Shown here: positions 1 through 64,000 of the stretch, piece by piece | How the letters are laid out: each line of letters opens with the position of its first letter | How positions within the stretch are numbered: the stretch's first letter is position 1 | NCBI RefSeq assembly: GCF_964194155.1 | Contig: NC_135908.1 | Span: 7,874,001-7,938,000 of the forward strand | Direction of reading: 5' to 3' | Source: Cetorhinus maximus | Taxonomy: Eukaryota | Length of the DNA stretch: 64,000 nucleotides | Translations under genes and position numbers: made by a program | The notes under the pieces: model-generated | What the model was told of the DNA's origin: nothing | The model's database searches: none | The model's input: only the letters and a program-made list of their open reading frames with translations

Positions 1-565
1 AGCCTTATCTTTTGCACTGGTGTGCTGGGCTCCTCCATCATTGAGGATGGGGATATTTGTGGAGCCTCCTCCTTCAGTGACTTGTTTAATTGTGCATCAC
101 CATTCATGACTGGATGTGGCAGGACTGCAGAGCTTAGATCTGATCTGTTGGTTGTGGAATCGCTTAGCCCTGTCTATCACTTGCTGCTTATGCTGTTTGG
201 CATGCAAGTAAGTAGTCCTGTGTTGTAGCTTCACCAGGTATGCCTGGTGCTGCTGCTGGCCTGCCCTCCTGGACTCTTCATTGAACCAGGGTTGATCCCC
301 TGGCGATAATGGTAGAGTGGAGGATATGCAGGTCCATGAGGTTACAGACTGTGGTTGAGTACAGTTCTGCTGAGGCTGATGGCCCACAGCACCTCATGGA
401 TGCCTTGTCTTGAGTTGCTAGATCTGTTCAAAATCTAACCCATTTAGCATGGCAGTAGTGCCACACAACATGATGGAGGGTATCCTCAATGTGAAGACGG
501 AACTTTGCTTCCATAAGGACTGTGCAGTGGTCACTCCTACCGATACTGTCATGGACAGATGCATC
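1..565 (-). mobile_element. Degenerate LINE (CR1/L2-clade) fragment, endonuclease-to-RT linker
   Basis: - strand peptides SDHCTVL, PWFNEE; strongly similar to 27520-28010. Confidence 0.8.
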
Positions 566-1119
566 TGATATGTTTAATCCGGAGGGTGGGAGTTGGTGGG
601 GTGGCTGGGTGGGGTGCATCATGGGTGGATTTTAGCAAAAGCAGATTCTTTCCTCGCGGTTTCCAATACACACGTTTAACAGTAATCAGATACTGGAATC
701 TGGGCTGTTTTCCCCGCCATCTATATTGTTTGGGACATTGAAGCTAATTATATCATCACTGCCTCAGCTCCAGCTAAGATGAGCTGCCTCAGCACAGTGC
801 ATTATGTTTCATTATCGGAAGAAATAGCATTGGAAACACTCCATTATGTTGTAACAAGATACCAAATCTTCAATGGCTTGATTTATAATGCATGAAGATA
901 TGTATAAAGCACAACGGTTATGAGTCAGAGCTTCAGCTCATCAGTCTTGTTCTCCACCGCCCGCCCCCACATTTCCAATTAATATGAAATATCAGTGTCC
1001 TGAAGAGGAAATTATCCTAAATTTCTCTGTGCAAATCAGGTGATGTGGTTAGACAAAAACAGATGTGTTCTGCCCCCAAATTTGATCACAACTTCCCTAT
1101 GGCTCACCATTTCAAATCA

Positions 1120-2595
1120 CACAATCTCACAGTGCAGAAGAGGCCCTTCGGCCCATCGAGTCTGCACCAACACGCGAGTAACACCTGACCTACCTACCTA
1201 CCTAATCCCATTTACCAGCACTTGGCCCATAGCCTTGAATGTTATGACGTGCCAAGTGCTCATCCAGGTGCTTTTTAAAGGATGTGAGGCAACCCGCCTC
1301 CACCACCCTCCCAGGCAATGCATTCCAGACCGTCACCACCCTCTGGGTAAAAAAGTTTTTCCTCACATCCCCCCTAAACCTCCTGCTCCTCACCTTGAAC
1401 TTGTGTCCCCTCGTGACTGACCCTTCAACTAAGGGGAACAGCTGCTCCCTATCCATCCTGTCCATGCCCCTCATATTCTTGTACACCTTGATCAGGTCGC
1501 CCCTCAGTCTTCTCTGCTCCAACGAAAACAACCCAAGTCTATCCAACCTCTCTTCATAACTTAAATGTTTCATCCCAGGCAACATCCTGGTGAATCTCCT
1601 CCAGTGCAATCACATCCTTCCTATAATGTGGCGACCAGAACTGCACACAGTACTCCAGCTGTGGCCTCACCAAGATTCTATACAACTCCAACATGACCTC
1701 CCTACTTTTGTAATCTATGCCTCGATTGATAAAGGCCAGTGTCCCATATGCCTTTTTCACCACCCCACTAACATGCCCCTCCGCCTTCAGAGATCTATGG
1801 ACACACATGCCAAAGTCCCTTTGTTCCTCAGAACTTCCTAGTGTCATGCCGTTCATTGAATACTTCCTTGTCAAATTACTCCTTCCAAAGTGTATCACCT
1901 CACACTTTTCAGGGTTAAATTCCATCTGCTACTTATCTGCCCATTTGACCATCCCGTCTATATCTTCCTGGAGCCCAAGACATTCAACCTCACTGTTAAC
2001 CACCTGGCCAATCTTTGTGTCATCCGCAAATTTACTAATCCTACCCCCCACATAGTCATCTATGTTGTTTATGTAAATGACAAATAATAGGGGACCCAGC
2101 ACAGATCCCTTTGGTATGCCACTGGACACTGGCTTCCAGTCACTAAAGCATCCTTCTGTCATCACCCTCTGTCTCCTACAGCCAATTTTGAATCCACCTT
2201 ATCAAATTACCCTGTTTCCCATGTGCACTTGCCTTCTTTATAAGTCTCCCATGTGGGACCTTGTCAAAGGCTTTGCTGAAATCCATATAAACTACATCAA
2301 CTGCACTACCCTCATCTACACACCTGGTCACCTCCTCAAAAAATTCAGTCAAATTTGTTAGGCAGACCTCCCTCTGACAAAGCCATGCTGACTATCCCTG
2401 ATCAAACCTTGCCTCTCCAAGTGGAGACAGATTCTCTCCTTCAGAATTTTCTCCAATAGTTTCCCTACCACTGACGTGAGACTCACTGGCCTGTAGCTCC
2501 CTGGTTTATCTCTACAACCCTTCTTAAATAGCGGAACACATTAGCTGTTCTCCAGTCCTCTGGCACCTCCCCTGTGGCCAGAGAGGAATTAAAAA
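1120..2595 (-). mobile_element. 5'-truncated CR1-type LINE with RT C-terminus and 3' tail, frameshifted
   Basis: Peptides GSVLGPLLFVIYIN, KFADDTKI, RPQLEYCVQFWSP, LFSLEQRRLRGDLI, FFTQRVVTVWNALP split across three frames. Confidence 0.93.
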
Positions 2596-3486
2596 TCCCC
2601 CTCAATTACCAGTGGTTTTTCTGTTGCCTGCGTGACCAAGTTTAATATAAGGGATCAATTGAAAGGGATCTCATCAACCTCCTGCGCACCCTACAAATCT
2701 CTTCTCTGACAATTGACTTCAACTCCAGACAGAGGCTGCCTCTCTCGTTTTCATGCTGGTTTCTGCCGTTATTTAATCTCCTTCCACCCTGGAGGGTTCC
2801 TTTTGTCTTCGCTTTGATATACCACACCCCTGAACACCAATCTAGGGTGCTGCATTAGTCCCTTGGCTGGACAATTAAAATGAGACAGGTAAATGGCGAA
2901 TGTTACTTGGCCCCAGTCAAAAGAAGAGTAGGGAGTCTCCCAGGGTCCTGGCCGTCATTGTTCTGAATCAAATTCACCAGCGAGAAATTAACTGATCATT
3001 CATCTGTTGTGGATGGATCTCACTTATTTGTCCAATCAGAAGCAGTAACTACATCAGTTAATTGTGTGCGTGAAGCATTTTGAGAAAACTTTTGTGAAAG
3101 GTGGCAATGGATTTAAATTCATCTAATGCCTTTGCATTTCATCAGATGATCCTTTTATATTATTTGCCAGTTTTCACCTTAACTTTTCGAAAATATTGTT
3201 TGCATTTCATTAAACCCAGTAACTGCCTGTGACGAGAGTCAGCAACCCTAGTTCCACTTTAACATGTTGATGCTCCCCTCCTTCTGTCCAATAAAGGCAC
3301 TCTCCCAAATTTTTCAATGTCCAGTTCTGAAGAAAAGTCTTCACAAAGACATGTTAACCTGTTTTCCTTTTATGTCCAAATGTAATTAAATTAAAACAGT
3401 TACACAAGGATTCAGAGCTACAGAGGGTGCTGTTCCCAGAAGATCCGGAGCTCAAAGTCTGCAGTCGGTCGGGTCAAATTGGGATC

Positions 3487-3537
3487 ATGGGGGGATCGGC
3501 CAGCCACCTCTCTAAGGAGCAACTTTCTGAATATCAG
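3487..3537 (+). CDS. CIB1: CIB1 coding exon 1 (MGGSASHLSKEQLSEYQ)
   Basis: atcATGG start, 51 nt, donor CAG|gtcaga, phase 0. Confidence 0.93.
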
Positions 3538-4741
3538 GTCAGAAAATAAAATTTAACTTGGAAAGAATACTCTTCTTGGAAGAGTTTTTCCCAGTCAGAG
3601 CCTGCCATAAGTTTGAATTGAACTGTAATTCTAAGTATTTAGAAGAATAAATTAAGTCCAAAGTATTTTATCGAAACTCTTTCAATAATTGCTAAGTCGT
3701 TCTGGACGGCAGCCGGGAGCCACTCCAGTCTTGGTTGCAGAATCGGATCAAAGCCTCATAAACCCAAGTATGAGATGAGATGTTGGTTTCCGTTACAACT
3801 GTCTTAGCCAAGGGATTGCTGCTTTGCAGCAACAATATCAGTAAGATCATCAGGTGCAGAAAGTGGCTCCATGGAAGATAAATAGAAATTATCAGGTCGT
3901 CCCAAAGTGCATCTTATCACATTACATCCACTACTTTTTGAAGTGAAGTTCCCGTGTAAATACTGCAACCAGTACAGTTCCTGGGATTAACATCAGTTAA
4001 TCTATTTTTGACTGTTAATTGTGGGGAGCAAAGCAATTTTGGTCAGGTCACTAGAGTTCCCTACTTTTATTTATGATAGTTCTGTAGGACCTTTTACATC
4101 CACCTGAACAAACTGACAATTTAACACGTTGTCTGACAGTCAGTACCTCTTGACAATGCTGCACACAAGGGGTCAGCCTTGGAGTGGTGCTTGACCCTCA
4201 AGGCGAAGAGGTCAACTCAGCCAAACTGATAACTAATTGAAAAGCAAAATATTGTAGATGCTGGAAATCCAAAATAAAAGGGCCAACACAGCCAAAATCA
4301 AATCCTCTTCTCGCCCAGTGTCTAGAGAGGCATCTTCCAGCAGATAATGAGCAGCAATCCTGAAATTTTGAAAATAATCAGGTCGGGCAGCATCCGTGGA
4401 GAGAAACCAAGTTAACCTTTTAGAAATGTTCCGGTGAAAGGTCAATGACATGAAATGTTAACTCTTCTGTCTCCACAAATGCTGCCTGGCCTGCTGAGTA
4501 TTTACAGCATTTTCTGTAACAATTAATTGAATTGTGATCTTAAGCAGTGGGGGTGGGGTGAAGGGGCTGTACACAAGGCATTTCTCTCTCTGTGCAGTGA
4601 AGATCAAGAACATCCATCTTTAGACAGTGGTTGGATCATAAATAGCTTGACTTGCCTGAGTGCACTCAGACTGTAACAATGGTTAAATGTCTGCAGCAGG
4701 GATGTTGATGTGTTTTTTTTTTTCTCTCCTTTTTGTTTTAG

Positions 4742-4776
4742 GAACTGACTTTTTTAACAAAGCAAGACATTCTGCA
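4742..4776 (+). CDS. CIB1: CIB1 exon 2 (ELTFLTKQDIL)
   Basis: Long pyrimidine tract + tag acceptor, 35 nt, donor gtaagt. Confidence 0.95.
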
Positions 4777-5524
4777 GTAAGTAGAGGATTTTAAATTTTG
4801 TTCCTGGAGAATATTGAAAATGTTCATTCATTCATCACAATGGGATTTGACATCTCAGCAACTGCAGGAGCGCTGTGGTACTGGGGTACTCACTAAATAG
4901 ACTTCCTACTGTAGCAATAGCTCTTCCAGAACAGTAATAGCATAGATTCAGTCTTTGAACTATGCTGCTCTCAGTAAAGTTGGTAGCAACGCCACTGCAA
5001 TTGGCTGCTTTGTTCCCCGACAAGGAGGACGACAGATCAGCCAGTTCTTGTTCCTCTTTGCTGTAGTCACTATTGCACACGTGTAACTGTACAGTGAGAG
5101 TAACAGGCTTAGTGTGAGGCTTCCACAGTCAAATAGCCATCAACACTCGCTGTCTAGGCTCACACAAGAATAGCTTGGGTAAGGTATGGGATGAAATTTG
5201 GTACCTGTGGAATTATACCCCAGAAAGTAATTAACACAACAGGCAAAGAGTGATGGATTATAAAATCAGCTACTTGTAACGATGGTGATCACTTCGTGAT
5301 GGGTGTGAATAATTTCCTTCTCTTCAGTAGCAGCTTTTATAACCGAATCAATGCATATTCCAGTGCTTAAGGAATAACTGGCTCTTTGTCTTGCGTTAAA
5401 CATTCACAAGCATTGCATTGTAATCTGCAGTTCTGGTTTTAAAAAAATTGCAGAGCTTGTTTTGTAGCATTCCGAAGAAGAGGTTTAAAATAGTAATGCC
5501 CATTTAACTTTTTTATCCACAAAG

Positions 5525-5624
5525 CGCTTATCAAATATTCACGGAGCTGCTTTCGAAAGAACTGGTTGACTTCCAAAACACACGAGTTTCAAAGGACAGA
5601 GTCTGTGAGATGCCAGAGTTGAAG
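5525..5624 (+). CDS. CIB1: CIB1 exon 3 (AYQIFTELLSKE...EMPELK)
   Basis: aag acceptor, 100 nt, donor AAG|gtatga, phases 2/0 fit neighbouring exons. Confidence 0.92.
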
Positions 5625-5939
5625 GTATGAAAAGATCCCAACGCAGTCTTTAGTTCTCTTTTTGCTCCATTAGTTCACAACACAGAAACCCTTCAGCAAA
5701 GATGCTAACACATCACAGCGGTTTATGTAGTGCTGACATAGAAATGGATTCTGTGTAAGCAAACGAGTTGGCGTTGAAAGTTTCCTGGGCTCAAGAGGAG
5801 GAAATCTCTGGATTGCTGCTTGTTATCTCCTGGAAGATGCCTCTCTAGACACTGGGTGAGAAGAGAATTGAATTTTGGCTATGTTGGCCCTTATGGTAGA
5901 ACAGCCTCTAAATACTCACGGTCTAGGCTCTCCCATAAA

Positions 5940-6430
5940 GAGCATACGAATTAGGAGCAGGCATAGGCCACTCAGCCCCTCAAGCCTGCTCCACTATTCA
6001 ATAAGATCATGGCTGATCTGATTGTAACCTCAACCCCACATTCCCACCTACCCCCGATAACCTTTCACCCCGTTGCTTATCAAGAATCTATCTACTTCTT
6101 AAAAATATTCAAAAGATTCTGCTCCCACCACCTTTTGAGGAAGAGAGTTCCAATGACTTACAACTCTCTTAGAGAAAAAAATTGGTGACCCCTTATTTTT
6201 AAAGTGACCCCCCTAGATCTAGAATCTCCCAAAAATGGAAACATCCTCTCCACATCCACCCTGTCAAGACCCACTCAGGATCTTATATGTTTCAATCAAG
6301 TCGCCTCTTAGTCTTCTAAACTCCAGCGGATACAACCCTAGCCTGTCCAACCTTTCCTCATAAGACAACCCGCCCGTTCCAGGCAATAGTCTTGCAAACC
6401 TTCTCTGAACTGCTTCCAATGTGTTTAGCA
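5940..6430 (-). mobile_element. CR1-type LINE 3' fragment in CIB1 intron 3
   Basis: Similarity to the 3' end of the 1120-2595 element. Confidence 0.75.
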
Positions 6431-6614
6431 AAGAATGGCTGCTGAATGCTCCCCTGATTTAGGACAGAATTGGTCTTGGTTGCGATGTCCTCCAGTCAGA
6501 TGGTCAACCAACACTCTCACAGTTAAGACTTCCACATGAATGATCAGAATGGCACAGATGAGTTACAAAGGCAGTAAACTATTTTTTGTTTTTTTATTTG
6601 TGTTTCGCTTACAG

Positions 6615-6768
6615 GCTAACCCTTTCCGAGAGAGAATCTGTCTGGTGTTCTCAACTGCGGCTGAAAAGGATGGCAGTATCTCCTTCGAGGATCTCTTGGA
6701 TATGCTCAGTGCTTTCAGCGATTCTGCAACTCTTGAGATCAAGTCTCACTACGCTTTCAGAATTTTTG
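6615..6768 (+). CDS. CIB1: CIB1 exon 4 (ANPFRERIC...HYAFRIF)
   Basis: ttacag acceptor, 154 nt, donor gttagt. Confidence 0.96.
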
Positions 6769-7639
6769 GTTAGTCTGATCTTCTAGGGGCTAGTACAACA
6801 GATACTATGGCCTAGGTTTCAATGGAGTGGTACCTGTAATACAGCAGGGTTGCTTATAGCCCACCTCACCTTCACTTGTAGCCTTGGCAGACTAGTTTTT
6901 CCATGTATCTCTGGGCCTCTGTAAAAAGATCTGTCTGTCTGTGGGTTCCTGACCAAGCTGAGGTTCAGTGCTATCCCTTCTGTTCCTCGTAAGAGGAAAT
7001 ATAAGAGAACTCCTATCTTGTATTTTGAGACCAGCTGAATGGCACCTATTAATAGGTTAGGGCTAAGTCGAGTAGCTGAGTTAGTTGTTCTCAACTGGTG
7101 TGGCAGTAGGGGAATAATAATTGGGCACGTTAGGAAGTGGAATATGGTTAGGGTTTCTGCCCCTCGTCCCCGATTGCTATACGATGACTCTTGTTAGTAA
7201 TGTGCATGTTTGGATAAGGATGGTATCTGTGAACTTACTCGCTAACATCCATATAATCTGCTAACACTCATTGTGTAAGCTTAACATGCAGAATTAACCA
7301 CGTGGGAAAGGCACTAGAGGATGCTTGGTATCACAACAAAACCAAAGACTTCAACAACAAGAAAAAGATTGTACTCTTAAAGAATGTGTCACTCCTGTGA
7401 TTTCACTCCCCTATCCTGTGCCTCCAGGGAAACTGACCTCTAAATAGTGGATAAAAATGGGGAGCACAGTACATGAGATACACCATGGGTACAGAACTGA
7501 GCCCATCTATTTCCCGCACAGGACGTTGGAGTGTTTGACAGTTGACTCCACAAGAAAGGATTGTAGCTCTGGTTCGTGAGTAATACTGACTTAATGTAGA
7601 GCACGTTTAAAACATTAATTCCTTTGATACTGCTTACAG

Positions 7640-7758
7640 ATTTTGATGATGATGGCACTTTAGATAAAGAGGATTTGAAGAAATTGGTGAATTGTCTGAC
7701 AGGAGGCACATCTGATACACAACTGTCAGAGGGGGAAATGAACCAGCTGATTCAAAAT
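7640..7758 (+). CDS. CIB1: CIB1 exon 5 (EF-hand DFDDDGTLDKED...QLIQN)
   Basis: ttacag acceptor, 119 nt, donor gtaagg. Confidence 0.96.
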
Positions 7759-10003
7759 GTAAGGAAAACTCTTATTGAAAAACTACACATTTTAATACCA
7801 CTTAGAACCAACAGCATCCTTGATTTAAATTGGAAAGCTAGGTACAAAGCCAGAACACTTAAAGAGTGGGAAGGTAGTGATACGAACTGTGGAACACCTA
7901 CCTTGCTTCCTTCAGTCTTCCTTTCCTCCATCAAGCCTGCAGATGTAGGAGGAAGGAAAGAGTTACTGGTGCTGGGAAATAATTAGTTAGCGGAGGCAAT
8001 AGAATGAGCTCGGTGAGAGTTTAGATAAGAACACCTGAATTGTGTATTTATATCTTGGGAGGAAAGGGAGATATTAAGGTAAATATTAATCCCAATTTGC
8101 TGTGAGCAAGTTGGCTGCTGCATTTCCTATATTAAAAACAGTGCTTCATTCAGCTGTGTGGTGCTTTGCTACATGTTGAGGTCAGGAAAGGTGCTATTTT
8201 AAATAAAGCTCGCTCTATTTATTTAATCTATTATTTAGTCTGGTTCATCATTCTTTATGCATCAATCTCACCTTGATCTTGCAGGCCAGTATCCTGCTTC
8301 TTGGTCTCTGACAATGTCTCTCTGAATGGAGAGCTGGAGCAATGAGACAGACAATAATGTATTTAAATATTTCATGATCTTTTCCAGTGTAACTGCACCT
8401 TTAGTGCAGGATGCTCCAAATATCAAAACACAGTTGGACAAGTTACCTCAAGGAAGTAGTAGCCACAGGTGTAGGCTTATCAGCTTATTCATATTTGCTG
8501 AACATAAATAAACTTGCTGATTTCCCCCCCACCCCCCCTTTGTCTGAATCTTCTCCCCTCCTCTGGCAATGCAGACTCTAGCTGGGGTAAGGGAACACAA
8601 ACCTCCAGGATCTAGCCCAGGTTACCATTCTTTATGTGAGCATAGTCTGCTGACATTCACGATCTAATTAAGTAGAAGCAGCACACCAACCAAGCTAGAT
8701 CCTTGTCCAAACAAACACGTGCATCCTTTCAACAGGAGTCACTGGCAATCAGTGCCGGAAACTGAGTGGTCAGTTTTCTTGTTGGTGTTGAAGCCCCCAC
8801 GGAGTTACTGCTAACCATGATGTTAAACTGGAGACAATTTTCTGTTTTATAATGAACAACAGCTGCACAGGAATAAGCAACTCCCTTTAGACCCCCTGTA
8901 CATTAATTTTCAAATGCAGTTGTTATGGAACCTACAGGAAGTTTGTGGCAGTGAAGTACAGAATTCAACAAAGCATTCACGGTTTCAGTAAGAACATCAG
9001 CTGGGATTTCACACGAGTTACAGTAATTCATTTCAGGGGAGCTCCTGGTGCTTTACTCTGATGCAAAATCATTTCAATTTTGTATACGAACTCATTCTTC
9101 CCAAGGAGTAAATATATTCCAATGGTTGGATTATTGGTTATACTCAAAGCTACACCCCCTCACATGAGAAACCCAAGAGTGAGGCTACAACAAAAGCAAA
9201 ATACTGTAGATGCTGGAAACACTCAGCATATCTGGCAGCATCAGTGGAGAGGAACAGAGTTAATGCCTCAAGTTGATGACCTTTCAGCTGAATGAGTGAG
9301 GCTGCTGTGTCTGGGACACTGGTCTGTTAATTTACAACTAACTGCAACAAAACTAATTAATTCTAAGAGATTTTAATTAGTCAAGGGTACTCGGTACCAC
9401 AAGTAGTCAACCATGATTTTAGCTTCAAACCTAGGGTTTACATTACTGATGTTTAAATTCCATTACATGGAGATTTGGTGTTTTTTAGCTTCTGTATATG
9501 CCATATTGGGATTTTGACCATTTCCACAAGAAAATCACAGCCTTGCCTGCGCTTAGATGTGACTCTGTGTAACATGCCTACTAACCTGGACAGAGGCTGT
9601 GGGAGAGTCAGACCATCTCAGCTTCACGATCAGTGGAGCACTGGTGGCAAGTGTCGAAGAAGATGTTAGAATTAGAAACAAAAGATGGTTTACATTCTGT
9701 ATGTAACTAATCAATATTCTGTGAATCAAATGCTTGACTGTAGTACATTTAAAGTACTAGTTTATTGCTGTTCATTGATCGGAGCATGGTTGTGATGTTT
9801 AGATGCTAATCTGGTCTGTCCCTTTAAAGCCATTAGGCAAATAAACATTCAAGTTAATTGTTGCTGGCTATAGATTTCAAAGTCCAGTATTAAATAACTA
9901 GGTTTCGTTCTCCTTTTTAAGATGGTTTTGTCACTTTAACATCGGAGGGTATCATGGGTGTATGCCTGACCCACTTTTAAAATATACTTACTGTGTCACC
10001 CAG

Positions 10004-10092
10004 ATTTTGGAAGAATCCGACATTGATAAAGATGGGACTGTGAATCTCTCAGAATTTCAGCACGTCATCTCCAGATCGCCTGACTTTGTGAG
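10004..10092 (+). CDS. CIB1: CIB1 exon 6 (ILEESDIDKDGTVNLSEFQHVISRSPDFV)
   Basis: cccag acceptor, 89 nt, donor gtacag. Confidence 0.96.
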
Positions 10093-10776
10093 GTACAGTG
10101 AACAGAATTTAATGGCGCTTCTGCTTTCACTAACACATACTTTTAACTGAAACGGGATTTAATCACATCTGTAACCTGAGCAGGAGCACGAAGGGACACG
10201 AAGCCCGAAACGTGGTTTCTGAGATGCTATTGTGAGTGCTAAATCTAAATTGATCAAGGGACCAGATCTGTGCTCCATTAAACACGACTAGGCCAACAGT
10301 TCAGGAACTGCAATTGGTCTCTGGTGAAAAATGCCTGTGTGTGAATTACCTGCGAGGAGACAAAAAGCTGATTTTAACTCTCTCTACCCAGCATAAACTG
10401 AGCAGTAAGTGTCCTGCTAAACTGGCACCCTGATTCAATCATCTTTCAATTTAGTGAGAACAGGGGTGGGGGAAATAGCCAGAGTTGCCTGCCTGTTTCA
10501 GATGAGATGTCTCTAGTAATAGACGAATCAAGGTCACATGACATACTTGAAACTCCAGTTGCAAATGGTGTGTACACTGCCCATTTTTCATCTGTTTGTA
10601 AGTGTTGTGCAGCCTCTTCAGGGGCTCAAAGACCAGGTAGGGCCAGGAGGAGGAGCGCTCTTCCTATATCCACAAGAAGTTTTGCCAGCCTGCCTCCCCA
10701 CCCACTTTATTGAATGTAAAAATAGTTTCTGATGTTTTTCCTTACAGATTTTGATGAATGTTTGTTTGCCTTTCAG

Positions 10777-10798
10777 CTCCTTTAAGATTGTCCTGTAA
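10777..10798 (+). CDS. CIB1: CIB1 exon 7 coding part (SFKIVL*)
   Basis: tttcag acceptor, 22 nt ending TAA; C-terminus SSFKIVL as in recalled human CIB1. Confidence 0.94.
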
Positions 10799-11120
10799 AA
10801 TAATCGTGCATCATCTGTGATGGGAAAAATCGTTTCGCCTCCCTGGAATTTTTAGCCCTGTGGAAAAGATCAGTGTTCTCCTGATTCCAACAACTGACTG
10901 TCTTTAATATTTTGGAATGGGGCAGGGGTAGATCTTTTGACTAGGAATTTTGAATCTCTATTGCAGCATCAATTTCTAAAGCCACAGTTACAGTATTTAA
11001 AGTAATCAAAGTAATCATGTTTTAATGTTTGATTTACAACAGGGAGGGAGAAAAAAAATCAGTTTTATATTTTTTGACCAGAATGCTTCCACTGACTGAA
11101 ACTCAGCATTTTTATTGTGC

Positions 11121-11126
11121 AATAAA
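11121..11126 (+). terminator. Probable CIB1 polyadenylation signal AATAAA
   Basis: AATAAA about 320 nt after the stop, following an AU-rich 3' UTR. Confidence 0.7.
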
Positions 11127-14065
11127 AGTATTTTCACCCTCAGCACTCAGAGTTGCATCAGTTTTATCCACCTACAATGTTACAGAAATCTAAATTCCAT
11201 CTCCTGTTTTTCCTTTAAAATCCCCCTTCCCCTCCATATTCTACGAAATGTTTACCCCAGTTAATGTCAGCTAACTCAGGACAAACAGTCTAGAAGCTGA
11301 CAACTTCTCAAAATGCTAAAGTAGTTAGGATTTTTCTACAAGTGTGAATGAGAGCAGGATCCAAACAATTCTCAGATTTGCAATGCCAAGAGCACACCAA
11401 TACTGCACCTTGGGTTACAGGACAAACACAGGCTTGGGAAAAGCTGGATCTGCAAACATCACCTCACCACATCAAGCCAACTCATCAAGAATTCACTAAT
11501 AGCATGGAAAAGGAAGTATACTGTTACATCCCAACACAACTAGAACCGTTCTGAACGTGATCTCTGTGAGGAACCTATAAGATAACGGACTGTAATCGAA
11601 CACAACCTTCTTGGGCCCGTTTAATTGTTGCTGATATATTTGCAACATATAGAAAGAGAGCCCCAGTAGAGGCTCCTATCACCAAATGTATGTTCAGGTA
11701 AGCACTTGGGAGACACTGGTCATAGCAGCTGAGGTACTCACCAAATTGCTGATGCTGGGCTAATTCCCAAGGTGCTGGAAGTATAAAATGAATTGTAAAA
11801 CATGATCCACAAATCAAAGATCCTTGTGATTACCAACCTCATTCTGCTGAGCTGCTTGGGAAAGTGCTGGAAAAAGTCATCACGTTCTATCTCTCATAAC
11901 AACTCGAGGATAGTGGTCTTGCACTCTGGCCCGGCCAGGTTCAAGGAGAGGATGCATCACTAGTGACACTTTCTGACAACTGCAGCAAGTTATCCTCTAA
12001 GCCTTAAAGGGCACAGTAACCAATGAATTTTGAATTTCCTGGCAGAGAACACAACTGGTGTGAAAAGGAACACTTTCCACCAGGATTTTACTGAATGTTG
12101 GGAGTCCCACAGGGCTCACTCCAATCTGAATCCTGATTGTTTTTTTCATTATTTTTCCATGGGATGTGACTGTTACCGGTAAGGTCAGCATTTTGTTGCT
12201 CATCCCTAATAGCTCTTCAACTGAGTGGCTTGCCAGGCCATTGCAACAGACAGTTCAGAATCAACTACACTGCTGTGGGTCTGGAGTTGTATGAAAGCCA
12301 GACCAGGTAAGGACAGCAGATTTCCTTCCCAAAGGACATTAGTGAACCAGATGAGCTTTTACAACTTTTGATAATTTTGTGGTCACCATTACTGAGTCCA
12401 GCTTTCAATTCCAGATTTTATTAATTGAATTTAAATGCCACAAGCTACCATGGTGGGATTTGAACTCGTATTCCCCAGAGCATTAGCCTAGCCCCTGGAT
12501 AATGTCCAGTGACATTCCCACTATGCCACTTTCTCCCCCACCCCCGATCTCCTGATGTCAATAATATTCAATACCTGAACTAAAGATTGTGGATTGCTCA
12601 CTGTTTGTCACTATTTGCTGATGAGTGTTATTGGGGGGGGACTCACCATGAACTCTCAAGATTCCTAATCATTTCACCATCATGCCTGTGCAAGCTCTTT
12701 GAGAGAACAATTCACTTAATCCCATTCGTTCCTCCAAAGGCCTGAAAAGTTTGCCCTTTCAGGTCTTTATCCAATTCCCTTTTGAAAGTGACTTTCGAAT
12801 CTGCTTCCACCAGCCTTGATTCAGAAAAGCATCAGCGATGCTTGGAAGAGCTGGAGGCACAAGCATGACAATGATGAACTTCTGAACTCCAGAAAAATCA
12901 GCAGGTACGATGCTGCAAAAGAGAAAAATGCAGGGAACAAGTTTGAGGATAGATTTTTGACAAGTGAGTCAAGATCAGAAAAGGGAGTAAATTCAGGGGA
13001 AACATTGCAGATGAAAATGGTTTGCACAACACTGACATCACCTGTCAGTCAGAGTGGGACAAACTAGAGTCCTCTGTGGAATGAGGCACGAGGTGACGGG
13101 AGAATATTCCTCAGTTTGTACAAAGCAAATCCTGGGAACAGTGTTTTGGTGCCCCAGACTAAACGGCAATATAGGATCAAGGATCGAACAGTAAGTGCAG
13201 CATTTCAGTTCCCAAGTTTTACCTGTTCAACCTATCTGCACAGCATCTGTAGACCTCAAAACAATGGAAGAAAGACTTCAGAGACTCTAAAATATACACA
13301 AGGTCATGAGCATCCATGCTGATAGAGGAAGAAAGAAAACTCATACATTTGCAGCAGATGCAGACTTTGGCAACATCCAATCTCAGGGGGATTCTTTAGC
13401 AGGAGTCAGCTGAACCAGTGGCAATTAAGTATACACCTCAGTTGGCTAAGTGTTGCAAACTACAGTATCCGATATAAAAAGGATGTGAAAATGGCAACAA
13501 CTTTGGGCTGTCCAGTAAAGTCAGCATCATGCACAAATATAGAAGGAAGGAGTGAATCACAGGCTGGGTAAAAAGAGCTCAGGGGATGGATTCAGTCCAC
13601 AAGCCATCAACTTGGGCACTCCCTTACTCCAGAAGTGATGAGGGAGATTTTCTATAAATATGCTTGAAAACTAATTTGCAGAAAAGTTATTTAAATGTTT
13701 TTTAAGTCCCACTGAAAGTGAAACGTTCCTTTAGTTTGAATGTTTGGTGTTGAGAAAAAAAACATTTCCATTGATATGAAATATTTAATTTTTAATATTG
13801 CATGAATATTTATGTACACAATAGGGTTCAGCTATGAGCTGAGAGAGCGCTACAGGAAGCAGCTTAAGTCAAGGTGATCAGATCGGTTTTTTGAAGGTGG
13901 AGAGATGAGGCAAGTTGGAAGGGTGGATAGTGAGGAAAACAGAGTAGACCAGAGTTGAGATGTTACAACCATATACGTGTGAAATTGAGCAGTATACCCG
14001 GAAATCTGTTCTTTTTGCACTGTCTGCTGCATCAATAAGAATTAATAAGTTAACAAAGTTTCCAA

Positions 14066-14071
14066 TTTATT
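14066..14071 (-). terminator. Candidate RCCD1 polyadenylation signal AATAAA
   Basis: tttatt on + strand about 500 nt past the RCCD1 stop. Confidence 0.45.
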
Positions 14072-14575
14072 GCTGCCTTTTATAAACATTTTCTGATTCT
14101 AATCAGTTGCTTCATTCCCATATCAGTCATGTTGTTCTGATACTAAAGCTTTACATTTGGCAACACTTTCTTATCCTGAAAGTGCTGACTCCTGCAGGGT
14201 CACAGTCCTGTGAGTATTTCAGTCCCTCCAATGTGATCTTTCCCCTCAAAAATCAAGATAAAAATTGTCAGCAGATTAATTTTATCACAGGAGTAACCAC
14301 AATTCTGCCCTCATCAGATGCCTGCACGTGTGCAGCATCAAATACAGGTCAATGGATAACAAATCAGCAGCAGGAAACAGCCAATGCTGTCTTCTTCCTA
14401 ACCCATGAGTATGTCTGCTAGTGCCCGAGGTAATAATGGGAATCAAAAACCAACACTTCCAATTACTATGGTTTAGTACATGATTGCTCACTGGGCCATT
14501 GTGCTGATTTTCCACACGATCTTAAACACCCTTATTCCAGTGATTGAAAGAACACAATTCACCCAAGGTTTAAAA

Positions 14576-14718
14576 TTATTCCTGTCGCGCAAACACAAAA
14601 GTGTTCCACGGTCCACAGACAACATCCAGGACAGAAAGATGGTTTTGTACAAAGTACTCAACAAGCCGTGGAAGATCAGAACTATCAGTCTGTCCGTGGC
14701 CAAGCTGCCCATAGCTAC
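14576..14718 (-). CDS. RCCD1: RCCD1 exon 8 coding part (SYGQLGHG...CGPWNTFVFARQE*)
   Basis: tttccag acceptor, 143 nt to TAA. Confidence 0.94.
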
Positions 14719-15184
14719 CTGGAAAATAGAAACAAACAATCTGTAAAACTTACTGTGAAAATAATATACTTGCATCCATACAGGAAAGTCTCAAGGCATT
14801 TCACTCATGAATCGCTTTGGAAGCACAGTAACTGTTATATAGGAAAATGCAGGCCCCCCCCCGCAATTTTATACCAGCAACATCCCCACAACCCACCACT
14901 GAGATGAATGACTTAATTTGTCTGTTTGATTTGGCGATAGTTAGGCTGAAGGACTCAATGAGAGCTGCACACTCTTTAAATAGAATCATGGCACCTTCAA
15001 CATCTGTCAGAACAGAACAGAAACCGATTCGAAAGATGGCATCTTATAACAAAGCTGAATACTTCATGACTGGCAGGTTAGGTTAAGAATTCAAACTCTC
15101 AACCTTCTAGTCCAGAGGAGACTACTAACCGAATCAAAATCAACACTAAAGCTTGTTTCAATTGCCAATTTGATTAATACTTAC

Positions 15185-15214
15185 CCCAGCCCCAGGTGAA
15201 GAGCTTACCTCCCC
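15185..15214 (-). CDS. RCCD1: RCCD1 exon 7, 30-nt microexon (GGKLFTWGW)
   Basis: ttttccag acceptor, donor gtaagt, encodes the RCC1 TWGW motif. Confidence 0.92.
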
Positions 15215-16172
15215 CTGGAAAAGAGGGAAAATGACAGGGTTAGGAGCTTTCACTGAGAAGTTCTAATGTTAAAATCTTTATATAGACACATATATAAAAT
15301 ATGAAGATTAGGCCACATTTTGCCAAGTCCACAAATAGAATTTCAAATGCAAATTCAAGTTCTAAGGTTTGTTAGCGATGAAATCAATTATCTTAATAAT
15401 CTCAATAACGAATGCTTCCACATCATGAAAGAAATGAAAATAAATCCAACTATTTAAAAAATAGACTAATGCTCACTGATTTATCCCATAGAAATTTCTA
15501 GGCAGTGTATTCAAATAACAAGACCCGAGAGCTTGACTGAAATTGCTACTACAGTTCACAACAGACACAAAAGTGCCAGAAATAGAGGCCGCATTAGCAT
15601 CTGAAGACAGGTTTTGCACATTGATTTGGCTTTCTTCCTTTAGTCCTGTTGCGTATTTCCAGCTTATTCATTTCTGATTTTGTTTTCTCTTTTTGGGATA
15701 GATTTTCTGATCACTGTAAACGGTGCGTGAAACTGAAATCAGCTGGATATCTGCCCTTTCAGGTGGACATAAAAGATCTCACAGTACTAGTTTGAAGGAA
15801 AGCAGGAGAGTTCTCCCTGGTGTCCTGGCCAACATTCATTCCCTCAATCAACATCACAGAAACAGGTTATCTGGTAATTATCACACTGCTGTTTGTGCGA
15901 GCTTGCACCATTACAAGGAAACCCAAATCTCAGTCAGGAATGATATCAGGCACCCTCCAGAGTTTTCCATCTCATCTGGACAGTATGGAAGGGAACTGCC
16001 AAGACCTTTCACTTCTGTTAAGATTCCACATTAGCACAGCATTAAAGTGATTCGTTTTACAATGGAGCTTAGTGGTTACGCACTGAGAAACCATCAAAAC
16101 AAAATCAGTTTTGTTCAGACCAGTTTACCTAGAGAAATATGTAACCAGTATTTAGTGCCCACTGTTACGTAC

Positions 16173-16352
16173 CGGTGATGGCCGCAGTATGTCGTGACCC
16201 ACAGCTGACCTTGCTGACCTCCAACTCCTCTGGCAAATCTAGCAGTGCAGGAAATGCCTGGATTGAGATGAACACATCCAAATCTTTCCTGGCTGCTTTT
16301 CCATTTGTAGATTTTACAACCGTGTCACGTACATCACTCAGGGACGTTGTGC
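16173..16352 (-). CDS. RCCD1: RCCD1 exon 6 (...[14 protein letters not shown]...[11 protein letters not shown])
   Basis: acacag acceptor, 180 nt, donor gtacgt. Confidence 0.92.
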
Positions 16353-18126
16353 CTGTGTGTAAAATTGAAGTTAGAGATTAAGTTTAACATAAATATGCAA
16401 ATACCAGCTAACCTTTACAAACACTGCATATTTATTTATTGCTGTTTATAACTACTATCATCAAAAGCGTTGGCCATTTAATGAATCACATCAAGTGAAA
16501 ACAAGTAGAGTAATTTGTCGGTTCCCATTGATGCTCAATCTGTCTCCTTTCTAAATTGGGGCAGATTCTGCATCAACTATTCGAGTGTAAGAATCACAGA
16601 TATCTAATTGCTCTGAATAACTTTTAACACTATTCTACACATGCTAATCCCTCACAAAACCTGGTTCACACAAAACCAATTTTGCAACTTTGAAGTGTCT
16701 GTGGGGAAACCACATACTAAAAAAAAATACTGTCCTGTGGAGATGTGCTGAGAACTCAGCCTGCCCACAGTGAGATTCAAAAAAGCTAGCACAATAACAA
16801 ATGGTATTGGGAACTTTTGGCTCAAGGTAGAAGGAGAAATCACCATTCTGGAATGGTTTTGCTACTTCCAAAGGCACGAGTGCCTCAACTGCCTCTGATG
16901 CTGGACTTATTGTTGGAGGCAATACTGTAATACAAAAGAGCATGATAGAATCTAAATTAACACATATTTAAAACAGTTGGACATTTGGATATGGATGGCC
17001 CAGTCAGTTAAGACAGCGAGTAGCTGAGCCACGCTGGGATATGGGGATAGTGTGGGGAAAAGGGCACCGACGTGGATGATCAGCCATGATCATATTGAAT
17101 GACTGAGCAGGCTCAACAGGCTGAATGGCCGACTCCTGCTCCGGTGTTCCTAAGACCAGGGAGGTTTCGGAATTGACAGTCAATTGAGTTAGTTAAAGGA
17201 ACCATAGTAAGGACACTGCAGTTGCACTCAGCCTTCCTATGCTTCGGGAAAGAAAAATTCCTGAATTCTATCAAGCAACCTCCGCTTGAAAATGCACAGG
17301 GCAGAATCAGGGTCAGCTGTGGCGTATCACACGACCAAACTGTTGAAATATATTGTGTAAGCTCAAGGATAATCACTCAGGTGAGGTGCTGGAGGGCAAG
17401 CGATATACATGGAATAGTATCCAGATAAGTGTCTTTAGGAGAGAGGAGTGGTGAAAAAGAGACAATACTAAGGATTGGCATATTAAAATGCAGTTTGCTA
17501 GCAAAGACTTTTTGTTCTGCTATGTTCCTTGTTATGATTACAAAATAACACAGTGGTGCTGACCCTTCTGTTATAAATAGTGTAAACACGTTCTGCAACA
17601 AGGTTTGAAAGAACATTTTAACGAAAAGTACAAACAACAACAAATTATTTCTTATATGATCAAAGGTCACATAAAGCTTAATGAACATATACCACATTTC
17701 TGTATGGCACTTATATGCAAGGGGCAACCTATCTTCACAAAGTTTTCACAATGCAACAAGAGAAGACCACCACACACGTGTTTCTGGGAGGGAAAGGGGA
17801 ATATGAAGCACAGTCAAAGGTAATCTTTTCCTCCACCTATTTTAAGTGAAGAACTCACTGATTTTATCACTAACATTAGCAAAGTAGCAAAATATGCCTC
17901 TGCTTGTGTAGGATTACAGACTCTTCAAAACTAGTAAAGTGACTCAGCAAGTCTCTGCACTACACACAGAACAAACATTTCTTTAGGTAATACTGCACAC
18001 AAGTATTTATCACAGTGCAGAGTGTCAATGTAACCAGGGAACATCTAGCACTTTAAAGACAAATCCTGCAACTTAATTCTTGTTGCAAATGTTCTTACTT
18101 TTCAGAGGAACACAACATCTCCTTAC

Positions 18127-18252
18127 CCTCTCCCTCTCCAGAGAGCACCTTCTGCTGGGAGCGTTTCTGATGTTCCTCCTCTGAACATGACTTTGTTGGC
18201 AGTCCCAACTGGCCTGATTCATTCCATCCCCACACATATAGGTCTCCTGATA
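18127..18252 (-). CDS. RCCD1: RCCD1 exon 5 ([19 protein letters not shown]...)
   Basis: ccttag acceptor, 126 nt, donor gtaagg. Confidence 0.92.
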
Positions 18253-19221
18253 CTAAGGATTTAAAAAAAAAACATAAGATCTAATTATGACAAGTTATAA
18301 GGAAATACATTGCTAAAGCAGACTTGCATATTTAACTGATGGCAAATGTTTAGCTTTTATAATAGTTATGTTCTCAATTCCTGTGGTTTCTCAGTTATTG
18401 AGGGAGCTCTAAATAATCATAGTACCCCACTCAGTGGACCATTAATGGGTCCTCAACAAAATACTACTAGAAACTGCTAAATTGGGTAAATGCATAGTGT
18501 TGTACTAGAGTATACAGAGCAGGAAGTCCCATAGTTGATCCTTGCTCTGTCCCAAGTTAGCTGATCCTAGTAAAGTCATCAGATGGATCCCTGAGGAAAA
18601 AGGAGCCAATGTTTCTATTCATGATCACTATCCTGAAACTACTGCTAGAAAATGGCCATCCTTGGGCATTAAAATAAGGACAAGATCAAGCTCAGCTCTG
18701 ATGGCTTCCTTAGTTGAATAACCTGCTGTAATTCAACGTTTAGACTCATTAAAAAAATGGCCACCTGGACAAGGTATTGGGGGGCAGGTGATGCCCCAGT
18801 ATGTGCAAGGAGAAGAAACAGGAGGAAAAGTTGTTTTGGTGCAGCCTTGTAGATGAAACAGTTGTTTGATCTCAGACAGCCAGGCGGTGAAGGATGAAAC
18901 TGGAGTCAAAGGCAGCAGCCACAGTTTCAGTCTGCTCTTATATACAGAACACCAGTTAAAGCCCACCATCTGAATACAAGTAAGCACCCAAATAATATAC
19001 AGTTAACAGCAGGGCCTGCCATTAGGGGATAGAGATAAATACACCTTATCAGCAGGCAGTAGTGAGGATACTGATGCAGTTTTCCGATGCAGAAGATAAA
19101 TTCTGCACTATCTGCCTCCAGTATAGCAGGAGACCCACTGTTGGAGAACTGTGTACAACAGGTGTATCAGGTGTCTGTAAATATATGGCAAATAAAATGT
19201 TGCTGCAGTGACAAATCTTAC

Positions 19222-19343
19222 CACTTGCACTCACAGAATGCCAGCTCCCAGCTGCTACTTCAGCCATTGCCAGCCCGTGTAACGCCTCCACAATACGTGG
19301 CTCTGCTTCGTCCTCAACGCTACCATGTCCCAACTGACCATGC
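19222..19343 (-). CDS. RCCD1: RCCD1 exon 4 (HGQLGHG...WHSVSAS)
   Basis: tttacag acceptor, 122 nt, donor gtaaga. Confidence 0.95.
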
Positions 19344-20807
19344 CTGTAAAAAGGTTGCATTGCTGAAAAACAACTACTGTTTGGATATTTACAACCTGAA
19401 GTTCTTTACCAATGTAAATGTCCCAAGGGAAATGTCCCACAGAGGAGAAACAGTCAACAACAGTGGGAGAGTCAGCATAGTAGAAAAGGATGCTTTTAAA
19501 GCTGGGGGGAATGGAAAGGTGGAGGGCTTATAGAATAGGTTTGAAACAGCTGGGAGTTTGGAGGAAGGAGATGTGTGTTCAAATTTATCATAGGATGCTA
19601 TCAACAGTATTTTTAAAAAAGATCACAGCACCTATAGGGATGTCAAATCAGCTCCATGCCAACACCCACAAAGCATTTTCCCCAAAAGAATTTTTTTCCC
19701 AAGATTCTCTTTTCTATCCTGAAGGTGCTGCTGTACTTTTCCAGTGGTGCTCACTGCCCTCCAGCCCCTCATGCGTAAGTCTGTACAATTAATGACAGCA
19801 GGGTACTATATTTACTCTTGGGATTTTATAACAGACAAGTCTAATGCTGCCAAAATGTGCTAATTTTCCAAAAGAGTCAGTGGATATTAAGCAGGAGCTG
19901 GAACCCAGACTGCTACTATTCTCCCTGACCCAAAGGCAGTCATCCCAATGGTAACATTCAGCTGAACTTGTGATCGAACAACTCAGCAAAAGCAAGCAAT
20001 CAAATTAGACCTTCAGGTTTTTATGGCTTTTATTATCCAGTGGGCCATCAGGGATGCTCATTATAGCCAGATTATGTGACATTATCAGCACATTTCAGAT
20101 GTGAAATTATTGTGGGATGACTAATTTTAAACTGGCTCCAGTCAAAGATATACAGTCCAGTTTGTTAATCCTAATCCAATATGTAACTTGTATGTTACTG
20201 CTGCTGAGGTCAGGACATGACCACATTTTCAGAGATCCTGTCAAAATGACCCTGGTCAAATATCAAAAAAAGCAACAAGTGCATAATGTGCAGAAAAATA
20301 TAATTCAATCAGATAACATCAAAGATGAAATTTGGAGCAATTAGGGACTGAAATAATGGTTTGAAAGGTAAAGCAGAACTGATTTTAAAGATAATAAAAG
20401 CACTATCACCCTGAATTTAAAACCTAATTAAAAAAATTAATATCCAAGGCAACAATATGCATTTATGTAGCACCTTAAGGTAGTAAAAAAAAGGCACAAC
20501 AGAAAAATAACAGACACCCAGCCTTATAAGGAAATTATTTTCTTATTTTGCATCAGCTTGTTATGAGCAGAAATGAGGTGAGAATTCCACCATCTGTTCA
20601 AAGTGATGTGAAAAACAGTGTTTTAACCCACATGGGTGCCACACTGATCCCTCAAGATTAGATACAAAAACATGTTTCAGTAACTAGATTCAAACCAAAA
20701 ACTTGACTGCTACTGAATCCTTTAACGACTGTATATATTGAGCCTACAATCCAGAACGTGGTTCATTAAATGTACCAGCATACACACAGCTACAGAATAA
20801 ATCTTAC

Positions 20808-20961
20808 CGTCCTGAGCCCCAGGAATACACTGTCCAATCAAAGCTCAGTAAGATAGCATGCTCACTGCCAAGTGCCAGCTTTCTTGCACGAAGCTGTGGT
20901 GGCAATGGTTTGTAAAATGGAGGAGCTGTCATAACATAGCCATCAGGGATCAATGGAAGTG
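20808..20961 (-). CDS. RCCD1: RCCD1 exon 3 (LPLIPDGYV...YSWGSGR)
   Basis: ctctcag acceptor, 154 nt, donor gtaaga. Confidence 0.94.
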
Positions 20962-23019
20962 CTGAGAGGGAGAAAATACAGGGAGAAAGTAAGTGTTTTA
21001 CCTCTGCTATTCCCTGGTAATTAAAGGAAAGCAGCTTTGAGTCATATAGGGAAGACCCAAAGTTTGATTCAGGGTCTGCGCTGAGTTAACAAATCCATCT
21101 AGATAAACAATAGGGTATTTCTGATTAACTCTGTGAAGCTGGGCTAGAGAGCAGTAACTCAGCCCAAGTTCCTACTCCTGATCACTATCCAACAATTCCC
21201 ATTCTCAAGCCATGATAAAGCTGTAAATGCATAGGTCCTTCAGCAACAAAACAAATTTAAGGTTTTGGGTATTCTCTTCAAAAATACTGGGAAACCTGCT
21301 ACATTTTCCCAGCGTGTTCTGGTTTTTCTCCTGTTTGCTAATTTAAGGAGAGTGAGGCTAAATGTAGCATCCCTACCATCTTGGCATAGAATCAGAGACT
21401 GTCAGGACCTATATGTCATGTCGTTAACCTCAGCCATTCATTTTAACCAGCAAGCCACATCAATCAGGTTCAATTCTCTTTTCGACCGGTAGGTTAACGT
21501 AGATGCTTCAATCAGTCGTACACATTGGGTAATGTGAGGGGAGCGCTAACTCATCTACTACTGATTTACATTGGGATACATACACATCACCACTCTTTGC
21601 TCCCTTGACTCAAAAGCTCCCATTCAATTTTCTATGTTTACTCACAACAGAAAAGCCAATTCTGCAGTATAGGGTATTAGGACATTTGAGTATTTGTATA
21701 GCAGAATCAAGTTCATTGTGGAGCATGTTTATACAGCTGCTGTGCTATGAGATTATCAGCAAGTGAATACCCACTCCTCTATCACACAGTTTAAATGTCG
21801 TTCTCAGCAGTAGGATTTTCTGCTGGCTGGTGTACAGTGTACCCAGCATACATCTACAGGAGTCGTTGACATACTACACTGTCATACTGAACTGTTTTTC
21901 CTAGTGTCTTAATATGAACTATACCAATAGATATTAATCCAGTCAGAAAGCATTCACTTAGTTTTAGTTACAAGCACTCAATAAAAGGTTTGCTAGTTAA
22001 GTGGGTGTAACAATAGTTGTAGTGTAATGTTATTCACTAACAGCTAAGGGTCAATCTTACCAATGTCTTAACCAAGAGCTGGTCCATCAAATGTATTATT
22101 ATAAAAAATGGGCCATGGGTGTGCACCTGTAGTTTTCCAACTGATGTCAGTAATGTCACTGTGGAGGCCAGTCACCTTCCCCACACACAAAAAAACAAAA
22201 TTAACAGCTTGATTGCACAGTGTCACTTTAAAAGGGGAAGCCTCATTCATTGTACATACGCTGAAACAGGTCTGCCTCTTCTTGCTGGTGAGGCAACAAT
22301 GTCAGATCCTAAGCTTAAGCCACACAACAAAGTTTCAACGGTCATGAATGGAGACCAAAAGACACCAAGAGCAGCAAGTCTTCTGACAGCCATAATGCAA
22401 GCAGTAGTGTCAAAGCTTTAGTAGATGTATATTACTTCAATGAAGTAAACTTGAGGTGATATGAATTTGTGAACCACCACAATCCAATTCCAATAACCAT
22501 CTTCCCACCACACTAACTAAATGTTTATGACTTTTATTTTAAGAAACCTATTTGAGGGCCCAGGAAACTTAGGAAAATTTAGGTTAAAGGCGAGAAGCTC
22601 TGACTGCAAGACTCTGTTAGCTCAGTTACAGTAATTACCAGCTCAGCTACACGCATTCAAAAGCTCAACCCCATCTCTGCTGAGTGAATTGGTCTCAATT
22701 GGTAGGGGGTATTACAACTGACTTGAACTACACTGCCTGTAACAGGAGGGAAGAAATAGGCATGTTTAAAAAAAAAGTCAGGGTACCTGCTCCAAATCCA
22801 GTAAGTGTACCTAGAAGGGTAAAGGTAGATGCAGGCCAATTCGCACCTTGAAATGACACTGTGTCACATGGGCAAGTAGTGGAAAACCAGTGACACTTAT
22901 GCAAACATACACAGCAAGGAAACATTGCCTAGAAATGCAGAAAATGTGAAGTTATAGAAAGCAAAGGAGAGCAATAGGATTAGAATCAGGTGAAGACTCT
23001 GCATTTTAATTTACTATAC

Positions 23020-23247
23020 CTGTAATAGGCCTCTCTTCCTCTTTCAACTCCCTCGTCCAAGTCGCATCACCCATGGGCTCTCCGGTGTAGAGGTTTTGGA
23101 TATCCCAGCACACCACTCTGTCCTGCCATAACATTAGCAAGTATTTCTCAGAGGACAGGATATCTGTGCAACATTGACTGCCTCGCTTACACACCTGATG
23201 CCAAGGGCGACCATCAACAAAACCAAACAAATAAACAGATCCATCAC
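23020..23247 (-). CDS. RCCD1: RCCD1 exon 2 (DGSVYLFGFV...EEERPIT)
   Basis: tttcag acceptor, 228 nt, donor gtatag; divergent but in phase (1/1). Confidence 0.87.
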
Positions 23248-23699
23248 CTGAAACAAAAATGAAACAAAGTTAATGAGATGGAACATGTTCTACAGGGTTT
23301 AGTTTGACCTGCAAGAGTACAATGGGCCACCAAATTACTATAAGTCTGTACTTTTTTCCTCTCCTGAAGGTACTGACCCCAGCATCACTCCAACACTTTG
23401 TCCCATAGACCATATTTCATCTTAATAGAAGCAGTGCTCTTTCCAGCAGAGATGCAGTAGGCCAAATGGCCTACTGTGCTGCAATCTCTATGTTGCAGGA
23501 AATAGCAGTATTAAAACAAAGTACTTCAAGGCTCAAACTGATAGATTTTGTTAGATATAGGTATCAAGAGATATGAAGTAAAGGCACCATCCCTGGGGAA
23601 GTATGATAGCTCTGCAGCATTGTTGGGAGGGTGTGCTCCTGGGAGCCCTCAACATTGACTCCAATCCCTATGAAGTCTCATGGTATCAGATCAAACACT

Positions 23700-25480
23700 A
23701 GCAATAAAACCTCTTGATTACCACCTATCACACTTCATCAGCCAGGTCGGTACACACCATGTTGAACTCCACTTGGAAGAAGCACCGAACATAGCAGGAA
23801 CAAAGAATGTACTCTGGAAGACTTCAATGTCCATCACCAAGATTGGCTTGGTAGCACCATTACTGACCGAGTCTTGAAGGACATAGCTGCCAGACTGGTT
23901 TGTGGCAGGTGGTAAGAAAACTAACACGAGTTAAGAATCTACTTGACTAAATCCTCACCAATCTACCTGTCGCAAATGCATTTGTTGATGAAACTATGAA
24001 ACAAAATCCTGTCTTCATGTGGATAACACCCTCCCTTATGTTGTGTAGCATTACTACCATGCTAAACGGGACAGTCGTGAAGATGTGCTTTATGCCAAAT
24101 GATTTTTAATCCACCAGCTGGAAACATAAAGTGGACTTTTTCCAAAAACCAGACATTTTAAAAAACATAGATTAAAAGTGACTTGAACTCACAGCCAAGA
24201 TTTACATTATTGTACATTCCAACTCCCATTGAAATGGAGATAGCATGTCTGCAGAAACCATCAAAGGCAATAACCCCTTGGGGAATGTGGGGGACTCACA
24301 TCCCCTGTTGCATTAACAAGGCATCTTTGACAATCACCTTAGGTACTCAACTGTTGGGAGACCATTAAAGACTAATTGCTTGGACAACGGGACCCTGGTT
24401 TAAGATCGCTCTCCAGACATGAGCTAATCAAGTTACAGTTGGAATATGCAATCATGTTTGAATGACTGGCAGTTGGAGAGGGTGGTCATATGACAAGCCA
24501 ACCCCTTTGTGTATTTTAAGCACATGCTTTTTCTGTAGAACTGGACAAGCAGCAGGTCTTCTTGCCTCTCTCTCTACAACTTGCAGCTTTGGGCCCTGCC
24601 TGATATTGTTGACTCTCTCCATGTGCAACAGACACAAGATTTGAAAGAAAGAACTTAACTCCACAGCTGTATCTCCAGAAGAACTTCTACAATTTTAAAC
24701 CACCTCGACACTGAAAGCAGAAAACCACCGGATTCAGTCTAAAGCCAGCAGAGTCACTAAACTAACTGTAAACACTTGTACCTTTTTTAATAGACTCTTA
24801 ACTTGGCCAATCTATCCTTCCCAACTCTGTAATCCATACATGTGTGTGTGAGCGAAAGTCAGTGCGTACTTTATTATTTTACTTAGATCGGTTTAATTAT
24901 AATAAACTAACCTCTTTCTTAGTTAAACTCAAGACAATCTGTCTGATTGGTTCTTTTACAATCACACTGTGTAAACAGTTAAGTACTCATTGAATTGGCA
25001 GGTATATCCCTTTTTTTAAAAAAACCTGTTGCAGTCAGAAGGGGAGAGGGAAAAAGCAGGGAGCCATTCGACCCCTCCTCATCTGATTACAACAGGGACA
25101 GATTCAGAACATCCCTAGTAGCTGAAACCTGGACGTATATGAGACACTGTGAACTATCAGCACCAACAGACTTGTATTCCGCCACAATCTGTAACCTCAG
25201 GGCCCGGCATATCCTTCACTACAAGCACCTTCAAGCCAGGCAACCAACTGTGGTTCATGACGAATGCGCCTGAAAATGAGGTGCCAATCTGGTGAAGCTA
25301 CAACACAGGATTACAGGCATGCTCAACTGTGGAAGCAGCATGTCAGAGATAGAGATAAGCAATCCCATGGCCAACGGATCAGATTGAAGCTCTGCAGTCC
25401 TACCACATCCATTCATGAATGACGGTGAACAGTTAAACAATTAACCAAAGGAAGAAGCCAACTGCTATGATGGCAGGGTC
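23700..25480 (+). mobile_element. Degenerate LINE fragment, same family as 1-565, split by an insertion at 24073-25094
   Basis: Flanks join as ...taccatgctaaacgggacagattcagaaca..., colinear with the reverse complement of 1-565. Confidence 0.75.
24073..25094 (+). mobile_element. Probable solo LTR (~1.0 kb) nested in the LINE
   Basis: Flanked by GGGAC direct repeats (24068-24072, 25095-25099), ends ...ACAACA, internal AATAAA near 24901. Confidence 0.7.
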
Positions 25481-26319
25481 CAGAATGTGAGTGCAAAAAC
25501 AGGATTGATGTTTTACCAACTGAGAGACCTGGACACGGAGAGTTTAAGGAAGATAATTCATCGCAATAAAGGCAAAGTGTGGGATGGGTGGTGCCTGCCT
25601 GAAACCAACAATGAGCTCCGGGATCAGATGTCTAACATGATTAATGCGATTTGGTGCAAGAACAAAGCAGTTCCAACCTCTTAGAAAGAAGCCATTGGTC
25701 ACACAGGAGAATCTCCCGGGGAGGAGGATGAGCTGTTAGAAGGAAGCAAAAATGAAAAGACCACCAAAATTCTTGCTTATATGTGATTTGACTGAACAAG
25801 ACCAAAGCTGCACAGTACTCCAGGTGTAGTCCCAACCAAAGCCCAAAAAACTCCAATACCCTTTGCATTAAAGGCTCACATACCATTTGCCTTCCTAATT
25901 GGTTGCTGTACCTGCTCATAACTTTTTGTGATTTGTGTACAAGGATACCCAGGTCCCTCTGAATGCAAACATTTCTCTGTCTCAGCATTTTAAAAAGTTC
26001 TAATCTCTATTCTATTTTCCCTTCCAAAATGGATAACTTCACACTTCTCTAGTTCATAATCCATCTGATATACCTGAGATACTTGTACATGCAACTGAAG
26101 GTGCACACTCACTCACCTGAGGGGTGCACATTTATCTAATGGATGCACACTCACTGTACAAGCACCCCCACCACCTCACCTGAGAATGCCCACCCTCACC
26201 CGAGATGTCCTCTCACCTGAAACATGCCCTCAACTTTTTGTTTATTCTTTCACAGGACATGGGCAGCGCTGGCTAGGCCAGCATTTATTACCCATCCCTA
26301 ACTGGGTAATATGGTGATG

Positions 26320-28010
26320 AGCTTCTTGAGCGTTGTGGGAGCTGCACTCATCCAGGCAAGTGGAGAGTATTCCATCACACTCCTGACTTGTAGATGGTGG
26401 ACAGACTTTGGGGAGTAAGGATGTGAGTTACTCGTCACAAGATTCCCAGTCTCTGACCTGCTCTTGAAGCCACAGTATTTATATGGCTAGTCCAGTTCAG
26501 TTTCTGGTCAATGGTAAACCACAGGATGTTGCTAGTGGGGTATTCAGCAATGGTAATGCCATTGAATGTCAGGGAAGATAGTTGGATTCTGTCTTGTTGG
26601 AGATGATCTTTGCATGGCATTTGTGTGGCATGAATGCCAGCTATCAGCCCAAGCCTGAAAGTTGTCCAGGTCTTGCTGTATATGGATGCCGACTGCTTCA
26701 GTATCTGAGGAGTTGAGAATCGTGCTGAATATTGTGCAATCATCCCTACATTTAACCTTATGATGGAAGGAAGGTCATTGATGAAGCAGCTGAACATGGT
26801 TGGGCTGAGGACATTACCCTGAGGAACTCCTGCAGCGATGTTCTGGGACTGAGATGAGTGACCTCCAACAACTGCAACTATTTTCCTTTGTGCTAGGTAT
26901 GACTCCAATCGGTGGAGAACTTTCCTCCTGATTCCCATTGACTCCAGTTTTGCCATGGCTCCTTGAAGCCACACCCAGTCAAATGCAGCCTTGATGTCAA
27001 CAGCAGTTACTTTCAACTCACCTCTGGAGTTCAGCTCTTTTGTCCATGTTTGGACTAAGGTTGGAATGAGGTCAGGAGTTGAGTGGCCCTGGCAGAACCC
27101 AAACTGAGCATCAGTGAGCAGGTTGTTTCTGAGTAAGTGCTGTCTGATAGTACTGCAACGACCCCTTCCATGATGATCGAGAATAGGCTGATGGGGTGGT
27201 AATTGGCTGGGTTGGTTTTGTCCTGCTTTTTGAGGACAGGACATACCTGGGCAATTTTTCACATTGCCAGGTCGATGCCAGTGATGTAGCTGTACTGGAA
27301 CAGCTTGGCGACAGGCGCAGCTAGTTCTGGAGACAAGTGTTGGAATATCGTCAGGTCCCATTGCCTTTACAGTGTTCAGTGCCTTCAGCCGTTTCTTGAT
27401 ATCACGTGGAGTGAACTGAATTAGCTGAAGACTGGTATCTATGATGCTGGGGACCTCAGGAGGAGGCCAAGATGGATCATCCACTTGGCACTTCTGGCTG
27501 AAGATTGTTGCAAATGCTTCAGCCGTGTCTTTTGCTCTGATGTGCTGAGCTCCCCCATCATTGAGGATGGGGTTATTTCTGGAGCCTCCTCTTCCAGTGA
27601 GCTGTTTAATTGTCCACCACCAATCACGACTGGATGTGGCAGGGGCTGCAGAGCTTAGATCTGATCTGTTGGTTGTGGGATCGCTTAGCTGTCCGTCACT
27701 TGCTGCTTCTGCTGTTTGGCACGCAAGTAGTCCTGTGTTGTAGCTTCATCAGGCTGACACCTCATGCCCTCCTGCACTCTTCATTGAACCAGGGTTGATG
27801 CCCTGGCTTGGTGGTAATGGTAGAGTGGGGGATATGCCGGGCCATGAGGTTACAGATTGTGTTCGAGTACAATTCTGTGGCTGCCGATGGCCCACAGCAC
27901 CTCATGGATGCCCAGTCTTGAGTTGCTCGGTCTGTTGGAAATCTATCTCATTTAGCACGGGGGATAGTGCCACACAACACGATGGGGGGTATCCTCAATC
28001 CTGAGAGGGG
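26320..28010 (-). mobile_element. LINE (CR1/L2-clade) RT fragment in RCCD1 intron 1
   Basis: 349-aa ORF with RT motifs QFGFCQGHST, DIKAAFDWV, GVPQGNVLSPTMFSCFINDL; catalytic xADD motif disrupted. Confidence 0.9.
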
Positions 28011-28034
28011 GGTATCCTCAATCCTGAGAGGGGA

Positions 28035-29460
28035 CACCCCTCCCTCTTTCCCCGCCCCCTCCACTCCCCCTTTCCCCGCGCCCCCCACTCCCCCCTCCCT
28101 CTTTCCCCGCCTCCCCCACTCCCCCTTCCCGCCTCCCCCACTCCCCCTTCCCTCTTTCCCCACCCCCTCCCTCTTTCCCCACCCCCCTCCCTCTTTCCCC
28201 GCCCCCCCACTCCCCCTTCCCCGCCCCCCCCACTCCCCCCTCCCCCGCCCCCCCACTCCCCCCTCCCCCGCCCCCCCCACTCCCCCGCCCCCCCACTCCC
28301 CCCTCCCCCGCCCCCCCACTCCCCCTTCCCCCGCCCCCCCACTCCCCCTTCCCCCGCCCCCCCACTCCCCCTTCCCCCGCCCCCCACTCCCCCTTCCCCC
28401 CGCCCCCCCACTCCCCCTTCCCCCGCCCCCCCACTCCCCCTTCCCCGCCCCCCCACTCCCCCTTCCCCGCCCCCCCCACTCCCCCTTTCCCCGCCCCCCC
28501 CACTCCCCCTTTCCCCGCCCCCCCCACTCCCCCTTTCCCCGCCCCCCCACTCCCCCTTTCCCCGCCCCCCCCACTCCCCCTTTCCCCGCCCCCCCCACTC
28601 CCCCTTTCCCCGCCCCCCCCACTCCCCCTTTCCCCGCCCCCCCCACTCCCCCTTTCCCCGCCCCCCCCACTCCCCCTTTCCCCGCCCCCCCCACTCCCCC
28701 TTTCCCCGCCCCCCCCACTCCCCCTTTCCCCGCCCCCCCACTCCCCCTTCCCCGCCCCCCCCACTCCCCCTTCCCCGCCCCCCCCACTCCCCCTTCCCCG
28801 CCCCCCCCACTCCCCTTCCCCGCCCCCCCCACTCCCCCTTCCCCGCCCCCCCCACTCCCCCTTCCCCGCCCCCCCACTCCCCCTTCCCCGCCCCCCCCAC
28901 TCCCCCTTTCCCCGCTCCCCCCACTCCCCCTTTCCCCGCCCCCCCCACTCCCTCTTTCCCCGCCCCCCCCACTCCCCCTTTCCCCGCCCCCCCCACTCCC
29001 TCTTTCCCCGCCCCCCCCACTCCCTCTTTCCCCGCCCCCCCCACTCCCTCTTTCCCCGCCCCCCCCCACTCCCTCTTTCCCCGCCCCCCCCCACTCCCTC
29101 TTTCCCCGCCCCCCCACTCCCCCCTCCCTCTTTCCCCGCCCCCCCCACTCCCTCTTTCCCCGCCCCCCCCCACTCCCTCTTTCCCCGCCCCCCCCACTCC
29201 CCCCTCCCTCTTTCCCCGCCCCCCCCTCCCCCCTCCCTCTTTCCCCGCCCCCCCCACTCCCCCCTCCCTCTTTCCCCGCCCCCCCCACTCCCCCCTCCCC
29301 CCCCACTCCCCCCTCCCTCTTTCCCCGCCCCCCCCACTCCCCCCTCCCTCTTTCCCCGCCCCCCCCACTCCCCCCTCCCTCTTTCCCCGCCCCCCCCCAC
29401 TCCCCCCTCCCTCTTTCCCCGCCCCCCCCAATCCCTCCCCCGCCTCACTCCCTCCCCCTC
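28035..29460. repeat. C-rich (+) / G-rich (-) minisatellite, ~21-30 bp units such as CCCCCCACTCCCCCTTTCCCCG
   Basis: Visible tandem iteration over about 1.4 kb. Confidence 0.97.
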
Positions 29461-29830
29461 CAGCCACTAACCTGTCAGGCAGGCTGTGTGACTCCAGGCG
29501 GGGCTGATCCGAGGGGGGCTACCCGCCGGACACTGCCCACCGCCGGCTCCCCGCTCACTGCTGGGGCGCGGCCTCCCCGCTTCGGCTTCCGTCGGGCAAG
29601 TCACTGGGCAGGGCTCCGGTACTTTCCCGTCCGCTTCATGCTCCCTCCGGTTAACAATCTGCCCGAATCGATTAAAGCCGAAGCCAAACCAGCAGCCAGG
29701 CGCCGCCATTCACCGGGCCGCCAAATTCAAACCGCTCCCCTTCCAGCCCGCGCAGACTCAGAAACCGCCAGGCCGCGACCTCACGCCCAGCAAGCACCGC
29801 GCAGCAAATGGCCCTCACTCCCAGAATCCA
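29460..29830 (-). promoter_or_regulatory. CpG-rich RCCD1 promoter and first-exon island
   Basis: Abrupt CpG enrichment around the RCCD1 ATG against a CpG-poor background. Confidence 0.7.
29472..29709 (-). CDS. RCCD1: RCCD1 coding exon 1 ([17 protein letters not shown]...AWSHTACLT)
   Basis: ATG in CpG-rich region, 238 nt, donor gttagt, phase 1. Confidence 0.93.
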
Positions 29831-29906
29831 CTGCACCATACCCCCTACTCAACACAAGGTGAACAGGTTACTGCAGTCACCACAACCACAAGATAATTAA
29901 AGTGAC

Positions 29907-29912
29907 TTTATT
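29907..29912 (-). terminator. Candidate distal UNC45A polyadenylation signal AATAAA
   Basis: AATAAA followed on the - strand by GU-rich TGTGGTTGTGGTG; other AATAAA candidates near 30616 and 30638. Confidence 0.5.
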
Positions 29913-32780
29913 CTGGTTATTTATAGAATTGTAGCAGTACATTAGTTCCTGGAAGATTATATATTAAAGTGATGCATTTCACTACTTTTGCACTTCACAG
30001 CACAATTAACAAGACTTTAAAAAAAGGCTTATAGTTCAGGAATGATACAGACTGTAATATACAGAAATATAGAATTGGATACAACACTGGGTCACCAAGT
30101 TGGACAAGAATCAAGGGCATATTTTCACACTTAACCACAAGAACAGCTCAGCCTTAAGCCTTAAAACCTTTTTACCTCCTGAGGGGTTTAGAAAACATAT
30201 ACAATGATGGTAATTTTTACATTTCTTTTCCGTAGATACCAAGCGAAACGCCCTCTCCACAGATGTGATTTTTTTTTTGTTCATGGGATGTGGGTGTTGC
30301 TGGTTTGGCCAGCATTTATTGCTCATCCCTATTTGCCCTTTGTTCAGAGGGCCTCTTTCTGTGCTGTAAACTTCTACCATGCTTTTTAAAAGCAATTTTG
30401 AGCTTTTCTGAAGGTTAAAGGAATGAATGCCTTGCCTGGTGTGGGTGAGCCACATCGGTGATGCAACATCAGTGACATGGTTTACCTTGACCATCAGGTG
30501 AGGTTATTGAACCTCTTCCTGCACTGTGTAGCATGTTAGTAGTGCAGGTTGCACTAACATCAGATTCTACTTGTACATCTCAACTCTTCTACCATCTCTG
30601 TTGGATGGAACAAAATTTATTAAACATTAATGCTGCTTTTATTTAGATTTAATATAGATGGGAACTGTACTAAATATGAATCATAATTCATGAAAGCTTA
30701 ACAATTGTAATGGAAAATTCCTATCCAAAATAGTCAGCAGTCTTGTTGCTTCTTCAGATACAGCCTTTATTTCTATGTTTTTCTTGAGGGCTTTGATTTT
30801 TTTGGTCCACGGTTGTTATCTGCTTTATGGATCTTGGTCCAGTTGACCATTCTTCATGTGTTTTTTTTTGCAAGTAAATCCTTTTCTTCTGCTGCTCTTC
30901 TGACAGTAGAGTTGCTGGTATTACAGTTTTGGAATTTAGACTCAGCAACTTGTGGAATTTTTATCCCCTTGAATCGCACTTAATTGTTTGGATGCATTGA
31001 ATGAAGATTGCAAACAAGTTGACATTTCGTGAAATCCCATCAATGTTGAACCTGTATAGCATTAACTGCATACAAATTGTAACAGACTGGATGTTGAGTG
31101 TTCCTCTTTTCCTGGAGACTAGGGAGCCTCCAGAATGAGTTGCCACTTGGTGTGGTGGCTACTGATCTCTGCACATCTTCAAGAGGAAGTTGGACTAGTT
31201 CCTGGCTGAGACAGAGAGCGAGTGTCTTTGGTAAGACTTGGTCCGTAAGATTTCCTGGGCGGGTTTGAATCGGAGAGAAATTTTCCAGGGTAGTTTCTTC
31301 CCTTATTGGCCCTAGGTCTTTCCTTTGGTTATTTTTTGCCTCTCTCAGGAGATTACATGGCTATGAGGTGGGGGGTGGTGGGGGAAAGAGAAGAGGTCAT
31401 GGGAGGGAATAAGTATTTCGCCCTGACCAAACATCAGGCTGTTGGGCAGGCTTGATGGACCATCAGTTCTTTTCTTGTCTGTCACATGTATCTCACCCTA
31501 AATATAAAAGGCACTAGCTGGCAACTGGCAGAACCATCAACTTGCAGGCCAAGCTTTAAATGATTCCGGTTAATTAAACACGATATGGATGGTAGCCAAT
31601 TTTCGTTTAACTCAAGTGAAGTGAAAATAAATGAATGTGTAAGGTGTACAGTGTAAACAAAGCTCATATTCATCAACTTTCATCTCACACAGCTGGTTTA
31701 TAGAAAGCCACTAAGTCTGAATTCACACTACAAGTTCAGTAGTAATGTGGAGCAGCTTCTGTTGTGAAAGTCAGGTATCAACTCTCAAACTGACTACAAA
31801 GCTGCACCAGAGCCAAAGCTCCTCCCAACAAGGGTCTTGCTAAACTCCTGCCCTGCAGTGGCAGCACAGATTAGATGTTCACATTATGATATGAAGTTCA
31901 AGCCCAATAATGAAATTGCTGCAAACTATGCCAAACCGAATGTGCATCAAATACTAGAATGGATTCAATAAAGGTGCCATGGACCGCACCAGTATTCACT
32001 GAAATATTCTGATCAAAAGTCACAGCTTCCTCAGCTAGACCAGAAGCAGATCTATATCACTGTGTTCCACTCATGTTAACATTCCGTCTAGTTTGAGGCT
32101 CCTTCATAACTTTATATTTTAAAAAATTGTGACATCTCTTTGACTGTCCAAAGAGAAAATTGCATTCCCCATCTGTGTTAACAGAGCTCAGCCAGGGAGG
32201 TGAAATTGGCCTCAGCATCCTTGAGGTTGGGGGGTGGGGGGGGGGCGGGGGAGTAATTGGCCAGAACCACACCCATTCCCACTCCCATCCAGTGACCTAC
32301 AGCCGAGGTCAAGAGCATACTTGCTCTACGATGACCTCCATGGTCAATTAGCCTGCTAACCTTCACTGACCCAGTCCACAGATACAAAGTGGTCACTGGG
32401 GCCAGGGATCAGAGGGTCTGGGTGGCCATGGGAATGAGCCATTGGCTAGCATAAACTGGAGAGGTGGGCATAAGAAAAAAAGATGAATTCTGAACCAGGA
32501 GAGCTCTTTTTCTTGAAGTGATTTTGATACTGCAGGAAATTCCTTCAACACCTTAATGATACAATATTACATGAGCAAAGTCCTGCTGTGAGGATAGTGT
32601 CCCTTGCAGTAAAGTACTGTGATTGAAAGATAAGCACTCATTGTGCAGGATGGTTTACCATCCAAAAATAAGAGGCTCGTAGATGCAATTGCAAGTAGTT
32701 ATCAGTGTATCGCCTAGTGGGAGTGTTTCTCGCCTGCAAGCTGGCTCATGTGTCCATGGAATGTCCTGTGTTTGCTTTCA

Positions 32781-33053
32781 CTAGGGGCTGGTCTCCTCCT
32801 CCGTGGGTTTTATTAGTCCATACTCCACTGCTCGGGCAAGACAATCCTTGGCAACAGCCGACACTTTGCATTTCTTCTCATCTCCATCCCTGCTCATAGC
32901 AGACAGGATTTCCAACATCTCTGTCTCCATGAGCAGGGCTGCGAGCTCCCGGTCCGCGTTCATTAAGTTGAGCGTGATGACGAGCCCTCGGTGTTGCAGG
33001 TCGACGTTCGAGCTCAGCATGAGCGCCTGAAGGATCTCCAACCAGTGGCTCGT
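32781..33053 (-). CDS. UNC45A: UNC45A exon 20 coding part (TSHWLEILQ...EYGLIKPTEEETSP*)
   Basis: 273 nt, cgacag acceptor, TAG stop. Confidence 0.96.
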   Translation of the reverse strand, partial: TSHWLEILQALMLSSNVDLQHRGLVITLNLMNADRELAALLMETEMLEILSAMSRDGDEKKCKVSAVAKDCLARAVEYGLIKPTEEETSP

Positions 33054-33259
33054 CTGTCGGCGGGGGAAGAGAGTAAAGCACAAAGATGTAACTTCCAGCT
33101 GCAGTGCAAATTTGTTTCAAAAGGAACAGGGAACAGAGCCATACTGACCATCTCTCTGCCGAGTTCCACAGACAATGGCTGCTCTCCAAACGATGGTTCT
33201 CTAACTGAGAGCCTAGATCTTGTGTCTGCTAGCTATTTGACCATGGGAGCTCATACAAC

Positions 33260-33560
33260 CTCAGTGTCAGCTGTGGATAGCTTTCACTTCTTGAGTCAGT
33301 AGGTTGTGGGTTTAAATCCCACTCCAGGGACTTGGGCACGATCTAAACTGACATGCCCAGTGCAGTACGGAACGAGTGTTGTACTGTTGGAGGTGGAGCC
33401 TTTCCAATGAGACATTAATCTGAAGTTCCATCTGCATAAAAGATCCCACTACACTATTTTGAAGAACAGAGAGTTCTCCCCTATGCCCTGGACAATATTT
33501 ATCCCTCAATCAACATCACTAAAAAAGATTATCTGGTTATAACCTCATTGCTGTTTGCAG
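33260..33560 (+). mobile_element. tRNA-derived Deu-domain-type SINE copy
   Basis: gtgcagtac...gatcccactacactattttgaagaa...atttatccctcaatcaacatcact core recurring at ~15740, ~39840, ~48870, ~53790, ~54320(-), ~56690(-), ~59510. Confidence 0.7.
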
Positions 33561-34775
33561 GTCTTTCTTCTATAGGCCAACCCTATTCTTCACTCAGGTT
33601 CCGAAGAAGAGTCATATAGGCTCTCTCCACAGATTCTGCCAGACCTGCTGAGTTTTTCCAGCACTTTCTGTTTTTATTCCTGTTCTTCACTGGATGCCTG
33701 TAACCTTTCAGCGTTGGTCTTTGGTCGTGACCTAGCGTAGGAATTTCACCCCCAGCCCTGCCCCAGCCAAGGTTACTGAGGCCAATCAAGCACTGCAGCT
33801 GGTGCTCTGCGTGAGATCAGCTGACCTTCCACAGGCAGGGATTAAACCTGGGAATTCCCTGCTCTGTAATACAAAGGACTGTACATTTACGCACTGTATC
33901 ATTGTGGACCATACATTTTCTACAATATTTTCAGTTTCTCCACCCCACAAAAGGCTGGCAATGAACACCACATCTTAGCTGGAGAGACAGTGCTATCTGG
34001 CCTGGCTGTGGATTTCCTTAGGAGTCAAATACTCCCTTCACAGGGTGCTCTCCTGGTGATTCATCCAAGCGTTGAAATTTAAAACAGTACCTAGTTACGA
34101 AGAGCCACAATTTGTTGAAATCTCACTGCCTGAACACAAAGTACCAGTCACCGCTCAGTATCAATTTGTGACAGTGTTGGAAAAGTTTAGGTTTGATCAC
34201 TAGGTTCTCTTGTGCTGTCACTGGGCTTCACTACTTTTCTCCTGAGCTTTTTGTGTAATTGACACCGTAAGCCCTCAACCCCCTTCCCAAAAGAAACCCT
34301 GAATCACTGAACCTCACAGGTCCAATCTCCAGACTTTGCCATTAGAGGACCTGCAGTGGGCTGGTGGTGGCAGTAGGAGCTACACTCAGCCTCAGTACCC
34401 CTGGAATGTGAAACTTAATTAGCACCATCAGCCAGGGTTCCTATTCCTGATCACTATCCAGCATTCCTTCTAGACTGCGACAGTCAAGTGACAACAAGTT
34501 CAGTTTCGTTGGCAATGCCCTCCTTAGTCAAATGTATCACTGACAGATATGGTCTAGGCTCACAGGCAAAGAATACCATTTGGACAGGATATCGGAGGGG
34601 CAATAAATATTTGCACCCCCGATGGAGTCAGTGCCCTTGGGAGAGGAGGGGAGCAGACTGCAAGCAGGAAGGAAGATTAAGGGAGGCAAGGAATGAGTAG
34701 GTTGGAGGCAAGGCGATGAGTCAAGTGCAGCACATTGAGGATGCAGGGAGGAGCAGGACGTGTAAAGTCACTCAC

Positions 34776-34931
34776 CACCTGTGTCATTTTGGTACAGAGC
34801 TTTGGCTGCAGTGATGTCAAAAAGGCTACAGCCCCCGCAGCTGCGCACCTCAACTTATCATCATCTTCACCGCTGTACAACACCAGCAGTTTGAGACGAT
34901 CAGTACCCTCGACCAGGAACAGCTTCTGAAC
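34776..34931 (-). CDS. UNC45A: UNC45A exon 19 (VQKLF...DRLKLLVLYSGEDD...TQV)
   Basis: 156 nt, tttcag / gtgagt. Confidence 0.96.
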
Positions 34932-35466
34932 CTGAAACAAAATCCAAACAGAAAGAAAGGTTAAGGCTGCTGAAAAAAGAAAGTTTTCCTTCCCAACAAG
35001 ACGACAATCCAAGGAAAAATCTTTTATTGACTAGTTATTTTTTCAAAGTGTTTTCCTCTGCTCCCCTTGCTGGGAGTCAGTTCTATCTGTACCATTAGAC
35101 CTTGTACCTCACCAATGTGACTATACCAGCTATGAGACACTGAGTATCAGCAAGGTACTTGACCCTCAAGAGTTAACCTCACCCGATGTCCAAACACTTA
35201 CGTTTTCCTTTAGGGGTCACTGGACAATAATCATGACCAGGCATCCTGGCTGGTGTCCCTCCTCCCAGGCCCACTGAAGCCAGGTGACGTTCCCCCAGCT
35301 CCTGCCCAGGTGAGTTACCAGAGAGTGAGGATTGTACCTGGTTCCTTCCTGATCGCCATGCTTCATATCATGTCATTTACCCATGACAGGAACTCAAACA
35401 GCCACAGATCACAATGCTATGAAGTGAAAAGCAGGCAGCAATGCTCTGCACCCAGCACTAACGCAC

Positions 35467-35584
35467 CTCCTCACTCAGGACCATATTACACATGCACTCC
35501 GTGGCTGCCAATCGGATCATCTCGTGGTCTTCAAACATGTAGCTCTCAATCATTGGAATGGCTTTTTCCTTAATTATCTTCTGG
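35467..35584 (-). CDS. UNC45A: UNC45A exon 18 (QKIIKEKA...[11 protein letters not shown])
   Basis: 118 nt, ttttag / gtgcgt. Confidence 0.96.
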
Positions 35585-36322
35585 CTAAAAGAAGTCAAGA
35601 GATTAATCAGTAAATTAGTGCCAGCATTGCCCAACTGGGTCGCACTCTCAACCAAGTCAGAAGTTAGTTCAAGGCCCACTCCAGTAATCCAAGCACAAAG
35701 CCTTGGGAACCACTCCATCATGTTACTGAGGGACTGGTGTCTCTTTAAGCTTTAGGGGAGCTCCCCTGAATGTGAAGTTCAATTTGTTTAATGTAATAAA
35801 TTTACTTTTACTTCAAGTCTGCACGCACTCGCCCATCTCAGGCTCCATGGCTATCTGGCAGGTCTGCTCACTTAAGAATGAAAGACTTGGAATTATAGTG
35901 TGCTTCATGGCTTCAGGACATCCCAAAAAGTACCTTACCACCATTGAATATTTCTGAAATGTAGTCACTTTACCAAAGGAAAGTTATTAGTGCCATGAGA
36001 GGAACAGAGGAAAGCAACAGAAATAACTCGAAGCAAAGATTCAAAGGTATAAAAACATTAAGGAATTGGGGTTGTTTTCTTTTTAAGAGTTGAGATCGAG
36101 GTGGTCTAATTAAAGATTGTAAGAGCTGACAAAGACAGTCCTGGGAAATGGCTTACTATGGTGAAAGAACTTTTTCAACCAATGGTTAATAGAGCTATGG
36201 AAACAGTTACTAGGGAGGGAAGGTGGAGATTCATCAATTTAAAAAGGAAATGTGCTTATGTGCTAAACTATTGGAGGAGCCACTCCCCTAGCACGTTCTC
36301 GCCCCTTCACCCAATCGCTTAC

Positions 36323-36438
36323 CGCAGCCTCTCACTGATCCCAGCCAAATTAGTTAACGCCATCAGTGACTCAAAGTTCTGCAACCCTGTACGGTCAAGG
36401 TGCAAAAGGCTGACCAAAGGTCGGATTACCTCATAAAC
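36323..36438 (-). CDS. UNC45A: UNC45A exon 17 (VYEVIRPLV...GISERL)
   Basis: 116 nt, cctcag / gtaagc. Confidence 0.96.
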
Positions 36439-36918
36439 CTGAGGAAATGAAGAGCGAAAATAGAATGTTTATTCAGTCACCATTTCAACAACAACATCAA
36501 TAATCCAAACCTCAGCAGAGTGCCTCCTACTATACCAGTGTGGCCTTTTTTGAAACCAACCTTCCTTCGACCTTTGTGAATGGTGTGGTGATATAGGGAT
36601 AGATCTGAACTGTGGGGCCATGTTCACTAGGAACTGGATTGACTATCCAAACCTATTTTACATAGAATCTTTACAGTCAGAAGATAGAGAGGTATCCATC
36701 CCTTTATTCAGGGCTGAATTCGATCCCAGTTCCTAGTGGGGAAAGGCCAGTGCCTCCTTTCAGTGTACCATCAATATCTTTAAAATGGATCAACACCATG
36801 TGAAATTTTCTGCTGAATATTTTGAAGTAAAAAATTAAGACTATCTGGAAAGCTGTCAAAAGCTCAAAATTGCTTTAAAAAAAACTTAAGGCAGTGCATG
36901 TAAATCCTCAGGACTCAC

Positions 36919-37032
36919 CCTCTCTCCAGGGAAAGCAATCTCAGGGTTAGAAGTGATTGTGATCTTTGCCAATGCCTGGGCCGCCTTGGTCTTGCCAACC
37001 TCTGTGCCTTCTGATGCCAGAGGGAGCAGAGC
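36919..37032 (-). CDS. UNC45A: UNC45A exon 16 ([10 protein letters not shown]...AFPGER)
   Basis: 114 nt, ccacag / gtgagt. Confidence 0.96.
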
Positions 37033-37174
37033 CTGTGGGAACAGAGGAAGTAATAAGCCAGGTTATTAAATGTGATCATTAGAAGCACATTCATACCATC
37101 CTGACAATTTAAATCTGATCACAATCATGCTGGTGGTAGGAGTGCTAAAGATCAGTAACAGTTCCCTCACAAGA

Positions 37175-37385
37175 TGTTCTATTCCAGAAAGCCAGTTTGT
37201 GAAGGATAGAACTGGAGCCAACCTTTACACTCTTTTATATATATTTACAGAGTTACACATTACAAGCATACAGCTTCTAACTCAACAACCACAGTTTCAG
37301 TCCATATCTATTTATAAGAGCTCAAGTGAATCCCCAGTTACTGCTCACCACCTGTATATAATTAAATACAAATATACAATTAACA
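37175..37385 (-). mobile_element. ~210-bp TG...CA element (small solo-LTR-like)
   Basis: TGTT...AACA termini; reverse-complement homologue at 59723-59937. Confidence 0.6.
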
Positions 37386-38448
37386 ATAGGGACCTGTAAG
37401 TTAGACACAACTCTCATTTCTACATAGAGGAGATATTTCCACTTATGACAGTTCTAAACTAGGAACTATAAATATAAGGTAGTCACTAATAAATTCAATG
37501 GGGAACTCAGGAGAAATGTCTTTACATAGAGAGTAGTCAGAAAGGGGAACTGCTGCCACAGGGAGCAGTTGAAATGAATAGCATGGATGTGATTATCTAT
37601 GTTCCCTTTAAATACAAAGGAGAAAGGAATCGAAGGATATGTTATGGTAAATGCTGAGCTGTTCAAATCCCTGAGGGAAACTTGAAACAACTGTCGCAAC
37701 TAATTTTCAATATGTATAAATTTCGAGATGCGTGCCTTGAATTCAGTAGTAATAAGACCACCAAGTCTTTTATAAAACTAGATTAAACATTTATTAATAA
37801 GAGAAATGATTTTAAATACATACATAGATCTACAAATTACTACTATGATAACTTCTAAATCTCCTAATCAATCTAACTCCCAGTTACACTTTTGTTAAGG
37901 CAACAGTAAGACACAGCTTTTAAGACCTAGGCAAAGAAACATGATAACCTGAACAAGTCTGAATTCCAAGTGAGTTTTCTTAACTTCAGTCCTTTGAGGA
38001 CAGCAGCTTGAGGCATTGATGCTGAAGGTTTTTCACACTTGTAAGATCTTAAGAATGCCTTCACTTACAAACAATCTTCTCTTCTTTATACATATCTTCC
38101 TCTTTGAATGCAAATACCCTTTGTTTCACTATTCTTTGGACTTTATTTCCCTGATAATAAAACCCTCTCATAGCACTAAATTTTGCCAGTAATCTTTTGG
38201 AAAAATAAACACACTGTTTCTAAACTTCACCTGGCTAGGTGACACATTTCACCTCCCCTTTGAAAGCAATCTAGCCTGGTTTATTTGAAAATGCAAATGT
38301 TCCCTTGACACCTATGTTTTTAAACTTCCCCATGTTCATCTAATTAACATTTCAATCCTAACGTCTCTTCTTAGATCAAAGCACCAAGACTCATTCAATT
38401 AAGTCACATACATGCATACTCGATTTTACAATAAACTCCAATAATATT

Positions 38449-38619
38449 AAAATACCTGGAAAAACTCAGCAGGTCTGGCAGCATCTGCGGAGAGGAGCAC
38501 AGTTAACGTTTCGAGTCCGAATGACCCTTCAACAGTTGAAGGGTCATTCGGACTGGAAACGTTAACTGTGTTCCTCTCCGCAGATGCTGCCAGGCCTGCT
38601 GAGTTTTTCCAGGTATTTT
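38449..38619. repeat. 171-bp near-perfect palindrome of Penelope-tail sequence
   Basis: 85-bp arms around a single nucleotide (38534), about 3 mismatches. Confidence 0.9.
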
Positions 38620-38978
38620 TGTTTTTGTTTTGGATTTCCAGCATCCGCAGTTTTTTGCTTTTATCAGGCTAAGCTGTAAGGGCCTTCACTTGGGAATTTT
38701 GCTTAGTGACACTTTGCCAAAAAGAATGGAACTTGAGCGACAGAGCAGGTTGTTTGGCAATCACGGCATCGTATTCTAGCATCGGACAGTATTTTCAGAA
38801 GAGGAAACTAATACCTGCAGGTACTAACTGTTCTTGGACAACATTGTTGTCTTATCACTGTTGTCTCCATTCTTTATACCACAAGGGCTACATTGCATTT
38901 TTATAAAGAGATACAAATCACATGGCCCACTGATTTGGGGAAAAGCCAAGGAGCTAACATGCTCACTGCCACACTCAC

Positions 38979-39045
38979 CTTGCCTCCACCCTGAGCTACC
39001 ATGATTCCACGATCCTCCGGGGCCTCAACCAGAGACAGGAACACC
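38979..39045 (-). CDS. UNC45A: UNC45A exon 15 (VFLSLVE...VAQGGGK)
   Basis: 67 nt, tttcag / gtgagt. Confidence 0.95.
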
Positions 39046-39092
39046 CTGAAATACAGAGAGGGTTTGAAGTTCTGAGTCTTACACCACTTCCA

Positions 39093-39246
39093 CTCTGTTA
39101 CAGGGCTGCTAAGTAACGCAGTAGTAAGTAACTCTCTGTTACAGGGCTGCTAAGTAACGCAGTAGTAAGTAACTCTCTGTTACAGGGCTGCTAAGCAACA
39201 CAGTAGTAAGTAACTCTCTGTTACAGGGCTGCTAAGTAACGCAGTA
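39093..39246. repeat. 41-bp tandem repeat, ~3.7 copies
   Basis: Unit CTCTGTTACAGGGCTGCTAAGTAACGCAGTAGTAAGTAACT. Confidence 0.95.
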
Positions 39247-40241
39247 AAAAGGCTGTTTAACCTGGTTGTGAGTGAATGAAGAGGACCAAGGCTCTGAAAC
39301 ACTGGACACTGGCACAAACATTGCCTGAAGTTGGTAGATAGATCTACAAACAGTGGCAGCTACTCCCTCAGCATCACCCTTACTGACAGCATCGCTAACC
39401 ATCTGCTCAGTACCATCGGATAGTACATTTATAGACTGAGCCATGGGCAGGTTAGGGGGCAAAAGAGTTAAAACTCCTGTACATTTTTAACATAAAGCTT
39501 AAGTTAATCCTCTAACCAAGTCTATGGCCTCTCAAATCTATCTACTGAGAAACCAAAAAAGTGTCTGCTTGCTGGTTAATCAATATACAGTCTACTCCAA
39601 CATAAAGTTTTAAAGCACCTATTGGAAAAGTTAATGCTTAGGGACCAGGTGTTGGCAGAGACACCACCGGAGTTTGGTTCACACATGCTGGTTCAGCCAG
39701 GACCAGGAACACCCACAGGAATACTGGCTTACAGAGTTATCTGGTGCTGAGTGAGGATGTTCTTAATTCCTAGTGATAAACCAGGCTGGTTAGTAAAACC
39801 AGTAATACAATGGACCCAGTTTTGTTGTGTTACACGAGTTTGGTTCAGTGGTAGCACTCTCACCTTTCAGTCATAAGGCTGCGAGTCAGGAGCCAGTGAC
39901 TGGAGTAATTCAGTGCATTACTGAGGGAGTTCCGCACTGCCATCTTTCTTTCTTTGTGGCTTCAAGTCCCATTCCAGGGCTTGCGTGAGTCTTTGTGTAG
40001 TGCTGAGGGAGCCATCCTTTAGACTGAGGCCTTCTATGCCTGTTGCAGTGATTCAGGCAGATGAAAGGTCCCATAGCACTATTTGAAGAGCAGAGAGTTC
40101 TTCTGGTAACCTCCCTCAGACATCTTGTAGCCATTTGTACCATCTTGCCCACAAAACAACAGGTCATGGCACTAAATAAGTCACTGTATGTGAAACGCTT
40201 CCTATGCAACAATAGTTTGATTAATGCAGCCATACACATAC

Positions 40242-40369
40242 CGAGTAATCATTTCCTTGCAGGAATCTGTCAAGGCTGGACTCTCCTTCTTTGTCATACA
40301 CACCAGTGCTGACACCACCCCTGCCTTCAGCAGCTTCCCAATCCGTTTCCCTACATACTTGGGTTTATC
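40242..40369 (-). CDS. UNC45A: UNC45A exon 14 (DKPKYVGKR...CKEMIT)
   Basis: 128 nt, ttgcag / gtatgt. Confidence 0.95.
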
Positions 40370-41241
40370 CTGCAATTCAGAAAATGTCACGTTAAGTGCT
40401 GAATCATTTTTCAGTTCTCAAAAAGAATTGAGGTGCTGATTGGAAAAAAAATGCCTTTAGCTCGTGGGGTGGTTAGAATATGAAGCTCTCTGCCAGAAGC
40501 CACTGACGTACACTGAAGTCGGGAAGCGGTGCTTCACAGAAGTTGACACCTGGAACTTTCTCCCCCATATGCAGGGATATGGAATAAAAATGGGTATGGA
40601 GTTCAGGAGCAGATCAGCCATGATCTAACTGAATTGTAGAGCGGGCTTGAGAGGTTGCCCTCCTGTTTCTATAATTTTACTTTTATAAAAGCAAGGCAGT
40701 TGTTTGAAAAAAATGAGGAATATTAAAAAGTACAGCAAGTGAACAGGAGACTGGGATTACAGTAGCTGGCATTTTAAAGGGTGTTGGGAGTGGTACTGAA
40801 CTGGGCGAGATGTAGAGAAAATCAGATGCACAGATTTGATGGACAAAAAGGGATGTTTCTGTGCTGGATCATTCTGGGATGGGGTTTACAGCCCCACCAG
40901 CTCTCCATGACCAAAAGATTGCTCTTTGTGAGTGAACTGAGAGACAGAGTCAACAGGTACTCGATGGTGGCAGAGGGAAATCGCAGCTGATCTTGATCAG
41001 ATTTCCGCCAACCTCCTCACAGACACAATCCTCGCAGGAGTCAGCAGATCAGGAAGAGAAGCATGGGTGATTATTTCCTCTCCCTGTACCAAGCAGCACT
41101 GAGGACCAATAATAATGTCCCAACTAACTCAGCACAGGCTGGGGAATCAGATCTGGAACTTTGCAGATCTGTATGGCTCATGGGCAGAGCAAGAATAACT
41201 AGTATCATTCCCTGTAAACACAGGCAATAACTGTTATGTAC

Positions 41242-41382
41242 CTTTGGGTGCTCCTCTGGAACATGCTGCTTGGCGTATTTGGCCAGTTCCAGAAGCTGTG
41301 GATCAGGAGTCTCCTTATCGTAGCTGTTCGTGCAGTTTACAAGGGTTGACGCAACTGCATAGAGAGCAGTTTTATCCTCCGA
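41242..41382 (-). CDS. UNC45A: UNC45A exon 13 (SEDKTALY...KQHVPEEHPK)
   Basis: 141 nt, caccag / gtacat. Confidence 0.96.
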
Positions 41383-42081
41383 CTGGTGAGGGAACAAAAG
41401 CGAGGCATCGTTGTACACAAAACAGGAAGGACAGAAGAGCAGTAAACACTGATCATTCATCTCATTATGAATCATAAAATAGGAATGTTAGACTTTAATC
41501 ACAAACAACCCAGATAGATCATTAATAGATATAATGTTTCAACCACTCAACCGAGGCTCCTCCTGCTGAGATTCAGTTCCAGAACAGCGACCAGCAGCTT
41601 CCAGTATCTCACCCAGTTGAGCTGAAGCAGTGAACCTCTACAGCCTGTTAGATTGTGCAGATTACCAGAGCTGTGCCCAATCCTGTCCTCACTTTGCATT
41701 CACACACACACACACCACCCCCCACCCGACCCGCTTTGTAGAGACAGTCAGGAGTGGGAACAATGGCTGGCTTTTCTCCTCCCAATCCCAGGGGCTAGCC
41801 TAATAATAGCAACCTGTATTGTTATCCTTGTGATTAACTTGGTAGAGGTTAGGAATCAAACAGGACAGTGCAGTGCTTATTACCCACAAGGTCACTGGTG
41901 GACTTGAACACTATCTCTGTATAACTGCATGGAAAGCCAAACATGTGAAGCACCTCAAAGGGTTAACATGCCAAAGTTGCTCCAACAAATCCGAAAGATG
42001 CAGCCAGAGGATGGGATACAGACCAGTGAACACGCATATCTTCCACTTTTCCCTTTGTCGCTCACTTTGCTGGCTGTTTAC

Positions 42082-42223
42082 CTTTGCCAGTTCAAACATA
42101 GCCTCCACTGCAGGCTGGTCATCCACAAACTCCTCCTTCACATCAGCATCAAAGGTCAGATAGGCCAATCCCTCCATCGCCCAGCGCCGTGTGCTGGACT
42201 GAATCGAGTCGTTGCATAACCAC
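42082..42223 (-). CDS. UNC45A: UNC45A exon 12 (WLCND...[16 protein letters not shown]...AK)
   Basis: 142 nt, tgccag / gtaaac. Confidence 0.96.
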
Positions 42224-42469
42224 CTGGCAAGATCAGAACAAGAGTGTGATCAGAAAGAGCCTCGGTGCATCATCCATCACTTTACACCTCCTCCATGATC
42301 AGTTTAGAGTGCTGAGCCCATTAACAGGGCTGCAGTAGTAGTTAACACAGCTGCACTTTCAGCTTCTGTCCCCGTTGCTCTCCTCTCCTCGACTGTTTTT
42401 ATATTGTTTATGTATTGTGGATCTGGTACAGTTAACAGCCGTAACAATCAAAATAAACAAGACAGATTG

Positions 42470-43530
42470 ATTGAACAGGTTGGAGCTCTTTAACCTAGAA
42501 AAGCCAAGGCCAAGGGAGACCTGATAGAGGTCTTCACAATTATGAAGAGTTCTGATAAGGTAGATCTAGAAAAGATGTTTCCACTTGTTGGGAAGACCAG
42601 AATTAGGGGCCATAAATCCAAATGGAATTCAGAGAAACTTCTTTACACAGAGAGTGGTGAGAATATGGAACTTGCTTTCAGTAGCTGAGGTGAATAATAT
42701 CAATAAATTTAAGGGGAAACTGGATAAACACATGTGGGAAATAAATAAAAGGATATGCTGATAGAGTGAGGTGAATAGGCATGGGAGGAAGCTCATGTGG
42801 ACCATCTCCAACAAGAGAGAATCTAATCATCTCCTCTTGACATTCAACGGCATTACTATCACTGAAACCCCACTATCAACATCCTGGGTGTCACCATTAA
42901 CCAGAAACTGATTTGGACTAGCCATATAAATACTGTAGCTACCAAAGCAGGTCAAAGGCTAGGAATCCCACGGTGAGTAACTCACCTCCCGACTCCCCAC
43001 AACCTGTTCATAATCTATAGGGTACAGGTCAGGAGTGTGATAGAATATTCACCACTTGCCTGGATGCGTGCAACTCCAACAACTCTCAAGAAGCTTGACA
43101 CCAGCCAGGACAAAGCAGCCTGCTTGATTGGCACCCTATCCACAAACGACGCACATAAGCAGCAGTGTGTACCATCTACAAGGTACATTTCAGAAACTTA
43201 CTAAGGCTCCTTAGGCAGCACCTTCCAAGCCCACAACCGCTACCATCTAGAAGGGAAGGACAACGGCAGCAGATAGATGGGAACACCACTACCTGGAAGT
43301 TCCCCTCCAAGCCACTCACCATCCTGACTTGGGAATATATCAGCCGTTCCTTCACTGTCGCTGGGTCAAAAACCTGGAACTCCCTCCCTAACAGCACTGT
43401 GGGTGTGCCTACACCACATGGACTGCAGCGGTTCAAGGAGACTTACCATCACCTTCTCAAGGGCAATTAGAGATGGGCGATAAATGCTGGCCTAGCCAGC
43501 AAAGCCCACATCCCGTGAATGAATAAAATA
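42470..43530 (+). mobile_element. Composite of a CR1 3' tail and a second LINE 3' end in UNC45A intron 11
   Basis: 42800-43100 matches the reverse complement of 26340-26600; ends in ...cacatcccgtgaatgaataaa tail also seen at ~54290. Confidence 0.75.
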
Positions 43531-44174
43531 TATATATTTTAAAACACCAGCGTAGACCAGCTAGCTGAATGGCCTGTTTCTGTGCTGTAGACTGTGTGTA
43601 ATTCTATGTAATCTTTTAAAAATCAAACTGCTGTCCATCTTCCTAAGGCCAGTAAAACTTCTACTGGAGGGTGGCTGTGCGATCCGGTCAGGACGCAACC
43701 TTATGAATATGAACACACAGCCACAAAAAGCTCACAACAATTTTCCCATGCACAGACTGATGGACCTACAAAATGCAATTCCTGGTGGTTACACAACACA
43801 AAATTGTCCTTACTTAGCAATCTCAGTGAGAAGAACCATAGCATATATGGTATGGGAAGTGCAAAAATGCCACACTGGTGCAGTAGGAGGCGCTCTTCTG
43901 AGGTTGGAACTGAGGTACATTGTTACGGGCAGTGTAGAGGGAGCTTTTTAAAAATAGAAGCTCTATTCCCCAGCGTCCCACACCTCAATAAGCATGAATA
44001 GTATATAATACAAAATTAGAACTACTGAATAACTAAGGTCCTTCTTTCTCGAAAGGATTCTTCTCCATCTCCAGTTAAAATGGCACAGGACCTGTGCTCT
44101 TCCGCTCTCCCTGTGATTGAGTCACAGCATCACGACTGCACTCACAGCAACAGAATTATCAAAACGCAGCTCAC

Positions 44175-44269
44175 CTCCGGCATTGCTTTGCCAGTTTGCA
44201 AGTCGAACCTTCAGCAAACTGCTTCATGCTGTAGTCTGTTCCACCTGCAGAACCCACCTTGCACAAACC
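44175..44269 (-). CDS. UNC45A: UNC45A exon 11 ([22 protein letters not shown]...)
   Basis: 95 nt, tttcag / gtgagc. Confidence 0.95.
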
Positions 44270-44976
44270 CTGAAAAAGGAAGCAGATCAAATGTTGGACT
44301 TACACGACACAGGCTAGACCTCCACAGAAAGTTTGTACAGTGCCTATGAGATGGTGAGGTCAGAACCAAAGTGTCCTTTGTGTAGAAAATGTCAGTAAAG
44401 CTTATGACAGTCCCTCTAATAATCAGATGGGTCAAAGGGGAAGAAAAGTTTTGGAACGCGCACAGTGCTTTAAGTTCAGTGTTCCCTCAATAATATTTTT
44501 AACAAATATTATTTCCAACCAAGTCTGTCCCCTCCACTCCATTCCTGATGGTACTGGCTCATTGGAGTAAACTATCTAAATCAAGTAACCTCTATTCACG
44601 AGTGAAACTAGACATTGAAACTTAGCAATTATTCAACAACAAGGGGCATCACAGACAAAATCTGACATTCAGACATGCGCAATTGGGTGCTGTAACAATC
44701 AAAGTCACCCCTCCATAACCCAGGGGTCTTGAGGCACCTTTCATTCCAACCTGGTAGAGATTAGCCAACTTATTACAGACTCATTGGACCGCTGAACCTC
44801 TGCAGCCCAGAGGAATCAGGGTGGTCTCTGGGGAAAGAGGCAAAAATATCATATATTTAACCCCGCCTCGGGGAGTGGAAATGAAACGGGATGAGCTGCT
44901 CGGCTATCTATAAAACTTTTGCAAAGTTTTCTGACCACTATCCTAAACTTCGCCCGGTGAAATAGCCATGACCTAC

Positions 44977-45277
44977 CACCAAAGCCCGGATCTTGATTTG
45001 GTCACTTTCATTCCTCTTGTAGATGTCCTTCAGCAGGGTCACCCCGTTTGCAGTGATGAATGAAGCCCGCTTCGACTTGCCTGCCGTGTGGATGAGAGCT
45101 TCCACAGCGACCAGCTGGTCGATCTCCCGTTCCGAGCTGCACAACGCTATCATGCACTCCAAGATCCCGCTCATCTCCAGCACCCGGTTTCCAACCTCTG
45201 AGGGCCCCTGGAGTAGTGCGGACACAGTCTGGATGGCCTGCAGCTTTCCGTCCATTCCTGAAGACTCAAAGCGGTCC
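44977..45277 (-). CDS. UNC45A: UNC45A exon 10 (DRFESSG...IKIRALV)
   Basis: 301 nt, cgcag / gtaggt. Confidence 0.96.
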
Positions 45278-45851
45278 CTGCGCAGGGGAATAATTCAGCT
45301 GCGGTTTTTTTTTTTAATTATATTATTCCCTAATCTCTGCTTTATTCCAAGACATAAACTCCTGTTACCAAGTCACATAAGGGGATATTAGGACAGGTGA
45401 CCAAAAGCTTGGTTAGAAAGGTAGGTTTTAAGGAGAGGAAGGTAGAGAGGTGAAGGCGTTTAGGAAAAGAATACCAGATCATCGCGTCTCAACAGCTGAA
45501 AGTACAACAACCAATGGTGGAGTCATTAAAATCAGGGATGCTGAAAGGGCCAAAATTGGAGAGGCGCAGGGAACTCAGAGGGTTGTAGAGCTGCGGACGT
45601 TACAGGGATAGGGAGGGGTGAGGTCACGGAGGGATTTGAATACCAGGGACAGTGTTCGACTGTGAGGGCCAAGCCTCATAATTAGGCGCGTTTCTCTTCC
45701 AGCAGGAGTCACGGATATCAGAATTGTGGCTGATTTTTCTTTGTGAACAGGGGCATTAAGCATTATTGTTATTATCAGCTAACTCAGCACAGAGCAGGAA
45801 TTAGAGCTGCACCTTCCGGCCCCCTTTGTCATTCATATTCCAACTCCCTAC

Positions 45852-46023
45852 CTGACGTAATCTTCACAGAGTTTGTGAAAAGCTTCTCGCTCTGCATCAC
45901 ATTTGAGATCATCATAAAGTTTGTTCAGCAGCACCGACACGCTCATCCGACCACTGTCCGTTACTGAAAGGCTGTCAGGAATTTCTGAAACTGTGCCGGC
46001 CACTTCTAGAATCTTCTTCATTC
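45852..46023 (-). CDS. UNC45A: UNC45A exon 9 (MKKILEVAG...[11 protein letters not shown]...)
   Basis: 172 nt, atcag / gtaggg. Confidence 0.95.
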
Positions 46024-46369
46024 CTGATCAGCGCAGACAGAAGACAATTAGATATCTTGATCAGGTGAGATAAAGAGGGGTGGGAGGTGGCCCATGTGGA
46101 GTATAAATACCAACATAAGACTCGTTCGGCCGAATATTTCTGTGCTGAAAATTCTACGTATTTCTGTGTGATTGAATTATTTGGCACCCACTGTGAATGC
46201 CCCACTCTACAAAAGCCTCTCTTCTCACCCTAGTCCATCCAGGAGAGACGCAGGACACAGTGATTAGGTCCACATTGCATCAATGTGGAAGTAGCTGAAT
46301 ACCCACACCCAGAATTTGCATCTGGAAGAAAAACAAAGACAGGCAGAACCTGATCTCGTAGGCAGTAAA

Positions 46370-46670
46370 GAGAGCACCAAGGACTAGAGGGCACAGATTC
46401 AAAATAATTGGCAAAAGGAGTAAATGTGATGTGAGGGAAAGAATTTTTCACCCAGAGGGTGGCTGGAGCCTGGAACAAACTTCCTGAGAGGGTGGTGGAG
46501 GCAGGTTCGATCAAGGTATTCAAAAGGGAATTGGATTGCTCCCTGAAAAGAGCGAATGTGCAAGGTTACGGGGATAAGGCAGGGAAGTGGGACTAGGGGG
46601 AATGCTCTTTCTGAGAGCCAGTGCAGACTCAATGGGCCAAATGGCCTCCTTCTGCACTATAAATATTCTA
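46370..46670 (+). mobile_element. CR1-type 3' tail
   Basis: tttttcacccagagggtgg...gggccaaatggcctccttctgcact; related copies at ~49810-50050(-) and ~53160-53370. Confidence 0.75.
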
Positions 46671-47402
46671 TGATAAATGTCACTATATTTTAGTTTTAAT
46701 AAAGCAGTTGGACATGCGTCCCACAAGCTGACAATCGGATCAAATAGTCAGACCCTCAAAGCCTAGGTAGCCCAATTCCGCTCTGATGACAGGTCTGAAA
46801 TGTTAACTCTGTTTCTCTCTACATAGACACTGCCAGACCTGCTGAGTACTTCCACCGAATTCTGTTTTTATTTCAATTCTGCTCCTGCTGATTTCTTACT
46901 CCCTGCTTTGACACATTTGAGTCTTGTGGGATTGGAGATTTGTAAAGAGTTCCTCTTAACATTGTTACTGCGTTGGTAAATAATAGGAAATTAGAACAGC
47001 ATTAGTTAGTGTCTGTACATCGGTTTAAACTTTGTACCTGGTCAGCCTTGCCAAACAGGGGAACAGTAGGATAATGGTTATGTTACTGGAACAATAGTCC
47101 AGAGACCTGGACCAAATATCCAGAGACATGAGTTCAAATCCCACTGCAGCTAAAATCAGTTAATCAAACAAATCTGGAACAATAAGCTAGTGTCGCTAAT
47201 TGTGAGCATGTAACCAATGTACTGTCATTAAAAATCGATTCAGTTCACTAATGCAGCTTTGGGATGGAAATCTGTTGTGTGGCCTATATCTGACTCTGGG
47301 CCCACAACAATAAATGCTGGCCTCGCCAAACAGTGAACAAGTATTAAAAAAGTGGCTTTTCTGACACACACACGCACCCGGCTCCTTCAGTTTACGTCTT
47401 AC

Positions 47403-47573
47403 CCTGATCGATTACCCAGATCGTCATGGCGTTGTTGGGGTCCCGTAAGGACTTCCGTGGAACGTTCTTAACGAGGAGGTTAATGGCGTTGTCTCGGCCA
47501 TGGGTGGAAACCTGGCGCTGAATCAACATCTCCAGCAGCTGGTGGACTATCATCTTCAAATCTTTCATGGGTT
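47403..47573 (-). CDS. UNC45A: UNC45A exon 8 (PMKDLK...GRDNAINLL...WVIDQ)
   Basis: 171 nt, ttttag / gtaaga. Confidence 0.95.
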
Positions 47574-47868
47574 CTAAAAATCAATTTAAAAATCCTTAGC
47601 GATTCTAATACGCAGCTTAATTAATGTTTTACAATCTGGAAGAACTATTCACGTAATGTTCAAACTTTTCCATGTGTGGACCCCGTGTAACTACCAACAC
47701 TCTCCAGGGTACCCCCCCCAATTCAACACAATCTCAGGGACTCCTTTCTAAAAAGACAATGCCAGTTAACTAAAATAAAACTGTACTTTCGCTGCAGAAA
47801 TCATATGGTGACAGTCAAACTCCCGTTGTAAACGACGGAAAATCGTTCTCCCACGGAAAGCCACTCAC

Positions 47869-48037
47869 CGAGAACCAGTGCCTCCTCTTTCCCGCGAATA
47901 TCGCTTTTTATTCCACCTTTCAGTGAATCGAACATGCCTTGCAGGACATTGCACGCTGCCAGGGAAACCTGCTCCTTGTCACTGCCCATCACACGACAGA
48001 ACCTGTCCATTCCTACTGTATGCAAAATCACCATCGC
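47869..48037 (-). CDS. UNC45A: UNC45A exon 7 (AMVILHTVG...RGKEEALVL)
   Basis: 169 nt, ttgcag / gtgagt. Confidence 0.95.
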
Positions 48038-48603
48038 CTGCAAACAGGAATCAAAGCTAAACACAGGCGTTCAGATAAACACTAAGGTGCTACATAAATG
48101 CAAATTCTTTCTACAATAAAATAAATAGATACAGTTTAAACTGAATTCATTTCTGATGATGGGTGAGTCATGTTCCCCAGGACATAGCATTTAGCAGTTA
48201 CCACTGACGGATGATTGATTGAAAGATTCACAACGGGAGCAAAAAAAAATTAGAAATATATATTAAATATATTTTATAAAGCTCCCACTTCCTACCAGGA
48301 GACATAACTTCCTATATTCAAATTTTGTTTGAAAGCACTTCTGTGAAGCTCCTTGGAACATCTGACGATATTAAAGGCACCAAATAAGTAGAAATTATAC
48401 GATCTTTCATCATACTTCTGTATCAACATTTTCCAATTTAATTTTTGATGTGTCAACTGTCAAGATGGAGTCTCTGGTCACTAGGTGGCTCTGTAGAGCA
48501 AGGTTTCAGCTTCACAGACAATTTATTATTTTTTTAAAAAGAATTGAGGGTAGGTTCCCCACCCTGCTCCCCCCACCCCCCAAACACTGTCTGCCTGACT
48601 AAC

Positions 48604-48771
48604 CCGGGATTGGTGGCCTGAACACAACCCCACTAGAGTCCGTAGTGAAGCCAGCACAATGTCCATATCCGCAGTGTCCAACATCTTCTGCAGGAGGCGC
48701 ACTCCATCACTGCGAAAAATCCTTTCAGCTCCTGCGTCTTCCCGGGCAAGAACAATCAGATTCTGAACAGC
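48604..48771 (-). CDS. UNC45A: UNC45A exon 6 ([16 protein letters not shown]...HQSR)
   Basis: 168 nt, ctccag / gttagt. Confidence 0.96.
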
Positions 48772-49393
48772 CTGGAGGGGAAAGAAAAGATGAAAGGTCA
48801 TTGCCTCAATTTGGAGTGAAAAGATGTGGAAACTCTTGGTTTCAAAACTATATATTTTATAATTTAAATTTCAGCTGTGGCCCAGCTGATAGCACTGTTG
48901 CCTCAGAGTCAGAAGGTCATAAGGTCAAGTCCCATGCCAGGACTTGACCACAAACTAAAATGACCCTAGTGCAGTACGGAGGGAGTGTTGCACTGTCAGA
49001 GGAGCATTCTCTTGGTTGAGATTGTCAAACCTGCCTTCTCAAGAGAGCGTAAAAGATGCAATGGCACTAGTCAGAGAACAGCCGGGATTTTTTTTCCAAT
49101 ATCCAGCTGGAATTTATCCCTCAGTCAACATTATCAAGAACTAACTACCTGGTCATTTAACTAATGCTACACAATTCATTATGATGTAACCCATGCATGG
49201 AAGGAAAGAATCTACAATTACACTGTTGACGGTCTCTCCACAGTTCAAGGCGAATACAGAATGAAAACATTATACGCCCAGCATTACACTCTTCTGCAAA
49301 CCCAGGGACAGCTATCCCTGACCCAGACACTTGCTACCAGTAGCAAGTGCAGAACATTGTCTCCGACGAGAATAGTTTTAGGAAAGCACAGAC

Positions 49394-49486
49394 CTTTTGT
49401 TTCTTGTCAGAGTCTTTCTCGCCAGGATCCAAGAGGATGTTAAACATCTGCTCCACCCGGGCATCAGTGGAAGACTGTAGTCGGAC
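49394..49486 (-). CDS. UNC45A: UNC45A exon 5 (VRLQSSTDARVEQMF...KKQK)
   Basis: 93 nt, ttccag / gtctgt. Confidence 0.95.
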
Positions 49487-50468
49487 CTGGAATAGAGATA
49501 TGGGTTCAGCACAGTGAGGACATTACACTGGGAATAAAAAGAACTCATCAGCAGACTGAAGCTCAGTAGCGATGATACAGTCCTGAGTGATATTTACCAT
49601 CTTCGATTATTGGTACAACTTCACTATTTTTAAGGGGACTTTTTTTTAAATTCACACTTCAATATTGAGCAGTATGCTTCTTGTGAACAGCTCCAAGGGC
49701 TCTCTCCAAACTCTGCCCAAACTCTAGAATTGTATGAATATTTTACATACTCAGTTATCGTTTACTGAAGCCCAGTGATAACACAGAGTGAATGGGTAGG
49801 CTGCCTTGTCCATAAGACATAAGGAGCAGAAGTAGGCCATTCGGCCCATCGGGTCTGCTCCACCATTCAGTGAGATCATGGCTGATCCGATAATCCTCAA
49901 CTCCACTTTCCTGCCTTTTCCCCATAACCCCTGATTCCCTTACTGATTAAAAATCTGTCTCTCACAGCCTTGAATATACTTAACAACCCAACAGCCTCTA
50001 CAGCCCTCTGCGGTAAAGAATTCCACAGATTCACTACCCTCAGAGAAGAAAGTTCCTTGCAGATTTGTACTGCTAACACAAGGTGATCTTTCAGCGCATC
50101 CAGTCTGTGGTTTACTAGTTGAAAACCTGCTTTTAAATGTCTCTACTAGTGATTTCTCCCCTTTTCTCTTGACAGGAGTTTCTCAAAAAACAGGATACAG
50201 AGATGTGAGGAATAGCCAGCTAATTACTATGGCAGAATTATTGGAGTCAGGTTAAAACGATCTGTACAGTATAAAGAAACTGAAGAAAATCTTTATATCA
50301 TGCGACACTGACAATATATGAGGACCAGGGTTAAAAGGAAATGTCCAAAGACAATCCCAGCAGCGTATCTTACACACTTCTCTCCCTACCTTCAGATTTA
50401 GCTCCTCCTCATACAGGTCTCCCTCACCACCCAAACTGTCTCTTCCCTCCTACCCATCTGCCCCTTAC

Positions 50469-50644
50469 CTTCTCCTGGACCTTTGTTGCAATTTGTCGCA
50501 GCAATTCCTGAAATACTTTGTTCTTTGGTTCCAGAACAGCACATCTCTGGATATCAGCAAATGCCTGATCCAGTCTCCCCAGCTCCTGCAGGGCCTGGCT
50601 TCTGCGGAACAGAGCCTTCACATCCTTCCCATCCACCTCAATCA
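50469..50644 (-). CDS. UNC45A: UNC45A exon 4 ([14 protein letters not shown]...VQEK)
   Basis: 176 nt, ctcag / gtaagg. Confidence 0.96.
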
Positions 50645-51049
50645 CTGAGAACAAAAAGACAATCATTGCTGGGGAACAAACATTCTGAGGGTCAATAAGG
50701 ATCTACACAGAGATTTAACTACCTTAAACAAGTGGCACCAACGGGTGGAATCAACTGCCCACTGGAGAATGAGTTAAGAGATAATTTGGAGAGATGTTTG
50801 TGGGATAGATGTTTTTAGGACTGACCGAGTTCACAATAGAGTCTTTTCTGGTCCAGTACTTGTCCTCATGGTGCAATCTGAATGATTCCATCAGCCTCAT
50901 AAAGAGGATGGCGTGGACACAGACACACTATTCAGGCGATTCCTAATTCAAATATTCTGCGGTAGCACGTACACACAGCCAAGTAAAGAGGCTGACTCTC
51001 AGCACTGATGATTTATATATGCAAGATACATAAATTTCTTTTCACCCAC

Positions 51050-51086
51050 CTTTCGAGGCATCAGCTTCAGCTTTTGAGTACTCCTC
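51050..51086 (-). CDS. UNC45A: UNC45A exon 3 (EEYSKAEADASK)
   Basis: 37 nt, attag acceptor, donor gtgggt. Confidence 0.93.
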
Positions 51087-51226
51087 CTAATAAATAATGG
51101 GAGTAAACATACAAAAATCAGACATAGGCCTGAGCTAATTAAACAATCAGTACCAACTATAATTACTCGATTGACCAGTTTTCAAAAGGTCACCTGTAAA
51201 ATTTTGCTCATTTAATTTTTACTCAC

Positions 51227-51385
51227 TAGTTTAAGATAGCAGGCTGCTCTATTGCGATGCAGGACCATGCCCTCTGAAAAGTCCTGGGAAAGCTCAATTG
51301 CCTGTGTATAGCAACACAAAGCCCTCTCGTAGTCTCCCAATTTAAAATGTTTGTTGCCATCCTCCCGCAGCAGTGCCACACTAGT
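51227..51385 (-). CDS. UNC45A: UNC45A exon 2 (TPR: LREDGNKHFK...NRAACYLKL)
   Basis: ttgcag acceptor, 159 nt, donor gtgagt. Confidence 0.95.
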
Positions 51386-51563
51386 CTGCAACAAGAAAAT
51401 TATAAGAAATTAGGCTGTTCCTATCCAGCTGCTCATGGGTATTCATGGGAACAATTGGCCCTGATTTCACACTAAATTGGTAAACTTACACAAGAGGTCA
51501 AAAGGCTAGCTGGTACCACATTGCTGCACCTTACTGAGTTGGGACTGAGGTACATTATTGCAG

Positions 51564-51841
51564 CAGTGTAGAGGGAGCTTTACTCTGTATCTAACCACGT
51601 GTTGTACCTGCCCTGGGAATGTTTGATGGGGACAGTGTAGAGGGAGCTTTACTCTGTATCTAACCCCGTGCTGTACCTGTCCTGGGAGTGTTTGATGGGG
51701 ACGGTGTAGAGGGAGCTTTACTCTGTATCTAACCCCGTGCTGTACCTGCCCTGGGAGTGTTTGATGGGGACAGTGTAGAGGGAGCTTTACTCTGTATCTA
51801 ACCCCGTGCTGTACCTGTCCTGGGAGTGTTTGATGGGGACA
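51564..51841. repeat. 69-bp tandem repeat, 4 copies, in UNC45A intron 1
   Basis: Unit GTGTAGAGGGAGCTTTACTCTGTATCTAACCCCGTGCTGTACCTGTCCTGGGAGTGTTTGATGGGGACA. Confidence 0.96.
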
Positions 51842-52020
51842 CTAAGGCAGTAATATATATGGAAGGGGGAATTTGAGCCACACCCTGACTCAGGAATTGA
51901 TGGAGCTGAAGCTTCAGGAGCAAACCTCAGGATTCCCGAAGCTCCTGGGAATTAAACCCCCGGCCCCAACTTCAGCTCCTTCTCCCCCTCTATCCCGCCC
52001 CAGGCCCAAAGCCCTCTCAC

Positions 52021-52032
52021 CCTTTCCGCCAT
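52021..52032 (-). CDS. UNC45A: UNC45A coding exon 1 (MAER)
   Basis: aagATGG strong Kozak context in a CpG-rich region, donor AGG|gtgaga, phase 0 matches exon 2. Confidence 0.8.
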
Positions 52033-52140
52033 CTTCACTCCGGTTGCCCCGGTGACTGCGGCCGGGATAGCGTCGCTGACTGATGGCGTCACCAGGCGGA
52101 GCTGTCAATCAAAGGCGGAGGGGCGTGGCCAGGGCTGGCT
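52033..52140 (-). promoter_or_regulatory. UNC45A promoter / 5' UTR, CpG-rich with GC box
   Basis: CpG cluster, GGCGGAGGGGCGTGGCC (Sp/KLF-type) just upstream of the ATG. Confidence 0.6.
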
Positions 52141-55100
52141 CAGCTTCAGGCTGCCTCAGCTTCAGGCTGCAGAGATGGGCTCCTCATTGTCAAATCCGAC
52201 TGAATAAATCAAGACTTGTCCATAAATAAATACAGCTTGCAACATCTTTATCCACTATTGTGACCTTTAAGGTTTAGCTTATGAATACAATTGCATTCAT
52301 TGAAAGAAAAACCCAGAGGAAGTTTCTGTTGCAAATATCCATTTATTATCTCGAACTATGGATTGATTCACTCAGGGACTGGAGCTAGTGTCAAGTCCCG
52401 AGGGCTGTTTGCATCAGAAATGTTTAAATCAATGTAACTGTAGGTGTAATCAGCATTGTAAATGAAGTGAGGTACCCTAAAGTGCTGTCCTGTATTAATT
52501 GATGTGTGTTGCTTTGTGTAATGTCAAAATTGCTTTGTATTGTACTTTTACAAATTTTACGAACAAAGTATATTTCAGGGAAAAAATCGATTGATTGATA
52601 TCACATTACGCTTTCTCACTGCTATACTGCAATCAATGGGCTCCTCTGTGGCACAAACATCCATTGGGGCGAGGAATCTGTCACCTTATATAAATGGTCT
52701 TTTTTTTGTGCCAGGTTTCTCTCTAGCCTTTCGGACAATGACTCTTCACTGTAATAGTTCCATGGATTCTGAACACTTTGAGTGTATGAAAACACAAAGT
52801 CTCAGCTGACCATTCTGTCTGCTTCAGTGGTCCCAATCTCTTACCCCACAAGGCTTAGGCCCCTTGACATAAAAGCTTCCCCCAACCTCAAACCTCCCAT
52901 CGTACTCCTAACTGCTTATTTTTAAACTTTTCTTCTCTTAATAATTGAACCATTCAGCACAGTGAGGAATTTTTACCTGGTTCAAAATTAGAAAACGGAA
53001 GTTAATTTTCCTTCACCTCCCCTCTTTCCAAAGTAAACAAGTAAACATCCTGAACCATCTCTAATAATTAATCTATATAGAATTATATAGCTCAGGAACA
53101 GGTCATTTTATCCCATGTTGGTGTTTATATCCCACATGAGCCTCCTCCCACCCTACTTAGGGTCTGGAATGCACTGCCTGAGAGGTGGTGGTGGCAGGTT
53201 CAATCGAGGCATTCAAAAGGGAATTAGAGGGTTATCTGAAAAGGAAGAATGTGCAGGGTTACGGGGTGAAGGCAGGGAATGGCATTAGGTGAATTGCTCA
53301 GTTGGAGAGCTGGTGCAGACATGATGGGCCAAATGGCCTACTTCTGCAGTGTAACAATCCTGTGATTCTGTAATACTTCACCTCGCCTATCAACATATCT
53401 TCCTATTCCTTTCACCCTCATGAACTTATCCAGATTCCCTTTACTGAAGGAATAATCTTCACTGCTTATCTCTGCACCTCTGTCCCAAAGCAATATTTAT
53501 TCTGCAAGTGATTGAATAAACAGAGATGCACTTTCTACAGGTACAGATAATATTATCAGGTAAATAAATATCTGTTAATATTGTTGCACAGAACCTGAAG
53601 TGACACAAAGTGTATGATAAATCATATTTAATTCTATCATCTGTAACAGTGATTTGTACAATATCGTCCCATAATTCTACCCACATTATCATCAAATTTA
53701 CAAAATGTATATTCAAAGTGTTGGTTTTGCTCGGCTCAGTCTGTGACACCCTTACCTCCTTTCGTTTGATCATTTTATGAATTTGGACCATAATCCAGTG
53801 CAGTACTGAGGGAGTGCTGCTGTCAAAGATGTCATGCCTCAGTTCTGCTGTTAAATTTGGAGTACCGACTGCCTGTTCTAGGGTTTGAGTTGAGGACCAA
53901 AAGGACTATTCAAAGAAGAGCGGAGAGTTCCCCAGTTTCCTGGCCAATATTCATCACTCTCCAGCCAACATCACCAAAAGAAAGACCAGCTGGTCATTTA
54001 TCTGAGTGCTGGTCAGTGGGATTCTGCAGCCGTAGAATGGTTGATGCATTTTGCTATGTAACAACAGTCAGTGTATTTCAGTGCAGTGTGAATTAGGTTA
54101 TTTTATAGCTCATATGATCTATAAAAGTTCCTTAACTCGGGTGGGGGAGATACAGAAAGCTGTTCATTTCTGCGTTGTGGAGCAACATTGACTGCAGCGG
54201 TTCAAGAAGGCAGCTCACCACCACCTTCTCAAGGGCAATTAGGGATGCGCAATAAATGCTGGCCCAGCCAGCGACGCCCACATCCCGTGAATGAATAAAA
54301 AAAAGTGCTGAGTTGAAGAAAGGAAGACTTGCATTTCTATAGCACATTTTATGAGCTCAGGGTATCCCAAAGTGCTTTACAGTCACATTTGAAGAGCAGT
54401 CACTGCTGTAATTACAAATTGTGGCTGTTTCCACACAGCAAGATCCCACAAACAGCAACGTGATGATGTCCAGATAATCTGTTTTTAGTGATGTTGATTG
54501 AGGGATAAATATTGGTCAGGACATCGGGGAGAACTCCCCCCCCTGCTCTTCTTCAAAATACTTCCATAGGATCTTTTAAAGCCACAGGAGAGGGCGGATG
54601 GGATCTCGGTTTATTGTCTCATTTGAAAGACAGCACCTCTGACACTGCGGCACTCCCTCAGTACTGCATTCGGAATGCAGTTCTGCTCAATCCATAACTT
54701 AAATCCATAATTTTATGACTCGCGACTGACACTATATCCAATTTTTTAAGTTTGCAAGATGCCAGGGGAATGTTCTGAATCTGTCACCATGTTCACCCAG
54801 ACCTGAAAAGACAAAGACTGAGCTGCTAGTTGAATTAAAGACACATGTGCCGAAATGTTTCGGTGGGTGACTGGGTTACCCCAGATAGTCAGTCAACCCC
54901 TGCTTGAATACCCAACCTCAGTGGGCACAGGTGGCGCGGGGTCAGGATGGTGGGGTGCAGTGGGAGGAGGCACTGAGAGCTATTTCAGTGTCCCTGGTGA
55001 GGTGTACTAAGATCCAGTCGTACATCGGATCACTCTCCAATGATTCCCATTGGGAAGAGTAGGGCTGATGAGAGTGACAACATTAGAAATGCAGGTCCCC

Positions 55101-56193
55101 TTTAAGAGTAAACCAGGAAAAGATTCAGAGTGAACTGAGAGTAGGTGATGCTCATTGAAGCCTGGACTGAAGAGCTGGGCTTTTCCCCAGTAAGGAGGGT
55201 TTTCACTTCTGGACGGGGTGAAGGATCTAGAAGGGAAGAGTGGAAACTGGTATTTGTACTGAACTATGGTTTAACAATAAATTAGTTGTGATTCTCTTAA
55301 ATACCCTCTGAACAAGGGCAATTAGGGATGAACAGTAAATGCTGGCCTAGCCAGCAACGCCCACATCTCATGAATGAATAATATATTTTTAAAAATTCAC
55401 CGGATGTCTTCTGCTGTCTGGTTCAGTAACTGGATATCCACCTATTAAACAGAGAGGAGAGGATCAAGGCTAACAGAACTAATGAGACTACTGCGTGAAG
55501 AGTGGGAATTACGATAAGGAACTGCTGTCGGCACCAGTGAAACATTACCAGTATCAGATAGAACCTTCAGAGGTAGAGAGGTGAAAATTGAAAGAGATGC
55601 AAATCAAATTGTGGGTTTCACCGCCAATCGCAAAGATGTCAGAAGGGGTTGTTTTCTGATGGGCATCGCCAGGGCAAATTGCACCCCCAGCCCTGGTTCC
55701 TGCCCAGCCCTGGTTCCTGCCCAGCCACTGCCTATACTCAGCAGCTACACTCACATTTATCGGAGTGCTGGTCAGTGGGATTCTGCAGCTGTAGAATGGT
55801 TGATGCATTTTGCTACGTAACAACAGTCAGTGTATTTCAGTGCTGTGTGAATTAGGTTATTTTATAGCTCATAAGATCTACAAAAGTTCCTTATAGAAGG
55901 AACCATCTAACGTATGTAACCTGGGAGATCGGAATTATAATCCCTCTGGAGCAGATGCACGGTCAGAGTCAAGGTCTGAGGCAGGGTAGATGGTGAACAT
56001 AGGAACACAGGAACCTCTGAACCAAGAAAGTCCAAGGTCCATTGATTTCGCCTTCCACCAATCTGATAGCCACATGATAACGGAGTTATTGATTAATCAC
56101 AGGGATCAATCTCTTTCAATTAAGAATAGCACAGGAAAACCCCCAGTAGTGGAGGGCTTTTAAAACCACAGCTCCAAAATCACCCACATAAAA

Positions 56194-56435
56194 TAAAAAC
56201 GGAAAGTTCTGGAAAACCTCCGCAGCTCCGGCAGCCACTGTGGAGAGAGAAACCGAGTTAGCGCCTCGAGTCTGTATGACTCTTCTCCAAAACTGGGTTC
56301 AGTTCGGAAGAAGTCATATTGGACTCAAAACGTTAACTCTGTTTCCCTCTCCGCAGTGGCTGCCGGAGCTGCGGAGTTTTTCCAGAACTTTCCGTTTTCA
56401 TTTCGGGCTTCCAGCATCTGCAGTATTTTGCTTTC
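56194..56435. repeat. Penelope-tail-derived inverted-repeat element
   Basis: Left arm 56194-56300 pairs with right arm 56305-56400. Confidence 0.8.
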
Positions 56436-57123
56436 ACTCTAAAGTCGCTGTTTCCCTTGAACATGCTGCACTCGCTGTTTGAGACTCAGGTCTCAAGTTA
56501 TTCATATACTACAACCCAAAATGTCGCTTCCTGAAAGAAATCTATTTAATTTGTGTTGTCTGAACTGAGCATACCACAGTCACCCTGGATACAAGCGCAC
56601 ATTGTGTGATTTTTTTTTTTACCTTATTAAAACTAGCTGCACTCCAGTGGCCTTGGGACAACCTGCAGTCTGAGACATTTAAAGAAAGAAAAACATGCCT
56701 TTTTCACCACCTCAGGACATCCCCAAAAGTGCTTTACAAGCATTGATGTACCTTTTGAAGTGCTGTCACTGTTATAATGTGGGAAACACAGCAGCCAATC
56801 TGTGCTCCCACAAACAGCAACGAGATAAAGCGCAAATAATCGGTTTCAGTGATGTTGGTTAAGGGATGAACATTAACCAAGAGAGAGTACTCTCCTGCTC
56901 TTTCTTCATATGGTGCTGTAGGATCTTTCAAAACGGCCCAAGAGTACAAACAGGGCCACGGTCATAATATTTAAGCTTCTAACCCTGCTTCACCCTTAAG
57001 ATCAGTTGGATGCCTGCATTTCCACCAATGCAAGCAGCAGCAGACAACCCCTCTCCAGTCATGTCCAGCAGTGAAAGGACCTTTAATTGGCAGGAGAGGC
57101 CAAGACACCTGATGACCATCAGC

Positions 57124-57206
57124 CCAGCGATGACCTTTGACCCATCGACGACCATTGTTCCAGCAATGACCTTTGACCCATCGACGACCGCTGACCCAGC
57201 GATGAC
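57124..57206. repeat. 36-bp tandem repeat, ~2.3 copies, just past the SHISAL1-like stop codon
   Basis: CCAGCGATGACCTTTGACCCATCGACGACC.. starting at 57124, 57160 and 57196. Confidence 0.85.
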
Positions 57207-57216
57207 GGCACTGGCC

Positions 57217-57397
57217 TCAGGGTTGTGCCTGCAGTGGGTTTCCATGGTCACCATTGCAGTATCCACGTAGGCAGCAGGGAGGCTGGTACCGCCAGAGACT
57301 GTGTCGGTGTAGAGTGTAGTAATGAAGCAGGTCTGTCAACAACAGGGCCACAACACAGAGACCGTACACACAGACTGCAGTCATTGATCCGTAATTG
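57217..57397 (-). CDS. SHISAL1-like exon 3, TM and tail (NYGSMTAVCVYGLCVVALLLTDLLHYYTLHRHSLWRYQPPCCLRGYCNGDHGNPLQAQP*)
   Basis: ccccccag acceptor, 181 nt to TGA; resembles recalled SHISAL1 [26 protein letters not shown]. Confidence 0.88.
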
Positions 57398-58108
57398 CTG
57401 GGGGGGATGGGGGTTGGTGGGAGTGGGGAAACAGAGAAATAAGAGTAACTGTAATACAGAGTTTGAAAATCTCACCAACTCAATCTCAATCACAGAGTCA
57501 AACAGCAATAAAGCAACCTCTCCTATTTCGGCTCATCTATTTGGTGCAATGGTCATTAACCACTGAGGCTCAGTCCCCAGTCTGTGCTTAGTCAGCTGAC
57601 CTCAGCCATAGCAACAAAGGCAAGATATCTGGTGTCTGTGCCCCAGGGTTATAGACAGACTCTCACCCCCATGCTCATAAACACTTGCACTTTCCAACAG
57701 GAGGTTACTAATGGGCCGAATGGTCATATTCCCACCAGGCAGCGTACAGGAGCAGTAGCATTGGTGGAATTCCACCTCCCACATCTCGGAGGCCACTTGT
57801 TGCAGCTCAGCATCTGCCAACTCAGCAATGGGCTGGCAATTGAAAAGCTTCCACAAACGGGATGGTCAAATGATCATCCTTCTACCCGCCCGCCCACCAC
57901 TACCTGCTGCTGCTCACCTTCCTAGTCCTGTTCAACACCACCCATTTTCCTTTTAACTGGGGGGGGCCCTTGTAGATGCCCTGGCACTAAAGACCCTCTT
58001 CCAAAGCCATCACTGGCTAGATCGCAGTCCTGCTAACCCGGTCTATGACCCCCTCACCTCTGAATCAACCAGCACTCGCACTTGGATACATCCCATGCTC
58101 ATACTCAC

Positions 58109-58316
58109 ACAGAGCTCGTTGTGGGTGCAGTCTGGTTGATTTTCATTGTGCTCTGAAACTGAGACTCATTGCAGCAATATTTCAGGGTTTGGTTGCTCTG
58201 ATGACAGCAGTAGACGCGATTCTGCTCCTCATTAAGCCGCGGACAGTGGAATCCAGAGTGATGCATTTCTGCAGCATCCAGGTACGGCTCACAGGTTCTG
58301 TACTTAAAAGCAGAAA
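58109..58316 (-). CDS. SHISAL1-like exon 2, Cys-rich ectodomain (SAFKYRTCEPYLDAAEMHHSGFHCPRLNEEQNRVYCCHQSNQTLKYCCNESQFQSTMKINQTAPTTSS)
   Basis: ctctgtccag acceptor, 208 nt, donor gtgagt, phases 1/2; aligns to recalled human SHISAL1 RVCEPY..GFHCPRL..CCHHN..FKYCCNETEFQ. Confidence 0.93.
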
Positions 58317-58630
58317 CTGGACAGAGAAAGGTATTGTCAGGACATCATATGTTGTGACTTCAGATCAATAGCATTACAATGTGACGATGATTCAGGGCAA
58401 CAGCACAGCCAGGTACAGAAGACTTTGAATATTTTCAGAAAATGGGCCAACAGATGGCAGGTGCAATTTGATAATCCAGAAATAATTAACCATAAAACTT
58501 AATTTTCCTCTCTTCCAGTCTCTTCTATATCCTCCCCTCCTCATTGCAGGTACACACTCCAGCTGGTGTACACTCCAGCTCTGATATTTTACCCAAGTGC
58601 CTATTTTAATGCATTAACTAGACAGACAGA

Positions 58631-59392
58631 CAATGCGGTCTCCTCTACATTGGAGAGACCAAACGCAGACTGGGTGACCGCTTTGCGGAACACCTTCGGT
58701 CTGTCCGCAAGCATGACCCAGACCTCCCTGTCGCTTGCCATTTCAACACCCCACCCTGCTCTCATGCCCACATGTCTGTCCTTGGCCTGCTGCAATGTTC
58801 CAGTGAAGCTCAATGCAAACTGGAGGAACAGCACCTCATCTTCCGACTAGGCACTTTACAGCCTTCCGGACTTAACATTGAGTTCAACAATTTTAGACCA
58901 TGAACTGTCTCCTCCATCCCCACCCCCTTTCCGATCCCCCTTTTTTCCAATAATTTATATAGATTTCTCTTTTCCCACCTATTTCTATTAGTTTTAAATT
59001 TATTTCCATCCATTGTTTATTCTCCACTTTTTGGCCCATTTCGATCCCTTCCCCCACCCCACCCCCACTAGGGCCCTCTGTCACTTGCTCGTCCTGCTTT
59101 CTACCCTTAATGTCACCATTAGCACATTCCTTAGATAATATCACCACCTTCAACACCCCTTTGTCCTTTTGTTTGTGACATCTTTGGCAATCTCTTCTTT
59201 GCCTCCACCTATCACTGGCCCTCTATCCAGCTCTACCTGTCCCACCCCCCTCAACCAGCTTATATTTCACCTCATTTCTATTTTTCTTTAGTTCTGACGA
59301 AGAGTCATACGAACTCGAAACGTTAACTGTGTTCTTCTCCGCAGATGCCGTCAGACCTGCTGAGTTTTTCCAGCTATTTTTGTTTTTGTTTG
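58631..59392 (+). mobile_element. Penelope-like element 3' fragment (GIY-YIG endonuclease C-terminus and tail) in the SHISAL1-like intron
   Basis: 58631-58903 reads QCGLLYIGETKRRLGDRFAEHLRSVRK...CHFN...LGTLQPSGLNIEFNNFRP*, followed by the gacgaagagtc...cgaaacgttaac tail. Confidence 0.9.
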
Positions 59393-59509
59393 AGCAAGTG
59401 TCTTTGACTTGTCGAGGAAATCACTAATGGCCCCTATCCTGTCCTGAAGCAGTTACTTTACCAACTTCCCAGCATCAGTGAGTGGACAGTGATGAGGATT
59501 AAGGGCAGT

Positions 59510-60146
59510 GCCATCCAATGGACAAAGGGTAGAACTCTCACTTTGAGCCAGAAGGTTATAATCTCGGCTGATATACTCCCAGTGCAGTACTAAGAACGCA
59601 CTGCACTGTCAGAGATGCCGTCTTTTAGATGAGACATTAAACCCAGACCCTAACTGCCCTCTCGGGTGGACATGACAGATCCCATGGGTTTATTCAAAGA
59701 AGAGTAAGGAAGTTCTCCCCAGTGTCAATATAATTATATATTAATTACATTTAATTGTATGCAGTTGGTGGGCATTAACTGGTGATTTACTTAGATCCCT
59801 ATAGACACAGACTGAAGCTGTGGTTGTTGGGTTAGGAGGCATACGCTTGTAATGTGTAACTCTGTAAGTAAATATAAAACTGTGTAAAGATTGGCTCCAG
59901 TTCTATGCTTCGCCAACTGGTTTTCTGGAATATAACATTGGCTAATACTTACCCCTTATTCGATATCACTAAAACAGGTTATCTGGTTATTTATCACATT
60001 GCAGTTTGTGAGGGTTTTGCTGTATGAAAATTGGCTGCTGCATTTCTTACATTACAGCAGTTTTAAAAAGCACTTCATTGACTGTAAAACGCTTTGGGGT
60101 ATCCTGAGGTTATTAACGATACTCTATAAATGCAATTTCTTTCTTT
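59510..60146 (+). mobile_element. Deu-domain-type SINE interrupted by a 215-bp TG...CA element (59723-59937)
   Basis: SINE core resumes after ...TATAACA; tail ataaatgcaatttctttcttt. Confidence 0.7.
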
Positions 60147-60152
60147 ACATAC

Positions 60153-60210
60153 CTGTTGCCAGTAACTCACACAGCAGCAGAACAGTCAGGAGTTGGCTGG
60201 AGCGTGACAT
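60153..60210 (-). CDS. SHISAL1-like coding exon 1, signal peptide (MSRSSQLLTVLLLCELLAT)
   Basis: acaATG, 58 nt, donor CAG|gtatgt, phase 1; probable acceptor ttttaag at 60266 makes 60211-60265 5' UTR. Confidence 0.85.
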
Positions 60211-60376
60211 TGTAGCATCCACAACCTGGACCTCTAATTGTCATCCTAAGGGATGGTGTTTGTGCCTTAAAACAAAGTACACCATTTATTTCCAGTCCAA
60301 CATCTCAACTCTTCCTTCTGCTACTTATCTCTTTGGTGAGACCCTCCCACTGCCCAGAGTTACACAGACAAAAGAG

Positions 60377-60800
60377 NNNNNNNNNNNNNNNNNNNNNNNN
60401 NNNNNNNNNNNNNNNNNNNNNNNNNNNNNNNNNNNNNNNNNNNNNNNNNNNNNNNNNNNNNNNNNNNNNNNNNNNNNNNNNNNNNNNNNNNNNNNNNNNN
60501 NNNNNNNNNNNNNNNNNNNNNNNNNNNNNNNNNNNNNNNNGAGAAAGAGACTTAGAGACAGAGAGAAAGACAGAGACAGAGAGGCAGAGAGGAAGAGAGA
60601 NNNNNNNNNNNNNNNNNNNNNNNNNNNNNNNNNNNNNNNNNNNNNNNNNNNNNNNNNNNNNNNNNNNNNNNNNNNNNNNNNNNNNNNNNNNNNNNNNNNN
60701 NNNNNNNNNNNNNNNNNNNNNNNNNNNNNNNNNNNNNNNNNNNNNNNNNNNNNNNNNNNNNNNNNNNNNNNNNNNNNNNNNNNNNNNNNNNNNNNNNNNN
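60377..60800. other. Two N runs (60377-60540, 60601-60800) flanking a GA-rich stub
   Basis: Undetermined or masked bases. Confidence 0.99.
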
Positions 60801-62398
60801 CACAGACACACTCTTAAACTCCCCCACAGACTCACAGACACACACTCTCACTCCCTCTCACACTCACAGACACACTCGCTCACACCCTCACACACTCATA
60901 GACACACTCTGTCACTCCCCCACACATTCACAGACACAGTCTCTAACTCCCCCACACACACTCACAAACACACTCTCTCACTGGCCCACACACACTCACA
61001 AACACAATCCCTCACTCCCCGTCACAATCACAGACACGTTCTCTCACTCCACCTTTCACTCACAGACACACTCTCTCACTCCCCCACACACTCACAGACA
61101 CACTCTCTCACTCCCGCAGACACTCACAGACACAAACTCTCACTCCCCGTCATACTCAAAGACACACTCTCTCACTCCGCCACACACTCACATACACACT
61201 CACTTACTCTCCCCCACACACTCACAGACACAGTCTCTAACGCCCCCACACACACTCACAAACACACTCTCTCACTCCCCCACAAACACACAGACACACT
61301 CTCTCACTGCACCACACACTCACCGACACACTCTCTCACTCCCCCACACACTCACACACACACTCTCTCACTCCCCCTCACACTCACATACATACTCACT
61401 CAGTCCCCAAACACACTCACAGACACACTCTCTCACTCCCCCACACACTCACCGACACACTCTCTCACTCCCCCACACACTCACAGACACACTCTCTCAC
61501 TCCCTCACACACTCACAGACACAGTCTCTCACTCCCCCACACACTCACAGACACACTCTCTCACTCCCACACACACTCACACACACACACTCACACTCCA
61601 CCACACACTCACAGACACACTCTCTCACTGCCCCACACACTCACAGACACACTCTCCTATTCCCCCCCACACAGTCACAGACACACTCTCGCACTCCCTC
61701 ACACACACTCACAGACACACTCTCTCACACCCCCACACACTCACAGACACACTCTCTCACTCCCACACGCACTCACATACACACTCTCTCACTCACCGCG
61801 ACACACTCACTGACACAATCTCTCAGTCCCCCACACACTCACAGACACACTCTATCACTCCCTCACACACTCACTGAAACACTTTCTCACCCCCCCACAC
61901 ACTCACAGACACACTCTCTCACTCCCCCACGCACTCACAGATACACTCTCTCAGTCCCCCATACACTCACAGACACACTCTCTACCTCCCTCACAAACTC
62001 ACTCACACAATCTCTCAGTCCCCCACACATTCACAGACACACTCACTCACTCCCTCACAAACTCACTGCCACAATCTCTCAGTCCCCCACACACTCACAG
62101 ACACCCTCTTTCACTCATCCACTCACACTCACAGACACACTCTCTCAGTCCCACACATACTCACAGACACACTCTCTCACTCCCCCACACACTCACAGGC
62201 ACACTCTCTCACTCCCACACACACTCACAGACACACTCTCTCACTCTCCCACACAATCACAGACACACTCTCCCACTCCCCCACACACTCACAGACACAC
62301 TCTCTCACATCCCCACACACTCACAGACACACTCTCTCTCTCCCCCTCACACACTCAAAGACACACTCTCTCTGACCCACACACACACACACACACAC
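60801..62398. repeat. CA/CT-rich degenerate minisatellite (unit ~CACACACTCACAGACACACTCTCTCACTCCCC)
   Basis: Visible low-complexity tandem array. Confidence 0.95.
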
Positions 62399-64000
62399 AG
62401 GTGAAATCGAATGAAAAGAAAAGAGGAAGAGAAAAAAGAACCAAGAAAGAACAGAGAGGGGAGAGATAGCTGGGAGAGAGAGAAGAGATAAGACATTGGG
62501 TAAGAACAGCTGAGATGCCCAGCCTAGTCAAATGGCCTGTCAGTAATCAGTTTAAGCTCTCATGAAAGAATGGCTAGTTGAGGGAGGAGACTGATGGTGT
62601 ACAGGGTCACATCTTCAGGAGAAAAGGGAATGTGAAGGAATTATTCTTAATGGATTTTACTTAAGGTGTAATCTGTAGAACTAACCTTTATATCCCAGAC
62701 CGATCATAATTTTAATGTATACTTAGTTGATCTTTCATGATATTGCATTTGGGGAGTCAAAATTGTTTTGTCTGTCGGTGGTAGGGTGAGACACCTTTGG
62801 ATAATTAGCCCAGGGCATGTAGATATAATTCAGTCCCCATTTTAAAATCATACATTCTATTTTATTTTTAATATTTTTGTAAATGTAAATTGCTTCTGCT
62901 GTAAATTCCTACATCAATATATTTATCATGGAAATTACCTATGTAAACTTGTCACAACCCCTGCCCCCAAACAGTGATGGCACTGTAGCATCTCCTCTGG
63001 TGGGAAGGTACCTTACAGTGTGACATGTTTACATATGAAATTTCCACTGTAAACGTGGTCAGGAATTTCATACAATTTCCATGCAGACTGGATCCCTCAC
63101 TATTTAAGTTTGAAAGCTATAAATAAAATTCACAGCCTAAGATCTTAAAAGAATACATTGCTGTAATATAATCAATGAAATTGTTCAAACCTGAGTGCAA
63201 CTCCCAGTGTTACCAGAGTTTATTTCAGAATTAGGCTGCTGGAGAAATCTCTGGCGCCAACCAGTAGCAATAAAGGAAGTTCTTGCAAAGCTATCAAAAA
63301 GTTGAATTTTTTTCCCCGAAAATGTAACTAGGATAAACAGAGGTGGGGGTGGAGGGGTGGGGAAGCAGTTGTGCGCTTGGATTGAAGTTAATTTGCGTAT
63401 GAAGAATATGAAAAAATTGTGAAGTGGGGGGGGGTGGGGATTTAAAATTTACGAAGGGGTCTGTATCAAACTCAGCACAATAGAGCCTGTGAGACCGGGG
63501 GTGGTGGGGGGAGGATGCTATTCGACTGCAGGAGCATCACAGCCCCACCACATCATCACCTGCACCTTCCAGCGGACTCACTGAACCGGGGGAGTGGGCA
63601 CGCTCGGTGTTTCCTGGGCAGCTTTGAGTTCGAGTCCTGACCAGGCAACGCTACCTTGGACGGTTTTTTAAATAAGACGATGGTTCCAGTGACCTGCTTG
63701 TCACTGTAGTTAAGGGTTTATCATTTTGACACCGAATCCAAACATTTAACATAAAATAAAAAAAGCCCCACGGCCATACGAGTGAACAATACACGGAATT
63801 CATCTCACAAGGTGGGGGCTGGCGAGGAATTAATCGTAGAGCGAATAAAGTCAGATTAAACCGCAAGCCCCTTTCTCGAGGTTTCCCTTACCTGCTTCAG
63901 GTAAGATCACCCAGGTCGCTCGCTGCGTGCAGGGAAGGAATTCCGTTCGTAAAATCTAATAATAATAATTAAATTTTAAAAAATGCGCTCGACTGCTTTT

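Follow-up and report, generated by a model that had tools for sequence, protein, structure and literature searches.

A three-exon gene of the SHISAL1 family lies upstream of UNC45A

The window, a 64,000-nucleotide stretch of Cetorhinus DNA, carries a gene of three coding exons upstream of UNC45A; this gene and all features described with it are on the minus strand. Coding exon 1 (60153-60210, 58 nt) holds the start codon and a predicted signal peptide in 19 codons plus 1 nt, ends at a phase-1 donor, and aligns to the N termini of shark and chimaera orthologues. Coding exon 2 (58109-58316, 208 nt) encodes the end of the signal peptide, a six-cysteine Shisa_N ectodomain with three N-glycosylation sequons, and a stalk. 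It ends at a phase-2 donor, and its product is 66 to 81% identical to seven shark and ray proteins. Coding exon 3 (57217-57397, 181 nt) encodes a predicted transmembrane helix with conserved Tyr100, Gly101, and Asp111, followed by a 33-residue tail containing cysteines and the stop codon. Both introns are of the GT-AG type. Intron 1 (58317-60152, phase 1) lies eight codons ahead of the first cysteine, and intron 2 (57398-58108, phase 2) lies two codons ahead of the conserved tyrosine. The donors read GTATGT and GTGAGT, and both acceptors end in CAG and are pyrimidine-rich. Splicing yields a coding sequence of 447 nt, that is, 148 amino acids and a stop codon, and full-length orthologue models align without gaps across both junctions. 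The original prediction of three minus-strand exons that splice in phase into a 148-residue protein was thus borne out by the splice sites and by the orthologue models.

The frame of exon 3 is present in the window's list of stop-to-stop open reading frames (57217-57471).

Further features can be proposed around the coding exons. Judged from sequence only, exon 1 probably continues in the 5′ direction as untranslated sequence through positions 60211 to 60265, up to a candidate acceptor that ends at 60266. A candidate upstream noncoding exon (63892-64000; CpG observed/expected ratio, 0.88) has at its end the sole strong donor between 60210 and 64000, and its assignment to this gene is a guess. 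A candidate poly(A) signal, ATTAAA (57082-57087), lies 130 nt past the stop codon. An upstream open reading frame of 25 codons (60167-60244) is out of frame and overlaps the start codon. Its first half resembles the N-terminal extension of three ray models, which begin at an upstream in-frame ATG. The resemblance was equaled in 0 to 1 of 500 shuffles, versus 57 to 480 of 500 for the other two frames, the frame having been chosen after the extensions of the ray models had been inspected. Rays appear to start in frame at an ATG equivalent to shark position 60244. In Cetorhinus, this ATG would compete with the main start codon if it lies within the mRNA.

The first coding exon of UNC45A (52021-52032) lies on the same strand, 5,185 nt downstream of the stop codon of the SHISAL1-family gene, and the later UNC45A exons match TPR families and UNC-45 structures. 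Next come an RCC1-repeat gene, which we take to be RCCD1 from gene order, and CIB1. Read-through into UNC45A was considered for this shark and rejected: the sole donor-like site of exon 3 is weak and in phase 1, and UNC45A exon 2 starts in phase 0.

The protein has the six-cysteine core of SHISAL1

The cysteines at residues 28, 44, 56, 57, 67, and 68 form the pattern C-x15-C-x11-CC-x9-CC, and sequons are found at N61, N69, and N80. Across the six frames of the window, a single occurrence of this cysteine pattern was found, versus none in 100 block shuffles, in either its strict or its loose form. Exon 2 scored 27 bits against Pfam Shisa_N (cutoff, 22). Twenty-two alignment columns, including the six cysteines and Asn80, are invariant across 51 family members. 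Hydropathy peaks at residues 7 to 25 (1.74) and 94 to 112 (2.09), and a model of the whale shark orthologue has helices at residues 3 to 22 and 91 to 126; these agree with the signal peptide and single transmembrane helix proposed for the gene. That structural model is weak (pLDDT, 65.6; pTM, 0.29). Its top Foldseek row was the Shisa3 N-terminal domain (PDB 5M0W) at a probability of 0.82 but an E value of 0.38, and a wide fold search with it gave generic helix matches only (Z up to 4.4). The mouse Shisa3 domain in 5M0W was also the best PDB match by sequence (E = 5e-6), and an Atlas search returned SHISAL1-type clusters. The affiliation with the SHISAL1 family that was first suggested is therefore upheld by the Shisa_N score, by the shared cysteine core, and by the tree placement described below. 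We are highly confident that the window gene is an intact member of this family; on hydropathy, it encodes a type I membrane protein.

The tail has cysteines at +19, +20, and +25, counted from the conserved aspartate. Its 33 residues were scanned for the PY motif [LP]PxY, and none was found; the last three residues of the protein do not match the PDZ-type motif [ST]x[VLI]. A C-terminal motif of the S/T-F-Q type, present in 13 of 14 canonical SHISAL1 proteins, is absent from the window protein and from all nine full-length orthologues described below, and a lamprey protein likewise ends without it.

Cartilaginous fishes carry two SHISAL1-family genes

Of 11 candidates in a search with exon 2, seven were matching proteins, each from a shark or a ray. 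A profile search added Chiloscyllium, Callorhinchus, and Carcharodon, bringing to at least 10 the other cartilaginous fishes with an orthologue among the best 120 of 268 matches. Next in that ranking, within the same best 120, came the lamprey protein at 146 bits and then canonical SHISAL1 at no more than 141 bits. We refer to the window gene and these orthologues as the short branch. The window protein is 57 to 77% identical to nine full-length proteins of this branch and 39 to 46% identical to 14 canonical proteins, which agrees with the claimed divergence from SHISAL1. It is also 92% identical to the Carcharodon model, which is truncated after exon 2 at 91 residues. Most of the orthologue models are named "shisa-like-1" or "-1a" at NCBI; they are automatic predictions carrying the SHISAL1 name, and as orthologues of the window gene they (P0002 to P0011, including chiPu_0012292) fall with it in one branch at 100/100 support. 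To call the gene hidden was therefore an overstatement, since NCBI models an orthologue in other sharks, in rays, and in a chimaera. The description of an unrecognized paralogue holds in part: its separate identity had gone unrecognized, but the proteins were already in NCBI under the SHISAL1 name.

Trees of 39, 32, and 29 rows were built from about 120 named matches, trimmed to run from the signal peptide to the proximal tail; lamprey was the most remote lineage included, and the trees are read here as unrooted. Six unnamed matches from the profile search and all unnamed matches from a length-restricted search were set aside. Of 97 further identifiers, 15 were screened: one was dropped as canonical-like, four fish-like sequences were placed in the trees, and 10 that had no named neighbor, and that may include human sequence, stayed outside every tree and count. 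In the 39-row tree, the short copies stood on one side at 100/100, and three shark canonical copies fell among bony-vertebrate SHISAL1; the support for the canonical branch was 100/98 in another of the trees.

Both copies occur together in Callorhinchus, Heterodontus, and Pristis, and an orthogroup table places both in the bamboo shark as well, the short copy on chr40 and the canonical copy on chr19. Among the first three species, pairwise identity is 50 to 62% for the short copies and 87 to 92% for the canonical copies, and the corresponding distances (0.52 to 0.79 versus 0.09 to 0.15) indicate that the short copy evolves 4- to 6-fold faster. For the short copies, identity is 41 to 43% to the lamprey protein and 32 to 36% to the canonical copy within the same species. 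The shark canonical copies are 71 to 75% identical to coelacanth and monkey SHISAL1.

The window gene shares much with SHISAL1 (KIAA1644; teleost shisal1a/b): the cysteine spacing, the CE-Y, GF-CPRL, and K-CCN cores, the stalk Asn80 sequon, and the Tyr, Gly, and Asp of the helix. The two intron positions can be added to this list. Some SHISAL1 models of birds and carp are partial and have their start or their point of divergence eight residues ahead of the first cysteine, the position of intron 1, and six truncated canonical models end or diverge two residues ahead of the conserved tyrosine, the position of intron 2. Read from where these partial protein models start and stop, both positions are probably common to the two genes. 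Shared intron positions point to duplication at the DNA level, and a retrocopy origin was rejected on this ground. The two genes differ in the tail, which has 29 to 62 residues in short copies (33 in the window protein) and 65 to 134 in SHISAL1, and in its cysteines, a cluster at +19 to +25 in the window protein versus a single cysteine at +12 in SHISAL1. They also differ in neighborhood, a MAN2A2-UNC45A-RCCD1 block for the window gene and PARVB/PRR5 for SHISAL1. These results establish the window gene as a true paralogue of SHISAL1 on a separate branch, as originally suggested, rather than a relocated orthologue; it is a new member of the SHISAL1 family.

Synteny places the paralogue before the split between sharks and bony vertebrates

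Supplementary file 6 of the hagfish genome paper lists at least nine rows for the SHISAL1 orthogroup OG_5411 (PMC10972751). Those of the bamboo shark are Chipu0012292 on chr40, whose identifier matches the short-branch protein chiPu_0012292 (P0009), and another on chr19. The distance from Chipu0012292 to RCCD1 is 56 kb, and that to the MAN2A2 orthologue is 17 kb (PMC10972751). Xenopus has two rows, one of them on XTR3 at 98.173 Mb, between man2a2 (98.115 Mb) and rccd1 (98.214 Mb) (PMC10972751); this gene, Xetrov90008888m, is represented here by its table row. The table labels it alpha2 (PMC10972751), which we read as a label of the chromosome. In gar, SHISAL1 lies beside parvb on LG8, with a second row on an unplaced scaffold. 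A single row is listed for each of chicken, lamprey, and hagfish, that of chicken being canonical SHISAL1 by PRR5 (PMC10972751). The neighborhood of the window gene, with its UNC-45, RCC1-repeat, and CIB1 genes, is thus distinct from that of canonical SHISAL1, as had been claimed. The synteny across species rests on MAN2A2, RCCD1, PRC1, and FURIN. Because a SHISAL1-family gene occupies the same address in shark and frog, it is older than the shark/bony split: the window gene predates that split and is not shark-only, the frog part of this conclusion coming from the table row. The suggestion that the gene was kept in cartilaginous fish was accordingly too narrow, given the Xenopus gene between man2a2 and rccd1 and a divergent short-tailed member in trout.

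The trout protein, "shisa-like-1a" of rainbow trout, came from the length-restricted search; it has 159 residues, the same layout, and a short tail. Four unnamed relatives are 47 to 56% identical to it. Together, these five fish-divergent sequences joined the short branch of sharks at 95/78 and 87/76, where long branches meet. Tyr100, Gly101, and Asp111 are the consensus in the short, fish-divergent, and canonical groups alike. Site patterns joining the short and fish-divergent groups are weak (three shared derived versus three opposing), and a topology in which the fish-divergent group branches from canonical SHISAL1 of ray-finned fishes was not rejected by an AU test (P = 0.175). In the Atlas, clusters resembling the trout protein include one of SHISAL2B. 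Judged by its sequence, the trout protein may be a bony-fish member of the short branch.

Small-scale duplication is the simpler reading of the origin

The original prediction tentatively traced the paralogue to whole-genome duplication. The SHISAL1 orthogroup is assigned to linkage group E (PMC10972751), and on bamboo shark chr40, CLGC accounts for 25 of the first 30 of 128 rows and CLGE for none (PMC10972751). Chromosome 40 corresponds to CLGC alpha1, and chr19, which holds the canonical copy, to CLGE/O alpha2, as seen in the first 30 rows for each, out of 128 and 263, respectively (PMC10972751). Since the short and canonical copies lie on nonparalogous chromosomes, there is no support for an in-place origin by whole-genome duplication: the short copy is on a linkage-group-C chromosome, and the family is assigned to E. 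We regard small-scale duplication and transposition as a simpler reading than an ohnologue that moved.

One other group-E family lies near the short copy on chr40 (PMC10972751).

Such a moved ohnologue would be a 1R/2R copy that left its linkage-group-E chromosome early and came to rest in the linkage-group-C block. We judge this unlikely, although its age fits, with the gene on both sides of the shark/bony split, and although lamprey and hagfish have one copy each among the rows listed. In ohnologue pairs, one copy commonly evolves faster, and this too suits the short copy. Against it stand the group C content of chr40 in the rows listed and the location of the canonical copy on the E/O alpha2 chromosome. 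The short copy's duplication class is given as "nd" in the hagfish-paper table (PMC10972751), and an extra translocation is required.

A more recent origin, as a duplicate specific to cartilaginous fishes that fast evolution draws toward lamprey, is highly improbable. The length of the short branch would suit it, and a tree uniting every cartilaginous-fish copy in one clade was not rejected by AU tests (P = 0.224, or 0.0504 with more rows); the trees by themselves leave the timing of the duplication unfixed. However, a SHISAL1-family gene is found at the same address in Xenopus, and the short copies are nearer to lamprey than to their conspecific canonical copies. In addition, nine alignment columns unite the short copies and lamprey against shark and bony canonical SHISAL1, with no column for either alternative (9:0:0). 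Long branches can give such a site pattern.

That the window gene is the sole SHISAL1 of the Cetorhinus genome, relocated and diverged, is extremely improbable, since despite the "shisa-like-1" and "-1a" labels at NCBI, four species with a short copy also hold a canonical copy, and shark canonical copies remain close to coelacanth and monkey SHISAL1.

A possible role as an auxiliary subunit

Shisa-family proteins bind receptors and channels, whose maturation or activity they control, and are described in Frizzled and FGFR maturation and as AMPA and GABA-A receptor subunits (PMC10531659). With SHISA1 to SHISA9 the window protein shares Pfam Shisa_N, a predicted signal peptide, and a single helix. 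The Shisa-like group is characterized by six cysteines and the Shisa proteins proper by eight (PMC8621455); the window protein has six and the SHISA1 to SHISA9 ectodomain eight (PMC8621455, PMC10531659), and the window protein is without their proline-rich tail and PY or PDZ motif. SHISAL2A/B (FAM159A/B), WBP1/WBP1L, and VOPP1 have the six-cysteine, Shisa-like, single-pass layout in common with it (PMC8621455 for FAM159) and are set apart here by description, not by tree. WBP1L is palmitoylated and binds NEDD4 ligases through PY motifs (PMC6991692), which are missing from the window protein. No functional study of SHISAL1 was found among the literature matches listed.

By analogy with these proteins, we tentatively propose the following mechanism, to which we give slightly less than even weight. 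The signal peptide, cleaved roughly after Ala22, would direct the protein into the endoplasmic reticulum, where the six cysteines would close a small glycosylated Shisa domain. One helix would anchor the protein, with the short tail inside. Acting as an escort or auxiliary subunit, the protein would then hold a membrane client by a conserved face of the ectodomain and by two polar residues of the helix, Tyr100 and Asp111, and would thereby influence how that client matures, reaches the surface, or works. The tail cysteines probably serve as palmitoylation sites. Recruitment of NEDD4 ligases or PDZ scaffolds is unlikely because the tail has neither motif.

The paralogue might instead be a competitor or decoy of canonical SHISAL1, presenting the same client face without the signaling tail, possibly with a secreted form made by retention of intron 2. 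The ectodomain core is indeed shared, the S/T-F-Q motif of most canonical proteins is missing from the short copies, and read-through from exon 2 meets a stop codon within two codons. We consider this improbable nonetheless. The ectodomain and helix carry many fixed differences, which suggest that the client has changed, and since lamprey also lacks the C-terminal motif, the short form may be ancestral. Models that end after exon 2 are found for several canonical genes too, so that such forms look like annotation noise.

That the gene is a decaying duplicate with little or no function is very unlikely. In favor of decay, its distances exceed those of the canonical copies across the three species compared above, the Carcharodon model ends with exon 2, and the frame of an upstream ATG overlaps the start codon. 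However, an intact open frame with all six cysteines is kept here and in nine further species that range from chimaera to rays; the splice sites are conserved, and the address is conserved in frog. Taken as a whole, then, we find it quite likely that the window holds a second SHISAL1-family gene that arose by duplication at the DNA level before the shark/bony split, and that lay by then in the MAN2A2-UNC45A-RCCD1 block, an auxiliary-subunit role being the most likely function but the less certain part of this reading.

Implications for the family and for UNC45A

The proteins of this branch are in NCBI, and their orthogroup is printed as table rows (PMC10972751). A second SHISAL1 paralogue was not described among the literature matches listed in a search of openly accessible papers. 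The protein architecture itself is not new. The finding adds a jawed-vertebrate paralogue to a family that tunes Wnt, FGF, AMPA, and GABA-A receptors, and it reveals that database names merge two genes separated for more than 400 million years. A fast, short-tailed copy beside a slow one also offers a natural comparison for finding the binding client of SHISAL1.

The fixed address of the gene gives a direct place to seek it in birds and mammals. The paralogue could conceivably survive into mammals as an unannotated human membrane-protein gene at the 5′ end of the UNC45A locus, between MAN2A2 and UNC45A, its exons being read as alternative UNC45A exons, a reading about which we are somewhat doubtful. 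It follows from the shared address in shark and frog together with a long UNC45A form: UniProt accession A0A1W2PNX8, confirmed by name as UNC45A, is presumably a form of about 1,084 residues with an extra N-terminal stretch of about the size of the window protein. A review gives five RefSeq isoforms, the longest of 944 residues, and so lends this reading no support. A hidden human copy may also give a membrane-anchored read-through product with UNC45A. If the gene does persist in birds and mammals, their annotation would lack a cell-surface protein encoded beside the disease gene UNC45A.

Leader and exon 2 end of the short SHISAL1-family gene

An upstream, out-of-frame ATG in the window opens a minus-strand reading frame (60244-60167) that overlaps the start codon of the short SHISAL1-family gene. 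Three ray models, which are predictions of the orthologous gene that begin at an upstream in-frame ATG, have an in-frame start region homologous to this out-of-frame region of the window. Because the homologous leader is in frame in rays but out of frame here, the sequences imply that rays and sharks differ by a frame shift in the leader.

The NCBI model from the white shark Carcharodon (P0011) is only 91 aa long and terminates just past exon 2. Read-through of the exon 2 donor in the window likewise meets an immediate stop (58108-58103). The early end of the Carcharodon protein may represent either an annotation gap or a secreted form.

Sequences flanking the gene and its neighbours

Just upstream of exon 1 lie two assembly gaps (runs of N, 60377-60800), which could accommodate a 5′ exon or promoter. 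A minisatellite with a 32-bp unit (about 49 copies, 83% matches; 60801-62398) is also located directly upstream, and the 3′ untranslated region has an 18/36-bp tandem repeat at its beginning (57123-57206). Between the gene and UNC45A, two near-identical copies of a segment of about 150 bp were recognized by eye (53990-54140 and 55745-55895); this segment is probably a repeat element.

The first coding exon of UNC45A (52021-52032, minus strand) apparently comprises only four codons and is preceded by a separate, GC-richer promoter-like stretch of its own. UNC45A intron 1 contains a tandem repeat with a 69-bp unit (4 copies, 96%; 51564-51841). Farther away, a G+C-rich purine/pyrimidine repeat array of about 1.5 kb (27922-29520) lies close to the RCC1-repeat gene's 5′ end, and CIB1 (7600-10150, plus strand) adjoins that gene; human CIB1 is several hundred kilobases from RCCD1. 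Two minus-strand LINE-type reverse transcriptase remnants were found, one with an RVT_1 match (26435-27745) and one judged by eye (1202-2198).

Expression of hagfish SHISAL1

In the hagfish genome paper (PMC10972751), the supplementary expression entry for the single hagfish SHISAL1 peaks in brain (FPKM 484; supplementary file 5, row 24233). This peak hints at the ancestral tissue of expression.
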